64,000 nt of DNA from Sedimentisphaerales bacterium (GTDB taxonomy: Bacteria; Planctomycetota; Phycisphaerae; Sedimentisphaerales; Anaerobacaceae), in assembly GCA_963708075.1 (NCBI GenBank), contig OY970194.1, forward strand, positions 1,344,001-1,408,000. Direction: 5' to 3'. This document shows positions 1-64,000 of this stretch, one piece after another. The notes beneath the pieces are model-generated. The model was not told the DNA's origin. It searched no databases and worked only from the letters and a program-made list of their open reading frames with translations. Every line of letters starts with the position of its first letter. The stretch's first letter is position 1. A program made the translations under genes and the position numbers.

Positions 1-29
1 AGCCCAAACCCGTCCCGAAGCAGCCGGCG

Positions 30-959
30 GTGCTGGAATTGTATCCGTTTATCGAGGATAACGCCAAACCGGCGGAGTTGGAGGTGCAGCCTCGGCCCGT
101 CGCCCCGGCAAAGGACTCGAATGAAGCCATCGACCCCAACGCCCCGCCGGGGACGACCGCAGAGCATTCGCTGATCGACACCAAACAGATTGCCAAGGAT
201 CTGGCGGACAGTGCGAAGCAGGTCGTCAGAGACATGGCGAACAAGATGTTCGCGATACTCACGAACGCAGTCCAGGTGATTTTCGGGCTGATTTCGGGCG
301 TGCTGTTTGTCCTGATTTTCGTCGTGTTCCTCCTTGCCGGCCGCAACCCGTACGCAGAGCACTCGCAGGTCTACAAGGATGTCGTGCAGAAGATCGGGCG
401 CTACGTCGGCATCCACTTCGTCATCTCGGCGGTAACCGGCGTGCTGGTCTGGGCCTCGCTCACGATCATCGGACTGCCCCTGGCAGGGGTGTTCGGCGTG
501 GTGGCCTTCGTGCTGAACTGGATCCCCTCGATCGGCTCGATCATCGTGACCCTGCTGCCAATCCCCATCGCAATGGCGGAGTTCCACGACAGCCTCTGGT
601 TGATCGTCCTGGTGGTCGCCGTTCCCGGAGCCATTCAGAACCTGCTGGGCAATATCATCGAGCCCAAGCTGATGGGCGAAGGGCTGGATCTGCATCCGGT
701 CACGATTCTCCTGGCCCTGTCATTCTGGGGGCTGGTGTGGGGGATTGTCGGCATGTTCCTGGCGGCCCCGATCACGGCCGCGATTCGAATCGTGCTGATG
801 CAGTTCGACATGCTCAAACCCATCGGCAACCTGCTGGCCGGCAATTTCGCGAAAGCCCCGGCTCCTGAACCGGAGACGGCCCGGCAGGCGGAGGCGGAGG
901 CTACGCCTTCTTCAACTCCTCCTGAAGCAGTTGAACCTGGCGGCTCTCTTCCCGAATGA
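30..959 (+). CDS. AI-2E family transporter (probably starts upstream of the window)
   Basis: Multiple TM segments with AI-2E motifs 'LNWIPSIGS', 'GNIIEPKLMG', 'LHPVTILLAL..WG..WG..GMFLAAP'. Confidence 0.9.
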   Translation: MLELYPFIEDNAKPAELEVQPRPVAPAKDSNEAIDPNAPPGTTAEHSLIDTKQIAKDLADSAKQVVRDMANKMFAILTNAVQVIFGLISGVLFVLIFVVFLLAGRNPYAEHSQVYKDVVQKIGRYVGIHFVISAVTGVLVWASLTIIGLPLAGVFGVVAFVLNWIPSIGSIIVTLLPIPIAMAEFHDSLWLIVLVVAVPGAIQNLLGNIIEPKLMGEGLDLHPVTILLALSFWGLVWGIVGMFLAAPITAAIRIVLMQFDMLKPIGNLLAGNFAKAPAPEPETARQAEAEATPSSTPPEAVEPGGSLPE

Positions 960-1389
960 TCTTATCGATGGTGTCCCTGCTGGCGGGGTCGCGGGCAAAG
1001 TCCTTCAGGCCCCGGTAGAAGATGACGACTTCGTTGGCGCGGCGGATGGCATCTTTGAGGACCTGGCGAAGGCTCTCCTTGCCGGTCAGCCGGTCGGCGA
1101 CATCCTGGCTGGTCCCGAACCACGTCAGGCCCGCCATAACGGGCGGGTTGGAGTGGACGTAGTCGTCCGGGTCGAAGGTACCGAACTCCCCGGTCTTCTC
1201 CGAGAACCGCTTTCGCATGCGGGCCCAAATCTTCTCGTGCTTGGCTTTCCAGGTGGCCAGGCGGTAGTAAAGGTCACGAATCTGCGGGTCGGCGAATGTC
1301 TCGGCTGCCTGGAGGTAGAATTTGGCCCCCTTGTGCTCGATCTGCTCCGCAATTTGCAGGATTTCGAAGACGTTGAACTTCGTCTCCAT
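901..1389 (-). CDS. Ferritin-like/rubrerythrin family protein
   Basis: 'EILQIAEQIEHKGAKFY', 'WKAKHE', 'IIREESRQ' four-helix pattern; start placed at METKFN; 3' end overlaps the convergent AI-2E gene. Confidence 0.85.
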   Translation of the reverse strand: METKFNVFEILQIAEQIEHKGAKFYLQAAETFADPQIRDLYYRLATWKAKHEKIWARMRKRFSEKTGEFGTFDPDDYVHSNPPVMAGLTWFGTSQDVADRLTGKESLRQVLKDAIRRANEVVIFYRGLKDFARDPASRDTIDKIIREESRQVQLLQEELKKA

Positions 1390-1500
1390 GCCGTGCCTTT
1401 TCGAAACGGATACTGTTGTCTCCCTCAGGAGCCTTGCGCCGGCGCCTCGATTCTGCCGAAAGCCGATACCCGCCTGCGGCATGCAATATCGATATAAGAC

Positions 1501-1528
1501 ATTATAGCCGCTGCCGGTGTCGTGTCAA
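1501..1528 (-). promoter_or_regulatory. sigma70-type promoter of the ferritin-like gene
   Basis: Minus strand TTGACA-N16-TATAAT, perfect hexamers. Confidence 0.75.
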
Positions 1529-1753
1529 CCGCGAACCTGCACGGGCGAATACCCAATTCGGTGACACTACGCTTGTCTGGCAACGCCCGATAATCAGGCT
1601 CCGGAGACTCTCCCCGCCCGGTGGGAAAAACGACTTTCATAAGGCAAAGACTCCTTGTGGTTGTTATATTGGTAGCCGGCCGCTCTTCATTGGCGGTCTG
1701 TGGCAACGCGAAGTGGAACTGAGAGACAACGAGAGTTCGAAAGGAGGAACGCA

Positions 1754-2737
1754 ATGAGTCTGAGAGGCGTATCTCTGGTGATCGTGGTTCTGGCTGCCTG
1801 TGCAATCCCCGTCGCCGCGCAGGAGAAACTCGGTGACTTGGTGGCCCAGGGTGGTTACGACTGGCTGATGGGCCGGTGGGTCGCGACGACCGACCAGGGC
1901 GAGAAGGTGGAATTCCGGTACGACTGGGCGATGGACAAGTACATCGTTGTTGCCGACACCATCATGGGCAACTTCAAGTACCATGGTATCATCATGCTCT
2001 CGCCGAACAGTTACGAGCCGATGGGATTCGGCGCCGACAACAGGGGCGGCCTGTGGAAGGGGACCTGGTCCGAGGACCCCGCCGGGCTGGTCAACAGGAT
2101 CGAGCATACGAGTCCCGACGGCCAGGTGCGCAAGGGCGACATCGTTCACAGCAGAGTGGACGCCGATACGATGGCCGTTGCGATCTACGCCGTCGATAGC
2201 AGCGGTACTCGCAGCAGCGAGCCCTGGACCAAGCAGACCTACAAGCGTCAGACGACGCCGGCGACGGCCGCCGCCTCTGCTGCCGAGCAGAGCGGTGGTT
2301 CATCGGACTACCAGACCCTGGGCGACCTCATCGCACAAGGCGGCTATGGATGGCTCATCGGCAAGTGGGTCGCGACTAAAGACGACCGAACGTACCAGCT
2401 CGAGCACACCCCCATCCTCGACAAGCACGCCGCACTTGTGAATGTGAAGATCGGCGAGTTCCAGTATTGCGGCATGATCACCTATGCGCCCGCGAGCCAG
2501 GAGATTGGCCAGATCGGCGTGGACAACAGGAGCCGCATCTGGAAAGGCACGTGGGAGCAGGGCGATGAGGGAGCGGTGTACAAGGTCGATGTCGCCAGGC
2601 CGGATGGCGCCACGCAGAAAATCCAGATCGTCTACATCAAAGGCGACAACGATACGCTGAAGACCAAAGAGTACGCCGTCGAGGATGGCAAGGCTACGCT
2701 GCGCGACGAGCTGACCTTCAAACGCCAGAAGCCGTGA
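1754..2737 (+). CDS. Secreted protein with two tandem beta-barrel (lipocalin/DUF1579-like) domains
   Basis: AAGGAGG RBS, signal peptide, internal duplication 'LGDLVAQGGYDWLMGRWVAT' / 'LGDLIAQGGYGWLIGKWVAT'. Confidence 0.7.
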   Translation: MSLRGVSLVIVVLAACAIPVAAQEKLGDLVAQGGYDWLMGRWVATTDQGEKVEFRYDWAMDKYIVVADTIMGNFKYHGIIMLSPNSYEPMGFGADNRGGLWKGTWSEDPAGLVNRIEHTSPDGQVRKGDIVHSRVDADTMAVAIYAVDSSGTRSSEPWTKQTYKRQTTPATAAASAAEQSGGSSDYQTLGDLIAQGGYGWLIGKWVATKDDRTYQLEHTPILDKHAALVNVKIGEFQYCGMITYAPASQEIGQIGVDNRSRIWKGTWEQGDEGAVYKVDVARPDGATQKIQIVYIKGDNDTLKTKEYAVEDGKATLRDELTFKRQKP

Positions 2738-2788
2738 CAGAAAGTCACGGCAACCGGCCGGGAGTCTGTTGACGGAATCCGTTCGAGA

Positions 2789-3538
2789 TCAGAACCGGAT
2801 GCGCCCGCCGAACATGTAGATTGGGCCGCTCAAATCGATGCCGGAGTCTTCCTTGTCGAAATCGTACTGGAACTCGAACAGCAACTCCGCGTTATCGCTG
2901 ACGGCCACGTTCAACCCTGCTACAACGAACGGGAAGAATCCGTGGGCGATGGTGTCCGTGCCTTCCTCTTCGTCGATGAGAGTGTGGAATGTGCCGGGGA
3001 AGTGCGGGTCCTCGAAGGTCTCCGCGTACTCGTACTGCCAGTAATCGAGGAACCAGAAGTAGCCGATGCCGGCCCCGACGTAGGGCCGGAGGCTCCTTTC
3101 ATAGCCAAACGGGTACAAGCGGGCGGCCAGCCGGATGTCGAGCATGAAGAGGTCGTCGAGGTAAGACTCTTCGATCAGCACATCCTCATCGATGCTGACG
3201 TAGTCGTCGTCGATCGAACCCAGAGAGGAACCGCCGACGCTGAAGGCCACGTCGACGTAGTCGTCGGCGAACACCGGGCTGGCGATCTCCAACTCCAGTC
3301 TCGCCCGGGTCGTTTTGTCGAGATCGATGGGGTCTTCCACTGTCTGAGCGCCGATCTTCAAGGCGATCCCGGGGCCGGATTGGCCGGCACACGGCGTCGT
3401 CCAGGCGAACGAGGCGGCGAGCGTGCATATTGTGACCGTTATCAGGCTGCCTCGGATTGTGTCGCCACGGGAGGAATTGGTGATGTGGTTCCGGCGAGAT
3501 GCGTGACACCCTCTGCGGATAGACCCTGTTCGTGCCAT
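2789..3538 (-). CDS. Outer-membrane beta-barrel protein (OmpW/OmpA-like membrane domain); start uncertain
   Basis: Amphipathic strands 'LRPYVGAGIGYF', C-terminal 'GGRIRF' with terminal Phe. Confidence 0.7.
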   Translation of the reverse strand: MARTGSIRRGCHASRRNHITNSSRGDTIRGSLITVTICTLAASFAWTTPCAGQSGPGIALKIGAQTVEDPIDLDKTTRARLELEIASPVFADDYVDVAFSVGGSSLGSIDDDYVSIDEDVLIEESYLDDLFMLDIRLAARLYPFGYERSLRPYVGAGIGYFWFLDYWQYEYAETFEDPHFPGTFHTLIDEEEGTDTIAHGFFPFVVAGLNVAVSDNAELLFEFQYDFDKEDSGIDLSGPIYMFGGRIRF

Positions 3539-3671
3539 GCTTTTCATCTCCATCAAGAGACTGAAGGTTTCAGGCCTAATCGTCCGATCTTTCGGCTCCA
3601 CCAATAAAAGGCACCCGCAGGCGTGTCGGTAACGCTCGAAAAGGGCCGAATCGCAAGGTCGGCTCCGACGA

Positions 3672-4220
3672 TTACTGTGGCGGGGGCGAGGATTCGCTGG
3701 GGCGCAGGGTCACGTCGGCCCCGAGGGGGCGGACATCGAGACAGGCGACCAGGAAACGGATGCCGGATTTTGCGTCGCCTGTGAGACGTTCGGCTTCTGC
3801 GGCCAAAGGATTCGGGATGAGACCCACCCATTGCGTTGCCCATGGTGCGCCCCCCGGGATGAATGCTGTCGTGGCTGGGCCGGATGCGTGCGGCCGCCCC
3901 GCCGGCGTCGAGAGAGAGAACAGGACCGCCGCGGCGATGACGAGGCACGCCGCCGCAGCCAGCGCCATGCGGATTCGAAAACCATGATTTGGCGGCTGCA
4001 TACGAGTGACGTGCGGGAGAATCCAGGGAGAGGGTCGTTCCGGGGCTTGCTGCCATCTGTCGGCTTCGGATCTCAGGCGTATGTCGATGGTACGGCAACT
4101 CTGAAGGAATTGCCTGCAACCCGCGCAGTGCGTGACATGCCGCCTTGCCCATCGATTGCCGGGACTGCCGGAATCGGCGGCACTGGAAATCATGAATCGG
4201 AAGAACCAGCAGAGCATCAC
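3672..4220 (-). CDS. Putative zinc-binding anti-sigma factor (ZAS/zf-HC2)
   Basis: HxxxCxxC ('HVTHCAGC') followed by a TM helix; directly downstream of an ECF sigma. Confidence 0.75.
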   Translation of the reverse strand: MMLCWFFRFMISSAADSGSPGNRWARRHVTHCAGCRQFLQSCRTIDIRLRSEADRWQQAPERPSPWILPHVTRMQPPNHGFRIRMALAAAACLVIAAAVLFSLSTPAGRPHASGPATTAFIPGGAPWATQWVGLIPNPLAAEAERLTGDAKSGIRFLVACLDVRPLGADVTLRPSESSPPPQ

Positions 4221-4260
4221 ATGTCTCCTGACATCATTATCCTCCGGGCCTGTGATCGTA

Positions 4261-4814
4261 TCATTTGTCCACGTCCATGGCTTCGGACTGCCTATTCAGA
4301 CACTTCGCCAAGCTCACGCGGGCGCGGTAGAGCAGCACTCTGACGCAGACCTGCGACTTGCCCATTGCCGTGGCGATCTCCTTCACGGACATGTCCTCCG
4401 CATACTTGAGCCACACTACCTGCCGCTGGTAATCCGGCAACTCGGCCACCTTCGCCCACAGGCCCTCCCGTTGCTCCTGCCTGTCGATTTCTTCGTCGGC
4501 GCAGGTCTGTAGACGAAGGCTAAGGGCACTGGATTGCGGCTCTCTTTTGCGTCGTCGGCTGACGGCCAACCGCCTCGCGATCGTGAACAGCCACGTCGAG
4601 AACTTCCATGAATCATCATACCGGCCGAGGTTCTGGTAGGCTTTGATGAACGTATCCTGAACCAAGTCTTCGACTTCATGGCGATCGCGGGTCTTTCGCC
4701 GCAGGAATACGTGCAGCCTGGCGCATACCGATGGACCAGCTCGGCGAACGAGGCCTGGCAGCCTTGTTGGGCCCGCCAGGCCAGTTCCTCCGAATCCAAG
4801 TCCCGCAGCATCAT
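4261..4814 (-). CDS. ECF RNA polymerase sigma factor, split by a 1-nt frameshift near 4719
   Basis: N-part 'ELAWRAQQGCQASFAELVHRY' and C-part 'VQDTFIKAY..FSTWLFTIARR..MSVKEIA..VRVLLYRAR'; restoring one C joins them. Confidence 0.85.
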
Positions 4815-4816
4815 TC

Positions 4817-5785
4817 CTACGGGGTTGTGGTTTGCGTCTGCTGCTGTTGCTTCTTCTGCCATTGCTCTTTCAAAAATGCACCGATGGACTGTGCCGGGGC
4901 CTCAAAGCGCGCCTGAACGATCTTATCGTTACGCACAACGTTCACATTCTTGGCAAGCTCGCTGAGCTTCGGCTGTTCCTGGGCGGCCAACTGGGCCATG
5001 GCCACTACGCCTTGCGCCATCTTCAGGATGTTGTCCGCCACTTCCGGCGACTGGCCTTGCAGCCGCAACCCGATGAAGACCTTCTCCGCAGTCTCGCCGG
5101 CGGCCAGGGAAAGTGACTCCGCCTGCTTGAAGATGGCCGCCTTTGGGTCCTGGCCAACGATGTCGCCAACACCGATGGCGGCAATCTGCAGGAACGTGCC
5201 GCTTTCACCCTGGGGGATCTGATTGAGCAGTTCCGCCGAAGCGCCTGTCCCCGACCCCTTGAGTGTATCCACGGCCCCCTTCAGAGCGTCCAAGCCGATG
5301 CTGATCGCCACCTGCTGTCCCTTGTGGACGTATCCGTACATGAGCTGATCGGCTGACGGGCCCTTCTTCTTGTCTTCATTCAGCCAGCGATAGAGCGTGA
5401 CGTCCTGATAAGAGATCTCCTGGTACTGCGGGTTCCATCGCACAATGCCCAGGAGCTTGTCCACATCGAACTTGCCGTTGAAGATAGCCACGGCGTTATT
5501 GCGATCCTGTCCCTTGCCGTATATTGTCACGCCTCGGATGTCCGTGAGCGGGTTGAAGGAGAATGCGTCTACGAATGGCTGCATCTTCTCCTCGACGCCT
5601 TGGGCTTTCAACTCGGCCAGGAGCAGCTTGCCGATAGCGGAATTGCGGAACGCGTCCAGATCGGCGTGGAGTGTCCAGTTGGCCGTGGGGCCGATCTCGC
5701 TTTTCTGCAATGGAACTGCCATCGCCGGGACGGCCGCCAGACACAGGCCCCCCAGAAGAACGCATGTCAATGCTCTCTTACCCAT
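4817..5785 (-). CDS. Secreted/periplasmic hypothetical protein, first gene of the ECF operon
   Basis: Signal peptide ending AMA, AGGAG RBS, 2 nt from the sigma start. Confidence 0.75.
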   Translation of the reverse strand: MGKRALTCVLLGGLCLAAVPAMAVPLQKSEIGPTANWTLHADLDAFRNSAIGKLLLAELKAQGVEEKMQPFVDAFSFNPLTDIRGVTIYGKGQDRNNAVAIFNGKFDVDKLLGIVRWNPQYQEISYQDVTLYRWLNEDKKKGPSADQLMYGYVHKGQQVAISIGLDALKGAVDTLKGSGTGASAELLNQIPQGESGTFLQIAAIGVGDIVGQDPKAAIFKQAESLSLAAGETAEKVFIGLRLQGQSPEVADNILKMAQGVVAMAQLAAQEQPKLSELAKNVNVVRNDKIVQARFEAPAQSIGAFLKEQWQKKQQQQTQTTTP

Positions 5786-5891
5786 GATTCACTCCTTTTC
5801 ACATTCTACAGGATAGCTGCTGTCCGCACCATAGTCCGGGGCGGACCATGCCGGTCGCCACAAGCGATTTCGCGGCATTTCTACCCCCTTC

Positions 5892-5918
5892 TACGCGCGA
5901 CCTGCTGGAAAGGTTACA
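5892..5918 (-). promoter_or_regulatory. Putative ECF-type promoter of the ECF operon
   Basis: Minus strand TGTAAC-N17-CGTA, matching the AAC/CGT ECF consensus. Confidence 0.45.
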
Positions 5919-6003
5919 GAGCGGGGGCACGAAGTCTTCTCAAGGCTATACAGACATGATATCATCCAGCCGGCTCTTTCAGCCTGAGAAAAAGGAGACG
6001 ACC

Positions 6004-6969
6004 ATGGCACGTAAATTGGGACGGCGACAGGTGTTAGGAGCGGCGGCTGTCGGCACGCTGCTCAATTCCCATTTGGCGCACAGTCAAGCGCAGGGTGCAG
6101 ATTCTGCGGCGGAGCGAGAGGTGCGGCTGGAGTTTCTCCGGCCGAAGGAGATCGACGAGGCTCGCAAGGCGTGTCCCACGATCTACCAGCCGCTCGGAAC
6201 GATCGAATGGCACGGCGTGCACAACGTTGTCGGTGTCGATGCCGTCAAGGCTCATGCGCTCTGCGTTCAGGCCGCCAGGAAGGGCGGGGGGGTCGTTGTG
6301 CCGCCGCTGTACGGGGGCGTGGGCGGTTTGAGCGAGCCCCATACGTTTATCATGGACCCCGAGGACAACGTCTTCTCCAAGCTCCTCCGGCCGTGGCTGG
6401 AACAACTGTGCCGGGAGATGGCCCGTGACGGGTTCCGTGCGATCATCATCCTCACGGGCCATTACGGGGCCGCCCAGCAGATCGTTGTCCGCGGAACCGC
6501 CGTCCGCATGAGCCGGGCACTGGGCATTCCCGTCCTCGGCACGCCTGAATATATGCTGGCCCTGGACGAGGGTTATACCGGCGACCACGCCGCCTGGGGC
6601 GAAACCTCGCTCATGATGCACCTGTTCCCCGGCACCGTCGATCTCTCGCGACTGGGCGAGCCTCCGTATCAGGGCGTCGGCGGCCGCGACCCTAAGCAGT
6701 CGTCCGCCGAGGATGGACGCAGGATCACCGAGACTATCGTCTCGCGATTGGCGACACTGGCCCAGAAGATGCCGACATGGAACGAAGAGACCCTGGACCG
6801 CTTTGTTGATGCGGAGGCAACCCTAGTCGCGAGGCAGCTTTCCGCACCGCGAGGCAGGAACGCGATCTGGACCGCCTGGCGCAATAACGCCACCGCGATG
6901 CGCGACTATGGCAAGCTGCTTGCCGAGGAGCGTTTCGACGAGATCAAGGCCGCTGTCGGACGGCTGTAG
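6004..6969 (+). CDS. Creatininase/creatinine amidohydrolase family protein with Tat-like leader
   Basis: 'PLGTIEWHGVH..GVD', 'LTGHYG', 'DHAAWGETS'; 'GRRQVL' leader; AAGGAG RBS. Confidence 0.85.
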   Translation: MARKLGRRQVLGAAAVGTLLNSHLAHSQAQGADSAAEREVRLEFLRPKEIDEARKACPTIYQPLGTIEWHGVHNVVGVDAVKAHALCVQAARKGGGVVVPPLYGGVGGLSEPHTFIMDPEDNVFSKLLRPWLEQLCREMARDGFRAIIILTGHYGAAQQIVVRGTAVRMSRALGIPVLGTPEYMLALDEGYTGDHAAWGETSLMMHLFPGTVDLSRLGEPPYQGVGGRDPKQSSAEDGRRITETIVSRLATLAQKMPTWNEETLDRFVDAEATLVARQLSAPRGRNAIWTAWRNNATAMRDYGKLLAEERFDEIKAAVGRL

Positions 6970-6984
6970 GTAGGCGCGATCTGC

Positions 6985-8483
6985 TCATCGGACGTCGTAC
7001 CGCAGGAATGACACGAAGGACGCGGCGAAGAAAAGGATATTGAACAGGAGCAGAGCCCCGATGTCCCAGGCCGCAAGGCCCAGAGACTGCCAGAATCGGT
7101 AGTCTCGCTCCTCGAACTTGGGCACGCCGGCGAAATCCACGGGCTTGCCGGAGATCGCCGTCCACTTTTCGACGGAGAATTCAGCATCGAAAAGAAAGTG
7201 CACGCTGTTCGGGTCATCCTCATCCTGATCCAGAATATACTGCCTGAGATCGTCCTGATACTGCCTGGCCTGTCGATACAGGCTCGCACATCGTTGGATT
7301 CCCGTGCCCGCGATTGCCTCAGCGGCGCGCTGGTAGAGCACGATGGGCGATAAGCAGACGGCGTTCCTGCCGGCCTGCGCCTGTGCCAGCATCTGGTTGT
7401 ACAATTGATCCCACAGCCTGCTCATGGCGGCCGCCTTCTCATTGCAGTACCGGGCGGCGGCGGGCGGGTTGACCGAGGGATAGGTGCGGTCTTCCTGCCA
7501 GAGTTCGTGGGCGTTCTTGCCGTACTTGCTGGCCTCGGCGTCATGGTCGAACTGGAGCATCGTATTCAAGAGGCTGTCACGAAACTGGCTGCTCGGCGGA
7601 AGGCGGACGGTGGCTTGTGCGATGATGCTCCCGAAGCTTGGATCAGCACGACCAGGCCCGCCCAGAGCAGCAGTAGAACAACAATGCTGCTGACCGAATG
7701 AGCCACCCGGCTGGAAACGACCATGGCCAGGACGATCCAGAGAAACAGTCCCAGCATCAGAGACCTGGCAGGATACCCGGTGGAGCAGGATATGAGCAAG
7801 CCGCCATTGAAGACCGCGGAAATGAAAAGTAGCGACGCCACGTACATGATCCCCATACGGACCCAGTCCGACGCTGCGAGTTCCACGGCCGGGGAGAGGG
7901 ACAGCATCAGGATGGCCACCAGAAACGCCATCGTCAGGGGCACCGCCAGGGTCATCATGCCCGCGAGGGTCTTGCCGAGCAGTATCTGGTGGCGGGCCAC
8001 AGTGCCCGACGCGGTCAGCAGAAGGGTACCCGCCATGCGCTCACCGGATATGGCGTCGTATGCAATCAGCAGGGCCAGCAGGCTCAGCACCGTTCAGTAC
8101 AGGAGTGACAGGTCCAGGCTTTGCAGGATCGCGAGGCACGGATTGGCGGCAACCGCGCCGCCGCCCAACTCCGGTATGGAGTATCTATCGATGCTGGCGG
8201 AGCTGCTCACCTGGCTTTCAATCCCTCTACTGAAGACCGAAAGCACCGCAGGTGGCCGGTAGACGCGATGATTGCTCATGACGTGATCGTAGACCTTGGA
8301 CGCCATGAGCTCCGCCTCGTCAGCGGCCACGCTGTCGTGGTATTCCTTCCATTGCCGCTCGTAATCGCTCAGTAGAACGGGCATGAGCACCGCCGTCAGC
8401 GCCACAGTGACAATCGTGCCGACGAGGAACCTGAACATCATGAGGTTGAGCAGCAGATCCTTTCTCCCGATCTTCCAGATCAT
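6985..8483 (-). pseudogene. Disrupted ABC-2 type permease (DUF3526-like), apparently a fusion of two paralogues
   Basis: In-frame TGA at 8094-8096, frameshift near 7640, duplicated 'S..L..LW..L' segment; 'YDAISGERMAGTL' and C-terminal 'FLRYDVR'. Confidence 0.75.
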
Positions 8484-8506
8484 GGGCGGCGCCCCCTTGC
8501 TCTTCG

Positions 8507-9781
8507 TCAGTTGAGTTGTAGACCCGCTTCTCTCAGGGCGGCCAGTGCCCGCTTGTGATTCCCGTTATACCCGAGCCACGCATCCACGATCCGGCCTTGC
8601 CGGTCGATGATGCAACTCATCGGCGCAGCCGCTGTCTTATCTCCGTAGCCGTCGAGTACCACCCTTCTGGCGGTTGCGGAACAATCGTGGATCATCGGGA
8701 ATGTCACCGGGTTCTCGCGCAGGAAGGCGCGTAAGATGCGTTCATCATCCGTATAGTTGAGACCGAGGACTGCCAGCCCGCTATCCTTATGCTTTTCGTA
8801 CAATCCCTGGAGACGCCGCATCTCCTCGCGGCACTGGGGCGAGCCACACTGCCACAGATAGAGCCAGATGACCTTGCCGCGATAGTTCGACAGCTTGATC
8901 TTACCTCCGTCGGACGCACACAATTCGAAATCCGGCGCCTCTTGCCCGCTCTTGACAAGCATGTCCTCCGGCTTGGGCATACTCCAGGCGCGGTAATCCG
9001 CCGGCGGCGACCAGGCAAACGTGTCCGGCGGCAGGTCGCCGTTGACGTGGATGTCGGACCATTCTTCCACGGAGATTTTGTTGTCCGCGACTCGCACGAT
9101 CTCCTTGATCCTCCGCGGCAGGTGATCGCGCCTGGAGATCCACAGGTGCCGAGTCCGCTGGGCACCCATGTAGCTGATCTCGATCACATCGCACTTCTCG
9201 CCCCCGACCCTGTTGGTGCCTCGACTGCAAATCCCGTCCATATACGGATCGAACGTGTCCGCGTGGCGGTGGAAAGTGCTTGGATCGAGCACGCATCCGA
9301 ACCAGGCGATCCCGAGCCGGGCGACCTCGCCGGCAACGGAGTCGCTGCCTGACGAAGCTGCTTTTCGGATGTAGACGTTCGAGCTGGTCTTGTCAAAGCT
9401 TTCCTGATCGTCGCACCACAGGTATGGCCGGTCCCCCGACCAGAAGACCCAGAGGTCGTTGCCGTCGCCGATCAGGGTGCTGCGCTTGGAGCTGGGACCG
9501 TTCGTCAACTCGATGTGGAAGAAGCCGGGTTTCGCCAGCCAGACTGTATAGCTTGACTCACGGCTGTCCGAGCCGCTGCAGACACTTACATAGGAGAGAT
9601 TGTCGGCGCCGTGTATCGCCTGGATCATCGCATCGTACACGCCGTGTGCGGCGGGCTCATCCTTCACGATCATCGCGGGCCGCCATCGCTCCGGCGAAGC
9701 GCCGACGACGTAGAGGGCCCAGGCCTCCAGCACAAGTGCCGCAGCGACGATGATCATCCATGTCCGGGTTCTCTTTGCCAT
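8507..9781 (-). CDS. LolA-like/DUF2092 domain fused to a TlpA/redoxin domain
   Basis: 'LWISRRDHLPRRI', 'GQEAPDFEL..GKVIWLYLW..CREEM', 'IIDRQGRI'. Confidence 0.8.
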   Translation of the reverse strand: MAKRTRTWMIIVAAALVLEAWALYVVGASPERWRPAMIVKDEPAAHGVYDAMIQAIHGADNLSYVSVCSGSDSRESSYTVWLAKPGFFHIELTNGPSSKRSTLIGDGNDLWVFWSGDRPYLWCDDQESFDKTSSNVYIRKAASSGSDSVAGEVARLGIAWFGCVLDPSTFHRHADTFDPYMDGICSRGTNRVGGEKCDVIEISYMGAQRTRHLWISRRDHLPRRIKEIVRVADNKISVEEWSDIHVNGDLPPDTFAWSPPADYRAWSMPKPEDMLVKSGQEAPDFELCASDGGKIKLSNYRGKVIWLYLWQCGSPQCREEMRRLQGLYEKHKDSGLAVLGLNYTDDERILRAFLRENPVTFPMIHDCSATARRVVLDGYGDKTAAAPMSCIIDRQGRIVDAWLGYNGNHKRALAALREAGLQLN

Positions 9782-9814
9782 GTGTTCAGTGACGACCTCT
9801 CAAGATTGTGGCTC

Positions 9815-10576
9815 TCAGTCACGCTCGCGCGAGAATTGCCGCCGGCTGAGCAGGGCGATTCCGACGGCGCTGTAGGCCAGCGTCAACATCAGGCTGTGCA
9901 CCACGCAGGCGACACTCTTCGGGACGCTGTACTTCCCGACCGCAAGACTGTATTTCCCGTATTCTCCGTGCGCGAATGTGAACAGCAGATCGAAAGGCGG
10001 CCAGAAATACCTGACGAAGCCCATGAACACACCCTTGTTGGCTTGGGGACCCATGAAGCCCATCAGCATGGTCACGACGAAGTAGCCGGTGACGATAACG
10101 ACCAGCAAGAGCAGGCAGTTGTACATCCGCCCGACCACGACCGATACGGATGTCGATAGCGCCGCACAGGTGTTGAACAGGAGCCAGGAGGCGACCAGCC
10201 ACAGACCAAGACCGTCCACGGTCCCTCTTCTCATGATCGCGTGGAGAACAATTGCGATGCCGCCGGCCAGGGCCAGATGTGTGGCGCCCTGCAGCGACAA
10301 TCCGAGCAGGCGGTAAATGTAGAGCTCGCCGCGCCAGAACGGCCGGGTAACCACGACGCAGATCCGGCCGGAGGCGATGTCGTCGCCGAAGATGCCGGCG
10401 CTCAGGGCCAGAGGCAACAGAAAGCCGCCCCAGATGAACACGAACTTGCCGTACTCCGGCGACTCCGGAAGGAACAGCCACCAGAAGACACCATAGATCG
10501 CCAGCCATGCGATGTGCACGATCCAGATATAGCCTCTTCGGTAGAATGTCTCCTTAATCAGCTCGTAGGCTCTCAT
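9815..10576 (-). CDS. ABC-2 type transporter permease
   Basis: Six TM segments, 'DIASGRICVVVTRP', follows an ABC ATPase. Confidence 0.8.
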   Translation of the reverse strand: MRAYELIKETFYRRGYIWIVHIAWLAIYGVFWWLFLPESPEYGKFVFIWGGFLLPLALSAGIFGDDIASGRICVVVTRPFWRGELYIYRLLGLSLQGATHLALAGGIAIVLHAIMRRGTVDGLGLWLVASWLLFNTCAALSTSVSVVVGRMYNCLLLLVVIVTGYFVVTMLMGFMGPQANKGVFMGFVRYFWPPFDLLFTFAHGEYGKYSLAVGKYSVPKSVACVVHSLMLTLAYSAVGIALLSRRQFSRERD

Positions 10577-10579
10577 CGG

Positions 10580-11554
10580 CTACGTCCTCTCATTGCACAG
10601 TCGCAGGAATACTTCCTCGATGTCTTCGCTTTGCAGCAGCACGCCGGTGATCCGTGCCCCGCCCCTGGCCAGATCGCAGACGATATCGGGGACCTCCTGG
10701 GGATCACTGAGGCCGATGACCAGTTCCGTGTCGGACGTGCTGAGCACCTTGGAGGCCGGCAGCAATCTCTCCGCGACCTGAGTACCACCGGAGACGAGCT
10801 CCACGCGCAACCTTCCGGCCTGGCTTGAGGCGATCTTGTCTGCGAAACTGATCACCTGTCCGCGGTGCATGAAAAGGTAGTCGCCGGTTAGTTTCTCCAA
10901 CTCGCCCAGACGATGTGAACTGATAATGACAGTGGTGCCGGAATCGCGCAATTGCTTGAGCAGATCGCGCAAGTGGATGATGCCAATCGGGTCAAGGCCG
11001 TTGCTCGGCTCATCCAGAAGGAGCACCTGCGGGTGATTCATGACCGCGACGGCCAGGGCGAGGCGTTGCTTCATACCCTGGGAGAAGTCCGAGCAGGGCC
11101 GGTGGGCGAACTCCTGCATCTGCAGTTGCTCGACGGACTTATCCACCTGTGCGGAGATGTCGCCGCGAGACAATCCCAGCAGCGCCGCGTGGTAGCGAAG
11201 GGTGGCCTTGGCCGAATAGCCTCCGATGAATACGGAGTGTTCCGGCATGTACCCCAGGCCGCGATGTGCCTGTACTGAGCGGGCCGGATGCCCACAGACG
11301 GCGACATCACCCTCAGTAGGCAGGATGAGCCCCGCGATCAGGTTCAGCAGGGTGGATTTGCCCGCCCCATTTGGGCCGATCAGGCCGACAATCTGGCCTC
11401 TGTGCACCGACAGCGAGACATCTTTCAAAGCACAAACCTTCTTGGTGCTGTGAGGCAACAGCTTCTCATAGACCTTGGTTAAGCGTCGGCACTCGACGAC
11501 CGCTGAGGACTTGTCCCCGCGGCGGTCGGTCTCCCTGTCTGTTTGTGCGAGCAA
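10580..11554 (-). CDS. ABC transporter ATP-binding protein
   Basis: Walker A GPNGAGKS, signature FSQGMKQR, Walker B LLLDEP, H-loop SSH. Confidence 0.95.
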   Translation of the reverse strand: MLAQTDRETDRRGDKSSAVVECRRLTKVYEKLLPHSTKKVCALKDVSLSVHRGQIVGLIGPNGAGKSTLLNLIAGLILPTEGDVAVCGHPARSVQAHRGLGYMPEHSVFIGGYSAKATLRYHAALLGLSRGDISAQVDKSVEQLQMQEFAHRPCSDFSQGMKQRLALAVAVMNHPQVLLLDEPSNGLDPIGIIHLRDLLKQLRDSGTTVIISSHRLGELEKLTGDYLFMHRGQVISFADKIASSQAGRLRVELVSGGTQVAERLLPASKVLSTSDTELVIGLSDPQEVPDIVCDLARGGARITGVLLQSEDIEEVFLRLCNERT

Positions 11555-11582
11555 TGTCCATCTCCTTCAACGATCCCTGCGA

Positions 11583-12960
11583 TCATTGGCCGTTGGGCTC
11601 CGGGAATTGCCAAACGATGTCACGGTCTCCCCCCCGTTTGAGCGGTTCGGCAATACCGCCGTTGTCATTCCGGTCGTCGCCGACGCTATACACGAGGAAG
11701 CCCTCGCCCTGGGGGCGGTAGTGCAACGGTTGCCGTATGAACGGATCCGTCAGATCATTCAGACCAAGGGCATCGAGCGACGGGGGCCATGCGCCGTGCG
11801 TCTGCTTGTACTGCATCAGGGCCAGCCCGGCCCGCGTCAGGCGCACGGACGCCGTCATTCTGTAGTAGGCCCACTGTATGCCCCAGATGAATGGGACCAT
11901 CCGGTCGGTCACGAAATTATGCCCCGTGAGGGTTCTCAATCTCCCTGTATTCCTGTGACTCTCTGGGAACATAGGCGCTTTGAAGAAGCTGCGTGGACTT
12001 ACTCATGATCTGCAGGTACGCTGCATGATCGGCGTTGAACCTCGGCTTGAAGGTCAGGAATCGGAAGGTCAAGCGGTAGCCAAGTCCCGGGTTGACGTCT
12101 TCGCCGGTCCACGGATTCTTCCGCAGCGCCTCGAACAGCTCATCATCCGGCAGGCAAAATAGCCATTCGCCGAGCAGCAGCCGTTCTCTGTCCATGGCGC
12201 GGACAACGGGCTCGACATCGTCCAGACCCGCCAGAAGACCTTCGATTTCCCTGTAGTTCTCGCTACTGGGCGGCGCGGTGTTGCACAGTGTCTGAATGGT
12301 CCCGCATGAGTAGTTGATCATGCCGGTCCGGGAAAACTGGCTGCCGACGCTCGGCTCGTTGCGCGGCCCGTTTGCAAATCGCAGCAGGGTCGGGATCATA
12401 CCCCAGGCCTTCTCGGATCGACCGGCTTCAGCCTCCAGATGCACCCTCGTGCCCACGACCCGGATGAGGTCTCGCAGGTCCTCCATGGCGGGCGATTCCA
12501 GGGACAGGCCGCGCGGGGCGTCGCGATCGAAAAACTGACATGCGGGCCGGCGCGTTCCCTCCTCGACGACCGAAATTGCCTGAGTCACCACCTCCCGCCC
12601 CATCAGCTGCTTCAACTCCTCGACTTCCTGCTTCTTCCTTGCGAGCTTATCCGGGTCGTCGGTCTTCCTGAAGGGTGCGCCGGCGAGTGTCCCAAGGTGC
12701 TTGAGCAGGTTCTTGTCCTGATCGGGTTGTGCCTTCAGCATCGCCGCGGCTTTCCTGTAAAGCACCGCAGCGTTCTGGTCGTCAGGAACCTTCTCTGGAG
12801 TCACATCGGCCACACGCATGGGCCGGCCGTCCTTCTCCAGGGCGGCGTACGCCTCGCGGAGCCTGGCCGTGGAGCGTGTCAGCGATACGGCGTACATCGT
12901 GCCCAGCGCGGCAACGATGATGCCGATGCCCACCAGAATCCGTCTTGACCTCTTGCGCAT
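11583..12960 (-). CDS. Membrane-anchored planctomycete hypothetical protein with GspG-like C-terminus; frameshift near 11930
   Basis: N-terminal TM; C-terminal 'DPFIRQPLHYR..FLVYSVGDDRNDNGG'; two overlapping ORFs join at a C run. Confidence 0.7.
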
Positions 12961-13123
12961 CCGTCTCTCCCCTTGCAGTCCGTGTCTTTCTCAGACGCCT
13001 GTCCCGACCGCCATTCTCGGGTGCAAGACTGTCCGTATCTTAGAGACGGTCCAGAGGCAGAAGCGTTAAACGCAGATCATGGATTTTGCTGCAAATTGTT
13101 GGGCCAAAGGCGTCGAGAGGGGC

Positions 13124-15814
13124 CTATTGCCAGGACCGGAGGCGTTCGGCTTGTCTCTGGAAGCTTTTCGCCATGGAGTGGGCGCGGGCCTCCAGCAGGA
13201 AGCTGCGGCCCTCAGGCGTTCGCGTGTAGACCAGTTGCGTCGGTCCGACGTACCTGGCCCACATCCTCCTGAAATGCTCGGCAAGCTCCTTGTTCCTGGC
13301 GAGAGGGGCAGGGACTGCGTGATAGTCTTTCCTCATGAGCCATCCGAGCGGCGACTTTCGGACGAGGACGTACCTGGGATTCTCGATGGGGCCGAGGACC
13401 TCCTGGAGGGCTTCGAGGAAGATGGACCGCTCCCGCGTCGTTGCACCCTTGAGCGAGCAGCTCACCAGGCCATATTCCTGCTGCCGGGCGACCACCTTCA
13501 ACTGCCAGGAATTGGTCTCGATGACTTCCGCCTGGGCCAGCGATTTTACCAAGGCTTTGCCAATCTGTTTCATGCTCGACGCGACAGAGCCATGCCAGAG
13601 GAAGAGCCAGAGGGCTTTGAGGCACTTGGGCACCGCGGCCAGTGCAGCAACCGCGGAGATGATGGCCAGCATCAGCAGCGAGCCTTTCAGGGTCATGCTC
13701 TGTGAATTACGCCCGGCAGATTGCATCAGGAGAGCGAACACGGACACGCCCCAGAACCACGCCTGCCAGAGGACCGCCAAAATCGTGTTGCGGAAGACAA
13801 AATCGCGAGGCAACGCCAGTTGCGAAGCGGCGACCTGCTCGACCATGCCGCGAGTTTCGTCGGACCCGAGGGCCTGCTCCCAGTCGGTGATGAGTCTCGC
13901 CCGATCACGGGCTCTTTGCATCATCACGCCGTTGATGTGGTCCATTCGCGTCTTGCCGTAGGGCGGCCGGCCCAGGCCGAGGCGTTCCAGCCCGCTCTCG
14001 ATCCGGCTGCCCGTGAAGGACACGCCGGCAAACGATTTGAACCGCCTCGCCAGCGTCTCCATATCCTCGTTGAATTCCTTGGCGTCTTCCTCCTGGCATA
14101 CGAGGTGCCAGATATTCGCCGTCTTCGTCGGATTGCCCTCCTGCGTGCGGATGGCCCGGCCGCGCATCTGGTTGGACAGCATGTATGAGCCGACGAAGCT
14201 GGCCAGGATCAGCGAGTTCACCGAAGGCGCGTCCCAGCCCTCGCCCAGCAGGGACGTGGTACCGACGAGCACGGTGATGCCGCCCCGATTGAACAGACTG
14301 GTAATCAGGCTGACCATCCTGTGCTTGTCCGCTCCGGGGATCGTCACCTCACAGAACTGCGGATCGTGGGGCAGAGGCTTGAATCGGATATCGGCAGGGT
14401 TCAGTCCAAACTCCGGGGCACAGGCATGCAGGGCCTCGCAGGACCGGCTGGGGATGACCGTCAGTGTCCCGCTGAGGATGCCGAGGCGCACATTGGTCTG
14501 GCTGCGGCGAATCTGCTCGAAGATGGGCACGACGCCGAGATGCTTGACCGGCTTGAGATCCGCCTCGTCCGCCGGAAAGTCCGCCCGCCGGATGAAATCC
14601 GTGAGGACCACCATTCGCAGGTCTTGCCCCAGGCTTTCACTTTCCAACGCCACAATATCTTCGACGCTCTTGAGCTTGGAGGCGCTTCGGATCAGGAGTC
14701 TGGCGATTCTCGTGGTGCTGCGCAGGCTGATGTCACGCCGTTCCACCGCCCCAATGCGCTTGGCGTCGCGAAGGATGCGATGGAGCATGTCCTTGTGACC
14801 CTCGAACAACTTGGCATGTGTGTAGAGGCAACCCGCCAGCAGGATTTCCAGTTGCTCCCAATCCAGCCCGGGGCATTTCCTTGGCGAAAGGCCAATGACC
14901 CGCAGCAGCTTTCGCGGGGGATGGCCCCGGACATGGCCGAGGAATGAGGCGATGCTCGAAAAGAAAGGCGGGTCATCGAGGATCTGCTCGGCACAGGACC
15001 ATGAGTCGCTCGCGCACGGGTGGCTCTCCAGAACATTGAGGAACTCCTGATCCGCGTACAGCCGTTGCACGAAGTCGTTCACGTCATTGCGAAACTCGCG
15101 AATCTCCTGCTGCTCGGCCCGCAGAGGGGCGGACATGTAGACGTAATCCTGGTGTGGGCAGAGGTTCTTCTGCTGGACCAGCTCAGGTACAGAGATTTCC
15201 GCATCGATCGTTCCGCACAGTCCGATGTATCGCTCCCACTCAAACGGCGAGACGTCGAAGGGGGCGGTGGCCGTCAGCGCAACGACTGCGGGTTTATCGA
15301 GATGCTCCTTGAGATCGGCGAGGCACTTCCACCACTCATTTCGCAGATGATGGGCCTCATCAAGCACAAGCGTGTGCACTCCCAGTTGCTTGAGCCGTTC
15401 CAGCAGTGCATCTTTCCCAACGACCCGCGAGCCGGTCTGCGCATTTTTCGCATCGTCAGTGTAGACGCTATGAAGTCCCTGGTAGGTCGAAGCAGTAATG
15501 AAGCGGGGATTCCGGATGTCTTTGGAGATCCAGTTCGGCGTGCGGTGCTCGTGGTTCATGAACAGATGGACGAAGCGATCCACCCATTGATCCTGAATGG
15601 CCACGGTAGGGGAGAGGATCAGTGCCGGGCGATTCAGTCGCCGCATCACCTCCAGGCCCAGGACAGTCTTGCCCGAGCCCGGAGCGGCGACGATGTGCAG
15701 GTGGCGGTCGTCCAGGTGCTGCTTGAGTTCATCGAGTACCCGCTGCTGGTAGCTGCGCCAGGGCTTTCGAAATTCCACGCCCGCGGGAAATGCGTTTATC
15801 TTCTGCTCAACCAT
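13124..15814 (-). CDS. SF2 DEAD/DEAH-box helicase (ResIII-like) with C-terminal hydrophobic segments
   Basis: AAPGSGKT, DEAHH, LTAT, LLGEGWDAP, QMRGRAIR. Confidence 0.9.
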   Translation of the reverse strand: MVEQKINAFPAGVEFRKPWRSYQQRVLDELKQHLDDRHLHIVAAPGSGKTVLGLEVMRRLNRPALILSPTVAIQDQWVDRFVHLFMNHEHRTPNWISKDIRNPRFITASTYQGLHSVYTDDAKNAQTGSRVVGKDALLERLKQLGVHTLVLDEAHHLRNEWWKCLADLKEHLDKPAVVALTATAPFDVSPFEWERYIGLCGTIDAEISVPELVQQKNLCPHQDYVYMSAPLRAEQQEIREFRNDVNDFVQRLYADQEFLNVLESHPCASDSWSCAEQILDDPPFFSSIASFLGHVRGHPPRKLLRVIGLSPRKCPGLDWEQLEILLAGCLYTHAKLFEGHKDMLHRILRDAKRIGAVERRDISLRSTTRIARLLIRSASKLKSVEDIVALESESLGQDLRMVVLTDFIRRADFPADEADLKPVKHLGVVPIFEQIRRSQTNVRLGILSGTLTVIPSRSCEALHACAPEFGLNPADIRFKPLPHDPQFCEVTIPGADKHRMVSLITSLFNRGGITVLVGTTSLLGEGWDAPSVNSLILASFVGSYMLSNQMRGRAIRTQEGNPTKTANIWHLVCQEEDAKEFNEDMETLARRFKSFAGVSFTGSRIESGLERLGLGRPPYGKTRMDHINGVMMQRARDRARLITDWEQALGSDETRGMVEQVAASQLALPRDFVFRNTILAVLWQAWFWGVSVFALLMQSAGRNSQSMTLKGSLLMLAIISAVAALAAVPKCLKALWLFLWHGSVASSMKQIGKALVKSLAQAEVIETNSWQLKVVARQQEYGLVSCSLKGATTRERSIFLEALQEVLGPIENPRYVLVRKSPLGWLMRKDYHAVPAPLARNKELAEHFRRMWARYVGPTQLVYTRTPEGRSFLLEARAHSMAKSFQRQAERLRSWQ

Positions 15815-16169
15815 GGGTGAACCGCCAGTAGCCATAGATCACCGCGGCCTGCAGCAGGACGATGACCATGAAGACAATCCTGAAGCCGCGCTTTCGAGTC
15901 TTGTGTCGAAACAGCCCCTGGGCGATTGCCGCTCCGGGGCTGCCCCCAAGCAAGGCCGCCACGTGCAGCGCCGCCTCCGGGATGCGAGTCCCGCCGGCGA
16001 CCGCCTGACGCTTATCGTACCCATAGAGGGCCAGCGTGACCACGTTCATGCTGATCAGGCCCGCATACACCGGCGCCACGCCCAGCCGCCACAAGAGTAG
16101 CGCCAGGCCAACCGCCATACACAACACGAAACCGAGAGTATATTGTATGAGTCTACGCCTTTGCATCAC
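15807..16169 (-). CDS. DUF1294 family membrane protein
   Basis: 'LYGYDKRQA...RIPEAALH..LLGGSPGA..FRHKTRK'. Confidence 0.9.
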   Translation of the reverse strand: MMQRRRLIQYTLGFVLCMAVGLALLLWRLGVAPVYAGLISMNVVTLALYGYDKRQAVAGGTRIPEAALHVAALLGGSPGAAIAQGLFRHKTRKRGFRIVFMVIVLLQAAVIYGYWRFTHG

Positions 16170-16269
16170 AATCTGCTCGGGAACAATTCATATCCATGCG
16201 AACCTCCATCTATATCGGCTCCTTGCACGGTGTTCTTCGCTGATTACAGAGAGTGTACAGCTCGGCGCC

Positions 16270-16770
16270 CTATCTGTCGGGCTCATCTGCGGTGATGGTG
16301 AACGATATGGGGAACTCCAGCGTGCCGCTCCAAATGGCTTTGATCGCCGGGTCCCTGTAAGCAAGATCGGGGTCCGGCACGAGAACGAGCGTGGCTCTAT
16401 ACCGGCCGGGCGCCTCCACGACGAAATTCGAAGGGTCCACCATGAAGTTGCCGGAACTGCCGGTCCTCGCGGAGAATCCGGGCGGCCATATGCCATGCAC
16501 CGGCGTCTCTCGCCCGTCAGGCAATCGCAGTGTGACCCTGAACGCGGCGGCCAGAGGGATATTCTTGTAGAGAATTTCCGCCGAGCCTCTCATCCATCGC
16601 CTGCCGGCGGGCGTCGAAAACTCGCCTATAGTCCAAATGTGCCTTGCAGAGAACGCAGCGTGCATGCCTTGGTCGATCTCCGGGGACGATATCAATTCGA
16701 CCCTCTCGGCAGCATCGTCTCCCGCGGTGGTGAAGATGATCCAACGCAATATCCGATGTACACGTCCCAT
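16270..16770 (-). CDS. Hypothetical protein, possibly a C-terminal gene fragment
   Basis: Ig-like end 'APGRYRATLVLVPDP'; weak start context. Confidence 0.45.
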   Translation of the reverse strand: MGRVHRILRWIIFTTAGDDAAERVELISSPEIDQGMHAAFSARHIWTIGEFSTPAGRRWMRGSAEILYKNIPLAAAFRVTLRLPDGRETPVHGIWPPGFSARTGSSGNFMVDPSNFVVEAPGRYRATLVLVPDPDLAYRDPAIKAIWSGTLEFPISFTITADEPDR

Positions 16771-16793
16771 CGGGCATCAGGGTCCTGAAAGTC

Positions 16794-17738
16794 CTACAAC
16801 GGCTCATAGAATCGCTCGGGGCGGTCGCCGAGGGTGTTGGTCAGTGTGCCGAGGCCCTCAATACTACATTCGATTCGGTCGCCGGCGTTGAGAAAGTTGC
16901 CTGTGGCGACGCCCACGCCGGCCGGTGTCCCGGTGCAGATAACGTCGCCGGGCTCGAGCGTCGTGATATGGCTTATGAATGACACGATGTCGGCTATGGG
17001 ATAGATCATCTGCGACGTGTTCGCGTCCTGGCGGACCTCGTCATTGACCTTGAGGACCATCTTGAGGTTCTGCATGTTGGCGATCTCATCGCTGGTCACG
17101 AGGTAGGGCCCGAGGGGACAGAAGCCATCGGCCCACTTGCCGTTGAGCCAGTCATAGAACTCATCCCACGGCCGCTTCTGGCGGTTCTTCGAGAATGTCA
17201 CACTGCGCGCGGAGACGTCGTTGGCAATCGTATAACCCGCAACGTAGAGCAATGCCCTGTCCGGATCGATGCACTTGGCCTTCCTGCCGATGATGACGGC
17301 AAGCTCAAGCTCATAGTCGATCTGCTCGCTGTACACGGGCCATGGGATGACGTCATCGGGGCCGATGACAACCGTTGACGGCATGAGGAAGGGGCGGGGT
17401 ACAGTCGTTTGTCGGGCGGAGTCCGACAGGCCCAGGTTGAACCCGCGTTTCAGGGCGGCCTCCTTGATGTGCTCGCTGTAGTTGCCCGCGAGGGCGAGGA
17501 CCTTGCCCGGCCGGGGGATTGGCGCCAGAAGCTTCACAGCGTCGGGAGACCTCGTTCGCCAGGGCGAGGCGGCCAGTTGTCGCACCTGGTTCATGCACGC
17601 CGAGCCTCGCTCCAGAATCTCCAGCACGCTGGCCGGCGGGTTGGGCTCCTTCCATGACTCGGGGATATCGACGATCCCGCGGTCCGTCAAGACACCGCAG
17701 GAGATGGTATTCTCGTATGAGTAGCTTAGCAATTTCAC
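16794..17738 (-). CDS. Fumarylacetoacetate hydrolase family protein
   Basis: 'DYELELAVIIG', 'GYTIANDVSAR', 'TLEPGDVICTGTPAGVG'. Confidence 0.95.
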   Translation of the reverse strand: MKLLSYSYENTISCGVLTDRGIVDIPESWKEPNPPASVLEILERGSACMNQVRQLAASPWRTRSPDAVKLLAPIPRPGKVLALAGNYSEHIKEAALKRGFNLGLSDSARQTTVPRPFLMPSTVVIGPDDVIPWPVYSEQIDYELELAVIIGRKAKCIDPDRALLYVAGYTIANDVSARSVTFSKNRQKRPWDEFYDWLNGKWADGFCPLGPYLVTSDEIANMQNLKMVLKVNDEVRQDANTSQMIYPIADIVSFISHITTLEPGDVICTGTPAGVGVATGNFLNAGDRIECSIEGLGTLTNTLGDRPERFYEPL

Positions 17739-18057
17739 GCTCGTATCTCTCCTAAAGACAGCCGTCAGATTCTATGCAGATATTCTACTCCCTTGGAGCG
17801 TGGGCACAAGCCCGGTTTTCATGTGGATCGCTGCGTCTGATAATATCCGGGCCCCCAGATGTGCCCACACAGACAAAGCGGTGTGATACCTGCCTGCGCA
17901 CATCCTTCCAAACGCTCGGTCCGCCCGTATATCCCCTTTACAGGGCAGTGTTTCGCTCAAGGGAAAATCACCGATGGTCCGATTTTATTTATGTGACGGC
18001 GAATCACGCCGGACGCGAAGTGCCGTACAGGGGCTCGAGTTGAAGGGATGCTGAAGG

Positions 18058-18831
18058 ATGACGTTAAAGGGAATTCTGAGCGGGACCGCCAGTTGGTGGC
18101 GCGCCCACAGGTATGAGGATAACGACCATTGCGAGCCGGCGCTCGATGATGACGGCCTGCTGGCGATGGATTTCGAGCCGGATAGCGATCTCGAGGACGT
18201 GGGATCGACAGGACCGAGGAGCCGGCCGGTGGTGGTCAGCCCGATTACCTCCATTGAGCGGCGAGAGCCGGCCGAGAGGCTCCAGGAGGGCCTTGATCAG
18301 CTCGTGAGCCAGCTTGAGCGGATCAACGATCATCTGGGCGAGCAACTGGCGCAGCACGAGGAGCTCATGGGCCGCGTCAGGCAGCTCCCGCAATTGCTGG
18401 AGAGCCTTCCGTCGGCCGTGGAGAACCAGAAGAAACTGACGTCGCAGCTCCTGGAGCACCTGAGGGTCGCGGCGGCCAGGGACCGGCAGTTCGGCGCGAT
18501 CATCGAGCAGATTCCCGTCGCCTCCGCCCGGCAGACGGATGCACTCATGGACATCAATCATCAGCTCGCGGTCGCCACCGATATCGATGTGCAGATGGCG
18601 GAGAGCTTCAACAGGTTCCGCATGACCCTGGATCGGCTCAACCAGAACACCGTGAGCAACACGGAAGGCATTCTGCAAATGAGCAGGACCTTCACCGCCA
18701 GCGACCGGTACCTCAAGTATGTCGTTGCGAGACTCAACAAGCGGTACGCCTGGACGCTGGCCTTGGCGCTGTCCGTCTGTGGAGCCGTAGTCGCCGCGCT
18801 CACTGGCGTGATTTTCTACCTCGCCCGCTGA
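18058..18831 (+). CDS. Coiled-coil protein with C-terminal membrane anchor
   Basis: Heptad-rich body, terminal hydrophobic helix. Confidence 0.7.
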   Translation: MTLKGILSGTASWWRAHRYEDNDHCEPALDDDGLLAMDFEPDSDLEDVGSTGPRSRPVVVSPITSIERREPAERLQEGLDQLVSQLERINDHLGEQLAQHEELMGRVRQLPQLLESLPSAVENQKKLTSQLLEHLRVAAARDRQFGAIIEQIPVASARQTDALMDINHQLAVATDIDVQMAESFNRFRMTLDRLNQNTVSNTEGILQMSRTFTASDRYLKYVVARLNKRYAWTLALALSVCGAVVAALTGVIFYLAR

Positions 18832-18899
18832 CGGGGGACACAAACCTCCGGAATAGATGCTGCGGAGGCGTTGCGCGCATCCGGCAAGTCCGTACGGTC

Positions 18900-19679
18900 T
18901 CACTGCGGTGATCTGCGACGGGGCACGACAATGCGATAGATGACAAAGGCGAGAGCCGCAAGGCCAAGGAAGGCAAGGAGCCACAACATTGTCGGGAGGG
19001 TATCGCCAGGGGTGAACAAGCCGGCGATCATGCGGGCCAGGACGACGTAGGCATTGCCCCAAGCCTCGGAGCGGAAGAACGCCACCGGCGCGTTGGGGGC
19101 GCCGATGAAGGGACGCAGGACCCAGGCCATTTGGATGCCGACGAACGCGTAGAGGAAGAACCACGCCCAGAGCAGTTGCCGATGGCGCGACGTTCGGCGG
19201 ATGAGCGGGCCATAGTACCGGCGGACGACCACCTGTGCCGCGGCGCTGGCGACGCCGAACATCAGGGCATTGAAGAGCACCGCTTGCCGGTAGTTGGCGC
19301 ACGACAGGTACCAGAAGGCCGTGATCGGAGCCAGGCCTGCGAGGACGACCGTGATACACGATTGCGTGGCGACCACGGTGCGCAGGACTTCACGGAAGTC
19401 ATCGCGCAGGCCGGCCACCGTGTTAATGACAAAGAAACTGGGTAGACAAAGCAGAAAGGTGGCCAGCAGCAACAGGGGGACCTTTACGCCGGAGTAGAGC
19501 AACTGATGGAGTCGTTCAGGAGCGAGGCCGCTGTATGTGCCCATAACGGCCCCATAGAACAGGCCGCAGGCGATCAGCAGAATGAACAGCCAGAGGAGAC
19601 GGCCCGACAGCGGGGCGTCGGAGGCGAACACACCACGGCCGCGCAGAAAGTCATCGATGGCTCGAAAGAAAGCTCGCAT
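18900..19679 (-). CDS. Multi-pass membrane protein (G-x-Q-x-x-W-x-LRPF family)
   Basis: 'VKVPLLLL', 'FVGIQMAWVLRPFIG'; TAATG-coupled to its upstream paralogue. Confidence 0.75.
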   Translation of the reverse strand: MRAFFRAIDDFLRGRGVFASDAPLSGRLLWLFILLIACGLFYGAVMGTYSGLAPERLHQLLYSGVKVPLLLLATFLLCLPSFFVINTVAGLRDDFREVLRTVVATQSCITVVLAGLAPITAFWYLSCANYRQAVLFNALMFGVASAAAQVVVRRYYGPLIRRTSRHRQLLWAWFFLYAFVGIQMAWVLRPFIGAPNAPVAFFRSEAWGNAYVVLARMIAGLFTPGDTLPTMLWLLAFLGLAALAFVIYRIVVPRRRSPQ

Positions 19680-20454
19680 TATTGACCAAGCAGTTGAGCG
19701 AGCGTGCGGAGAACGTCGACAAAGAAGTTCGCCTCACGACCGCGGAACAGTTGGAAAGGCAGGTCCGGGCGACCGATGAAGGGGCGAAGAATCCAGCCCA
19801 TCTGCGCCCGACCAACGCATAAATCACCACCCACACCAGGAAGGTCTTGCTCGCGGCAGTCTTCTCCCTCGCCAGGGGTTGAGGCGTGGATTGGACGGTC
19901 ACGGCCCCTGCCGCCTTATCCAGATCGGGCATAGTAGCAGGGGGCGGGGACTGGGCCGCCTCAAGGCTGGAAAGCATGGCCAGCAGGACCTTGAGCCCGA
20001 TGATGCCGGCGACCGTGAAGAAGAACACGTTCAGGAGCTTCATGAAAGGGTAGCTGGTCGTGCTGAGCGTGAAGAACGCGGTGATCGGGCCGAGGGACGC
20101 GAGCACGGCCAGGTTGATGACAATCGGGACGAGGATAAGCCGGAATGTGTCCTTCGGCCCCAGCCGCACGCCCAACAGCGCGCTGAAGACGTAGAGCGAC
20201 GGGAAGGTCACCGCGAGCGTCAGGAAGAACAGGGCCGGCACCTTGACGGCCGACGTCACCAGTTGCGCGAAGGAGGGCGGTGTCCGCGTCGCGACAGCGT
20301 ACAAGCCCATGCACACCCCGTAGATCATCCCCATCGCCACCGATACTACGACGAGCGGTTGGATGTGAATGTGAGCTGTGCCTTCCGCGAGCAGCCGCGG
20401 ATCGGCCTTGCGGCCGCGCAGGGCCTCATCCAATTCTCTCAGCCAATGGATCAT
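19679..20454 (-). CDS. Paralogous multi-pass membrane protein; 1-nt frameshift near 19808
   Basis: 'VKVPALFF'; restoring one G gives 'VGAQMGWILRPFIG' and a stop overlapping the next ATG. Confidence 0.75.
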
Positions 20455-20618
20455 TTCCGCACACTCCTTTTCTTAGAGCCAGGCCAACCGATATCCCTTG
20501 CCACCTGTGTCATAGATCTCAGACACCCGGCGGGCATCATTCCGCTGCAAGTAGTGTAAGAACGGACTGTTTCTCTCGCAAGACAGATCCTCTCGAAATC
20601 TTGGTCAGAGTCCCTATT

Positions 20619-20843
20619 TCAACGGTACGTCCACTTGATCTGAAACTCGACTTCCTCGCTGCCCCCTTCGCGTTCATGTTCGACATTGAATTCGGCACGA
20701 ACGGGCATGTAGATGCGTTCCCCGGCGATCTGGATCTCGAACTTCTTCCCCTTTTCCAGGGCATCCGCCAGTCGCCGCAACTTCGCCACAAACTGCGAGA
20801 CTGCATACCCTTTTTCAATGTCCCGTTTCTGCTTGCGTCCCAT
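20619..20843 (-). CDS. amphi-Trp domain-containing protein
   Basis: 74 aa, 'KLRRLADALE...EVEFQIKW'. Confidence 0.85.
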   Translation of the reverse strand: MGRKQKRDIEKGYAVSQFVAKLRRLADALEKGKKFEIQIAGERIYMPVRAEFNVEHEREGGSEEVEFQIKWTYR

Positions 20844-20901
20844 GTCCTGTCCTCAGAGTCTCACCTGTGTCGCGGTTTCGTTCGAATGCGCATGAGCGCG
20901 C

Positions 20902-21237
20902 TCAGTAGATGCATGCGTCCAGGACAGAGAGTACCTCGTCCAGCACGGGCTGCGGCGCTTTGGCGATTCGTCTGGCGTTGCGAGCCCGAAAGTCAATGGA
21001 TTTGACTTGCTCTGCCATCACGAAGCCTGAGACCCGCGGGCATCCGGCAACGGCGACATGGAACGGGAATCCGCGTTCCGTGGTTGTGACGGGGCAGACG
21101 ATGGCAAGGCCCGTGTGCCTGTTGAAGAGATAATGGCTGATGACCATGGCCGGCCTGCGGCCTTTCTGTTCGTGGCCGGATTGCGGATCGAACGTCAGGG
21201 CAATCAGATCGCCTCGCTGAGGGATGTACTGAGCCAT
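20902..21237 (-). CDS. mazF: Type II toxin, PemK/MazF endoribonuclease
   Basis: 'YIPQRGD..FDPQSGHEQKGRRPA..CPVT..EQVKSIDF'. Confidence 0.95.
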   Translation of the reverse strand: MAQYIPQRGDLIALTFDPQSGHEQKGRRPAMVISHYLFNRHTGLAIVCPVTTTERGFPFHVAVAGCPRVSGFVMAEQVKSIDFRARNARRIAKAPQPVLDEVLSVLDACIY

Positions 21238-21486
21238 CTACCACACCTCTTTGCCGGCCGGTCGGCCCCAGTCAAACTCCTCAGTTCGATAATCCTTGGG
21301 GATTCGCTTGACAAGCTGCTGAAGGCTGTGTTTACCCCTCGGATGCTTCACGGGGGCCACTACGATCACGCCGTCGCGGACAGCCACGTCCACCTCATCC
21401 CCGACGGAAATCTGTGCGTCATCCAGTAGTTGCTTGCTCAAACGCAGCCCCTGGCTGTTTCCCCATTTCTGTACTTTCGTTACCAT
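21238..21486 (-). CDS. mazE: AbrB/MazE antitoxin
   Basis: 'VQKWGNSQGLRL', C-terminal 'DWGRPAGKEVW'. Confidence 0.95.
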   Translation of the reverse strand: MVTKVQKWGNSQGLRLSKQLLDDAQISVGDEVDVAVRDGVIVVAPVKHPRGKHSLQQLVKRIPKDYRTEEFDWGRPAGKEVW

Positions 21487-21505
21487 ATATGATTCTCCAA
21501 ATGGA

Positions 21506-21541
21506 TATACGAAGTATAGCCCACAGATTCACTCGCGTCAA
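21506..21541 (-). promoter_or_regulatory. mazEF promoter with overlapping palindromic operator
   Basis: TTGACG-N17-TATACT; palindrome TATAC-gaa-GTATA (21506-21518) over the -10. Confidence 0.7.
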
Positions 21542-21579
21542 CCCTGGCGCGGTTGCCCAGTGGAGAAGGCAAGGGAACT

Positions 21580-22392
21580 CTATGGATCGGATGCGCAACT
21601 CGGCGGACCGGGTTCGATTCGGCCGCCGTAGACTTCGATCAGACACCGGCGGAACACACGGTCGAGATCGTCCGTGGAGGTGCGTGTCGCCGGAGGCGTG
21701 GGCTTTTCCGAAAGACGGGCAAGCTCACGCTCCAGGAAATCGGAGATGATCGGGATCCGCGGCCCGCGGGCCAGCTCGTCGCCATCCTTCTTTCGTCGGA
21801 CCATGTCCTGAACCGCTGTCTTCAATTCGCCATCATCAAGAATACGATCGATCAGTGCGTCGAACTTCATGGGTACTACGCCATAGTCCCTCTCGATCCA
21901 CAGGCATGCGAGCACCGGCCGCAGGACGTACAGGTACTTCTTGAGCCAGACTACATCACCCTGCAGGTACTCGCGATTGTTGCCCTGGGCCATGTGCAGA
22001 TAGTGATAGTGGCACGTAGCGGGCTGGTAGTACTGGGGCATCAACTCGCGAATCCACGCTGTGATGTCTTGCCGCTCCCGGTATACAATGGGCGACTGGA
22101 GCCACTCCAGCAGCGGCGGATTCGAACTGCGGAGCAACTGCAACGCCTTTCGGAGGTCCCAGCCGGAGATGTCCAATACTTCGTCCGCTGGCGGCTCGAT
22201 CACGTCTCGTCCGAGCATGACGCGTAGATACCATTGTGTTGGCTGAACATAGATGAACCGAACGTCGAAATCGCTGTCCTGTGATTCGAATCCCCATGCC
22301 CGGCTGCCCGACTCGCACGCGTAGAGGATACAAACGTTCTGGTCTCGTTCGATTCGTCCCAACTCCACTCGGATTTGTTCCGTTGGCGTCAT
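21580..22392 (-). CDS. Nucleotidyltransferase (YcgL/RlaP-like, pol-beta superfamily)
   Basis: 'ESGSRAWGFESQDSDFDVRF', 'WDLRKAL..SNPPLLEWLQSP', 'KKYLYVLRP'. Confidence 0.9.
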   Translation of the reverse strand: MTPTEQIRVELGRIERDQNVCILYACESGSRAWGFESQDSDFDVRFIYVQPTQWYLRVMLGRDVIEPPADEVLDISGWDLRKALQLLRSSNPPLLEWLQSPIVYRERQDITAWIRELMPQYYQPATCHYHYLHMAQGNNREYLQGDVVWLKKYLYVLRPVLACLWIERDYGVVPMKFDALIDRILDDGELKTAVQDMVRRKKDGDELARGPRIPIISDFLERELARLSEKPTPPATRTSTDDLDRVFRRCLIEVYGGRIEPGPPSCASDP

Positions 22393-22441
22393 TTAACAGC
22401 ATTCCCAAGGAACCAATGTCCTATGCACATGGGGTCGCAGC

Positions 22442-23269
22442 CTACAGCGGCAGGTCGCGGCGGCGCCAGATGAGGGCGCCGACGACGGCCGTGGATAGAA
22501 GAATCACTGTCAGCCAGACCATATTGCGGACGGGCCATTCGTACATCAGGTTGGAGTAATAGATGAAGTAGAACAATGTGGCCCGGTGGAGGAAGCGGAT
22601 CGAAGGCAACCACTCGGAGACGAGGGACACGAAGTAGTTGAGCGTGAGGAAGGCGACCGCGGCGCCCAGGGCCGAATACAGCCGGGAGAATGTTGCCGCA
22701 CAGAGCAGGGCGAACGCGCCGAAAGAGCTGGCGAGCAGTCCGCCGTTGATGGCGATGCGAAAGAATAAATCGAGAGGGATGGGCTGGTCGAAACGGTAGA
22801 TGCGCACGGCGACGGCGGTCCCGAGGAACATTGTCAGGACGAGGGCGAACATGCCGGCGAGCGTCAGGACACACGCGCAGAGATAGACCTGCGTTTTCGT
22901 TACGGGTCGGCTGAGGATCAGCTCCATGGTCCCTTTCTGCACCTCGCCGGTGAGCAGGCCCGTAGGCACGCCGACGGCAAAGAGCATACAGAGAAACATG
23001 ACGAATGGATGCTGGTAGCCGATGGTGAGCAGTGCGGCCGTGTTGCCGGCCTGCAGCATGTCGCCGCCGAGGGCGGTCTTGACAATCGACGGGAGCATGT
23101 CGAGGAATGCGAGGAAGGCCCGGACGTTTGCATTGTCGTGCACGATGGCGCTGACGGCAATCTGCATCAGAAAAATCAGCAAGGCGATCCCGAGCCAGAC
23201 AGGCAGGATGCGCAGGAACCAGAATCGCAGCAGGGCAAACGGGAATGGCGGCCGGGATGTATGGCTCAT
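22442..23269 (-). CDS. ABC-2 type transporter permease
   Basis: 'GEVQKGTMELILSRPV', C-terminal 'RRDLPL'. Confidence 0.85.
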   Translation of the reverse strand: MSHTSRPPFPFALLRFWFLRILPVWLGIALLIFLMQIAVSAIVHDNANVRAFLAFLDMLPSIVKTALGGDMLQAGNTAALLTIGYQHPFVMFLCMLFAVGVPTGLLTGEVQKGTMELILSRPVTKTQVYLCACVLTLAGMFALVLTMFLGTAVAVRIYRFDQPIPLDLFFRIAINGGLLASSFGAFALLCAATFSRLYSALGAAVAFLTLNYFVSLVSEWLPSIRFLHRATLFYFIYYSNLMYEWPVRNMVWLTVILLSTAVVGALIWRRRDLPL

Positions 23270-24207
23270 GGGCGCGTCCCCTCACGAGTCTTCAGCGAGT
23301 TGCCTGCAGCGGTGCCTGGCGGCTGATAGTACTGAATGAAAGCCTCCTCCAGAGATGTCTGCGGCGTAGTGATGCGGTCGATGGGAAACTGTGCGACCCA
23401 TTTCAGGATGGCATCGGATGTGCCCTGATAGGCAAGGTGGAGCATGTGGGCCTGTCGCTCGACAATGCGCACGCCCGGCAGCCGATCCAACGGCACCTCC
23501 GGAACCGGCGTGCCGTCCATGAACCAGACCTTCAGGCGGTATTCGCTCTCCCGGGTGATCTCGGAGATGGGCGCAACTTTCACGAGGCGACCCTCGCGCA
23601 GGATCGCCGCACGATTGCACATGGCGGATACCTCGCTCAGATCGTGCGATGACAAAAGCACGGCGGCGCCGGCCTCGGCGGCTTCGCGGATCAGGTCCAG
23701 CACGACCTGGCGTACGAGCGGGTCCAGGCCGGCGGTGGGCTCATCGAGCACCAGCACCTCCGGCCGGTGCTGAAAGGCATAGATGACCGCGACCTTTTGA
23801 CGATTCCCCTTGGAAAGGTCGCCTACGGGACGATTCAGATTCAGGCCCAGTCGCTCCGCCAACTCCTCGCGCCGAGCCTGCAGATCGTCGCTGCCGCCGA
23901 GTGCGGCAAGGGTATGCAGCAGGTAGCGTGCGCTGGGCCATCGCCAGATGCGAAACTCGCCCGGCAGATAGCCAATCCGCGCATGCTGGGTGGCTCGACC
24001 CGGCGCGACTCGCGTTCCGAGCACGCAGACGTGGCCGCCGCTCGGCCGCAGCAGGCCCATGATGCATCGAATCGTCGTGGTCTTGCCCGATCCGTTGGGG
24101 CCGAGATATCCAAACACTTCCCCGCGTTCGATGGCGAAGGTCACGTCCTCGACGCCGCGGCTCCGGCCGTACCATTTCGTCAACGAATTGATTTCAAGTG
24201 GCTTCAT
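23266..24207 (-). CDS. ABC transporter ATP-binding protein
   Basis: GPNGSGKT, LSKGNRQK, VLDEPTAGLD. Confidence 0.95.
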   Translation of the reverse strand: MKPLEINSLTKWYGRSRGVEDVTFAIERGEVFGYLGPNGSGKTTTIRCIMGLLRPSGGHVCVLGTRVAPGRATQHARIGYLPGEFRIWRWPSARYLLHTLAALGGSDDLQARREELAERLGLNLNRPVGDLSKGNRQKVAVIYAFQHRPEVLVLDEPTAGLDPLVRQVVLDLIREAAEAGAAVLLSSHDLSEVSAMCNRAAILREGRLVKVAPISEITRESEYRLKVWFMDGTPVPEVPLDRLPGVRIVERQAHMLHLAYQGTSDAILKWVAQFPIDRITTPQTSLEEAFIQYYQPPGTAAGNSLKTREGTRP

Positions 24208-24219
24208 CCCGCTCGTTGC

Positions 24220-24384
24220 TTACTCGCTCACCTCCGCTTGCGATGTCTGGGGCCCCATGAGCCGGTAGATAATCGCATCGTGCAGGTCCGGCTCGCCCCA
24301 GAAGTAGATGACTAACAGGAAGATTCCCAGAATCAACATGCCACCAGCGTAATCGACTTTCAGGTTCGTCTGTGTTTCCGCCAT
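24220..24384 (-). CDS. 54-aa single-TM protein absent from the ORF track
   Basis: GAGG RBS; MAETQTNLKVDYAGGMLILGIFLLVIYFWGEPDLHDAIIYRLMGPQTSQAEVSE. Confidence 0.65.
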   Translation of the reverse strand: MAETQTNLKVDYAGGMLILGIFLLVIYFWGEPDLHDAIIYRLMGPQTSQAEVSE

Positions 24385-24484
24385 AACGGTCCCTCGTCAA
24401 TATCATGCCAATCCGCAATTGCATACGGCAGCTTTCCATCGGATCATACCGCCAAAGGATGACACCGGCAATATGCATGGCCGA

Positions 24485-25273
24485 CTATGATGGATTGCTC
24501 TCAGCCGGCGGCGGGCGGCGTCCCATTTGATAAATCTGGAGACCGAGAACGACGAGGGCAACATCGGCAGCGACGAGGCAAAGGACCTGTGTGAGCGACA
24601 GCAGGCCAAAATAGAGATACCCTTCCGTATCGCCACGCAGAAAGTCGGTGAGACTCCTGCCCAGTCCATAGATGGCGAGGAACCACAGCAGCTTTGTCCC
24701 GCGCCATCGCTCTGACCTGAGCATCGCGAAAACAAGCAGGATGATTAGCATGATGCCGATTTCGTAGAGTTGCGTCGGGTGGAGGGGCACGCCTGCCGGT
24801 GCGCCGCGAGCGGCCTCGGGAAACGTGATGGCCCAGGGCAATGAGCAGGGCTTGCCATAACAGTCGCCGTTAAGCAGACAGCCCAGCTTGGCGGCGATCC
24901 ACGGGACAGGAATTGACAACCCGACAAGATCCAGCGCCGCCCGCCTGTCTTGAGCGAGCAACAGCACTGCCGGGACAGCCAGCGCCCAATACGCCAGCAG
25001 CCCGCCCCAGAGCCCTCCGTGCAGGTAGTGCTCCGCCTGGAACAGCGCCGTCACATCCAGCGGGCCATGGCGAAGATCGAAGAGCAGTTTCGCGCCGAGG
25101 ACCATACCGACGAAGTAACACATGCTCGCGGTGATCCATACTCGCCGCTTGAGCCCGTACCTCCTCGCAACTCGCCAGCTCACCAGAAAGTGCAGGATAA
25201 TCCCGGCAAAGTACATGATCCCGTACGTCGGCATCGGTCCAATCCATGGCCACATAGGTGTCTCTCCAGTCAA
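24485..25273 (-). CDS. Prolipoprotein diacylglyceryl transferase family protein (divergent)
   Basis: 'KLGCLLNGDCYGKP..LPWAITFP', 'LHPTQLYE'. Confidence 0.85.
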   Translation of the reverse strand: MTGETPMWPWIGPMPTYGIMYFAGIILHFLVSWRVARRYGLKRRVWITASMCYFVGMVLGAKLLFDLRHGPLDVTALFQAEHYLHGGLWGGLLAYWALAVPAVLLLAQDRRAALDLVGLSIPVPWIAAKLGCLLNGDCYGKPCSLPWAITFPEAARGAPAGVPLHPTQLYEIGIMLIILLVFAMLRSERWRGTKLLWFLAIYGLGRSLTDFLRGDTEGYLYFGLLSLTQVLCLVAADVALVVLGLQIYQMGRRPPPAESNPS

Positions 25274-27207
25274 CCGAGCAACTGGCGGGCCCGATCCAAA
25301 AGGGGCTTCGGATAGCCTTCCTGCTCCAGGATCCGCAGGGCTGTCTTCGTGCCGGCCGGACCCGGGCGCAGGCGGTAGTCGAACGCTATGCCGTGCTCGT
25401 GCAGATGCTCCTGGAAATGATAGTTCTCGGCGGAAGCCGTTGTTGCAGCCGCCTGGGCCAATGTCTCCTCGTGCGTTGCGATGAGGAACAGATGGCCGGA
25501 GGCCGCCAGGTGCTCGAACAAGGCGATGTCGGCGGCTGTCCTCTCCTGGGAGTTTGTGCCCCGGAAGGGCTCGTCGATCAATCCGAGGATGGGCGTGGAG
25601 TCTCCCGCATCCAGAACTATGCGGCGGAGCCGGCGGACCTCGGAAAGAAAATAGCTCTCGTGTCTAGCCAGATTGTCGCTGACCCTGACATCCGTCATCA
25701 GGCGCACGGGAGACCAGGCCATTTCCCGAGCGGGCACCGCCGCGCCGGCTTGGGCCAGCAGTGCGTTGACTCCTACCATGCGCAAGAACGTGCTCTTACC
25801 CGCAGCGTTCGGCCCCGTGATGACCCATGTCCTCTTGTCCGCGGTCAGGTGCACGTTGTTGGCCGTTGCATCCTGTTCCAGGATAAGCGGGTGCCGCCCA
25901 TCCGCAATAGTGATGCCTGTGTCGGTCCCGGGGCATGGATAGCAGGCCACCGGCTGCTCCGCAGAAACACAAGCCAGACTGCACAATGCCTCCAGTTCGG
26001 CCATGGCCGAAAGACCCTGGAGGAGCGTATCCCGATTGGGCACCACGCGAGCCAGCACGGCTTCGGCGATGTGCAGGTCCAGGAAGACCGTCACATTGAG
26101 GATGCTGCGCACCGTGCCGTGCAGGCCTGCCCACTCCAGCCACGCACAGAGCGATGGGATTCGGCCGTGCGCGACAACATCATGGAAACGCTCCTTCAGC
26201 ACGCTCAGGGCGGTCTCACTGGGCAACTCCTGCTGCGCATGCTCTGCGATTGCGAGAAAATGTCTCAGTGTGGGTGCCAGGTCGGTCCAAGGGGATACGG
26301 AGGCTCTCAGGTGGCTGAACATGCGTCCGCGGGCAAACAGAACCAGGCCGTTGAAGGCCAGAACGGCGACAAGCACCCGCACCCACTCAAAGTCACCTGC
26401 GACGATGCGGCTGACGGCGTGGATCACCAACAGGCCGCTGAATACAGACCATAGCCTGATGCCTGCAGATACAACTGATCGCGATGGGCTCTCGGTCTTG
26501 TGGAGCAGATGGACGAGCTTGTCCACGTGTCTCGATCCCGTACGCAGCAGCAGGAGGGAAGCCATCATGCGAAGCCGCTGCTCATGGTGTTCATCGAGCC
26601 AGCGGACGGCCTGTTGGCGCTGCTGGATGTGCTCACAAGATAGACACGGGCGGTCCAGCATGTCGCGCAGCCGGCGTGCCCCAAGCTCTGTCGAAGCCCG
26701 GTTCAGCAGTCCGAAAATGCCCACCGGCGGTCCATACAGATCGAGATCATCACGTTCCTGATCCGTGAGTGACCACTCAGGCCCGGATTCAAGGACCGCC
26801 GGCAAAGCTACGGATGTCCCGGCCGGGTCCTCGGGACGCTGCCAGGTGCGGACGGGATGGTCCCGCTGAGCGCTTGCATCGAGGGATTCCGTGATGATAG
26901 TCAGTGCACGCTCCGCGAACGCGCGTTTGTCCTGCCAGCCGGCATGTCGCAGCACCGCCGCAGCGAAGCCCGCAAGGCCGACGATGCCGGCGGCGATCGC
27001 AAGCGGCAGCTCATGCCGTAACAGAACCACGACGGCCGCGCCCGCCGCAAAGGCCAGCAACCGAATCCAGGACCATCGCGTCTCAAGGGCATGGTATCTG
27101 GCATGCTCCGGCTCAAGTTGCCGTCGACGGCCAGTCAGCCAGTCGCGGCAGAAAGAACCGGGAGGGGAGTCCCGGCCCACCTTTCCTCTGTCATTCTCCT
27201 GTGCCAT
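25270..27207 (-). CDS. Membrane-associated MutS-related ATPase (domain V)
   Basis: 'ITGPNAAGKSTFLR', 'SYFLSEVRR', 'IDEPFRGTNSQER', 'IATH'; N-terminal TM helices. Confidence 0.9.
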   Translation of the reverse strand: MAQENDRGKVGRDSPPGSFCRDWLTGRRRQLEPEHARYHALETRWSWIRLLAFAAGAAVVVLLRHELPLAIAAGIVGLAGFAAAVLRHAGWQDKRAFAERALTIITESLDASAQRDHPVRTWQRPEDPAGTSVALPAVLESGPEWSLTDQERDDLDLYGPPVGIFGLLNRASTELGARRLRDMLDRPCLSCEHIQQRQQAVRWLDEHHEQRLRMMASLLLLRTGSRHVDKLVHLLHKTESPSRSVVSAGIRLWSVFSGLLVIHAVSRIVAGDFEWVRVLVAVLAFNGLVLFARGRMFSHLRASVSPWTDLAPTLRHFLAIAEHAQQELPSETALSVLKERFHDVVAHGRIPSLCAWLEWAGLHGTVRSILNVTVFLDLHIAEAVLARVVPNRDTLLQGLSAMAELEALCSLACVSAEQPVACYPCPGTDTGITIADGRHPLILEQDATANNVHLTADKRTWVITGPNAAGKSTFLRMVGVNALLAQAGAAVPAREMAWSPVRLMTDVRVSDNLARHESYFLSEVRRLRRIVLDAGDSTPILGLIDEPFRGTNSQERTAADIALFEHLAASGHLFLIATHEETLAQAAATTASAENYHFQEHLHEHGIAFDYRLRPGPAGTKTALRILEQEGYPKPLLDRARQLLG

Positions 27208-27362
27208 GGGACTCGTATATACACGGCCTGGAATGCTTCTGTCAATCGAGGGCATGGCGGCGAGATTGGGGGACAATGAGGAAAAGGCCATATCGACCTG
27301 GGGTTTACCGCCATGTGGAAGGCTGGACGTGGATCATGTTGACAGCTTCTTTCCGCCTGCGG

Positions 27363-27392
27363 TTGACACGCGGTTTGCCGGTGGTGTATAGT
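27363..27392 (+). promoter_or_regulatory. sigma70-type promoter of the phosphomannomutase gene
   Basis: TTGACA-N18-TATAGT. Confidence 0.6.
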
Positions 27393-27503
27393 ACCTTGTC
27401 TAAGGCACAAATATGATGGACAGGGTGCCATGCTCATCCGGGCAGCGGGCAGACCCGCACGAGCAAAAGCAGGCGACCCGCAGGACCAAAGGAGTGAGTT
27501 CGT

Positions 27504-28874
27504 ATGAATCCGGAGATCTTCAAGGCCTATGACATCAGGGGCGTTTACCCTGATGAGGTGAACGAAGAAGATGCGTGGAAGATTGGCTGTGCGGCGGGGC
27601 GGTATCTGCCCTCGCTGATCAAGGGCTACGAGCGGGGCAAGCCGCAGTCGCAGCAGGTGTGTGTCGGCCGGGACATGAGGACGCATAGCGAGCCGCTAGC
27701 GCAGGCCCTCACGGACGGGATCCGCTCCACGGGGACCGGCGTGATCGACATCGGGATGATCGACACGCCGCAGATGTACTTTGCCATCAATCATCTCGGG
27801 ACATGCGGAGGCATCCAGGTCACCGCCTCCCACAATCCCGCCAAGTACAACGGCTTCAAGATCTCCGGCAAGGGAGCCCTTCCTATCGGTATCGATACGG
27901 GGCTGGTCGAGATCAAGCACCTGGCGACGGCCCTGCTCCATACCAAGGGCAGGCTCACCGGCTCCCTCAAGACGCACGATCTGACCGACGCATACAGGAA
28001 GCATGTACTGCAGTTCCTCCAGAGCGATTTGAAGAAGAAGAAGGTGGCGATCGATGCCTCCAACGGCATGGCGGGCAAGATGATCCCTCTGCTCTTCGGC
28101 GATGTCCCCATCGAGATCGTGGACATCAACTTCGAGCACACGGGCAAGTTCAAGCACGACCCCGACCCGCTGAAGGATAAAAGCCTGAATCAGGTCAGAG
28201 CGACGGTCAAAAAGGATGCTTGCGATTTCGGGGTCTGCTTCGATGGTGACGCCGACCGGATGATCATGGTCGATGAGAACGGGGACACGATCAGTTGCGA
28301 TCTGCTGACGGCGTTCCTTGCGCCGTACTTCCTGCGGAAAAAGCCGAAGTCCGCCATCGTGTACGACGTGCGGAGCAGCCGCGTCGTGATGGAGGAAATC
28401 ATCAAGTATGGCGGAACGCCTCGGCGCGAGCGCGTCGGGCATGCCTATATGAAGAAGGCAATGCGCGACACGCACGCGGTCTTCGGCGGAGAACTGTCCG
28501 GCCACTTCTATTATGAGGAGAACTTCTACGCCGATTCGGCCGTGATCACGCTGGTGCACACGCTGAACGTCATCAGCGAAAAGGATAAGCCGATGAGCGA
28601 GCAGATCCAGCCGCTGAGGCGATATCACAGCAGCGGCGAGATCAACTTCCGCGTGGAGGATAAGCAGGCGAAGATGGAGGAGCTGACCCGTCGTTACGGC
28701 GATGGACAGATCGATCATCTCGACGGCGTGACCGTCGGCTTCAAGGACTGGTGGTTCAACTGCCGGCCGAGTAATACCGAGCCGCTGCTGCGCCTGAACA
28801 TCGAGGCCAAGACGAAGGAGTTGCTGGACGAGAAGTTGGCGGAGATCGAGGGCCAGCTTGGGACGCGCCAGTAG
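27504..28874 (+). CDS. Phosphomannomutase/phosphoglucomutase
   Basis: 'FKAYDIRG', 'TASHNP', 'FDGDADR', 'GGELSGH', 'RPSNTEP'. Confidence 0.95.
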   Translation: MNPEIFKAYDIRGVYPDEVNEEDAWKIGCAAGRYLPSLIKGYERGKPQSQQVCVGRDMRTHSEPLAQALTDGIRSTGTGVIDIGMIDTPQMYFAINHLGTCGGIQVTASHNPAKYNGFKISGKGALPIGIDTGLVEIKHLATALLHTKGRLTGSLKTHDLTDAYRKHVLQFLQSDLKKKKVAIDASNGMAGKMIPLLFGDVPIEIVDINFEHTGKFKHDPDPLKDKSLNQVRATVKKDACDFGVCFDGDADRMIMVDENGDTISCDLLTAFLAPYFLRKKPKSAIVYDVRSSRVVMEEIIKYGGTPRRERVGHAYMKKAMRDTHAVFGGELSGHFYYEENFYADSAVITLVHTLNVISEKDKPMSEQIQPLRRYHSSGEINFRVEDKQAKMEELTRRYGDGQIDHLDGVTVGFKDWWFNCRPSNTEPLLRLNIEAKTKELLDEKLAEIEGQLGTRQ

Positions 28875-28911
28875 CTAAACAAGAGTATATGCACAGGAAA
28901 TAGTGAAAGTA

Positions 28912-29220
28912 ATGGAAACGTTCACGAAGATGTTTCTCACGAAGAATGGGCCTGTGGAAGGCATACAGACGAAATGGCCCGGGTTCAGCATCCTGGTGGT
29001 GACCGGGTCGAAGGGCTTCCTGGCATGTCCCGCGATCGATGTGGAGGCCTGCCAGCGGTACGGCGTGGCGGCCGCCCTCGTGGAGAGCACGCCGCAGAAC
29101 CCCATCGGGACGCTGGACCGGTTCCCGAATCGCAAGGTCACGAAAGTGAATGAGAAGGCCAAAGCCCTCGGCATCCACGAAGGCATGGACGCCACCGAGG
29201 CATTTACGCTGATTGCCTGA
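28912..29220 (+). CDS. YunC/DUF1805 family protein
   Basis: 'KGFLAC', 'VNEKAKALGIHEGM'. Confidence 0.75.
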   Translation: METFTKMFLTKNGPVEGIQTKWPGFSILVVTGSKGFLACPAIDVEACQRYGVAAALVESTPQNPIGTLDRFPNRKVTKVNEKAKALGIHEGMDATEAFTLIA

Positions 29221-29347
29221 GGCATCAGAGGCCCGCCACGGACCATGGAGGGGACGATACGTGCGGGCATGAGGTCACTGGACCTCCCGGACGGGCTTTG
29301 GCCTTTTCCTTTGAATATGATTGTTGATGCTCTGTGAGGAACTGCTG

Positions 29348-30316
29348 ATGATGAACGATGCTCTTTCCCGCCGACGTTTCATGACGGTCTCGGCCGCCGG
29401 GCTCGGAGCCACTCTGGTGGCCCGAGGTCATGCGACTGCTGCAAATCCCCAACCCTCCGGCGAACGGGGAACGCACCCCTTCAAATACTCCCTGAATACA
29501 AGTACGATTCGCGGCCAGAAGCTGGGCCTGGAAAAGGAGATCGACGTGGCCGCCCAGGCGGGCTACCAGGCCATCGAGCTGTGGGTCAGCACGATCCAGG
29601 AGTATGTCAAGAGCGGCGGGAAACCGGCGGACGCACGGAAACGCATCGAGGATCGCGGCCTGACGTTGGAGAACGCGATTTCTTTCAGCCGCTGGATCGT
29701 CGATGACGATGCGGCGCGGGCTGAGGCCGTCGAGCAGGTCAAGCGGGAGATGGACTTGCTTGCCCAGATCGGCGGTAAGCGCATCGCTGCTCCGCCGGCC
29801 GGCGCGACGGACAAGCCGGGCCTGGACTTGCTGAAGGCGGCCGAGCGATACCGGGCGATTCTGGACCTCGGCGACAAGATGGGCATTGTGCCGATCCTGG
29901 AATTGTGGGGCGGCTCCAAGAACCTGCACCGGATCGGGCAGTGCATGTTCGTGGTGATCGAGAGTGGCCATTCGAAGGCGTGCATGCTTGGTGACGTGTA
30001 CCACATCTACAAAGGCGGGTCCGACTTCGCGGGCCTGAAAATGATCAGTCCGCAGGCGATGCCTGTCATGCACATGAATGATTACCCCGCTGAGCCGCCG
30101 CGGGAGAAGATCGGCGACCGCGATCGCGTGATGCCCGGCGACGGGATCGCTCCGCTGACGCAGATTCTCCGCGGCCTGCGCGACAACGGCAGCCGGGCGG
30201 TCCTCTCGCTGGAGTTGTTCAGCCCGGCGTACTGGGAGAAGGACCCGCTGGAAGTGGCTAAGACCGGCCTGACCAAAATGAAGTCGGCGGTAGACAAAGC
30301 GCTTAGCCCGGCGTAG
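29348..30316 (+). CDS. Sugar-phosphate isomerase/epimerase (TIM barrel) with Tat signal
   Basis: 'SRRRFM' leader; 'LELWG', 'DVYH', 'HMND', 'SLELF'. Confidence 0.9.
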   Translation: MMNDALSRRRFMTVSAAGLGATLVARGHATAANPQPSGERGTHPFKYSLNTSTIRGQKLGLEKEIDVAAQAGYQAIELWVSTIQEYVKSGGKPADARKRIEDRGLTLENAISFSRWIVDDDAARAEAVEQVKREMDLLAQIGGKRIAAPPAGATDKPGLDLLKAAERYRAILDLGDKMGIVPILELWGGSKNLHRIGQCMFVVIESGHSKACMLGDVYHIYKGGSDFAGLKMISPQAMPVMHMNDYPAEPPREKIGDRDRVMPGDGIAPLTQILRGLRDNGSRAVLSLELFSPAYWEKDPLEVAKTGLTKMKSAVDKALSPA

Positions 30317-30389
30317 GGTGTCCGTCGGCCCTGTGAGGGTGGAGACCGTGGGTCCATATTTATGACGGGTGCAAGTGAAGGGAGGGAAC

Positions 30390-31154
30390 ATGGCAATCCA
30401 TGTGTGCTTCACGGCCGCAGCGATCTTCCTCGGGGCCGCTATCGGTGGTGCCACGGATGTGTTGCCGCGGGACGGGACCTCGCTCATCGCCACTCATGAG
30501 GCGCTGGCCGGCGTGGAGAAGCTCAGCATCGCCCTGGCCACGCAGGAGACCCCGCAAGTGGAGAAGCTGGTCGATATTCCAAAGCTGCGGGCACAACTCG
30601 TCGCGAAACTCAAGGAGGCCGGCATCAAACCCATGGAAGGTGAAGCCGGGGCATGCCCGCGTCTGGTTGTGCAGATCGAGGGCGTGATGGTGCCGGACTG
30701 TGACAAGTGCATCTGCCGTGTGCAGACCTCAATGAACAGAGTTGTGACGTTTACCGCTCATCGGGACCTGCAGGTTGAGGCCGAGGTCTGGCGCCTGAGG
30801 CCAACAATGAAGGTGGTGGCCGGGAATGAAGCAGGCAAGATGATTACGGACGCTGTTTTCGCGCAGGTTGAGGCGTTCATCGACGCGTATGAGTCCGCCC
30901 CCATGCAGGCTCGCGTGACGGCGGCCGAGCCGAATACGCCGGGATCAGGGAGTCCCAACCCAGCGAAGTCAAGTCCGCAGAATCTCCAGGCCGTCTCGCA
31001 ATTTCCCTTTGTGGCGTCCAAGAGCGCATCCGTCTTTCACCGGCCGGACTGCCGCTGGGCCCAGAACATCTCCGGGGACAACCGCCTCGGCTACAAAACC
31101 CGGGAGGAGGCTATCCAGGCGGGCAAGCGGCCGTGCAAGTCCTGCCAGCCATAG
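30390..31154 (+). CDS. Exported protein with C-terminal Ada-type metal-binding domain
   Basis: 'FVASK..VFHRPDC..A..GKRPCKSCQP'. Confidence 0.8.
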   Translation: MAIHVCFTAAAIFLGAAIGGATDVLPRDGTSLIATHEALAGVEKLSIALATQETPQVEKLVDIPKLRAQLVAKLKEAGIKPMEGEAGACPRLVVQIEGVMVPDCDKCICRVQTSMNRVVTFTAHRDLQVEAEVWRLRPTMKVVAGNEAGKMITDAVFAQVEAFIDAYESAPMQARVTAAEPNTPGSGSPNPAKSSPQNLQAVSQFPFVASKSASVFHRPDCRWAQNISGDNRLGYKTREEAIQAGKRPCKSCQP

Positions 31155-31177
31155 GCCCAATCGAGAAGGATGGAAAA

Positions 31178-32185
31178 GTGACGACCAGAGAGCGTGTTCT
31201 AACCGCGTTGAGGCATCAACAGCCCGATGCTGTCCCGTACGACGTCCGATTCACGCTGCCTGCGCATGCCAGGATGATGAGGTATTACAGCGACGGACAC
31301 TTCGAGTCCAAGCTGGGTAACTGCTTCACGTGGTTGCGGCCGCACCCGCCCGAGGCTCGGTTCACCAAGGTGGCCCCCGACATCTACCAGGACGAGTTCG
31401 GCGTGCAGTGGGATCGGCATATCGACAAGGACATCGGTGTCGTCTGCAACCGCCTCGTGACGCCGGAGAATGTGACGACCTTCGAGTTCCCGGATCCCAA
31501 CGATCCTTCGCGATATGGGTCGTTCGATGGCACCATCGCGTCCCGCCCGGATACGGCCGTCCTCGTCAGCCTGGGCTTCTCGCTCTTCGAGCGGGCCTGG
31601 ACCCTGGCGGGCATGGAGAACGTCCTGATGGCCATGGCGACGGACAAGCCGTTCGTGCACACCCTGCTCGACCGCATCCTTGAATTTAACCTGGCGATCA
31701 TCGAGAACGCCTGCTCGCACGGTGTGGATATCTTTCGGTTCGGGGATGATTGGGGCCACCAGCGGGGCGTGCTGATGGGGCCGCAGTTGTGGCGCGAGTT
31801 CATCAAGCCCCGGTTCCAGCAGATGTGCCGGCTCGTCAAATCCAAGGGCAAATTCACGATGCTCCACTGTTGCGGCAAGGTCGATGAGCTCTTCCCGGAC
31901 TTTATCGAATGCGGCCTCGATATCTTCAATCCCTTCCAGCCCGAGGTGATGGACGTCTTTGAGATCAAGCGGCGGTATGGCAACGATCTGACGTTCTACG
32001 GCGGCATCAGCATCCAGCGGACCCTGCCGTTTGGAACCGTGCAGCAGGTCAAGAATGAGGTCCGAAAGCTGATCGACGTTGTCGGCGCCGGCGGCGGCTA
32101 CATCGCCTCACCCTCCCACGATATTCCCCGTGATGCCAAACCCAGGAATATCGCCGCGATGATCGAGGTTCTGCAGAACCAATGA
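31178..32185 (+). CDS. Uroporphyrinogen decarboxylase family (MtaA/CmuA-like methyltransferase)
   Basis: 'DEFGVQW', 'GDDWG', 'LHCCG', 'GGYIASPSH'. Confidence 0.9.
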   Translation: MTTRERVLTALRHQQPDAVPYDVRFTLPAHARMMRYYSDGHFESKLGNCFTWLRPHPPEARFTKVAPDIYQDEFGVQWDRHIDKDIGVVCNRLVTPENVTTFEFPDPNDPSRYGSFDGTIASRPDTAVLVSLGFSLFERAWTLAGMENVLMAMATDKPFVHTLLDRILEFNLAIIENACSHGVDIFRFGDDWGHQRGVLMGPQLWREFIKPRFQQMCRLVKSKGKFTMLHCCGKVDELFPDFIECGLDIFNPFQPEVMDVFEIKRRYGNDLTFYGGISIQRTLPFGTVQQVKNEVRKLIDVVGAGGGYIASPSHDIPRDAKPRNIAAMIEVLQNQ

Positions 32186-32254
32186 TTGCCCTGCGGTGTA
32201 GAGTGGAGGGCTATATAAGGTTGCCTCAACGTAATGCTGAGGTTATCCTCCATA

Positions 32255-32326
32255 TGTCACCCCCGCGCAGGCGAAGGTCCATGAACGCCGATATGGTTCT
32301 GGATTCCCGCCTTCGCGGGAATGACA
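32255..32326. repeat. REP-like palindrome of the GTCATTCCCGCGAAGGCGGGAATCCAG family
   Basis: TGTCACCCCCGCGCAGGCG...CTGGATTCCCGCCTTCGCGGGAATGACA inverted arms. Confidence 0.75.
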
Positions 32327-32401
32327 TGGCAGAGCGCTGCTCGAACGGACAAGTGGTTGCAGAGTGGACCTTGCCCGCTCCTGTCAAGGCGACAAACATG
32401 A

Positions 32402-32493
32402 GTGGCAGCGGCAAGCGGAGTCTTTGGAGCTTACTGATGGCGTTGACACAGATCCCACGAGCCATCGGCAAGCTGCGCTTGCCGCTGCCACCC
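32402..32493. repeat. GGGTGGCAGCGGCAAGC REP-like doublet, copy 1
   Basis: Inverted arms; related copies at 34357, 48307, 54304. Confidence 0.8.
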
Positions 32494-32620
32494 ATCATAA
32501 GTCTTGAACGTATGACGGCCTACACCCACCTTGACAGCGGTGGGTGAGCAGGCTTCATCCTGCACGCTCAGAATGGCCCACTCTTGTTCAGACTTCTGTG
32601 GACAATAACGGTGTGAAACA

Positions 32621-33385
32621 ATGTCGATGATAAGCAAGACCGATATCAACGTCCTTCCTGGGAATGCGAAGCGGCTGCAGTTGATCACGTGCAAGGTGCT
32701 GCAGCGCGAGGCGTACTTCTGCGCCGCCCGGAGCCCGAATGTGGTGGATATCGTGCTGATGGAGCAGGGATTGCACAATGAGCCGGACCGGCTTCGGAGG
32801 GAAGTGCAAAAGGCGCTGGAGCGAACGCACGATATCCAGGGCCGACCCTATGATGCCTCGCTCCTCGGCTACGGCCTGTGCAGCAATGGCGTGGTCGGGC
32901 TCAGTGCCGCGATTCCCATCGTCATTCCCCGAGGGCACGACTGCATCACGGTCCTGCTCGGCTCCAAGGAACGTTACCAGGAATATTTCGAGTCGTATCG
33001 CGGCGCGTACTGGTACAGCCCCGGCTGGATCGAGTCGGGAAAGCAGCCCAGCAAAGAACGCTACGAGATGTTGCTCGAAGAGTACATACAGAAGTATGGC
33101 GAGGATAACGCCAGGTACCTGATGGAGGTTGAGCAGACCTGGATCAAGGAGTACAAGTGGGCGATCTTCGTGGACTGGGGCCTGATCGAGGCGGACGCAT
33201 ACAAGGACTTCACGAGGCAGTGTGCCGCGTTTCTGAACTGGAGCTATGAGGAGCTCAAAGGCGACTCCGGTCTGATGCAGCGGTTTGTGGACGGCCCGTG
33301 GAGCCAGGAGGAGTTTCTCATTGTTGAGCCCGGCCAACACATCGCCGAGGATGTCACCAGCAGGGGGATCATCAAGGCCGAATGA
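32621..33385 (+). CDS. DUF1638 domain protein
   Basis: 'ITCKVL', 'GLHNEP', 'GYGLCSNG', 'HDCITVLLGS', 'SPGW'. Confidence 0.85.
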   Translation: MSMISKTDINVLPGNAKRLQLITCKVLQREAYFCAARSPNVVDIVLMEQGLHNEPDRLRREVQKALERTHDIQGRPYDASLLGYGLCSNGVVGLSAAIPIVIPRGHDCITVLLGSKERYQEYFESYRGAYWYSPGWIESGKQPSKERYEMLLEEYIQKYGEDNARYLMEVEQTWIKEYKWAIFVDWGLIEADAYKDFTRQCAAFLNWSYEELKGDSGLMQRFVDGPWSQEEFLIVEPGQHIAEDVTSRGIIKAE

Positions 33386-34464
33386 TACCTATGTTGCTGC
33401 GAGAAGAAGTCTCCCTGCTGCTATTTGGGCTCTTGATCCTGGCGATTTCCGGCTCGGAGGTCATCCTGCTGATCAGTTACATCCTGGTCAGGATTCGCCG
33501 CGGATCGTGGAAGGGTATCCGGCTCACGAAGTTCGACATTGCCCTGCACACGCTGGCCGCCACGGGCATCCTCTGCCTGCTCTATGGGCACTTCGTAGAA
33601 CCGTACTGGATCGATGTGAATGCAATGACGATTCGCACGGCCAAGCTCAGGACCGCCGGTTTTCGCATCGTCCAGATCTCCGATCTTCATTGCGACGAGA
33701 CGCCCCGCAACGAGGAGCGAGCTGTCCGGATCATCAATCAGCTCAAGCCCGATGTGATTGTACTCACGGGCGACTGCCTCAATCGTGCCTCCGCGCTGCC
33801 TCGTCTGCAGGAGATGCTTCGCGCACTTGACGCGCCGCTCGGGAAGCTCGCCGTGAAAGGCAATTTTGAGATCGGTCATTGGCCTCACCTCGATCTCCTT
33901 GCGAATACCGGCTTTCGCTGGCTGGAGCAGGATACGGTCACGATGGAGAAAGGGGGCGAGGCGATCCGCATCTTTGGGCTGAGTCTCGATCGCCCCCAGG
34001 CGAGCCGGGACCTGCTTCAAGGGGCCGTCAGGGATCACTTCAGCATCTTTCTGTTCCATACGCCCGACTTGATCGAGGACATTCGCGGCCTGGGCGTCGA
34101 TCTTTACCTGTGCGGCCACACGCACGGCGGGCAGGTGACCCTGCCTGGGTACGGGGCCTTGATCACGCTCTCGAAGTTCGGCAAGAAATATGAGTCCGGC
34201 CGGTATGAATCCGATGGTACAATACTCTACGTCAATCGTGGTCTCGGCCTGGAGCCCAAGCCTGCCCCGCAGGTGCGTTTCTTCGCCAGACCCGAAATCG
34301 CCGTCTTCGATATCGTGCCGGAGCAGCACGCACCGGTGTTGAGTCGCGCAAGTCCCGGGTGGCAGCGGCAAGCGCAGCTTGCCGATGGTTTGTGCATATC
34401 CGCCATCGGCAAAGCCCTCGGCCTTGCTGATGCCACCTGCCAATGTAGGAGGATAGACCCGTAG
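33382..34464 (+). CDS. Metallophosphoesterase (YkuE-like); C-terminus extended through a repeat
   Basis: 'SDLH', 'TGD', 'GNFE', 'GHTHGGQ', 'VNRGLG'. Confidence 0.9.
   Translation: MIPMLLREEVSLLLFGLLILAISGSEVILLISYILVRIRRGSWKGIRLTKFDIALHTLAATGILCLLYGHFVEPYWIDVNAMTIRTAKLRTAGFRIVQISDLHCDETPRNEERAVRIINQLKPDVIVLTGDCLNRASALPRLQEMLRALDAPLGKLAVKGNFEIGHWPHLDLLANTGFRWLEQDTVTMEKGGEAIRIFGLSLDRPQASRDLLQGAVRDHFSIFLFHTPDLIEDIRGLGVDLYLCGHTHGGQVTLPGYGALITLSKFGKKYESGRYESDGTILYVNRGLGLEPKPAPQVRFFARPEIAVFDIVPEQHAPVLSRASPGWQRQAQLADGLCISAIGKALGLADATCQCRRIDP
34357..34437. repeat. GGGTGGCAGCGGCAAGC REP-like doublet, copy 2 (inside a CDS)
   Basis: GGGTGGCAGCGGCAAGCGCAGCTTGCCGATGG...TGCCACC. Confidence 0.8.
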
Positions 34465-35025
34465 ATGCAGCTTCTGATGATTCTATTCATAGCTGTTGGC
34501 CTGTCGATGGACGCCTTCGCCGTCTCCGTCGTGGCGGGCAGCGTATACCGCGAGCTGAAAGTCCGGCACGCCTTGCGCATGGCGTTGTTCTTCGGCGGCT
34601 TCCAGGCGGTCATGCCAATCGTCGGCTTCCTGGCCGGGCAGAGCCTCAGGGAATACATCTCCGCGTACGACCATTGGATCGCCTTCGGCCTGCTGCTGTT
34701 CGTCGGAGGCAAGATGATCTACGAGTCACTCCGGATCGAAGCGGCGGAGAAGAACCTTGACCCATCCAACCTCCTGGTCCTGTTGACTCTGTCCGTGGCG
34801 ACGAGCATCGACGCGCTGGCCATCGGGATTACCCTCTCGATGCTGATAGCCGGCATCATCGCGGCCGCCGCCATCATCGGCCTGGTCACGTTCACCCTGT
34901 CCTATGTCGGTATTCTCATCGGCAAACGCTTCGGCCACTTCTTCGAGAGCAGGATCGAAATCGTCGGCGGTGTGATCCTCATCGCCATCGGCCTCAAGAT
35001 CCTCATCCAGCACCTCACGGCATGA
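34465..35025 (+). CDS. mntP: Manganese efflux pump MntP family
   Basis: 'GLSMDAFAVS', 'ATSIDALAIG', 'EIVGGVILIAIG'. Confidence 0.92.
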   Translation: MQLLMILFIAVGLSMDAFAVSVVAGSVYRELKVRHALRMALFFGGFQAVMPIVGFLAGQSLREYISAYDHWIAFGLLLFVGGKMIYESLRIEAAEKNLDPSNLLVLLTLSVATSIDALAIGITLSMLIAGIIAAAAIIGLVTFTLSYVGILIGKRFGHFFESRIEIVGGVILIAIGLKILIQHLTA

Positions 35026-35145
35026 GCTTCTTCATGCATTGGCAGGATGTATCATAAAAAACAAACTCCTCTTGATGTCCATTCGGGAACAGCTATAATG
35101 TGCACCCGTGAAGAAGGGAATGTTTGCTTCCTATAAGGAGATGAG

Positions 35146-36252
35146 TTGGCATCGAGAGTGTATTTCATCCAGGCATCGGTGGGTGAGGGAGAGCAGGCGA
35201 TCTCGGCCAAAGCGCGGGCACTGTTCAAAGCCGGGGGGTTCAATGCCTGCTTCAAGAAGAACGACTTTACCGCCGTCAAGGTCCACGTCGGCGAGGATAT
35301 CAACACCACCTATATCAAGGCCCCGTGTCTTCAGGGGCTTGTCGATGAGCTGCTGACGCTCGAGACCAAGCCATTCATCACCGACACCAGCACCCTGTAC
35401 ACCGGCCGCAGGCACAATGCCATCGATCACACGATCCTTGCCGCCGAGCGGGGCTTCAGTGTGGAGGGGCTGGGCATACCGTTCATTGCCCCGGATGGAC
35501 TGTTCGGGACCGCCGAGACTGCCGTGCGAATCGATGGGGAGTTGGACCAGGAAGTGTTTATCGCATCCGACATCGTTCGCTGCCAGTCGATCCTGTCGGT
35601 GGCCCACTTCACGGGCCATTGCGCCACCTGTGCCGGGGCGACCCTCAAAACGCTCGGCATGGGCTGCGCCAGTCGCAAGGGCAAGATGCGCCAGCACTCG
35701 GCCCTGAAACCCCATGTCAAGCAGGGCAAGTGCGCTCGGTGCGGCGAATGCCACAGCCACTGTCCCGCCGATGCGATCACCCTGGACGAGGTCCAGGCCC
35801 ACATCGATCAGGACAAGTGCATCGGCTGTGCCGAGTGTGTGGCCGTGTGCCGGTTCGATGCCGTGGAGTACGACTGGAAACAGGAGAACGAGGTCCTGCA
35901 GAAAAGCGTGGCGGAGCATGCCCTGGGCGTCCTGAAAGGCAAGCAGGGGCGGGCCGCCTTCTTCAATTTCGTTATATCGATTACAAAAGATTGTGATTGC
36001 TTTGACAAAGCCAATATGCCTACAATAGTGCAGGATATCGGCATTCTCGCATCGACGGATCCGGTGGCTGTCGATAAGGCGGCCATCGATAGGGTGGAGG
36101 CCAATGGCGGCAAGAGGCTCGGCCGGTTGATCGGCAACGGGAAACTCGACTGGCGATCGCAGATCGAGCATGCGGTGAAGATCGGCCTGGGCTGTGCCGA
36201 CTATGAGATCATAGACGTGAGTCAGGACCAGCAGAAAAAGTTGGGAAGATAG
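35146..36252 (+). CDS. DUF362 domain protein with two 4Fe-4S motifs
   Basis: 'VKVHVGE', 'CARCGECHSHCP', 'CIGCAECVAVC', 'DPVAVD'; AAGGAG RBS before TTG. Confidence 0.9.
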   Translation: MASRVYFIQASVGEGEQAISAKARALFKAGGFNACFKKNDFTAVKVHVGEDINTTYIKAPCLQGLVDELLTLETKPFITDTSTLYTGRRHNAIDHTILAAERGFSVEGLGIPFIAPDGLFGTAETAVRIDGELDQEVFIASDIVRCQSILSVAHFTGHCATCAGATLKTLGMGCASRKGKMRQHSALKPHVKQGKCARCGECHSHCPADAITLDEVQAHIDQDKCIGCAECVAVCRFDAVEYDWKQENEVLQKSVAEHALGVLKGKQGRAAFFNFVISITKDCDCFDKANMPTIVQDIGILASTDPVAVDKAAIDRVEANGGKRLGRLIGNGKLDWRSQIEHAVKIGLGCADYEIIDVSQDQQKKLGR

Positions 36253-36271
36253 TGCAGAGGTGCGAATTCCT

Positions 36272-37047
36272 ATGTCTCTCGGACAAATCATCAGAAACAG
36301 GCGTGAGGAGTTGAAACTGACCCTCGATGAAGTCAGCCGGCGGGTGAGCTTTTCCAAGCCATACTTGTCCACAATCGAGACGGGCAAGGTGAAGAATCCT
36401 CCGGGCGATGAGTTGTTGACCCGGCTCGAGCAGGTGCTCAAGTTCGAGACCGGCCTGCTGCTGCATATGGCCCATGTCGAGCGGATGCCCTCGGACATCC
36501 GGGCGCCTACGAGGCCAAAGAGGCCGAGAACCAGAAGCTGCGCCAGTATGTCAAGAAACACATGGGAAAAGGGAAGAAGAAGAACGACCTCAACGCGATC
36601 CTGGCGAAGACGAGCCTGAACGTGGAGGACGGCAAATCCGCCCTGGCCGCCGGGCGGCTCGTCCCGATCATCAATCGCGTGACGGCCGGTTATCCCACCG
36701 ACTTCAACGATCTCGACTACCCGGTCGGAGTCGCCGAGGATTACGTGCGATGCCCCGACCTGCACGATCCGAACGCCTTTGCCGTGCGCGTGATCGGTGA
36801 TTCGATGGAGCCGCGGTTCCACGAGGGGGACATCGTGGTGTTCTCGCCCGCGGCCGACGTCCGCAACGGCGACGACTGCTTCATCCGCTTCACCCAGCCG
36901 CACGAGACGACCTTCAAGCGGGTCTTCTTCGAGGCGGACAAAAAGATTCGCCTGCAGCCGCGGAACGACCAGTACTCACCGACGATCATAGACGGCAAGC
37001 GCATCGACGGCATCTACCGCGCCATCAGCCGCTACGAAAAGCTCTGA
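36272..37047 (+). CDS. XRE HTH plus S24 peptidase (LexA/CI-like) regulator; 1-nt frameshift near 36502
   Basis: 'SKPYLSTIETGK' HTH; 'VTAG' cleavage site, 'GDSMEP', 'TFKR'. Confidence 0.85.
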
Positions 37048-37247
37048 TCGCTGTCGCAAGGAATGAACGCACATATAGTGCATGGCACGAGCGTCCTCGC
37101 CCGAAGATGTCGTCGTTGGGTACGCCCCCTGTCCAAAGTGTGCACAGACCGCATGAGTCCTGACTCTGCTTTCTGCTTCTCGCTGTGCGATCGCGGTTGG
37201 AGATAGCATGGACGAGCAGCGATGTGGTTATACAGGGAGGTTTCGTC

Positions 37248-37550
37248 ATGAGCGTAGCTACGAAAACGGGTGATCAGGGGCGAACCGATCTGTACATTGG
37301 CCGACGGGTCTGGAAAGACCACCCTCGCGTCGAGGTCTTTGGCAGCCTGGATGAGCTTGGCGCGTTTCTCGGATTGGCCAGGAGTCTGCTCAAAGATAAG
37401 GAGGTGAGCGGGCTCATTGAGACGATTCAGCGCGAGCTGTTCATCATCGGGGCCGAGGTTGGCGTGACGCCTCGCAACATCCGCAAGCTGGCCTACGAGC
37501 AGGTTCCTTCCCGGCGGCGCAGTTCCCTTGCCCGAAAAAGAGAAAGCTGA
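37248..37550 (+). pseudogene. Truncated PduO-type cob(I)alamin adenosyltransferase
   Basis: 'TKTGDQGRT', 'FGSLDEL', 'IQRELF'; stops after 100 aa, before the C-terminal RRAER/NRLSD motifs. Confidence 0.75.
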
Positions 37551-37557
37551 TGATCCT

Positions 37558-38334
37558 TCATAGTGCCTTTTGGCCCGCGACGGCGAGGACGAGGGCGTAG
37601 ACTTTGTTTGCACCGGCGGCTTTGAGGGTTCGGGCGCATTCATTCAGTGTCGCGCCGGTGGTTTTGATGTCGTCGACGAGGCAGATGGTCTTGACCGCGA
37701 AGGGGTGGTCCTCCCGCACGGCAAATGCGCCGGCGACATTTCTGACGCGGGCGGGGGCTGTGGTGGCGACGGGCTGGGCCCGGGTGCGACGGATGCGGAC
37801 CAGGTCGGTGCTGATTCGAGCCCGCGGGTGTTTGAGACGCTTGGCGATCAGGTGGGATTGGTTATAGCCTCGAAGCAACCGGCGGGTCCAGTGCAGTGGG
37901 ACGGGGACGAGCAAATCGATGTCACTATAGAAGTTGCTGCCCTGCAAAGCGGCGTCGGCCAGCGGGGTGAGCACATAGGCAAGCTCCGTCCGGTCGTGCT
38001 TGAAGGCCAGGATCATCTGCTGCAGCGCCTCCGAGTAGACGCCCGCGCGGGCGATCCCGTCGAAATGGATTTCCTGTTCCCGGCAGGCGGCACAGGCGCC
38101 GGCCACCAGGCCATACTTGCTGGCGTCCCGGCCGCAACGCGGACAGTAATCGCCGGCGGTACACGTCAGCAGTTGACTCCAGCATCGAGCGCACAGGTCT
38201 TCATTTGCCTCCATGATCCTGCCGCCACAATTGGCGCACACGGCCGGCCACAGAAGGTGATTCAAACCCTGCCAGGCCAGAGTCGTCACACGCTTCGCTC
38301 GCCGGACCGCATTGTGGAGCTTAGATGCCTCCAT
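37558..38334 (-). CDS. comF: ComF family protein (double zinc ribbon plus PRTase)
   Basis: Four CxxC, 'VPLH..RGYNQS', 'LVDDIKTTGATL'. Confidence 0.92.
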   Translation of the reverse strand: MEASKLHNAVRRAKRVTTLAWQGLNHLLWPAVCANCGGRIMEANEDLCARCWSQLLTCTAGDYCPRCGRDASKYGLVAGACAACREQEIHFDGIARAGVYSEALQQMILAFKHDRTELAYVLTPLADAALQGSNFYSDIDLLVPVPLHWTRRLLRGYNQSHLIAKRLKHPRARISTDLVRIRRTRAQPVATTAPARVRNVAGAFAVREDHPFAVKTICLVDDIKTTGATLNECARTLKAAGANKVYALVLAVAGQKAL

Positions 38335-39100
38335 GGCGGCTATTATACTCCGGCGGGACCGAACCGGTCAAAGGGCTTGCCGGATCCCGCTGCGGTTGCT
38401 GCAATGACGGCATCTCGGAAATCGGTGCGTTCCTGGGAATCAGATCAATATACATGAAGCGATTGTCACGCTTGATCGTCAATCCGGCAGTAAATGGAAC
38501 GGCCCCACGGAAAATGGGTCCGTCATAGACGAAGGAGTGAAACTCGCCTCGCTCGCCGCATGGATCCACGCCGGCCGGCAGATCGGCCAGGAACGCGGGA
38601 TCGTAGTCCCGGCCGGCAAACGCAGGATTCAATGCCTCCAGATCAACGCAAGTAATGACAGCCTTGAAGCCGGTCTCAATGAATATCCTCGCCAAGACCT
38701 CGGTGTTTCTCTGCCACAGCGGGAAAACCGCCTGCATGTTCACCCGGGACAGGCTCGTTTCTCTATATTGCCTGACGTCCTCCAGGAAGAGATCTCCGAA
38801 AACCACCGCCTCAATGCCCTGTTGGCGGCAGCAGGTCAAGTAGCCGCGCATTTTCGCGTCGTATCCTTCCTGGGATTCCTTCGCGGCAAGATAGATCTTG
38901 TCGATGGGCAATCCCAGTTCCGCCGCCTGTCGTTCAATGAGTGCGGTTCGCACGCCGTGCATACACACGCGGTCGTAATCCTGTGACACAGTCGTCAGAA
39001 GTCTCTCGATGGAGTACACGCCGGTGCGACGGATTTCATGAAGAGCCATCGCACTATCTTTTCCGCCGCTCCACGCCAGTATTGCCTTAGTCGCCATCAT
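38321..39100 (-). CDS. Diphthine-ammonia ligase-like PP-loop ATPase (MJ0570/Dph6 family)
   Basis: 'WSGGKDS', 'FGDLFLED', 'DPCGERGEFHSFVYDGPIF'. Confidence 0.9.
   Translation of the reverse strand: MMATKAILAWSGGKDSAMALHEIRRTGVYSIERLLTTVSQDYDRVCMHGVRTALIERQAAELGLPIDKIYLAAKESQEGYDAKMRGYLTCCRQQGIEAVVFGDLFLEDVRQYRETSLSRVNMQAVFPLWQRNTEVLARIFIETGFKAVITCVDLEALNPAFAGRDYDPAFLADLPAGVDPCGERGEFHSFVYDGPIFRGAVPFTAGLTIKRDNRFMYIDLIPRNAPISEMPSLQQPQRDPASPLTGSVPPEYNSRHGGI
38342..38371 (-). promoter_or_regulatory. sigma70-type promoter immediately upstream of comF
   Basis: TTGACC-N18-TATAAT, 7 nt before the ATG. Confidence 0.6.
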
Positions 39101-39195
39101 CCGGTCTCTTACAGCAGGTCCAGTCATGCGTTAGTTCGGCATCCAATGCCGCGTTTGTTCCGACGTCATTACGGGTCAAGCGCGTCGCCTCATGT

Positions 39196-40035
39196 CTATG
39201 GCTCGACGCTGCCCCACTCCACGTAGTCCGGGACATAGTGCGGTGCATTGGACGTGCCGGCCGAGCCTGTTCTCGCGAGCTTGTGCACATACTGGGCCTC
39301 CGAGATCAGGGTCCCGCAGTGTCCGTCTGCAAACGCCGCGGCGGCTCGGTCGAGGTGCCGAAAACACGTCGTCGGACTGCTGTTCTTTCGCCAGGTCTTC
39401 CCGTTGAACAGGTAGGGCGGGTCGAGCATGGCCGTGTTGCTGACGTTCAGGCGTTTGCCGGTGAGGTCCCAGCTCAGGAGCGTGTCGGCAAATGTGAGCA
39501 CCTGGTCGGGCCCCTGGATCGAGCAGACCTTCTGCCAGGGCCGAAATCCGATTCCCGACCAGCCGCTATGCGAGGGGCTGAGGAAATACCCGTTATACCC
39601 GTACGTGCTGGTGATCCACTTGGGATCATCCGGCTCGCTGAAGGGTCTGCCCTGAAGGCCATAGGTCCCGTACGCCTGGGCAGGGCATTCATAGACGCCC
39701 TGTGCCCGAAGCTCGCCGGCCAGATACGGCCACATCAGTCCCGCCGTGTGATCCACACCATCCGAATTCAACCGGCCCCACCAGAAGGTCCGCGCATTGA
39801 TGCAGGTGGGCAGGGCGTAGTCATCATGGTCATGCGCGTAGGTATGGAAAGCCAAGCCAAGCTGCCGGACACGGCTCATGCATGTCACGGATTTGGCCTG
39901 GCTTCGCGCCCTGCCCAGGCTCGGCACCAGCACGGACATCAGCAGGGCGACCACGCTGATGGAGACGAGCACCTCCACCAGCGAGAAGGCCGCCCTGCAA
40001 TGAATTGTCGTGAATGGTTTCTTCGTCGGACTCAT
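39196..40035 (-). CDS. Prepilin-type N-terminal cleavage/methylation protein with H-X9-DG motif (DUF1559-like)
   Basis: 'AFSLVEVLVSISVVALLMSVLVPSLGRAR', 'RHLDRAAAAFADGH'. Confidence 0.9.
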   Translation of the reverse strand: MSPTKKPFTTIHCRAAFSLVEVLVSISVVALLMSVLVPSLGRARSQAKSVTCMSRVRQLGLAFHTYAHDHDDYALPTCINARTFWWGRLNSDGVDHTAGLMWPYLAGELRAQGVYECPAQAYGTYGLQGRPFSEPDDPKWITSTYGYNGYFLSPSHSGWSGIGFRPWQKVCSIQGPDQVLTFADTLLSWDLTGKRLNVSNTAMLDPPYLFNGKTWRKNSSPTTCFRHLDRAAAAFADGHCGTLISEAQYVHKLARTGSAGTSNAPHYVPDYVEWGSVEP

Positions 40036-41447
40036 GGCTGATGGAACTTCATCAAGGCGTTGGGACCCACCGAGTAGACGCTGTCGTGCGTCACGACCGG
40101 GCTGTTGCCGCAGCCGTCGACCTGGCTGACCACGAACCCGGGATCGCCGGGGCGTCGAGTGACATCAAGGACATAGAGAGAGCCGTTGCCATTCGGACGC
40201 CACGAGAAGTCGTAGTACGGCTCGCTTTGCGCACCTACGTAGAGCATGCCTGATGCGTAAGTGGGTTGAGCGATCCAGCCTCCCACCGTGACGTCAGGCA
40301 GGTCCACCGATGTGTCCCACATCATCTCCGCCCTGTCCCCAAGATCACGAAACGCCTGGACTTTGGGCTTTGAGTCGTAGTCGCCCGCTGCGCCGCCGCT
40401 GACGAAAATCATCTCCCCGACTACTACAGGGATCGTATCGGTACGTTCGACCGCTGCCGTCCAGGCGATCCGCCCGTCGTTGCAGTCGATCTTGACGAGC
40501 GTGGAGTTGTTCTCCCCGGTGTCCCGGTCCCAGAGATACGTGGCGGCATAGAGGAATCCGTCTTGGGTCAGGGTCACGCCCCCACAGAACGGACCCACAA
40601 TCCGATGGTTGGGGTCGGCCGCGATCCAGTCTTCACTGGGAGCCGTCCAGATCGGCTCGTCCGGCTCGGACGCTGCACTTGCGTCGAATGCATGAACGTG
40701 TCCGCCGGCTCGTTTGTCTGCTCGTTTCTCTGCGCTTGCGACATACACACATCCGTCCAGGTAGCTTGGTGAGTTTCCCAGCGTGTTGCCCAGGTGGTAT
40801 CGCCACAGGATCTGGCCCGGCTCATACGGATTATTCGGCTCGTTGGCGTCCAGATTGATGCAGTAGAGATGCCCCTGGCCGTCCGCTGTTCCGTATCCGG
40901 CGTCCGTGAGAAACGCGCGTGCGTGGGGCAAATCCAGGGCCACACAAATGGATGCGTTGACTACAGGCCCGTCCAGTTCCGCGGGAGCATCCCAAATGGA
41001 ACTGCCGTCGTTGGCGTCGAGGGCGAATACCCTGAATCTCGAGCCGATCAGCACGGCGTTGTGCTTCGTATCCACGCAGGGTGTCGACCAGGAGCCCCCG
41101 TCGGAAGCCTGGTCGACAAGGGTGGACCAGAGCAGCCGGCCTGAGTCCGCGTCCCACGCCGCCACCTTGCTGTTCGGTTCTTCATCGCACCTTGCATAGG
41201 CAAAGACTTTGCCGGCATATAACACGGGACCGGTGGCCCCCTCGAACTCGATCTGCCGATTCGGGTCCTGCGGATCCGTCGTGGCCTCCCAGGCCAGAGT
41301 ATCGGCATTCAGAGTATTCGGCCCATCCACCGCAATGAACTGCCGGGAAGCATCTCCCCCCAGATGTGTCCACTCCTGTGGCTCCGCCGCCGCCAGACTT
41401 GCTGCAAAACCTGCCAGAACTGCAATCGCCCAGACGTGCCTTCTCAT
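40032..41447 (-). CDS. Secreted PQQ-like (BamB-type) beta-propeller protein
   Basis: Signal peptide, AAGGAG RBS, repeated 'AWDADSGRLLW', 'ALDANDGSSIW', 'IDCNDGRIAW'. Confidence 0.85.
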   Translation of the reverse strand: MRRHVWAIAVLAGFAASLAAAEPQEWTHLGGDASRQFIAVDGPNTLNADTLAWEATTDPQDPNRQIEFEGATGPVLYAGKVFAYARCDEEPNSKVAAWDADSGRLLWSTLVDQASDGGSWSTPCVDTKHNAVLIGSRFRVFALDANDGSSIWDAPAELDGPVVNASICVALDLPHARAFLTDAGYGTADGQGHLYCINLDANEPNNPYEPGQILWRYHLGNTLGNSPSYLDGCVYVASAEKRADKRAGGHVHAFDASAASEPDEPIWTAPSEDWIAADPNHRIVGPFCGGVTLTQDGFLYAATYLWDRDTGENNSTLVKIDCNDGRIAWTAAVERTDTIPVVVGEMIFVSGGAAGDYDSKPKVQAFRDLGDRAEMMWDTSVDLPDVTVGGWIAQPTYASGMLYVGAQSEPYYDFSWRPNGNGSLYVLDVTRRPGDPGFVVSQVDGCGNSPVVTHDSVYSVGPNALMKFHQP

Positions 41448-41496
41448 TTGATCGCTCCTTTCCGAGACTGTGCCCCTGACGCGGGAGCACGCCAAT

Positions 41497-41530
41497 AAAA
41501 AAACCGTCGTTCTCGCGAGAGAAACGACGG
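41497..41530 (-). terminator. Intrinsic terminator in the riboswitch expression platform
   Basis: Minus strand hairpin CCGTCGTT...AACGACGG followed by T7. Confidence 0.8.
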
Positions 41531-41630
41531 CTATCATTGGCGATTGCCTGCAGATCGTGCTGTGAATAGGTCAGCTCGATCACACGTGCGTTCCAGGTCG
41601 CGAGAACACAATACAATGTGCGGCTAACCA

Positions 41631-41804
41631 CAGGCAGGTTTTCTGACTCGCGTCCTACGTCGAGGCCCTTCCCATTCGCACGCGCGAACAGTGGATAACA
41701 CCTCTCGGATTTCCGATAGCCATCGGAGCGAACGCTTACAGCGGCGCGACCGTCGCGGAATTTCACCGCGTTCCCATTTCAGTATCTCAAAGTCCCGAGA
41801 CCTG
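41631..41804 (-). ncRNA. Cobalamin (B12) riboswitch
   Basis: Minus strand AGGT...AAATGGGAACGCGGTGAAATTCCGCGACGGTCGCGCCGCTGTAA...CCACTG...TGGGAAGG...GAGTCAGAAAACCTGCCTG. Confidence 0.92.
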
Positions 41805-41966
41805 CAGTCAGGTTATGCACTTCCCAAAGAGCTGACGCGATGCTACGGGGCAGGTGCGGGACTGTCAATCAGAAAATGACTGATGACATCTTTTTTTTGC
41901 GTCGAGGGGGTAAACACGTGTGCGTCGGCGCATCGCAAGTGTCTGGCGTTGAGCATGTCGCTCGCC

Positions 41967-42058
41967 GGGTGGCACCGCCAAACTCGTTTGACGGTGCTGA
42001 TTCGACGGGACCCGCCGACTCTAAGCCCCACGGGCAAACGAGTTTGCCCGTGCCACCC
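41967..42058. repeat. REP-like doublet, GGGTGGCAC variant
   Basis: GGGTGGCACCGCCAAACTCGTTTG...CAAACGAGTTTGCCCGTGCCACCC. Confidence 0.75.
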
Positions 42059-42095
42059 AGGATTGGGCTCTTCCAGGCAGGACACGTGCGCTGAC

Positions 42096-42821
42096 TTATC
42101 GGCGACGCGAGTCCGACCGCCGCGTGCGGCCATACGTATTGCCGATGGCGTTCGAAAGGCCCTGATCGCGGGGGATGCTGCGGGCCCCGGCGGGGCCGTA
42201 CATGCCTGAGCCGGGACCGGTGCCGTAGCCGCCGGGAGCCATCATCAAGCCGCTGTACAATCCGTTATATCCCATGCCGCCGAAGCCCATCGGCAGGAAG
42301 AAATATCTTGCCGGCTCGGCCACCAGGTCGCTGACATCGTAGACGCGCGTCACCCTCTTTGATGGTCGCAGACTGCCGGTTGTCCCGATGGTAACGACGC
42401 CGTCTTTCACGGTGTAGCCGAGCGTTGCCGAGGCGGTGCTCGAGAGGGAAACCAGGAGCAGCTCAAGATATTGGCGGACGCGCAGTCCTGGAACGCCATC
42501 GATTCCGATAGGTGTCTCCCTGTAGACGCCGGCGTTTTCCTCAATCTCCTTCCAGAGCACGACGATATTCATCGGCGGCGCGGTGGAGTTCTTCAGGATA
42601 TCCATGGCCTCACGGAACGACATCTCCGGCGTGAATGAGGCCGGTGTGCGTTTCGCGGGGGTTGCAGGCTTGCTCGGAGCCGGTTTCGTGGCCTTCGGCG
42701 TCTTCCCCTTTTCCGCCGAGCGTACAGTTGGATTCGCCGCATGTACCGTCGTCGAGAGGAGTATAATAGCCATAGCCACCGCTGTTGCGGCTTCCATCGC
42801 CGGGCATCGTCGTCTGCTCAT
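42096..42821 (-). CDS. Secreted protein resembling a secretin N-terminal (STN-like) domain, with Gly-rich tail
   Basis: Signal peptide; 'LGYTVKDGVVTI', 'TRVYDVSDLV'. Confidence 0.6.
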   Translation of the reverse strand: MSRRRCPAMEAATAVAMAIILLSTTVHAANPTVRSAEKGKTPKATKPAPSKPATPAKRTPASFTPEMSFREAMDILKNSTAPPMNIVVLWKEIEENAGVYRETPIGIDGVPGLRVRQYLELLLVSLSSTASATLGYTVKDGVVTIGTTGSLRPSKRVTRVYDVSDLVAEPARYFFLPMGFGGMGYNGLYSGLMMAPGGYGTGPGSGMYGPAGARSIPRDQGLSNAIGNTYGRTRRSDSRRR

Positions 42822-42949
42822 CTCTGATCCTCCTGAATCGCTTTCGAGCAGAGATGGTTCTCACTCTTTTGAAATCGCTTTTCTTGGCGTACCGCAATCC
42901 ATTGAAGCACAGCGCGTTAACGATGTCAAACGGAAACCCGACGCTTCTC

Positions 42950-44335
42950 TCACTTCTTGATCAGATCCGTGCCGGCGTACGGGTCTTTCTTCACCAGAGA
43001 CTGGGCATTGGCGACGATATGCGGCGACGTTCTGCGCAGCTCGTCCAGCGTTCTCGTTGCCGCCGTGACCACGCGGGCGTTCTGCTCGGTCGCGATGATT
43101 TCCTCAAGCAGGGCGTAGGTCCTGGCGCTCGGGAAATTCCGTAGTGCGTAGATCGCCGCCGTTCTACCGCCGTCGGCGGAAACCTCCTTATTGCCCGCGG
43201 CGGCGTAGAGCAGGGCGTCCTGCGCCTGGGGCTCTTTGATCTGGCTGATCGTATTGACCAGGTAGCCGCTCTCGCCGGGGGGCGTGGCCTCGAGCTTACG
43301 CATCAGGTAGCTGATGGCCTGTGGATCGCCGGTCTTCCCAAGCGCCTCCACAGCCGCCCGCGCGAGCGCATCCTGCGGCGCCGAGGCGACGTCGCCTGCC
43401 AGCGATATGAGCGAATCTGTCGCCTTGGACGAGTGGATGTTGCCGATCAACTGGGCGATCCGCTCGGTGTCTCTCACATCCGTCGCCCCGTCGAACCTCG
43501 CGATCAACTCGTCAAGGATGGGCGTGTCGGCCATGCGGGCAAGGGCCTCGCCGGCCGCTCTCAGGACCGTTGAATCCGCCGTGGTCAGGACGTTGTCGAG
43601 CAGGATGGGCCAGCTCTCATGATTGTTGATGCCGGCGACTCGTTTGGCCAACTCCTCCTTGTACTGTCCCTCCTTGATTTGGGTCAGCGTATCGAGCAAT
43701 GTCGATGTGGCCAGCGGCGACCCTATTCTGGCGAGCGCCTCGGCCGCCCACATGCCCGCCTCACCCTGCTCGCGGGCGATCACCTGCGTCAGTGGTGCGA
43801 TCACCCGGTCGCCCAGCGCGACGAGCTCATCCAGACACTGCTTGATCCTGGCGTGATCTTTCTCCTGGATGGCCTCCTGCAGCATGAGGATGATCCGGCC
43901 GGTACTGTCCATCGCCTGCAGACCACCGCGGCGGCCGGTTCCGTCCTCAGTGACAGTCTCGCGTGTCTCCGCCTCCCGCCCCTGCGCCTCTTGAGCCAGT
44001 GGCGGACGTTCTGTCATCTGCGACAGCTCGCCTGCCCCCGAGTCGATTCTCCTTCGGGGCACCCGTCCCGTGCTGTCGTCAGTGACGGCCGTCAGGTCCG
44101 GCGATCTTGCGGCGGAGTCACGTGCTGCCAGTCCTGCAGACTCCGTATCCACGGGGCCGACCGGTCCTTGATGCTGAATCGAGCGGTTCACCACATACAG
44201 AACGACGAGCGTGGCCAGCAGCGCCGCGGGAAAGGCCAGAAGCGGCCACTCGAATTGCTTGCCACGGCCTTGCGGGCAGGCAGAGGCCGCAGGTGACGGT
44301 GTCGAACTCTTCTTGTTGCGATGAATGCTCTTCAT
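42950..44335 (-). CDS. Membrane-anchored HEAT-repeat protein
   Basis: N-terminal TM; 'AAEALARIG', 'AAGEALARMA', 'AAVEALGKTGDPQA'. Confidence 0.85.
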   Translation of the reverse strand: MKSIHRNKKSSTPSPAASACPQGRGKQFEWPLLAFPAALLATLVVLYVVNRSIQHQGPVGPVDTESAGLAARDSAARSPDLTAVTDDSTGRVPRRRIDSGAGELSQMTERPPLAQEAQGREAETRETVTEDGTGRRGGLQAMDSTGRIILMLQEAIQEKDHARIKQCLDELVALGDRVIAPLTQVIAREQGEAGMWAAEALARIGSPLATSTLLDTLTQIKEGQYKEELAKRVAGINNHESWPILLDNVLTTADSTVLRAAGEALARMADTPILDELIARFDGATDVRDTERIAQLIGNIHSSKATDSLISLAGDVASAPQDALARAAVEALGKTGDPQAISYLMRKLEATPPGESGYLVNTISQIKEPQAQDALLYAAAGNKEVSADGGRTAAIYALRNFPSARTYALLEEIIATEQNARVVTAATRTLDELRRTSPHIVANAQSLVKKDPYAGTDLIKK

Positions 44336-44762
44336 ATCGGTCTCACAGGTCTGGTCCCGGGTGACTTGCGGAGGAGGCAGGCCGCCCGGCTCGATTATTC
44401 GATTCTACACCATTAGACACACATACCGGCATTAAATTCCTCTTCCTATGTCGGATCGAGGGGGGCCGGAAATAAGCACGCGGAGCAGCTTGGCTCGCAT
44501 TATCCGTGTCCTCGCCGGAAATACAGCGGTCGGCTGAACTTATGTGCAGGAGCGCAGATCGCAAGCCCCCGCCCCGTGGTCCGAAAAGACATAAGGCCAC
44601 GAAGCAGTGATGATTAAGGGCGGGAATAGGCTCGATGGTCCTCAAACAACTCCTCGCAGAATCAAGACGGCCTAACAGCCGGAGAGCAAGGCCGCAGATT
44701 CAACACCCGCAGCATACTCTCAAATCCCATAATCCTACGCTGGTTGTTTGTTGGCAATGATC

Positions 44763-44791
44763 AGTATAGCACCGCCCCCGCCTCCCGTCAA
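44763..44791 (-). promoter_or_regulatory. sigma70-type promoter
   Basis: TTGACG-N17-TATACT. Confidence 0.6.
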
Positions 44792-44805
44792 GCCCGGATC
44801 GGACG

Positions 44806-45096
44806 ATTGGCTTTGTTTCGCAAACAGCGCGCGCTCGTAGGGGCGGGTTTCAAACCCGCCCGTGAACCCTCAAACTTGAGATTCCCATCTCAATTGGCTT
44901 TGTTTCGCACAAGGGGTCCTTCGCTCCCGACATAGAGGCCCCGCAAATTGGCTTTGTTTCGCACGATTCCTTCCCCATCGGCACAAGGGGCCACCCAGAA
45001 AGATTGGCTTTGTTTGGCGCGGCGGATTCTCTGGTGCTCCGTAGGGTGTGCATCGCACACCATCTGTCCGACAAGACAAATTGGGTTTGTTTTGCA
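44806..45096. repeat. Array of five 17-bp direct repeats ATTGGCTTTGTTTCGCA with unique spacers
   Basis: Copies at 44806, 44893, 44947 (identical), 45003 and 45080 (variants). Confidence 0.85.
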
Positions 45097-45250
45097 TAAT
45101 TGAGCACTCGCCGGCGGCGAGGAATGCCCCTTCGCGCTTGCCGGCGTCCCGCCGGTCGGGGACGATTCGTGCGTCCTGTCGCATGGCCGTATCCTCCAAC
45201 TTACCTACTTTGGCAGTCACGGTTCAGTTATTCTACCATCACACATATGC

Positions 45251-45267
45251 AGCAAATGCTGTGCCAA
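45251..45267 (-). promoter_or_regulatory. sigma54 (-24/-12) promoter pointing into the repeat array
   Basis: Minus strand TTGGCACAGCATTTGCT with GG-N10-GC spacing. Confidence 0.7.
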
Positions 45268-45495
45268 GTGAAACATGCAAATACGGCGTTTCTTCCTGGC
45301 TGTAGACAAAGGCAGGTAACCCCTCGTGGCAGAGATGGGTTTACCGATCGTGGTAGTCGGCTGCGTTTACCGCTTTCCGGGCTGCCAGCAGGATAGGCGA
45401 CATTTGCCTCAGATCCGCAAGGGCGGCACAGTTGTCCTCCGTAATCACGGTGCAGAATGAAGACACGGCTGCGGTTGCACTCCAGGGCTGATCGC

Positions 45496-46998
45496 TTACG
45501 ACCCCGAATGCGATCTTCTCCCATCCAGCAACTTGCACAGGAGAGCGGGGCATTCCGTCGCGCAGGGGTTGTGGATGCGCGCTACCCCCTGAAACGTCTC
45601 TCGATCATCTATAGTCACACCTTCGTCGCCTGTGCCTTTCGCGAATAGTGTCATAATGATCGGGCGTTTGCGGCCATCTCCCCTACGCAGCATCCGCCCA
45701 ATCCGCTGTATACGCTGCCGTGCTGCCTGTGTTGAGGCCGCAAGAATCGCACCGTCCACATCAGGAACGTCGATTCCTTCATCCAGGCAATGACAAACGA
45801 GCAATGCACCGGACTTCTGTTTCCTGAACTCTTGCAAGATTCTGTCACATTCTCCCCGATCCATTCCACTGTGATAGGTCCTGCACCACATTCCCGGAAT
45901 GTTGGCCAGTCTTCCCTGCAGACACCTTGCCGCATGCACGGGGATAGTATCATTCACCAGATCAGCGGCGGCAATTCGTTCGAAAAACACCAGTGCTTTC
46001 CTTCCACTCTCGATGAATTGCATGATCGTATTCTCAGCCAAATCCATCTTATTGGCCGCCATGTAGTATATCGCAGCTCGTTTGAACAGAAGCAGGAAGA
46101 GTCTTTCAATCTCCGGCTCATTACCCGAGCCGAGCCTGCCCATGAGTTGCTGCAGTTTCCTGAACAGCCTATGATCGGGAATATTGCGCAGTTCATCCCT
46201 GTAGCCCTGAGAGACCTTTCGAAATTGATCGCTGATCTTCTCGGATAGCTCAAAGTACTCGTCTGCCTCGCGCAGTCAGATCCACACCCACGTTCACAAG
46301 ATCAAAGGACGGGACAAGCCCGTCTCCATGGGCCTCCTGAAAAGTGTAGGTCTTGACGATTTGCCCCAGGCCATCGGTTCCATAGGGATCGATTGTAGCG
46401 GAGAGCCCCATTCGGTAGGTCCACTCGTGAGGTGGCTCGAGGATTTCCTTCCATTTCGGTGCATCAGTGTAGTGGTGGCATTCATCTGCGATCAGGAAGC
46501 TCCTATGCCGTCCGCTAGAACGTGGATCCCAGCAGTGCTCGAAGAGATCTCTTGCACGACTCAGGGCCGTCTGAATAGTCGCCACGTACGCCAGCGGTGG
46601 GACGGGGAAGGCATCCTCATATTTGCCGCCGATTCTCCCAATACGCTGGTCACGAAATCGCTCTTTGAGCTTCTCATACCATTGATCCATCAGCGCCAGA
46701 GTTGCGCAATGACCATTGTGTTGAGCCACGGGTCTTGACTGTATAGTTGCGCCAGAGCTTCGATTGCCACGTATGTCTTACCGGACCCTGTCACTGCTTC
46801 AATGATTCCTTTGCGGCCAGCTTGCTCCCAAAGTCTAATCGCTTCTGCCTGCCAGCTATAATAGTTGGGAGCACGACCCCCGTGGCGTGGATGACGTCTC
46901 AATCTCATGATGGTCTCCAATAAAGCCCCGCACTCATTTGATTTCCTCTCGCGTCGGATGTGAATATCCCATCGGCGAGTCGCCTTGCTTTTACGCAT
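45496..46998 (-). pseudogene. SF2 (ResIII/XPB-like) helicase in three frameshifted pieces
   Basis: 'AVTGSGKT' | 'ADECHH','LSAT' | 'LDEGIDVPD','QRIGRMLR'; shifts near 46707 and 46270; may be sequencing error. Confidence 0.7.
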
Positions 46999-47249
46999 AT
47001 CGTTCAGAACAGGCCATCGCTTCAGGAGAAATCACCTTGAACTGTCGGCATTCATTAGGGAGCCCCGTCTCGATGGCTCGCTACGGCTGTTTTGCCACGT
47101 GGATCGGTGGGCCCCTTGGAGGCTTCCTGCGGCGGGCCTGCCATGCTGACATGATGCGTCCGCAATGAGTTGCAAAAACGACACCGGGAGCGGGCGGGCG
47201 ATGCGTCTAAGTGCTTGTTATGTCGGCAGTTGCGGCTGTTGGCCTTGTC

Positions 47250-47265
47250 TGGCACGCGGTTTGCT
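47250..47265 (+). promoter_or_regulatory. sigma54 promoter of the Hsp20 pair
   Basis: TGGCACG-CGGT-TTGCT consensus. Confidence 0.8.
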
Positions 47266-47343
47266 TATCCTTATCTGACAAGAGAATATGGAATACCCGA
47301 TACCGTGATGAGATGTGACAGTTGAGAAAGGAGGTAATCGGCT

Positions 47344-47781
47344 ATGGTAGTGGACAGATGGTTTCCGTTCTTCGATGTGGGCAAGACGCTGGAGGAGATG
47401 GACCGGATGTTCGGGCCGTTGGGCCAGCCGGTGGGTGTGCGGAGCGTCCCCCGCGGCACGTTTCCCGCCGTCAATGTCTACGAGCAGGGTGATAAGGTCG
47501 TCCTGATGGCGGAGATCCCCGGGGTCAAGCCGGAGCAGTTGGACCTGACTGTTCTGGGTGACTCCGTGACGCTCAAGGGTGAGCGCCGGGAAGAGGACCT
47601 GCCTGATGGCGAGCGGTTCTATCGGCGAGAAAGGCCGGTGGGAGCGTTCACGCGGACGGTGACGCTACCCGAGGCCATCAATCCCGACTCGGTGCAGGCC
47701 CAGTACAAGGACGGCGTGCTGAAGGTCCGCATGGAGAAGGCCGAGCAGGCGAAAGCCAAGAAGATCACGATCAAATCATAA
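47344..47781 (+). CDS. Hsp20/alpha-crystallin family protein
   Basis: 'AEIPGV', 'GAFTRTVTLP', 'YKDGVL'; AAGGAGGT RBS. Confidence 0.95.
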   Translation: MVVDRWFPFFDVGKTLEEMDRMFGPLGQPVGVRSVPRGTFPAVNVYEQGDKVVLMAEIPGVKPEQLDLTVLGDSVTLKGERREEDLPDGERFYRRERPVGAFTRTVTLPEAINPDSVQAQYKDGVLKVRMEKAEQAKAKKITIKS

Positions 47782-47825
47782 ATCAACGGTCCGCATGGAC
47801 ATTGGATCAGTAGGAGGTTCGAAAT

Positions 47826-48218
47826 ATGGCTGCGGAACAGAGACCTGTGAAAAAGGAACAAGCCGAGGTCGTCCGCCGGGAAGAGCAGGAGCGATATTTT
47901 CAGCCCGCCACTGATATTCTGGAGACGACCGAGGGAGTGACCCTGAAGTTCGACATGCCGGGCGTGGCCAGGGAAAACGTCGATATCACGGTCGATAAGG
48001 ACACGCTCACGATCATCGGCAGGGCTGAGCCGGAAGAGGCGGGCAACCCCGTGTATCGTGAGACCTATGTCGGCGACTACCGCCGACAGTTCACGCTCAG
48101 CACGGACATGGACCCGAACAACATCGTGGCGACGATGAGCGACGGCGTGCTCACTGTAGCAGTCGGCAAGGCCGAACAGTCCAAGCCCAGGAAAGTCCAG
48201 ATCGCAGCGGCAAGATAG
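47826..48218 (+). CDS. Hsp20/alpha-crystallin family protein
   Basis: 'DMPGV', 'YRRQFTL', 'DGVLTV'. Confidence 0.95.
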   Translation: MAAEQRPVKKEQAEVVRREEQERYFQPATDILETTEGVTLKFDMPGVARENVDITVDKDTLTIIGRAEPEEAGNPVYRETYVGDYRRQFTLSTDMDPNNIVATMSDGVLTVAVGKAEQSKPRKVQIAAAR

Positions 48219-48241
48219 ACAAACCGATTCTCCATAGTCCG

Positions 48242-48275
48242 GGGCGGCGCCACAACATGGGCCGCCCTTTCCTTT
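48242..48275 (+). terminator. Probable intrinsic terminator after the Hsp20 genes
   Basis: GGGCGGC...GCCGCCC followed by TTTCCTTT. Confidence 0.55.
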
Positions 48276-48306
48276 GATAAGTGCAGGAGGGAGAAGGGCA
48301 ATCGAC

Positions 48307-48399
48307 GGGTGGCAGCGGCAAGCACAGCTTGCCGATGGCTCGTACATACTGCGGAACACCATCGGCAAGTTCCGCAGGCTCCGCTTGCCGCTGCCACCC
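48307..48399. repeat. GGGTGGCAGCGGCAAGC REP-like doublet, copy 3
   Basis: Inverted arms, near-identical to the 32402 and 34357 copies. Confidence 0.8.
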
Positions 48400-48498
48400 A
48401 TCAATTTTCAGTGCCTGGAGTCTTCACAGATACTCCGGCGGGGGTGTGGTCGGAATTCGGCGGCGGCGTGTAGCCGCCGTGTGCGGACAGCGCCTCTT

Positions 48499-48702
48499 TC
48501 GTCCCTTACGGGACTGGCTTTTGCCCTCGGCCCCGGTTCCCCAGCGATCAATCGCTGGGCTATTCTCTATCGCCCTGCGGGCTTGGACTTTGCTTCAGTC
48601 CTCTTGCGTCGGCCCGTCCGCCCCACGGGGGCGATCGACACTAGCCCACCGTTTCAACGGTGGGTACGATAGTCAATCCTATCTCAAAGCCCCGCAGGGG
48701 CG
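48499..48702. repeat. Cluster of short REP-like palindromes (CGTCCC..GGGAC / CCCAGCGATCAATCGCTGGG type)
   Basis: gtccc-ttac-gggac, cccagcgat-ca-atcgctggg, cccaccgtt-tc-aacggtggg, gcccc-gca-ggggc. Confidence 0.65.
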
Positions 48703-48877
48703 AAAGAAGACTGGGCTGCGCTCTTGTGTCGGGTGGAATCCGAATCCGCCACCGTATGCCGACCGCACCCTCCGACGGTGCGGGGGGCCGTTTGATATGG
48801 ACGCTGCCTGGGCCGCCGGATACAATCAACTGCTCGTGCAGATGTTGGATTTTGGATGCCCTTGGAGGCTCGTGAAG

Positions 48878-49006
48878 ATGGTGCGTTATCTGGCGTTATT
48901 AGTGGTGCTGGCGATCGTGCTGGGCGGCTTTGTTGTTATCAATGCCGAAGAGCATATGGCACCAGCTTGTGCGAAAGCGGACGCGGCACCTGTGACTCTT
49001 CCGTAG
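48878..49006 (+). CDS. 42-aa small membrane/secreted peptide
   Basis: GGAGG RBS; MVRYLALLVVLAIVLGGFVVINAEEHMAPACAKADAAPVTLP. Confidence 0.5.
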   Translation: MVRYLALLVVLAIVLGGFVVINAEEHMAPACAKADAAPVTLP

Positions 49007-49054
49007 TTGTGAGAGAATGCGACCGCCTGTTGTCGGATGAATTGAGCGGGAAAC

Positions 49055-49651
49055 ATGCGAATTATCGCGGGCACAAAACGGGGGATGAAGCTCTTCAGCC
49101 CCGAGACGAAAGAAACGCGGCCGATTACCGACCGGGTCAAGCAGTCGCTTTTCGACGTTCTTGTGAACTATGACCTGCTCTCAGGGGCGCGCGTGGCCGA
49201 TCTGTTCAGCGGTGTGGGCTCGCTGGGACTGGAGGCGCTGAGCCGGGGCGCCGCCTTCGTCACGTTCGTCGAGAAGAGCGGCGAGATCATCAAGGTTCTG
49301 GAGAAGAACATTGAGAAGGCCGGCTTTGGCGAGCGGTCGCGGGTCGTTCACGCCAGTGCGTTCCGCGTCGGGGCGTCAGTCGGCGCCGGCGAGCGATACG
49401 ACTTGGTCTTCGTCGATCCGCCCTATGTGTCCACGCAGGAGGTCGGCGGCGGGTCCTCGCTGGCCGATCTATTTGACATCCTGCAGAACCAGGTGAATCC
49501 TCACGGCATCGTGGTTGTCAGGACCCATCGCAGCGTAGCCGTGCTGGAGGACTACGGGCTGTTCCACGCGGTGGACAGGCGGCAGTGGGGGACCATGGCG
49601 GTTGTGTTGTTGCAGGCGAAGGGCAATGAGCAACAGGCAAGCGGCGATTGA
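49055..49651 (+). CDS. rsmD: 16S rRNA (guanine966-N2) methyltransferase
   Basis: 'MRIIAG', 'TRPITDRVK', 'DLFSGVGSLGLEALSRGA', 'DPPY'. Confidence 0.95.
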   Translation: MRIIAGTKRGMKLFSPETKETRPITDRVKQSLFDVLVNYDLLSGARVADLFSGVGSLGLEALSRGAAFVTFVEKSGEIIKVLEKNIEKAGFGERSRVVHASAFRVGASVGAGERYDLVFVDPPYVSTQEVGGGSSLADLFDILQNQVNPHGIVVVRTHRSVAVLEDYGLFHAVDRRQWGTMAVVLLQAKGNEQQASGD

Positions 49652-50852
49652 GGTCATCGAGCATCTGCAGCGGCATGACTTCCAGGCGTTGCTGGCGGGC
49701 GGCTGCGTGCGGGATATGCTGCTCGGCCGGCCGGCGAAGGACTACGATGTAGCGACCGACGCCCGGCCGGACGACGTGATGCGGCTGTTCCGCCGGACCT
49801 TGAAAGTTGGCGCGAAGTTCGGAGTCGTCATCGTGCTGACCCAGGGCCGGCAGGTGGAGGTGGCGACGTTCCGCTCCGAGGCCGGCTACGAGGACGGCCG
49901 ACATCCCACCGAGGTCCGATTCACCAGCGCCGCCGAGGACGCCAGCCGGCGCGACTTCACGATCAACGGCATGTTCTTCGACCCGCTCAAGGAACAAGTC
50001 ATCGACTACGTAGGCGGGCAGGCCGACCTTCAGAAAAGCATCATTCGGACCATCGGCGACCCGGACGAGCGATTCGGCGAGGACTACCTGCGGATGCTCC
50101 GCGCCGTGCGATTCTCCACGCGGTTGGGTTTCCCCATCGAGCCGCAGACGTATGCGGCCATCAGTCGCAACGCCCCGAAGATCGTCCGCATCAGTGGCGA
50201 GCGGATCGCCGCCGAGCTGGAGGGAATCCTGGTTCATCCGAACCGCGCCGTCGGCGCATCGATGCTCATAGAGACAGGACTGGCAGAGGCGATTTTCCCC
50301 GGCTTTGCCGGAGATCGCGCCACGCGAGGCGCCGCCGTGCTTGCCCAACTGCGAAAGAAGGTGGACTTCCCGCTGGCTCTGGCCGCGCTCTTCGCCGATT
50401 TCCCGACCGATCTTGTGTTGGAGAGAACCGAAGTCCTGAAGCTGAGCAGGAACCAGATCAAGCATATGAAGTTCCTGCTCGCCCGTCGCAGCCGACTGCT
50501 GGAGTGGGATATGTCCCTCGCCCGGCTGAAAAAGCTGCTGGCCGAGCCGCACTTCTCGGACCTCTACGCGCTGGAGCGTGCGATCCAGAAGGCCACGGTC
50601 GGCAATCAGGGCGTGGCCCCGCTGATCAACCTGCGAAGGAGGATCAGGGACCTCGGCGGCATCGAGGTCAAGCCCAAGCCGCTGCTGGACGGTCACGACC
50701 TCATGCATCTCGGCGCTGTCCCCGGCCCGCTACTGGGCCAACTGGTCGAGGAACTCTACGTGGCGCAACTGGAAGGAGAGGTCCGAACCCGGGAGCAAGC
50801 CCAGCAATGGGCCCAACACTGGCTCCAGCGGCATCGCCCAGTGGAACACTAG
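49626..50852 (+). CDS. CCA tRNA nucleotidyltransferase / poly(A) polymerase family
   Basis: 'GGCVRD..DYDVAT', 'RRDFTIN', 'EDYLRMLRAVRF'. Confidence 0.92.
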   Translation: MSNRQAAIEVIEHLQRHDFQALLAGGCVRDMLLGRPAKDYDVATDARPDDVMRLFRRTLKVGAKFGVVIVLTQGRQVEVATFRSEAGYEDGRHPTEVRFTSAAEDASRRDFTINGMFFDPLKEQVIDYVGGQADLQKSIIRTIGDPDERFGEDYLRMLRAVRFSTRLGFPIEPQTYAAISRNAPKIVRISGERIAAELEGILVHPNRAVGASMLIETGLAEAIFPGFAGDRATRGAAVLAQLRKKVDFPLALAALFADFPTDLVLERTEVLKLSRNQIKHMKFLLARRSRLLEWDMSLARLKKLLAEPHFSDLYALERAIQKATVGNQGVAPLINLRRRIRDLGGIEVKPKPLLDGHDLMHLGAVPGPLLGQLVEELYVAQLEGEVRTREQAQQWAQHWLQRHRPVEH

Positions 50853-50865
50853 GGTACCTGGACTA

Positions 50866-51141
50866 AGAGACTATCTCGAAAGGGTGAACGTCATTGCGAG
50901 TCGCTCCGCCGCTTCGCGGCTGGTGTCGGGAAGAAACCGGATGGTTTGGGTGCCATGCTTACGCTCGCGTAAGCATGCCTTGCCCATCGAGTGGAGCATG
51001 TCTATGCAAGCGTAGACATGGCACCCGGCCAGTTAGTTTCTTAGGAGGAGCGCGGCGACGAAGCAATCTCAACCCTGGGGATGGGAGATTGCTTCGCTAG
51101 GCTCGCAATGACAAGCCAGAGTCGGCTTTGAGATAGTCTCT
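50866..51141. mobile_element. Non-autonomous nested MITE/REP element
   Basis: 12-bp terminal inverted repeats AGAGACTATCTC enclosing GTCATTGCGAG...CTCGCAATGAC, which encloses GGGTGCCATG...CATGGCACCC. Confidence 0.7.
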
Positions 51142-51168
51142 GAGGCGGCCCGGAAGTCTCGCGCACTG

Positions 51169-51197
51169 TTGAATCCGTTGACCCATTCCGGTATAAT
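51169..51197 (+). promoter_or_regulatory. sigma70-type promoter
   Basis: TTGAAT-N17-TATAAT. Confidence 0.6.
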
Positions 51198-51271
51198 AAA
51201 GGTGTGGTCGGACCGCGTCTGCGAGTGTGCGGCGGCCGAGGATCTTTTCGTGAGCAGAAGGGGTGGTGACT

Positions 51272-54230
51272 GTGCATCGCAGAATGCTTTTCCTTGTAGC
51301 CTCGCTTTTCATGGCGGGCGTCGTGACCGCTCAGGATGAAGAGCCGCAGGCGCCTTGGAAGAACCAGATCAGCTTGCCGGACGAGCCGTTTCAAAGCTGG
51401 ACCTCCCCGGCGTTCATCAAGTTCACCATCATTACGAAGGAAGGCTACGATCCGAACCTCGTCTACTTCCAGAATTCCGGACAGTATGAGTACCACTTCG
51501 ATTTTGCGCTCGAGCATCTCACGCCGTTCATCGGTATGACGATTGAGGAATTCGATGGCGTCACTTTGCATGCGGCGGGTCAGCAGGCGGTGCTTGGGGC
51601 TGTGATTCTCCCGCCGTGGCATGATCCGCCGTTCAACGAGTACGGAATTCAACTGGTCAGGAACGATCCGTACACGCGGGAAGAGGTCGTGAGGCTGTTC
51701 AACGTGGTGAAGAGCTGCATCGCGGCCGACCCGAATGTCATGGCCTATTATTTCGCGACCTATGAGCAGTACCCCGTGGCCCAGCAGAACCGAGAGTGGT
51801 TTGAGAGCCAGGGCATGCGGATCGGCTCCACGGGTCAGTGGGCCGAAGGCAACGCAAGCTACTCACCGGGATGGGCCCTCGGCAGGCTCAAGTTCGTTCA
51901 CGGCACCGAAATACAGGCAGCGTACACCGCGCGGGAGTTGTTGCCCGGCGACATTCTGCTGACCGATGGCGTGCCGGCGGAGATTCCCTCCGTGGCAGGG
52001 ATCATCACACTGATGCCCTCGACACCCAATTCGCACGTGGCCATCCTCTCCCGTTCGCAGGGCGTACCGTTCGTGCATCTGGCCGTGGAATCCGATGCCG
52101 CTCGTGCACAGGCGCTCGCCGGCCGCAGCGTGTACCTGGCCGTCATGGAGAGTTTCGGCCAATCCTCCGAGGTCAAGCTGCTCGACGTGGAATTCCTCAG
52201 CGAATCGGAGAAGGCATCGCTGTTGTCGTTGAAGGACGCGGGCCCCATCGTTATACAGCCGATGAAACACCGCGGCGCCTTTTGGGGCGACACGAATGAT
52301 CTGCAACCGGCGGATATCTGTTACTTCGGAGGCAAGGCGGCGAATTTCGGCGTGTTGCGCCGCGCGATTCCGAACGATTCACCACGGGCCATGGCCTTTT
52401 CTTTTGACTTGTGGAACGCCTTCCTGGATCAGCAGGTGAACGGTGCATCGCTACGAGAACCAGCTCGCCAGTCGCTTGTCAAAATACGCGACGTATCCGC
52501 CCTCGGATCTGGAGGGCCTCATCGACGAGCTTGCGGCCATTCGGGATATGTTCACGGACACTCAGGTGACCGCATTCGGACCCGAACTGGAGTCAGCCGT
52601 GGTGGATGCCCTCCGATCGTCTGGATTCGACGCGACGAAGCCGATCCGTTTTCGCAGCTCCACAAACGTGGAGGACAGCGAACAGTTCACGGGCGCGGGG
52701 CTTTACGACAGCTACAGCGGCTGCCTGGCCGACGATCTGGACAGCGACAGCACGGGGCCTTGTGCCTGCGATCCATCCGAGGCCAAGGAACGCGGTGTGT
52801 TCCGGGCGATCCGCAAGGTGTTCGCCAGCTTCTACAACGACAATGCCTTTCTGGAACGGCTCAAGCACGGCGTGGATGAGTCACAGGTCGGCATGGCCCT
52901 GCTTGTACACCATTCCTATCCAGACGAGATCGAACTGGCCAATGGCGTCGCGACTCTGGAACGCAGCCGGGGTTCGGACTGGACTGCGAATATCGTGAGT
53001 CAGAAGGGGGCGGTCTCGGTGACCAACCCTCCCATGGACGCCGTGCCGGAGGAGGTGACCATCACGACAGGGTTCAACGGCCCCAACCCGTGGCTCGTAC
53101 GCCGTTCCAGCCTCGTGCCTCTGCGCGAGAATACCGTCATGGAGTGGGACGGCGAGTACATCGAGCTCTACAAGCTGCTCGTCGCGACCGGTGACCAGTA
53201 CTGCAAGATGACTCAAAAGGAGGATCTCGTCCTCGACTTTGAGTTCAAGAAGTCCGCCCCCGAGGGCAAGCTTGAGATCAAGCAGATTCGGGAGATTCCA
53301 AAGGCTGGCGGCACTGGGTACTCGACGCCGTTCCTGCTCGGTGAGTCTCAGGCGTACTGCACATTGCAGGGCCGCGGCGGTAATGTCTTTGCCAACCACC
53401 GTCTCAAGTCACGATGGACCATCCGGCCGAGAACTCAATGGCTCACTGAAGAGAGCCTGAAGAATTGTATCTACGGCGAGGTGACAATCGAGTATGCCGC
53501 CGAGGGGGCAATCCGGCAGGTCACCGGCGAGTTGCCGTCGCTGTCCGACGCATCACATGTGTATGAGGCCCCCAAGGGAGACTGGGATCGGTACAGTCTG
53601 CTGGACCTCTGGCGTTTCCCCGACCTGTGCAATCGGCGAGCGTACCGGCTGCGAACCACGCCGCTGTTCCAGGCCATCGTGCCCGACCCGGTCGTGACCA
53701 CGAGCGAGCTGCGGCTGGGGATGGAGGTCGATTACGGCAGCCCCGTGCTTGTCAATACGGACTCGAATATGACGACGACAGATGTGGTGCCACTGTACAG
53801 GCCGTGGGAGCCGGCCAGCCACGAGGTCCCGGAGGAATGCTCCTTCCAAGATCCCAATGTCGGGGTATCCATCACCACCCGCTTCTATGTCCACTGGGGC
53901 TGGGGGTGGAATGCGCCAGTCTCGGTCCAGTTCCAGCAGACGCGGATCGAAGGATTGACGAGCGAGCCTATCGTCCTGACCGGCTACTTCTCGCAGTCCG
54001 TCGGCGGCGGGTCGCACCTGTGCCCGAAGAACTTCCTTTTCGAGCCTGCCCTGGAGCCGGGACTCTCGCCGCAGAGTCTCGACGAGCTGAAGGCCCAGGA
54101 CATCCGCCTGATCTACTACACGACCGGCGCCCGCGAATGTCGCCCGACCGAGTGGCAAGACACGCCGCCATCCATACGCCTCTACGGCTTCGACGAGCCC
54201 GTTGACGGCCCCCTCTGCCGCAGTCAATGA
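51272..54230 (+). CDS. Secreted PEP/pyruvate-binding (PPDK N-terminal ATP-grasp) domain protein; frameshift near 52459
   Basis: Signal peptide; 'SHVAILSR', 'FGGKAANFG', 'RFRSSTNVED..FTGAGLYDS', 'RKVFAS', 'IKQIR'. Confidence 0.8.
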
Positions 54231-54303
54231 TAGAGTGGTGGGGGCCACAGGATGCTCATTTCGGCCTACACGCCGCCTTGTGGCAGACCACACACTATGT
54301 TCA

Positions 54304-54349
54304 GGGTGGCAGCGGCAAGCTCCGCGGGCTGCGCTTGCCGCTGCCACCC
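54304..54349. repeat. GGGTGGCAGCGGCAAGC element, copy 4 (collapsed single hairpin)
   Basis: 17-bp perfect inverted arms around a 12-nt centre. Confidence 0.8.
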
Positions 54350-54452
54350 GACATATGAAACGCTGGCTGCTTCCCCGTCCTGACGTTATCATGCACCTGC
54401 CGGCGCGTGGGGTGTTCCGCCGACAAAGGTATGTCTTGGGTGAACAAAGGAG

Positions 54453-55850
54453 ATGCCTGTGATGCGAATGGTCCGTGTGGTCTCGCCTCTGGTGATTGTT
54501 GTGCTGTTCTCCCTTGGGGCTGCGGCACAGACGACTCCGCAGCCATCAGCGCCGCAAGTGGATCGCTTCCTCGTAGGCGCGTGCACGCATTTCAGCCAGG
54601 GCAAGGGCGTCCTCGCGCTCAATCTGGCGAGCCTTCAGCATGCGGGAATCAAGTCGATTCGCGACGAGGTGCCCTGGGGCGCGATCGAGCGTGAGAAGGG
54701 CAAGCTCGTCATGCCGGAGCGATTCGATACGTACGTTCGCCGAGCCGCCGATGCGGGCGTGGACGTTCTGCTCATATTGGATTATTCGAATCGCCATTAT
54801 GATGACGGGGACCGGCCCCGCTCGCCGGAGGCCATCGAGGGGTTCTGCAGGTACGCCGAGTTCGTCGTTAAGCATTTTGGCGAGCACGTGCGTTTGTACG
54901 AGATCTGGAATGAGTGGGACATCGGCATCGGCCTGCCTCAACAGTACAACAGGGGCGGTTCGGCGGAGGACTACTTCAAATTGCTCAAGGCCGTCTATCC
55001 GAGGATCAAGGCCGCTGACCCAGGCGTGACAGTCATTGCGGGGGCATCCACCAGCGGCGCAGTCAGGAAGGGCTGGCTGGAGGACATCGTCAAGCTCGGG
55101 GCGCTCGATTCCTGTGACGCGATCTCCATCCACAGCTACAACTACAGCGACAAATTCCCGGAGCGCGGGCCTGAGGCCTGCTCGACGTGGATGACCGGCG
55201 TGCAGGAGATGCTCCGCAAATACCACGACGGCAAGGATGTGCCGTTCTACGTCACGGAGATGGGCTGGCCGACGCATGTCACCAAGCATGGCACGGACGC
55301 AGAGCTTGCGGCGTCATACCTGGCGAGGCTATACCTGCTGGCTCGGACGTCGCCATCCTTCAAAGGCCTGTGGTGGTACGACTTTCAGGACGACGGCTGG
55401 AACCCGCAGTACAACGAGGACAACTTCGGCCTTGTGCGTCCCGACCTGACGCCCAAGCCCGCGTATCACGTCCTGGCGCATATCTCGCCATTCATCCGGC
55501 AAGGGCAGTACGTGGATCGCGTGACCACGGCGGATAGCAACCTCTGGGTCCTGCGATTCAAGATGGACGGCGACGATGCCTGGGTCCTGTGGTCCGCGGA
55601 CGATCAGGACCGCCAGGTGATCCTGCAGACGGAGACCCCGGCCAAACCGCTGATGATCCGCGAGGCGGGGCACGATGCCTGCCTGACGGAATGGGGCTAT
55701 CGCGACTGGGCAGGCAGGGCCGGCGAGCCGGTCTCGAATCGCATCTCAATAGTCGTCGGGAATCGGCCCGTTCTTCTCGGTACCGACCTCGCGGGCGTCT
55801 CGGTCGCTGAGGTCATTCCCAGATTGCGCCAAGCCGCGGAGACAAAGTGA
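54453..55850 (+). CDS. Secreted clan GH-A glycoside hydrolase (GH39/GH5-like)
   Basis: 'YEIWNEWD' acid/base, 'YVTEMGWP' nucleophile, 'NFGLVR..PKPAY'. Confidence 0.85.
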   Translation: MPVMRMVRVVSPLVIVVLFSLGAAAQTTPQPSAPQVDRFLVGACTHFSQGKGVLALNLASLQHAGIKSIRDEVPWGAIEREKGKLVMPERFDTYVRRAADAGVDVLLILDYSNRHYDDGDRPRSPEAIEGFCRYAEFVVKHFGEHVRLYEIWNEWDIGIGLPQQYNRGGSAEDYFKLLKAVYPRIKAADPGVTVIAGASTSGAVRKGWLEDIVKLGALDSCDAISIHSYNYSDKFPERGPEACSTWMTGVQEMLRKYHDGKDVPFYVTEMGWPTHVTKHGTDAELAASYLARLYLLARTSPSFKGLWWYDFQDDGWNPQYNEDNFGLVRPDLTPKPAYHVLAHISPFIRQGQYVDRVTTADSNLWVLRFKMDGDDAWVLWSADDQDRQVILQTETPAKPLMIREAGHDACLTEWGYRDWAGRAGEPVSNRISIVVGNRPVLLGTDLAGVSVAEVIPRLRQAAETK

Positions 55851-55873
55851 CATTGTGCCGGATGCAGGTTGTT

Positions 55874-55942
55874 GGTGTGCGGTGCACACCCTACATGGCG
55901 CCGACACGCCGGACGATATCTGTAGGGTGTGCATCGCACACC
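55874..55942. repeat. GTAG-type REP pair
   Basis: GTAGGGTGTGCATCGCACACC (identical 21-mer at 45041) plus an inverted variant. Confidence 0.75.
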
Positions 55943-55977
55943 TTCACCAGCTTCAGTTGTCAGCATGAGGACAGGAT

Positions 55978-57956
55978 ATGAAAGTACGAAGCGGTCTTAT
56001 CTCGATCTTGTTCATGACGGCGGCTCTCCAGGGCGCGACAGCGCCTCAGGAGAAGCGGTTCAAGCTTGGCGAGTTGTACCCGCAGGAGAAGGTGGCGAAA
56101 GCGCTCGTCCCTCGCGAGCAGTGGCGTCCGTGGCCGAAATGGAGCGAGCGCAAAGCGTGGGAGAACTTGCCCGAGCCGGTGCGCAAGGACCTGATCGCTA
56201 ATGGCGAGAAATATCTCCGCTATGCCTGGCCCGACCTGCCTGCCACGCTCTTTCTTGAATATGCACGAGAAGGCAACCGGAGCCGATACGAGCACGAGCA
56301 TTTTGCGCGGCGCACCGCCCTGACCAATTTGATCGTGGCGGAGTGCGTCGAAGGCAAGGGCCGCTTCCTCGACGATATCGCCAACGGCGTCTGGGCGATT
56401 TGCGAGGAGTCGTTCTGGGGCGTGCCCGCCCACGTCGGGCGCAGAAGTCCGGGTCGGGCCTGCCCGATCCCGCGGAGCCTGTGGTCGATCTGTTCGCCGC
56501 AGAGACGGGGGAGAGTCTGGCATGGACCTGCTATCTGCTGGGTGAGCAACTGGACCGCGTTTCGCCGATGATCCGCAAACGCATCGGCCACGAGATTGAC
56601 CGGCGGATTCTGACGCCATGCCTCGAACGCGACGACTTCGGCTGGATGGGCTTTTCCGGCGGCCGCGTCAATAACTGGAATCCATGGTGCAACTCGAATT
56701 GGCTCGCGTGCGCACTGCTGGTCGAGCCCGACGAGGATCGCCGTATCGCGGCGGTTGCCAAGATCGTGCGGAGCCTGGACCACTTCTTCGATGCCTACGA
56801 CGATGACGGCGGCTGTGATGAGGGCCCCGGCTACTGGAGCCGGGCCGGCGGATCGCTGTTCGATTGCCTCGAACTGCTCCGCAGTGCCACGAACGGGGCC
56901 ATCGACGTGTACGACCGGCCGCTGGTCAAGGAGATAGGCCGCTATATCTGTCGCGTGCACATTGCGGACGACTACTTTGTCAATTTCGCCGATGCGTCCG
57001 CGAAGGCAAGTCCTGCGGGCGAGCTCGTTCACCGCTACGGCAGGCGGATTGGCGATGAACGTCTGGCCGCGTTTGGCGCCTACTTCTTTGCCAAACAGCG
57101 GGGTGAGGGCTCGGGCTTCTCGGACGGGGGCGGATACACGGTGGGCCGGTACTTGCCCGAGATCTTCAACGCGGCCGAGGTCGGGGCGGCCCAGGCGAAA
57201 CCCGCGTTGGTCCGCGATGTCTGGCTCGACGGTATCCAGGTGATGACCGCCCGGTGCAAGGAAGGGACTGTCGATGGTTTCTTCGTCGCCGCCAAGGGCG
57301 GACACAATGCCGAGAGCCACAACCACAACGATGTCGGCAGCTTCATTGTCTATCGCGACGGCCGGCCCATCTTCATCGATGTCGGCGTCGAGACCTACAG
57401 CCGCAAGACCTTCAGCTCCCGGCGATACGAGATCTGGACGATGCAATCCGCCTATCACAACCTGCCGACGATCAACGGCGTCATGCAAAGCCCCGGCCGA
57501 GAGTTTGCCGCCAGAGATGTCAGCTATGAGGCCGACGACGACCATGCCCAGCTTCGCCTCGACCTTGCCGGCACATATCCCAAACAGGCTAGCCTCAAGT
57601 CCTGGGTGCGCACGGTGCGCCTCAATCGCGGAAAAGACATTGCCATCACCGAGAATTACGCGCTCGAACAGCCGGCGGGCGAAATCACGCTGAGCCTGAT
57701 CACGCCCTGCAAGGTCGAAGTGCAAAAGCAGGGCCGATTGCTTCTGGAGACGGCGGATACAAACGAACCTCGTGTGGCCGTACGAGTACTGTACGATGAG
57801 GCCAGGTTCAAGGCAGCCGTGGAAACGATCCAGGTTGAAGATGGCAGGCTCCGCGCCGCCTGGCCCGGGCAGATGACTCGGATCCTCCTGAAGGCCGAGA
57901 AGCCCGCGTTGCAGGACACCTGGACGCTGCAAATCGAACCGGCAAAAGCTGATTGA
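55978..57956 (+). CDS. Heparinase II/III family protein; 1-nt frameshift near 56438
   Basis: 'NNWNPWC', 'DGGCDEGPGYW', 'KGGHNAESHNHNDVG', 'QSAYHN'. Confidence 0.88.
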
Positions 57957-59149
57957 TGAAATTCATGGCACAGCCGTTTACACTTTTGATTAAGCCCTCG
58001 GGTTCCGACTGCAACGTCGATTGTACCTATTGCTTCTACAAGTGTCGGGCGCCGCAGGTCGGCACGGGCCGACAGCGCATGACTGGCGAGGTGCTCGAAA
58101 AGCTTGTCAAGGACTACATGGGCCTGCGATTCCAATTGTCGGGCTTCGCTTGGCAGGGGGGCGAACCGACGCTGATGGGCCTGGATTTCTACAAGCGGGC
58201 GGCCGAGCTTCAGACCAAGTACGGCGTCACCGGCCAGGAGGTCGGCAATTCGCTACAGACCAACGCGATTCTCCTGAACGACGCTGACTGGTGCAAATTC
58301 CTGCACGAGCGCAAGTTCCTCGTCGGTATCAGCATCGACGGACCCAGGGAGCTGCACGATCATTACCGGCTCGATCTCGGCGGCCACGGCACGTGGGACC
58401 GCGTCATGCGGGCCATCGATCGCTGCAAAGAGCATAAGGTCGAGTTCAACACGCTTACGCTCGTCAACCATCTCACCGCCGACCATGCGGACGAGGTCTT
58501 CGACTTCCTGATCGAGCTGGGCGTCCGATACTTGCAGTTCATTCCGTGCGTGGAGGTAGACCCGCAGACCGGCGGGATCGCGGAGTTCTCCGTCTCGCCG
58601 AAGCAGTATGGCGATTTCATGTGCCGGGTTTTCGACCGATGGACGGCGTTCGGGCCGCAGAGGCTCAGCATCCGCGACTTCGACTCTATTCTCAGCTATT
58701 GCATCGGCGGCCATCACACGCTCTGCACGTTCGACAGGCAGTGCAGCCAGTACATCGTAATCGAGCACACGGGTGATGTGTTTCCGTGTGACTTCTTCGT
58801 CGATCCGGCGTGGCGCTTGGGCAATATCCTCGAAACGCCCATCGAGCAGCTCGCCGCCTGTGAGCAGAAGAGAGCCTTCGCCCGCAAGAAGCAGAGCATC
58901 ACCAACAAGTGCCTCACCTGTCGGCACCTGGCCCTCTGTCGCGGCGGATGCATGAAAGATCGGGTGCCACATGTGGCCCAGCCGCCCTCGGCTGGGGAAC
59001 CCATGGGACCACCCCCGGGGGCGGGGGTGCCACACAGCTATTTCTGCGAGAGCTATCGCCAATTCTTCGATTATGCCTTGCCGCGATTCATGCAGATCGC
59101 CGCACAAATCCGCACCGGCGCCCTTGTCAGACCCCGGCAATTGACCTAA
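57956..59149 (+). CDS. Anaerobic sulfatase maturase (radical SAM/SPASM)
   Basis: 'CNVDCTYC', 'WQGGEP', 'GDVFPCD', 'CLTC..LCRGGC'. Confidence 0.93.
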   Translation: MKFMAQPFTLLIKPSGSDCNVDCTYCFYKCRAPQVGTGRQRMTGEVLEKLVKDYMGLRFQLSGFAWQGGEPTLMGLDFYKRAAELQTKYGVTGQEVGNSLQTNAILLNDADWCKFLHERKFLVGISIDGPRELHDHYRLDLGGHGTWDRVMRAIDRCKEHKVEFNTLTLVNHLTADHADEVFDFLIELGVRYLQFIPCVEVDPQTGGIAEFSVSPKQYGDFMCRVFDRWTAFGPQRLSIRDFDSILSYCIGGHHTLCTFDRQCSQYIVIEHTGDVFPCDFFVDPAWRLGNILETPIEQLAACEQKRAFARKKQSITNKCLTCRHLALCRGGCMKDRVPHVAQPPSAGEPMGPPPGAGVPHSYFCESYRQFFDYALPRFMQIAAQIRTGALVRPRQLT

Positions 59150-59167
59150 CATTGATGCACTATGTTT

Positions 59168-59250
59168 GATTGTTGATGGTTGATTGTTGATTTGACGAGA
59201 TGATCCGCGCTGCTTGCCAAATCATAAATCAAAGATCAAAAATCATAAAT
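59168..59250. repeat. Inverted pair of heptamer tandem repeats
   Basis: (TGATTGT)-like x3 facing (AAATCAT)-like x5. Confidence 0.65.
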
Positions 59251-59269
59251 CGTTGAAAGGAGCGCGAAT

Positions 59270-60223
59270 ATGGCGCAGGTGGATCGCAGGACATTTGTGG
59301 CGGGTTCTGTGGCGGCGTTGGCGGGACTGAGCGGAACAGACCGTGCGGCGGAGAAATCGCCGGGAGCCGGAGCGAGTGGCACGGGCGCGCGTCGCGGCAA
59401 TCCCATCGCGGTCTCCACGTACTCCTTCTGGCGATTCAAGGAAGGACTCAAGATGCCCATCGAGACGTGCATCGATGAGGCCGCTCGCATGGGCTTCGAT
59501 GGCGTGGATATCCTGCTCATGCAGATGGAGAACGAGGACAACGCCTACCTGCAAAAGCTCAAGCGTCATGCCCTGATCAACGGCCTGGACCTGTGCTGCA
59601 TGTCCACGCACCAGAGCTTCGTCTCGCCGGACGCGGCCAAGCGACAGGAGAACATCGACAAGACGATCAAGCAGATCGAGACCGCCTACCGGCTCGGCAT
59701 CCCGATCATCCGCATTAACACGGGCCGCTGGGGCACGACGAAGACGTTCGATGACCTCATGGCCAATCGCGGCATCGAGCCGGTCCTGCCGGGCTATACG
59801 GAAGAAGACGGCTTCAAGTGGGTCGTTGACAGCATCGGCAAGTGCCTGCCCAAGGCCGAAGAGTGCGGCGTGATCCTCGGCCTGGAGAATCACTGGGGCC
59901 TGGCGCGGACGCCGGAAGGCCTGCTGCGAATCGTCAACACCATTGACTCTCCCTGGCTGCGCGTCCTGCTCGACACAGGCAATTTCCTGGAGGACCCCTA
60001 TCAAAAGCTCGAACAGTGCGCCCCACAGACGGTCCTTGTCCAAGCCAAGACCTACTACGGCGGCGGCCTCTGGTACAGTCTCGACCTCGACTACAACCGC
60101 ATCGCCGCAATTATGAAGAAACACAACTTCCGTGGTTACGTCTCCCTCGAATTCGAAGGCAACGAGGACTACAAAACCGCCATCCCCAAGAGCCTCGCCG
60201 TCCTGCGCAAAGCCTTCAGTTGA
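59270..60223 (+). CDS. Sugar-phosphate isomerase/epimerase with Tat signal
   Basis: 'DRRTFV' leader; 'GLENHWG', 'DTGNF', 'SLEFEG'. Confidence 0.9.
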   Translation: MAQVDRRTFVAGSVAALAGLSGTDRAAEKSPGAGASGTGARRGNPIAVSTYSFWRFKEGLKMPIETCIDEAARMGFDGVDILLMQMENEDNAYLQKLKRHALINGLDLCCMSTHQSFVSPDAAKRQENIDKTIKQIETAYRLGIPIIRINTGRWGTTKTFDDLMANRGIEPVLPGYTEEDGFKWVVDSIGKCLPKAEECGVILGLENHWGLARTPEGLLRIVNTIDSPWLRVLLDTGNFLEDPYQKLEQCAPQTVLVQAKTYYGGGLWYSLDLDYNRIAAIMKKHNFRGYVSLEFEGNEDYKTAIPKSLAVLRKAFS

Positions 60224-60541
60224 GCGTAGTGCTCCGACGACGCGAATCCGGCTGCCACCCGGCACGGCGTCCTGAAATCTGCACAGACACTTCCCGACAG
60301 ATTCTCCGCGAAAACGCTTGCACAGTCCCGGCCGGCGGTGGTAGAATACATTCAGACGAGAAACCGGATACCGAAGGCGGGCCGGGAACCGATCGTATTC
60401 CGAGCCGTCATCATATTCTCGTGTCACTTTCATACGCCGCCCACCTTCGCGATCCACCGGATAGCAGTGTGGTGGTCACGCGGGAATCACAGCAGCAACG
60501 CGCGCATGGCATTACTCATCGTGTATTGAAGGAGGCGGAAC

Positions 60542-63250
60542 ATGAGGCAACAAAGAGGGTTTCGGGCTCCAAAAGCATCTGTGAGCTATCAAGTCAAAGT
60601 CGCGGCGGGTTTCTGTTTCGTTCTCATCGGCATAGCGCGGGCGGCTACGTTCACAGTGGGCTTTGGTGCCGGATACGACTATCCCACGATCCAACGTGCG
60701 ATTGATGCCGCCCATGAAGGCGACACCATCGTCGCGGCCCAAGGGATCTACGTGGAGACCATCAATTTTCAAGGCAAGAACGTTGTCCTGACGTCGGTGG
60801 ACCCGAACAGCGATACCAAGCCGTTATTGCAGCCGCCACAGCGCCAGAGCCCTGTCGTGACCTTCTCGGGCCGCGAAGGGCCACAATGCGTTCTCCGGGG
60901 TCTGCTGATCTACAGCGGGTGGCAGGCAAACGGGATCAAAGGCAACGGCACGAAGGCCACTATCAGCGACTGTTTCATCGATACGAACGCAGGGGGTATC
61001 TCTGATTGTGACGGCCTGATCCAACGCTGTCGAATCACTGGCAATGGCGCGCTGCAGGGCGGCGGGCTGTACGACTGCGATGGCCACATTCTCAATTGCA
61101 CAATCTTCGCCAACTACGCCGGCAGTTTCGGAGAGAAGAGCGGTTGGGGAGGCGGCCTGCACAGTTGCGACGGCATTATCGAGAAATGTACGATCAGCGG
61201 CAACCACGCCGCGGGTGACGGCGGCGGGCTGTGCAACTGCAACGGCACCATCATCGACTGCGATATCAGCAATAATGTCGCGGGCAACGAGATTCTCCCT
61301 GGCGATGGTGGCGGACTGTCCCACTGTAACGGCAAGGTATCGGATTGCAGGATCATTGGCAATACGGCAGCGGGCTATGGCGGCGGACTGTCCGACTGCA
61401 GTGGCCCTATCACCGGCTGCACGATCTCGGATAACGAGGCCACCGGCTGGCATGGGGGGGCGGCGGCCCGCTGTGGCCCAATCACCAAGTGCACGATCAG
61501 CGCGAATCGGGCCCGTGGTTATGGGGGCGGCTTGTTCACCTGCACGCCCGTCCGCGATTGTACGATCCGCGCCAATAGGACGGAGGTTTATCCCGGCGGA
61601 GGCTTGTCTCAGTGCGACTCGGTGGCCAACTGCGTGGTTACAGGCAACGTGTCAGGCGCGGGCGGGGGCGGCCTCGATCAATGCAAACAAGTTACCAACT
61701 GCATGATCACCGGCAACAGGGCAGGCGAGAATGGCGGAGGATTGAGCGAGTGCCGCGAGGTGTACAATTGCACGCTCGTCGGCAACTTTGCCGCTGGCAA
61801 GGGCGGCGCCGTCTATTGCAGAAGCTACTTCAACAGGATAATCAACTGCATTATCTGGGACAATTCCTCCGTCGGCGGGCGGATATACGCGGCTTATTCC
61901 TACCAGGGGCCGTCACAGACGCCGTATTGGTCATTCTTCATGGCCTACAACGATATCCAGGGTGGTCGTGACGCGGTCGTGACAGAGCCCGCCTGCCAGG
62001 TCCTGTGGGACTTGGGCAATCTGGACGAGGTCCCGCGTTTCATCAAATCAGGAGGCTGGTCGAGCCAGATGACCTGGGTCCCCGGCGAATACTACCTGTT
62101 GCCGAACTCGCCGTGTATCGATGTCGGCGATCCGAACCGGGACTATGGCGGTCAGACGGACATCGATGGCGAGCCGCGCGTGTCTGGGGATCAGGTGGAT
62201 ATCGGGGCCGACGAGTCCATGACCGGGCGGGCGCTCTTGGCGGACCTCATCATTTCCGGTCCCAATGACGTGGCTGCACGCTCTTCCGCGCAATTCCACG
62301 CCGCGGCCCACTACACGAATGAATTCACTCTCGACGTGACGCAGTCCGCCATCTGGTCCGTCGAGCCCAATGATCTGGCGGTCATCGATGAATTCGGCGT
62401 GCTGACCCTCCAGGCTTCCTACAAGCCGGCGGAAATCGTCGTACGCGCGCAATACACCGACGGCGCCATCACGGTCGAGGCAAAGAAGATCGTGAAGCGT
62501 TTGCCGCTGCCTCCGCCGGTTGTCTACTATGTGGACGGCACCAATGGGAAGGACGACAACGACGGCCAGGCGCGCACGTCGGCATTTGCCACGATTCGCA
62601 GGGGCATTGATGCGGCGGTGGATGGTGACACGATTCTCGTCTGTCCGGGTGTCTACACTGAGGAAGTGCGCTTCAAAGGCAAGGCCATCACGCTGGCCAG
62701 CGCAGGTGACGCGCCCATCCTGGAAAACCCGGGCGATTTCGCGGTCTCTTTCTACTATGGCGAGGGGGCCGACAGCGTCCTGAAGAACTTCGTGATCAGG
62801 AACAGTCTTACGGGGATCTTCCTTGCAGGCAGTTCGCCGACAATCAGCAACGTCACGGTGGTAGGTAATGAATTCGGGATTGAGGCGTATATCGGTGCCG
62901 CTCCTGACATTCGCAATTGTATCTTCTGGAATAATGAGACAGCCAATCTGGTTGGATGTGAGGCCTACTACAGTTGCCTGCAACAGAAGGACCCTGGGGC
63001 GACGAATATTAGCCGTGACCCGTTGTTCGCGGACCCCGATCATGGTGACTACCATTTGCGAAGCACCCGGGGCCGGTACTGGCCGGAATTGGGTCTATGG
63101 ATGCTCGATGATGTGACCAGCTCGTGCATTGATGCGGGCGACCCGAGCAGCCCTGTTGGCGAGGAACCGTATCCTAATGGGGGCCGGATCGATATGGGCG
63201 CTCACGGTGGCACAAGCAAGGCAAGCTTGTCGCCCTCCGCGCGGAGGTGA
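60542..63250 (+). CDS. Secreted Cys-rich right-handed beta-helix protein with Ig-like linker and second beta-helix module
   Basis: 'TIQRAIDAA', repeated 'GGGL..C.G.I..C.I..N', 'SPCIDVG', 'GGRIDMGAHGG'. Confidence 0.85.
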   Translation: MRQQRGFRAPKASVSYQVKVAAGFCFVLIGIARAATFTVGFGAGYDYPTIQRAIDAAHEGDTIVAAQGIYVETINFQGKNVVLTSVDPNSDTKPLLQPPQRQSPVVTFSGREGPQCVLRGLLIYSGWQANGIKGNGTKATISDCFIDTNAGGISDCDGLIQRCRITGNGALQGGGLYDCDGHILNCTIFANYAGSFGEKSGWGGGLHSCDGIIEKCTISGNHAAGDGGGLCNCNGTIIDCDISNNVAGNEILPGDGGGLSHCNGKVSDCRIIGNTAAGYGGGLSDCSGPITGCTISDNEATGWHGGAAARCGPITKCTISANRARGYGGGLFTCTPVRDCTIRANRTEVYPGGGLSQCDSVANCVVTGNVSGAGGGGLDQCKQVTNCMITGNRAGENGGGLSECREVYNCTLVGNFAAGKGGAVYCRSYFNRIINCIIWDNSSVGGRIYAAYSYQGPSQTPYWSFFMAYNDIQGGRDAVVTEPACQVLWDLGNLDEVPRFIKSGGWSSQMTWVPGEYYLLPNSPCIDVGDPNRDYGGQTDIDGEPRVSGDQVDIGADESMTGRALLADLIISGPNDVAARSSAQFHAAAHYTNEFTLDVTQSAIWSVEPNDLAVIDEFGVLTLQASYKPAEIVVRAQYTDGAITVEAKKIVKRLPLPPPVVYYVDGTNGKDDNDGQARTSAFATIRRGIDAAVDGDTILVCPGVYTEEVRFKGKAITLASAGDAPILENPGDFAVSFYYGEGADSVLKNFVIRNSLTGIFLAGSSPTISNVTVVGNEFGIEAYIGAAPDIRNCIFWNNETANLVGCEAYYSCLQQKDPGATNISRDPLFADPDHGDYHLRSTRGRYWPELGLWMLDDVTSSCIDAGDPSSPVGEEPYPNGGRIDMGAHGGTSKASLSPSARR

Positions 63251-63302
63251 CCACATGTGCCTTTGAGGAAGGTACGTCTCTGCATTTGCGATACTCTCCC
63301 GG

Positions 63303-64000
63303 TCAGTAGTCCTTGAAGGCTTGCATCCATTCGGGCCAGTCGGTGGGTTTGACGCCGCCATTGCGGGTCCAGTGATTGATCGTCCTGTAGTTGCGGTGCC
63401 ATTTGAGGGTCCAGAGTTCCTTGAGGCCGATGCGGCGGACCGAGCCGTCGAGGAAGGCGATGTTCACGTAACCATCGTGACGATTGACGCAGAAGCGGCG
63501 CATAGAGTCCCGGCAGCCGCAAGGGAAGGGATCGATCTGGCCCTCCTGGTCCGGCGGCCTGTCATCGTCCTTGGGCCAGGAACACCACCACAGGGCATCG
63601 CCAAAGGCCGGGATGTCGCCGGCTCCCTGGACGTTCTCGCTACCCCAGAAGCTGTCCTTGGCGTTGCGCAAGGAAGAGGCGGCGATCCCAATGACCCACG
63701 ATCCGGCATTGTCACACACGGACAGCCAGTTGTTGATGCTGTAGCTGCCGTGATAGATGCGGTCGGCCCGCACGTTCTGCGAGGCGTACGGCCGGAAATT
63801 GCCCCAGGCCTTGAATGCCCCGCCGACGGTAGCCCTGTCTGCCTGGAACGTGCCCGCCGGATTCGCGGGTTTGGTTGCCATCGGGCAGCAGCGGATCTTT
63901 TCCGTGCCGGGGGCGTTGCGGCTGAACCAGTGCATCCAGAACTCCGGGGCGGCGATCTCGCAGAAGCCCTGGTTGTGCAGAGCCCCTTCGCTGCTGCCGG
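63303..64000 (-). CDS. Prepilin-associated H-X9-DG domain protein (5' end outside the window)
   Basis: 'GSYSINNW', 'NRHDGYVNIAFLDGSV', 'LKELWTLKWH'. Confidence 0.85.
   Translation of the reverse strand, partial: GSSEGALHNQGFCEIAAPEFWMHWFSRNAPGTEKIRCCPMATKPANPAGTFQADRATVGGAFKAWGNFRPYASQNVRADRIYHGSYSINNWLSVCDNAGSWVIGIAASSLRNAKDSFWGSENVQGAGDIPAFGDALWWCSWPKDDDRPPDQEGQIDPFPCGCRDSMRRFCVNRHDGYVNIAFLDGSVRRIGLKELWTLKWHRNYRTINHWTRNGGVKPTDWPEWMQAFKDY

Follow-up and report, generated by a model that had tools for sequence, protein, structure and literature searches.

The btu loci of Bacteroides thetaiotaomicron (BtuB, BtuG, BtuH, BtuJ) are the closest described counterparts of the operon analysed here. 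There, a cobalamin riboswitch represses an exported B12-scavenging operon of an auxotroph, a beta-propeller included (PMC10404256; PMC13398666). This propeller, BtuG, is a seven-bladed lipoprotein that caps the TonB-dependent BtuB in corrinoid uptake (PMC10404256), and its family accession is PF16819 (PMC13398666). The operon from the Sedimentisphaerales bacterium studied here (GCA_963708075.1) appears to share this layout, with a cobalamin riboswitch in front of exported proteins that include a beta-propeller. Unlike in the btu loci, however, the propeller is predicted to be eight-bladed, is PQQ/BamB-like and has no lipobox, the genome lacks both a TonB-dependent receptor and DUF4465, and the partner of the propeller is a prepilin-type protein. 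We know of no btu locus for which such a partner has been reported.

The BtuB/BtuFCD pathway of E. coli offers a second comparison. A locus with BtuF, BtuC and corrinoid ATPase relatives exists in our genome as well, and in a related genome (G047) the same type of switch controls a TonB-B12 receptor (1.4e-100) together with TonB. In contrast to the E. coli pathway, there is no BtuB here and the switch controls a propeller and a pilin, not an ABC importer.

The prepilin-type protein resembles GspG/EpsG, PilA and ComGC/ComP in its prepilin leader with F at +1 and E at +5, in its long N-terminal helix and, as far as the structural model goes, in its beta-sheet head. It differs from these type II pseudopilins and type IV pilins by a head that is about twice as large, by an H-X9-DG motif, two invariant cysteines and a C-terminal PHYVPDW, and by a gene under vitamin-riboswitch control that is not located near a pilus machine. 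The same architecture and motif characterise the DUF1559 (PF07596)/H-X9-DG proteins of Planctomycetota and Verrucomicrobiota, which have dozens of paralogs in this genome; our protein is set apart from them by a PF07596 score under the cut-off and by the tie of its subfamily to a riboswitch. To our knowledge, such pilin-like proteins number dozens to hundreds per genome in the two phyla and have no known function. Competence pili provide a precedent for pilus-driven import. A literature search returned no published account linking cobalamin riboswitches or B12 to DUF1559/H-X9-DG pilin-like proteins, or to Phycisphaerae/Planctomycetes. On balance, we consider it somewhat probable that the operon is a B12-repressed two-gene envelope module, which likely captures corrinoids and is predicted to cooperate with a secretin-based machine.

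The riboswitch and the two genes behind it

The window, which is the whole stretch of 64,000 nucleotides that was analysed, carries the following features, given here in the direction of transcription:

41840..41868, minus strand: sigma-70-like promoter TTGACA-17-TAGCAT, just 5' of the aptamer (10 of 12 consensus matches; a consensus match only)
41616..41820, minus strand: complete cobalamin riboswitch aptamer, RF00174
41497..41532, minus strand: intrinsic terminator (expression platform), a GC-rich hairpin at 41532..41502 followed by U7
40032..41447, minus strand: secreted eight-bladed PQQ/BamB-like beta-propeller of 471 aa, with Sec signal peptide and no dockerin
40032..40035, minus strand: ATGA overlap of propeller stop and pilin start, from the ORF coordinates
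39196..40035, minus strand: B12-type prepilin-like protein of 279 aa (DUF1559-like, H-X9-DG), with a 16-aa leader followed by F17..E21
38321..39127, minus strand: PP-loop ATPase (Dph6-like; Diphthami_syn_2 PF01902, 1.4e-33), 68 nt 3' of the pilin
37558..38334, minus strand: ComF-family phosphoribosyltransferase, a neighbour outside the module

The preliminary description of this DNA had proposed a full cobalamin riboswitch followed by a terminator, and both are borne out. The Rfam covariance-model scan places RF00174 at 41820..41616 (-) with 84.6 bits (gathering score 31.5; E 2.1e-19) and covers the whole model (positions 1-189 of 189); the span given earlier includes the riboswitch correctly, except that its end at 41804 stops 16 nt short of the 5' end of the aptamer. 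Among the 150 of 470 first-pass candidates that were scored across the 7.5 Mb genome, no other one matches RF00174, the class survey gave the same result, and the riboswitch can be aligned with the switches of 13 related loci. The terminator folds with -30.3 kcal/mol (z -6.0), a value equalled by none of 200 shuffles. Judging from this fold, the hairpin and U7 between the aptamer and the propeller start codon form a platform able to turn the gene off, with a predicted response to the ligand. A simple terminator scan did not list the hairpin at 41532..41502, which was found by reading and folding.

Translation of the propeller likely starts at the ATG at 41447, which has AAGGAG just before it and lies past the terminator. 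The first in-frame ATG, at 41537, sits within the terminator region and is the less likely start. The signal-peptide propeller described earlier keeps its reading frame and its Sec peptide, but its start likely moves to 41447. Its N-terminus, MRRHVWAIAVLAGFAASLAAA, reads as a Sec-type signal peptide without a lipobox cysteine. The protein matches PQQ_2 (PF13360) at 5e-16 (59.5 bits against a gathering score of 27.6), and its predicted structure (mean pLDDT 84.2) has eight-bladed folds as its top Foldseek matches, namely BamB, YxaL, tetrathionate hydrolase and the designed Cake8. The TM-score against BamB, normalised to the target, is 0.70-0.78, and yet the protein is not BamB proper, with NF008351 at 39 bits against 423 and TIGR03300 at 26.7 against 285; it is BamB-like in fold alone. 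In its own genome the propeller is unique (3.8e-210, with the next frame at 1.7e-14).

The analogy with BtuG, on which the preliminary description had leaned, does not hold beyond the fact that both proteins are propellers, and we see no kinship between them. PF16819 is not among the four Pfam families matched by the propeller at E<=0.01, and BtuG is found neither among the approximately 50 Foldseek matches listed nor among the 60 listed of 71 profile matches to PDB sequences. In addition, the fold matches are eight-bladed, the lipobox is missing and there is no BtuB to be capped.

The ATGA overlap at 40032-40035, also noted earlier, is confirmed by the ORF coordinates and likely reflects translational coupling of propeller and pilin, as far as gene arrangement can indicate it; most relatives have a propeller-pilin gap of 50-230 nt instead of an overlap. 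The prepilin assignment stands as well. N_methyl PF07963 scores 22.0 bits (cut-off 21.2) and TIGR02532 17.0 bits (cut-off 16.3), the leader is followed by the motif A-F-S-L-V-E with F at +1 and E at +5, and among 24 orthologs E21 is invariant and F17 nearly so. A helix is predicted at residues 19-69, after the leader. The H-X9-DG motif is read in the sequence as H227-X9-D237-G238, with H227 and D237 invariant and G238 nearly invariant in the same 24 orthologs. TIGR04294, which we take to be the H-X9-DG prepilin-associated domain, gave no match at E<=0.01, although the motif is present.

The relation of this pilin to the DUF1559 family requires some care. PF07596 (DUF1559/SBP_bac_10) reaches 19.9 bits, under the gathering score of 23.3, and aligns over profile positions 2-33 of 268 only; because this score is under the curated threshold, we name the protein DUF1559-like and not a member. 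Its nearest ESM Atlas clusters carry PF07596, and its best NCBIfam pilin match is GspG (1.2e-05). Foldseek of the head against the PDB gave no match at E<=0.001, and in a wide VIA structure comparison the top 22 rows were all pilins or pseudopilins, with weak scores (Z <=4.6). The head has 37 invariant columns over 24 sequences, and the C-terminus is conserved as IGSxG..N.PHYVPDW..W. Among the 83 pilin-profile frames of the genome the protein stands alone (4.8e-112 against 4.8e-29 for the next), and it is the only one of them with the C-terminal PxYVPDW motif. Judged from its sequence, this pilin forms a subfamily of its own, with tight conservation and a link to the riboswitch. Neither the propeller nor the pilin resembles any known B12 binder.

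Recurrence of the module in Phycisphaerae

The survey covered 80 Phycisphaerae loci, each with a gene related to the propeller; one ortholog with 45% identity (P0085) is attributed to Anaerohalosphaera lusitana. An orthologous pilin lies directly 3' of the propeller in 78 of them, and the remaining two loci end 45 and 204 nt past the propeller. Riboswitches were searched with an nhmmer profile, the weak matches and misses of which were rechecked with Rfam. A riboswitch was found 5' on the same strand in 69 loci (60 by the profile, 9 by Rfam); the 11 loci without one hold at most 1280 nt upstream, and every locus with more than 1.3 kb upstream has it (69/69). RF00174 was above the gathering score in all 37 loci scanned by Rfam. 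The order riboswitch-propeller-pilin is beyond chance, since it recurs in 69 of the 80 related loci, and the question raised in the preliminary description, whether propeller and prepilin pairs elsewhere also stand under riboswitches, is thus answered positively. A terminator-like hairpin 3' of the aptamer is present in 32 of the 69 related loci compared to 9 of 68 control stretches.

The content of the related operons also points to B12. In one locus, the first gene behind the switch encodes a PduO-type adenosyltransferase (L025; PF01923, 3e-59), and PduO homologs occur in the operons of two more (L031 and L045), which makes three loci in all. Most loci additionally encode a PEP-CTERM protein, and most orthologous propellers carry a dockerin; both are absent here, and for this reason the local form of the module may depend on further parts. 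What the window contains is a minimal version made up of propeller and pilin, with no BtuH-like binder. The PEP-CTERM proteins of the related loci matched no Pfam family besides PEP-CTERM. Their family A4 (29 sequences) matched nothing but the sorting tail among PDB sequences at E<=1, and a homolog of this family was not found among 61 candidates in our genome.

On the scale of the class, the propeller module is patchy and occurs in 20 of 151 genomes. The pilin has an RF00174 of its own in four sampled genomes (G098, G012, G005 and G022), where the next genes are unrelated (HDOD, an SDR on the other strand, PS decarboxylase), and in three of these (G098, G012, G005) it stands alone behind the riboswitch. 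In 31 further genomes without the propeller, identified among the 151 by cross-matching by hand, the best pilin match lies within 3.6 kb 3' of RF00174 on the same strand. The constant element of such riboswitch units across the class is the pilin.

B12 supply and envelope machinery of the genome

The genome has 16 B12-binding-domain matches above the cut-off, and neither CbiC nor CobS was found in it. The bacterium appears to be a B12-using auxotroph, where the auxotrophy is read from two marker families in a genome that is 92.8% complete. The search of this genome detected no TonB-dependent receptor, hence no BtuB, and no match to DUF4465 (BtuH/BtuJ, PF14717), for which the B. thetaiotaomicron control was positive. 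In agreement with the preliminary description, btuB and btuFCD were not found in the window. One BtuFCD-like locus is present in the genome, with BtuF, BtuC and a corrinoid ABC ATPase as its best matches and with no switch. The pilus machinery is abundant: there are 14 secretins above the cut-off, 3 prepilin peptidases (Peptidase_A24) and 26 T2SSE matches, with about 20 T2SS/T4P ATPases. The riboswitch operon contains no pilus-machine gene.

TonB-dependent receptors occur in 3 of the 20 propeller-bearing genomes and in 67 of the 131 others, a contrast that is confounded by kinship. In families f7, f15, f16 and f21 no sampled member has such a receptor, with or without the propeller. On the other hand, the receptors are present in the propeller genomes G110, G012 and G022 and in a large part of the 31 genomes that have the pilin, but no propeller, behind a switch. 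Therefore, the module is not simply a substitute for TonB-dependent receptors, as several carriers have them.

Proposed function and its alternatives

The reading that we favour on balance would work as follows. When B12 is scarce, the riboswitch would let transcription pass through the terminator, and the propeller and the pilin would be made. The pilin would be cut by a prepilin peptidase and mounted on a pilus or pseudopilus as a B12-specific subunit, and the propeller would be its soluble partner, either a capture protein or an adaptor towards the BtuF-like binding protein. With the help of one of the secretin-based machines, pilus or type II secretion-like, of which the cell has many, the two proteins would bring B12 across the outer envelope, and the BtuFCD-like importer encoded elsewhere would carry it over the cytoplasmic membrane. 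The function would thus be corrinoid acquisition. The link to B12 acquisition, which the preliminary description had also drawn, is supported by the context, that is by PduO in the operon of three loci, by a B12-using genome without CbiC, CobS and TonB-dependent receptors, and by the switch on BtuB and TonB in G047. We lean towards the pilin rather than the propeller as the B12-specific element, because the pilin is constant in the riboswitch units across the class.

It could even be, and we offer this tentatively, that DUF1559-type pilins in general act as receptor subunits, each specific for a ligand, on retractile pilus machines that use a secretin. Planctomycetes and related bacteria would import nutrients over the outer membrane with these machines, either alongside TonB-dependent transporters or instead of them; the B12 pilin with its propeller would then be a BtuB-free route for B12. 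The B12-type pilin is the cleanest entry to this family, because the riboswitch names the ligand. The riboswitch is an unusually direct label, as it indicates that this pilin subfamily is wanted only at B12 scarcity. If the pair does capture or import B12, the DUF1559-type family would gain its first ligand, a 1.3 kDa vitamin would have a route over the outer membrane without a TonB-dependent transporter, and a testable role could be assigned to the numerous secretins and pilus ATPases that these bacteria have. The matter bears on competition for B12 in sediments and soils; genome predictions based on BtuB only would call these organisms incapable of B12 uptake.

One would argue that the pilin serves export instead of import: a type II machine would release the propeller through the secretin, with the pilin as a dedicated pseudopilin, and the propeller would bind B12 outside and be recaptured. 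Pseudopilins classically drive secretion, GspG is the best NCBIfam match of the pilin, 14 secretins are available, the local propeller carries a Sec signal peptide but shows no anchor, and the dockerin of many orthologs is like that of secreted or surface-docked proteins. However, a dedicated exporter fits poorly with a pilin that stands alone behind the switch in three genomes and behind it without any propeller in 31 others, and no return route for the loaded binder is evident in a genome devoid of TonB-dependent receptors. We therefore regard this explanation as unlikely.

Attachment induced by starvation, in which the cell would display the pilin and a propeller adhesin to adhere to B12 producers or to particles rich in the vitamin, which the two proteins themselves would not bind, is more doubtful still. 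Such a role would agree with pilins, dockerins and PEP-CTERM surface proteins as typical parts of adhesion, and with the lack of likeness of both proteins to known B12 binders, but the adenosyltransferase in three of the operons points to handling of the cofactor itself, and the 37 invariant columns of the pilin head are easier to reconcile with one constant small ligand or partner than with surfaces that vary.

It is hardly probable that the pair is unrelated to uptake and instead replaces or bypasses a process that needs B12, in the way that metE stands in for metH. Other bacteria do have B12-independent isoenzymes under cobalamin riboswitches, and the nearest fold match of the propeller, tetrathionate hydrolase, is an enzyme; against this, the signal peptide and the prepilin leader show that both products are exported, no known B12-dependent process could be replaced by a pilin, and pilin-only riboswitch units come without an enzyme. 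Least credible of all is that only the propeller has to do with B12, with an unrelated pilin gene as a passenger downstream: with 83 pilin-profile frames in the genome a pilin beside any gene is not rare, but this one is the distinct orthologous subfamily and sole PxYVPDW carrier described above, lies behind the propeller in 78 of the 80 loci and has a separate riboswitch where it is parted from the propeller.

For the adaptor role of the propeller within the proposed corrinoid capture module, a possible model exists. The PDB entries 9p3f/9p3g describe the BamB-like propeller Rv3035 in complex with the siderophore-binding protein FecB. Like Rv3035, which as an eight-bladed BamB-like propeller partners a periplasmic solute-binding protein, our propeller might hand B12 over to the BtuF-like protein, where the likeness is at the level of the fold only (Foldseek E about 1e-13, profile E 0.028).

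The genes further downstream vary between loci. The PP-loop ATPase, reported earlier to follow the pilin closely, is indeed present, but its membership in the module is not upheld, as a homolog takes that position in only 1 of the 80 loci (L015); it is probably not a part. In general, the genes 3' of the pilin differ among the loci; those for MutS2, a helicase, DUF6259, ATP-grasp and glyoxalase and a convergent rpoC were found there and were rejected as parts of the module. The same applies to the ComF-family gene, which lies 3' of the pilin in 10 of the 80 loci, all of them within L002-L018.

A terminator-coupled B12 riboswitch and its genes

The cobalamin riboswitch of the window is genuine and terminator-coupled, and all the elements that the preliminary description had listed from reading the sequence are found there. 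From upstream to downstream the locus contains:

TTGACA-17-TAGCAT, promoter-like site, its 3' end 20 nt upstream of the aptamer
41820 to 41616, minus strand, cobalamin riboswitch aptamer
41532 to 41497, terminator (GC-rich hairpin and seven U), about 85 nt past the aptamer
41447 to 40032, minus strand, secreted PQQ/BamB-like propeller of 471 amino acids
40035 to 39196, minus strand, prepilin-type pilin of 279 amino acids
38321 to 39127, minus strand, PP-loop ATPase of the Dph6-like family, 68 nt downstream of the pilin gene
next after the PP-loop ATPase, ComF-family gene

When the full window was scanned with Rfam, the aptamer matched RF00174 with 84.6 bits (gathering score 31.5) across model positions 1-189 of 189, which agrees with the earlier claim of a full-length riboswitch. 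The terminator, likewise claimed between the aptamer and the propeller start, is absent from the output of the automated terminator scan; it was recognised by reading and folding, and the hairpin folded alone reaches -30.3 kcal/mol (z -6.0), a stability attained by none of 200 shuffles.

The propeller start was taken to be the ATG at 41447, which lies past the terminator and is preceded by AAGGAG; the in-frame ATG at 41537, the start in the ORF list, was set aside in its favour. The predicted signal-peptide beta-propeller is borne out by an N-terminal Sec-type signal peptide, recognised by reading and lacking a lipobox cysteine, and by a match to PQQ_2 (PF13360, 5e-16). The ATGA coupling was also correctly described: at 40035..40032 the TGA of the propeller overlaps the ATG of the pilin. 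The latter has a leader of 16 residues followed by F17 and E21, matches N_methyl (PF07963) with 22.0 bits, barely above the cut-off, and carries H227-X9-D237-G238 near its C-terminus, as expected from the prepilin/H-X9-DG assignment. The PP-loop ATPase matches PF01902 (1.4e-33), its best NCBIfam matches being archaeal diphthine-ammonia ligase models, far below their cut-offs. Elsewhere in the window, at 48540-48583 (plus strand), lies a match to the Acido-Lenti-1 small RNA family (RF01687; 41.3 bits, gathering score 37).

Conservation of the riboswitch, propeller and pilin

The propeller-pilin pair behind a B12 riboswitch is conserved. A large protein collection yielded 91 propeller relatives at E<=0.001, and those with a source name come from Sedimentisphaerales, Phycisphaerae or Planctomycetes; many orthologs bear a C-terminal type I dockerin (PF00404; for example at 5577-7283 of locus L084), which the window protein lacks. 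Using an alignment of 20 relatives as query and one genome per species, we compared the best 80 of 159 confirmed loci. A pilin ortholog directly follows the propeller on the same strand in 78 of these 80 (34-72% identity), the remaining two loci stopping 45 and 204 nt past the propeller, and 69 have a riboswitch upstream in the same orientation; the order seen in the window thus recurs in related genomes. An nhmmer profile of 14 riboswitches accounted for 60 of the loci, and Rfam added nine, namely all the nhmmer-missed loci having at least 2 kb upstream. RF00174 scored above its gathering score in 37 of 37 riboswitch loci scanned (14 + 9 + 14 weak nhmmer matches); the nhmmer profile is the sole basis for the other 32 of the 69. 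No riboswitch was found in 11 of the best 80 loci, where the upstream DNA spans just 7 to 1280 nt; the three of these that were also examined with Rfam gave no match. A terminator-like hairpin past the aptamer is present in 32 of the 69 loci versus 9 of 68 control stretches; among the closer loci, L002-L020, 17 of 18 have it.

Most Phycisphaerales loci and four closer ones have a gene of 270-350 amino acids between the riboswitch and the propeller; among 14 of these products scanned, Pfam found a PEP-CTERM sorting tail alone in 11 and no match in three. At locus L051 three tandem PEP-CTERM genes (2064-4844) occupy this place. The first gene after the riboswitch in three of the best 80 loci encodes a PduO-type cobalamin adenosyltransferase (PF01923, 3e-59, at 3456-4067 of L025; homologs at 3484-4053 of L031, 77% identity, and 3456-4016 of L045, 71%), and a PEP-CTERM gene, the propeller and the pilin follow in that order.

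The genes 3' of the pilin differ among loci and include MutS2, helicase, convergent rpoC, DUF6259, ATP-grasp and glyoxalase. The PP-loop ATPase reported closely downstream is indeed there, but as a member of the module it had to be rejected and is regarded as a local neighbour: a homolog follows the pilin in one of the best 80 loci (L015, 6652-7275, 35% identity), and its position between pilin and ComF is shared by the window and L015 only. ComF follows the pilin in 10 of the 80, every one among the closer loci. Therefore, the core consists of the riboswitch, the propeller and the pilin. Among individual surroundings, L009 encodes a DUF1638 protein (7421-8137; PF07796, 2e-37) directly 3' of the pilin and then a TPR protein, L010 has an ORF of the same size (7432-8148), and L008 contains a glycine riboswitch (9221-9324, plus strand; RF00504, 57.4 bits) some 1.8 kb 3' of the pilin.

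The class Phycisphaerae was surveyed with four queries in a single sample of 151 genomes, including the genome that holds the window. The propeller (E<=1e-20) occurs in 20 genomes (by family, f7 5/8, f14 4/4, f15 5/7, f16 3/4, f21 1/1 and f3 1/14, plus our own genome), RF00174 in 143, mostly in single copy, the pilin profile (E<=1e-25) in 86 and the TonB-dependent receptor (TBDR, PF00593) in 70. Pilin matches form two tiers, one full length at 1e-75 to 1e-117 in the 20 propeller genomes and one at 1e-26 to 1e-55. Coordinates were cross-matched by hand: 16 of the 20 have a riboswitch at most about 2.2 kb 5' of the propeller, and of the other four, one has the propeller at a contig edge and three have no riboswitch coordinates among the matches listed. 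In family f14 the pilin stands apart from the propeller with a riboswitch of its own, followed by an HDOD gene in G098 and by a convergent SDR gene in G012, while G022 (C44, locus L084) has two divergent riboswitches 95 nt apart, at 4009-4192 (minus) and 4287-4494 (plus), one leading to the pilin and the other to a PEP-CTERM gene and the dockerin-bearing propeller. A riboswitch, a second-tier pilin and phospholipid genes follow one another in G005 of family f9, and in 31 further propeller-less genomes the best pilin match lies within 3.6 kb downstream of a riboswitch on the same strand. Therefore, the constant partner of the riboswitch in the class is the pilin, not the propeller.

Apparent B12 need and candidate import machinery of the genome

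The genome, one contig of 7.5 Mb rated 92.8% complete, has 16 matches above cut-off to the B12-binding domain PF02310, and neither CbiC nor CobS was found at this completeness. One locus elsewhere in the genome gave best matches to BtuF (1.4e-32), BtuC (8.5e-80) and a corrinoid ABC ATPase (1.3e-64), all three below their equivalog cut-offs, and no riboswitch was found at that locus. The genome also has no TBDR barrel. Taken together, these results suggest that the organism needs ready-made B12 and has an inner-membrane importer but not the classical outer-membrane one. It is unusually rich in machinery of the pilus or type II secretion-like kind, with 14 secretins above cut-off, three prepilin peptidases (A24), 26 T2SSE ATPase matches and 83 frames hit by the pilin profile. 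Among these 83, the riboswitch-linked pilin scores 4.8e-112 versus 4.8e-29 for the next, and no other carries the PxYVPDW motif at the C-terminus; the propeller, too, is unique in the genome (3.8e-210 versus 1.7e-14 for the next).

The window represents the minimal form, propeller and pilin in a genome without TBDR, without DUF4465 (the control genome of B. thetaiotaomicron gives a match) and without any homolog of the PEP-CTERM family of related operons. In this form any B12 specificity would have to rest with the propeller or the pilin. The classical arrangement exists in the same class: in the module-less relative G047 (C39, locus L086, 1861-5326) a TonB-B12 receptor (1.4e-100) and a TonB-family gene lie behind the riboswitch. 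TBDRs occur in 3 of the 20 propeller genomes versus 67 of the 131 others, a contrast that is suggestive only because it follows family lines; many second-tier pilin genomes do carry TBDRs.

Possible role in corrinoid acquisition

The setting is a B12-using genome without synthesis markers or TBDR, and we lean, with reserve, towards the reading that propeller and pilin together help to acquire corrinoids at the envelope. In this reading one of the many secretin machines would mount the pilin as a B12-specific subunit, the propeller may serve as its capture or hand-off partner, and import would be completed by the BtuFCD-like system. Against this reading, neither protein resembles known B12 binders, the operon lacks a pilus or secretion machine gene, the module is patchy (20/151 class genomes), and in some genomes it co-occurs with TBDRs. 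Riboswitch-controlled B12 scavenging operons are already known, and the operon of the window would be a variant of these; import through a pilus would, if true, be a mechanism new in kind. A search of papers available without subscription returned no link between DUF1559/prepilin-type proteins and cobalamin.

The model of the propeller (pLDDT 84.2, pTM 0.86) has tetrathionate hydrolase (E 1e-16), BamB (TM-score 0.70-0.78 on the target) and YxaL as top fold matches, together with the BamB-like Rv3035, whose structure was determined with the binding protein FecB, and a designed eight-bladed propeller. A profile search of PDB sequences gave BamB and PQQ dehydrogenases, plus dockerins that match the orthologs' dockerin tail. 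Kinship with BtuG, which the preliminary description had brought in for comparison, was not supported: BtuG is not among the matches listed in either search, and the propeller has no Pfam match to PF16819, given as the BtuG family in PMC13398666. According to PMC10404256, BtuG2 is a seven-bladed lipoprotein that caps BtuB and whose central cavity binds B12, whereas the window propeller lacks a lipobox cysteine and is not related; since BtuG2 binds B12 in that account, there is nevertheless precedent for a propeller as B12 binder. It is unlikely that the propeller is exported as a secreted B12 catcher. Attachment induced by starvation is a still less probable function, and a B12-sparing substitute is very improbable. 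The idea that the pilin is a mere passenger can hardly be maintained, being contradicted by the pilin's own riboswitches where the pair is split.

For the pilin, which in corrinoid acquisition would be the subunit carried by the secretin machine, the model (pLDDT 78.7) combines a long N-terminal helix with a head rich in sheet. Foldseek gave no match to it at E<=0.001; every one of the top 22 rows of an independent structure search is a type IV pilin or pseudopilin, though the scores are weak (Z <=4.6), and in the ESM Atlas its closest clusters consist of DUF1559/prepilin proteins from Verrucomicrobiota and Planctomycetota. Across 24 pilin orthologs 37 columns are invariant, including two cysteines, TSTYGYN, DPP, PT.FRH and a C-terminal P.Y...W.

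Follow-up and report, generated by a model that had tools for sequence, protein, structure and literature searches.

The window analysed here is a stretch of 64,000 nucleotides from a 7.5-Mb genome with a GC content of 60% (G000); related loci were labelled Sedimentisphaerales or Phycisphaerae. On its minus strand lies an array of five copies of a short direct repeat, hereafter R, preceded by a leader with a σ54-type promoter and running, with no terminator found after it, into a host promoter (Table 1). The preliminary description of this locus proved accurate in its layout: three exact R copies and two with two mismatches follow one another at start-to-start distances of 77, 56, 54 and 87 nt, and the σ54 −24/−12 consensus, the GGAGG ribosome-binding site and the ATG at 45184 are all present as claimed. 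Among random 400-bp windows, 0.11% contain the strict σ54 pattern, and the genome as a whole has 28 matches to it. An 8-nt direct repeat pair upstream of the promoter exists as well, but the sequence given for it, GTTTACCG, is the plus-strand reading; the minus strand reads CGGTAAAC. The second CGGTAAAC copy (45346-45339, minus strand) is the left arm of an imperfect palindrome, whose right arm resembles the IHF consensus. From the ATG runs a 104-aa open reading frame (ORF) that ends at 44870, ahead of the fifth R copy, and has no Pfam match. As had been pointed out, R is read in different frames of this ORF (QNKPN, QTKPI, AKQSQ), and leaders homologous to that of the locus yield different or 20-aa ORFs.

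Table 1. Features of the R array locus and its surroundings (positions in the window)
Feature	Positions	Strand	Remarks
R copy 1	45080-45096	minus	2 mismatches to 17-mer
R copy 2	45003-45019	minus	2 mismatches to 17-mer
R copy 3	44947-44963	minus	exact 17-mer
R copy 4	44893-44909	minus	exact 17-mer
R copy 5	44806-44822	minus	exact 17-mer; outside 104-aa ORF; 14 nt before host −35 box
Spacer 1	45020-45079	minus	REP-type hairpin ending CTAC at 45061-45041; hairpin has 95 genomic copies
Spacer 2	44964-45002	minus	no match elsewhere in genome
Spacer 3	44910-44946	minus	no match elsewhere in genome
Spacer 4	44823-44892	minus	heptamer-repeat remnant and REP-type hairpin ending CTAC at 44861-44837; hairpin has 45 genomic copies
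First CGGTAAAC (reported earlier as GTTTACCG)	45365-45372	minus	not conserved in other σ54-type leaders
Imperfect palindrome upstream of promoter	45315-45345	minus	type seen before X genes and many arrays (leaders compared by eye)
σ54 consensus	45251-45267	minus	one of at least three promoter types preceding R arrays
GGAGG ribosome-binding site	45193-45197	minus	resembles gene X leaders
Decayed first 19 codons of gene X (MRQDARIVPDRRDAGKREG)	45128-45184	minus	collinear with X N-terminus
104-aa ORF	44870-45184	minus	X remnant fused to array read-through; not a conserved protein
Host σ70-type promoter (44791-44763, starting 14 nt past last R) and conserved host block	44731-44791	minus	outside the element
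Helicase gene in three pieces (ResIII/DEAD, Helicase_C)	45496-46998	minus	passenger upstream of leader, inside insert
Lineage-specific insert	44792-47120 (ends approximate)	minus	helicase remnant, leader and array, between host promoter and HSP20 regulatory region

The genome contains 296 copies of the 13-nt R core (at most one mismatch), grouped in 55 clusters, 42 of which are arrays of at least two copies with periods of 32-198 nt; none of the arrays mixes strands. Ten of the 42 constitute the 3' part of a gene that we designate X, while 32 stand alone. The gene downstream is co-oriented with the array in 31 of the 42 cases (crude gene calls), and a σ70-type promoter lies 12-62 nt after the last R in 8 of the 32 stand-alone arrays, as against 4.7% of intergenic controls. 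No replichore bias of the arrays was evident by eye. Among 18 congeners, eight carry the exact R 16-mer, in up to 266 copies, whereas none of 12 other genomes of the order does; a 15-mer variant was found in 8 of 150 other genomes of the phylum, at one or two copies each. This rarity outside the clade suggests that the large arrays are a clade-limited expansion. A second type of co-oriented mosaic, lacking R and consisting of ATCCGTG-type, GGAATGAC-type and heptamer modules, is located upstream of many arrays (e.g. C1:6489700-6490050) and elsewhere; its commonest module pair in G000 occurs 12 times on the same strand and never on opposite strands.

Control by σ54, whose association with the arrays the preliminary description had put forward as a test, is not a trait of the arrays, as the motif lies within 400 bp upstream in only 2 of the 55 clusters. 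Read against the consensus of each sigma class, the promoters of the 32 stand-alone arrays are ECF-like in nine cases, σ70-like in six and of the σ54 type in two, with no pattern matched in 15. The σ54 leader is a real class: the leader of the locus is 73% identical over 162 nt to that of a second array in the genome (G000:211948), three of four metagenome matches to the σ54-leader pattern (L097, L099 and L100) are followed by arrays with different spacers, and rpoN is present in the genome. The GTTTACCG pair, proposed to represent activator sites, is not kept in four other σ54-leader arrays. The untranslated part of the locus leader aligns with a σ70-class leader (65% over 135 nt), indicating that a common leader has come under different promoters by exchange. 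In two congeners, 20 arrays picked by R position have leaders of their own and no X within the stretch examined. Many arrays of G005 and G013 (L257-L264, L250-L256) are preceded by yet another leader class, characterised by a conserved promoter-like motif absent from G000.

Gene X is present in exactly nine copies in the genome, one of them split by an IS, and all nine are followed by an array. It has no credible Pfam, NCBIfam, PHROG or PDB match. A profile of X retrieved 33,369 representatives (50% clustering) at E ≤ 0.001, a figure that includes small terminases (TerS) and other proteins sharing the N-terminal motif only, and 450 at 1e-30. The gene was found in 16 of 18 congeners, being multicopy in 15 of the 18, and in 3 of 12 other genomes of the order. 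Its neighbours at the loci read are host or IS genes, and the unit shared between copies measures 1.2-1.7 kb with X as its sole gene. Traces of X persist in 18 of the 32 stand-alone arrays in all, the locus array included: 12 retain an X-type leader and eight carry decayed first X codons. On a matrix trained only on 52 X relatives, the ATG region of the locus scores −22.0, compared to −32.3 for the best of 600 control windows. This remnant of X codons at ATG 45184 indicates that the 104-aa ORF is the start of X read on into the array. Given these remains, the stand-alone arrays, that of the locus among them, very probably descend from X-coding copies. A stop-free frame is kept in 7 of 8 coding arrays versus 6 of 29 stand-alone arrays, and a conserved last peptide follows tails of varied length in 29 of 257 X proteins, whose total lengths are 256-437 aa.

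The pairing of X and R extends far beyond this genome. At 80 GTDB loci, from Planctomycetota, Acidobacteriota and Pseudomonadota, R follows X in 62 cases (48 of 56 in a mostly planctomycete group and 14 of 24 in Acidobacteriota, Pseudomonadota and others, several of the misses being contig ends), and no match to R was found in the 1.4 kb upstream of X. Judged by this co-occurrence, X and R are tied across phyla. In X relatives, 64 copies of R lie inside the X ORF, where they use all three frames (26/16/14), and 60 lie past the stop. The earlier proposal that R is maintained at the level of nucleic acid is borne out by these positions. A conserved repeat protein was rejected on account of the three frames used and the 60 of 124 copies after the stop.

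R is 90-100% invariant at 13 positions (283 copies) and is not a palindrome. Close to X, a frequent form consists of two R copies 86-92 bp apart (22 cases). In all 12 Bryobacterales copies an IHF-type site, called by its consensus, lies exactly +18 nt after R, and in 8 of the 22 planctomycete 86-92-bp units one lies at +34 nt; the planctomycete count is weak alone, at 11 of 22 versus 37.5% in shuffles, with a mismatch count not above shuffles. The genome contains three HU/IHF-family genes. An RNA hairpin formed by R was rejected, since none of 13 copies with a G-to-C change restores pairing. The recurrent spacing of R to the IHF-type site, its ORF-independent position and this lack of compensatory change favour a DNA site. 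Helical phasing of the repeats was likewise discarded: at 10.5 bp, p was 0.007 for 242 units but 0.26 once these were collapsed into 127 groups.

The spacers had been described as unique. This holds for spacers 2 and 3, which are unmatched in the genome, whereas spacer 1 has matches at 25 genomic places outside arrays and in one other array, and spacer 4 at 61 such places and in six other arrays. Spacer 1 belongs to a unit group of 21 units from 17 arrays; overall, 147 of 251 array units fall in 28 groups common within or between arrays. Spacer length ranges from 13 to about 260 nt. Dispersed repeats outside arrays are matched by 103 of 230 spacers versus 21 of 230 controls, and 108 spacers match nothing else. 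The recurring modules are GTAG/GTGG hairpins and heptamer runs, co-oriented within arrays (59 same-strand versus 2 opposite) and also upstream of the promoters (20/20). Between orthologous arrays (L097, L100), units have been gained or lost internally and blocks duplicated, and in two congeners 2 of 142 array units are shared with G000. Taken together, the sharing of units within lineages, the internal changes and the scarcity of cross-congener units suggest that arrays are built within lineages by unit recombination, not by phage capture. Captured phage DNA is in any case not what the spacers of the locus appear to be, its array having no phage match.

In the genome, 13 Y1/RAYT-family matches were detected, five of them flanked by GTAG/GTGG hairpins, some of spacer-module families; the two hairpins of the locus array have no copy within 700 bp of a RAYT-family gene. 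Together with the excess of dispersed-repeat matches, the internal rearrangements and the few units common to G000 and two congeners, these genes would fit a functionless mosaic of the NIME or BIME kind, in which R, a leftover of the end of X elements, acts as a hot spot of recombination, while RAYT transposases and RecA build and shuffle the mosaics. We consider such a mosaic improbable, as the invariance of R and its tie to X over three phyla imply a binding protein. Furthermore, the REPs are co-oriented here and do not alternate as they do in BIMEs (PMC2817692), and R is a direct repeat rather than a palindrome like dRS3 (PMC1797815).

The strict strand polarity of arrays and modules could also be taken as a sign that the array transcript itself is functional, in a generalised form of the array RNA proposed earlier, R being a single-stranded handle bound by X or a host protein, the REP and heptamer pieces antisense or sponge modules, and the different sigma factors a source of condition-specific paralogues. 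The retention of promoters and ribosome-binding sites by gene-less copies (a promoter pattern is matched in 17 of 32), the σ54 leader kept in three metagenome loci with different spacers, and a G content of 38.5% on the array strand agree with a role as RNA. Even so, a functional array RNA seems unlikely. The modules upstream of the promoter have the same polarity as those behind it, and the fixed-distance IHF-type site is a feature at the level of DNA. Rfam returned nothing at the locus at gathering score (one chance match, E 0.27), folding of the array is weak (z −1.57), and the possible R hairpin is devoid of compensatory changes. The periods are unlike those of guides, and the array reaches the host promoter with no terminator. 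Antisense action on REP-bearing mRNAs was set aside, as no bias in strand relative to the neighbouring genes was seen for modules outside arrays (crude gene caller).

A CRISPR-like or RNA-guided immunity array with acquired foreign spacers would be suggested by the repeat-spacer look and by a leader with an IHF-type site. This reading is already largely refuted, and we give it hardly any credence. In agreement with the absence of cas genes noted before, no cas1 was found in the whole genome (92.8% complete), and the array has no phage match. The spacers vary in length as described, are common to several arrays and carry host repeats, orthologous arrays change internally, and X has no Cas or Nop fold.

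The array is absent from all 11 congener HSP20 loci examined (23 congeners searched). From the conserved host block to HSP20, 10 of the 11 measure 288-334 bp, as compared to about 2550 bp here, and the eleventh is without the insert too. On the strength of this comparison, the element was inserted at this site. Recent X copies have sharp ends in unrelated flanks, at about −215 to −225 before the ATG and +140 to +149 after the last R, and in their subfamily a MITE terminus, present as 63 end copies, forms the 3' end. Neither an integrase nor a transposase is linked to the element, and a scan of 113 upstream ORFs likewise turned up no integrase. The earlier suggestion of a repeat-expanding mobile system is supported, in that the system appears mobile and matched none of the libraries searched. 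In G013, a 6-kb, 96%-identical segmental duplication (G013:C15 and G013:C7; L265, L266) includes an array and may be a strain mixture or assembly effect; the duplicated array was uninformative as to the ends of the element. A MITE of the type mentioned above lies in the window at 48442-48770, with imperfect terminal inverted repeats of about 29 bp, an internal size that varies in 70-bp steps (303/373/443) and a right end that also terminates one X subfamily. It contains a match to the Rfam motif Acido-Lenti-1 (48540-48583), suggesting that the motif is a MITE part here.

Upstream of some arrays, defence-type genes were found (MmeI, Eco57I, nSTAND3, DUF4238, DUF4760); most of the 113 upstream ORFs, obtained by a crude ORF choice and without a genome-wide control, have no Pfam match or are housekeeping. 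The genome's only reverse transcriptase match (L181:3260-4819; G000:C1 ~1191260-1192820) lies in an islet with a DUF4145 gene, and a single R follows about 500 bp later.

Clues to the nature of X came from viral sequences. Of 65 viral loci matching X, which had been collected using the X N-terminal motif itself, 48 have a long downstream ORF, and in 21 of these 48 it encodes a large terminase (TerL). TerS PHROGs are matched by 10 of 50 motif-bearing viral ORFs. Residues 3-45 of X align with genes preceding large terminases (HHalign 99.2%; 14 of 18 rows directly before a TerL match) and residues 11-65 with a second viral gene group (98.2%), while the remainder of X did not align. By these profile alignments, the N-terminus of X is homologous to phage TerS. 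In the viral contigs L040-L093, divergent large terminases are directly preceded by a TerS family that has a cluster of five cysteines; this family corresponds to phrog_26872, of unknown function, and to no named PHROG.

The structure of X is predicted to be all-helical (pLDDT 90). Searches of PDB and BFVD with this fold and with the X sequence gave no specific match (Foldseek E at best 0.48; highest Z 8.2, on long helices), a result that does not make the fold new. In the predicted assembly of four copies, X molecules pack laterally through two faces; the score is 0.83 versus 0.02 for the best control, albeit in a four-copy job unlike the calibration, where 20 of 30 solved homo-pairs and 1 of 23 single chains attained the mark for self-association. 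Runs agreed in no less than 49% of their contacts, pLDDT did not fall below 73 and residues 1-40 remained outside the contacts. The models thus predict that X self-associates side by side via helical hairpins and leaves residues 1-40 free, as in TerS rings. According to PMC9611059 and PMC11331095, the TerS plan comprises an N-terminal DNA-binding segment, a helical-hairpin ring and a flexible TerL-binding tail; tails that bind TerL are described for P22 and lambda (PMC9611059). The modelled layout of X would fit this plan. Four TerL profiles found no match in the genome (92.8% complete), implying that any partner of X must be external.

Our preferred reading, held with slightly less than even confidence and by analogy with phage packaging, is that the locus is a non-autonomous, gene-less copy of an integrase-free element made up of a small terminase and its own site, which depends on or interferes with phage packaging. 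A complete element would consist, in this order, of a palindromic IHF-type site, a promoter, a leader, gene X and an array of the 13-17-bp R. This architecture, the descent of stand-alone arrays from X copies and the exchange of promoters are, as far as comparison of sequences goes, established. X would bind R in double-stranded DNA, with IHF bending assisting, in the way that TerS binds pac or cos in or beside its own gene. Upon infection by a helper phage, X might recruit the phage large terminase to the array, so that DNA at the array, that is the element and neighbouring passenger genes, could be packaged and transferred. Gene-less copies such as the locus would use X in trans. Arrays would grow and reshuffle by recombination between R units, with host REP and heptamer repeats riding along. 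The σ54 promoter would be an exchanged promoter ahead of a decayed X start, and any transcript from it is probably a by-product. The packaging step would have its analogues in SaPI TerS and lateral transduction (PMC12829572) and in Rpp (PMC6739421).

Several observations count against packaging. Homology to TerS covers only 43-55 of the 181 X residues, the helical core lacks a specific structural match, and the conserved last peptide is limited to one subfamily. Nor is R characteristic of real terS loci: a one-mismatch copy lies upstream in 4 of 21 cases, two of them in the same phage, and 30 viral 16-mer matches to R are single copies in unrelated contexts. At the 80 GTDB loci, 13 R-like matches lie on the antisense strand downstream of X. 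The promoters kept in gene-less copies fit an RNA role equally, and packaging alone leaves sharp-ended insertion at new sites unexplained.

The TerS-like N-terminus and predicted self-association of X would also suit a defensive protein, namely one that mimics TerS in a dominant-negative manner and either poisons phage TerS rings or titrates TerL, with the arrays serving as decoys that the host retains under different stress promoters. The failure of four profiles to detect TerL in the genome, the three promoter types in front of arrays, the defence-type genes upstream of some of them and the lone reverse transcriptase before a single R are compatible with defence, and Rpp of E. coli PICIs blocks phage packaging by TerS binding (PMC6739421). 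We nevertheless regard defence as rather unlikely: it creates no need for as many as 42 arrays built of reshuffled REP-bearing units, the upstream ORFs tested mostly lack a Pfam match or are housekeeping, and the sharp ends of recent X copies point to selfish spread.

Comparison with known systems sets the terminase-and-site element apart from each of them. With phage TerS and its pac or cos site (HK97, P22, lambda gpNu1/cosB) X shares the N-terminal motif seen in TerS of uncultured phages, and an IHF site beside the repeats matches the layout of lambda cosB. Further likenesses (PMC11331095, PMC9611059) are the helical-hairpin core of about 20 kDa, predicted in X to oligomerise, with its flexible tail, and the short A-tract site in or beside the own gene, the HK97 site being 15 bp with an A-tract. 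Unlike a phage locus, the X element has no TerL, portal or capsid genes and occurs as nine chromosomal X copies and 32 gene-less arrays; the homology is confined to the N-terminal quarter of X, and the site has multiplied into arrays with REP-bearing spacers. PICIs and SaPIs (PMC12829572, PMC6739421) likewise have a TerS or TerS-like protein outside a phage; X, for its part, would divert a helper terminase to its own site or block it there. They differ from the X element, which has no integrase, primase/replicase or att sites, measures 1.2-1.7 kb, is present in many copies per genome, is inserted beside host promoters and has non-autonomous copies.

Neisserial intergenic mosaic elements (NIMEs; dRS3/RS arrays; PMC1797815) resemble R arrays in being intergenic, in combining a short constant repeat with spacers of 19-214 bp that form sequence families, and in the proposal that they grow by recombining with incoming DNA. 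Whereas dRS3 measures 20 bp with terminal inverted repeats, R is a direct repeat without a palindrome, and its arrays possess a promoter and a leader, descend from one specific gene and keep a strict polarity. With BIMEs and REPIN-RAYT systems (PMC2817692), R arrays share the GTAG/GTGG hairpins of the genome's RAYTs in their spacers and an IHF site between repeats, as in BIME-1. Here, the constant unit is R and not the REP, the REPs are co-oriented and of mixed families, and the arrays are tied to X and not to rayt. CRISPR arrays and CsrB/RsmZ sponge RNAs were compared by their characteristic features. The former share the repeat-spacer look and the latter the multiple short motifs downstream of a regulated promoter, but the locus array lacks cas1, foreign or fixed-length spacers, GGA hairpin loops, a terminator and an Rfam match. 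The element is not a phage terS locus, and it departs from PICIs, CRISPR arrays, BIMEs, NIMEs and CsrB-type RNAs in their defining features.

In the literature covered, which takes in few subscription papers, we found no description of R, of planctomycete repeat mosaics of this kind or, going by titles and opening abstract lines, of an orphan-terminase array element. X represents a very large unannotated family, which now has a likely origin from small terminases; R may be regarded as its candidate binding site, conserved in three phyla, and a non-autonomous form of the element has been recognised. The pairing of R and X makes a direct binding test possible. CRISPR-like arrays and 'repeat proteins' with KQSQ, ETKP or NKAN motifs in these genomes can be recognised as the X-R element. 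If packaging indeed occurs, the chromosomes of environmental bacteria hold many built-in packaging signals, and a route of gene transfer or phage interference beyond known satellites would exist. More tentatively than for the locus itself, we envisage a widespread class of minimal, integrase-free phage parasites that combine a single TerS-like gene with an IHF-bent packaging site of its own, and whose dozens of gene-less arrays could serve as launch and landing pads by which phages move neighbouring host and defence genes, with exchangeable stress promoters. If such minimal parasites exist, an unannotated family of more than 30,000 clusters would gain a function and a DNA site.

Further features of the window flank the insert. 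On the plus strand, a second σ54-type promoter (about 47249-47268) precedes the HSP20 pair; congeners retain it along with the palindrome upstream of it and an IHF-like stretch. At 44335-44730, the gene after the conserved host promoter encodes a HEAT-repeat protein in G000 and another ORF in congeners, which suggests that this side has been rearranged too. Further away, a cobalamin riboswitch is located at 41616-41820 on the minus strand.
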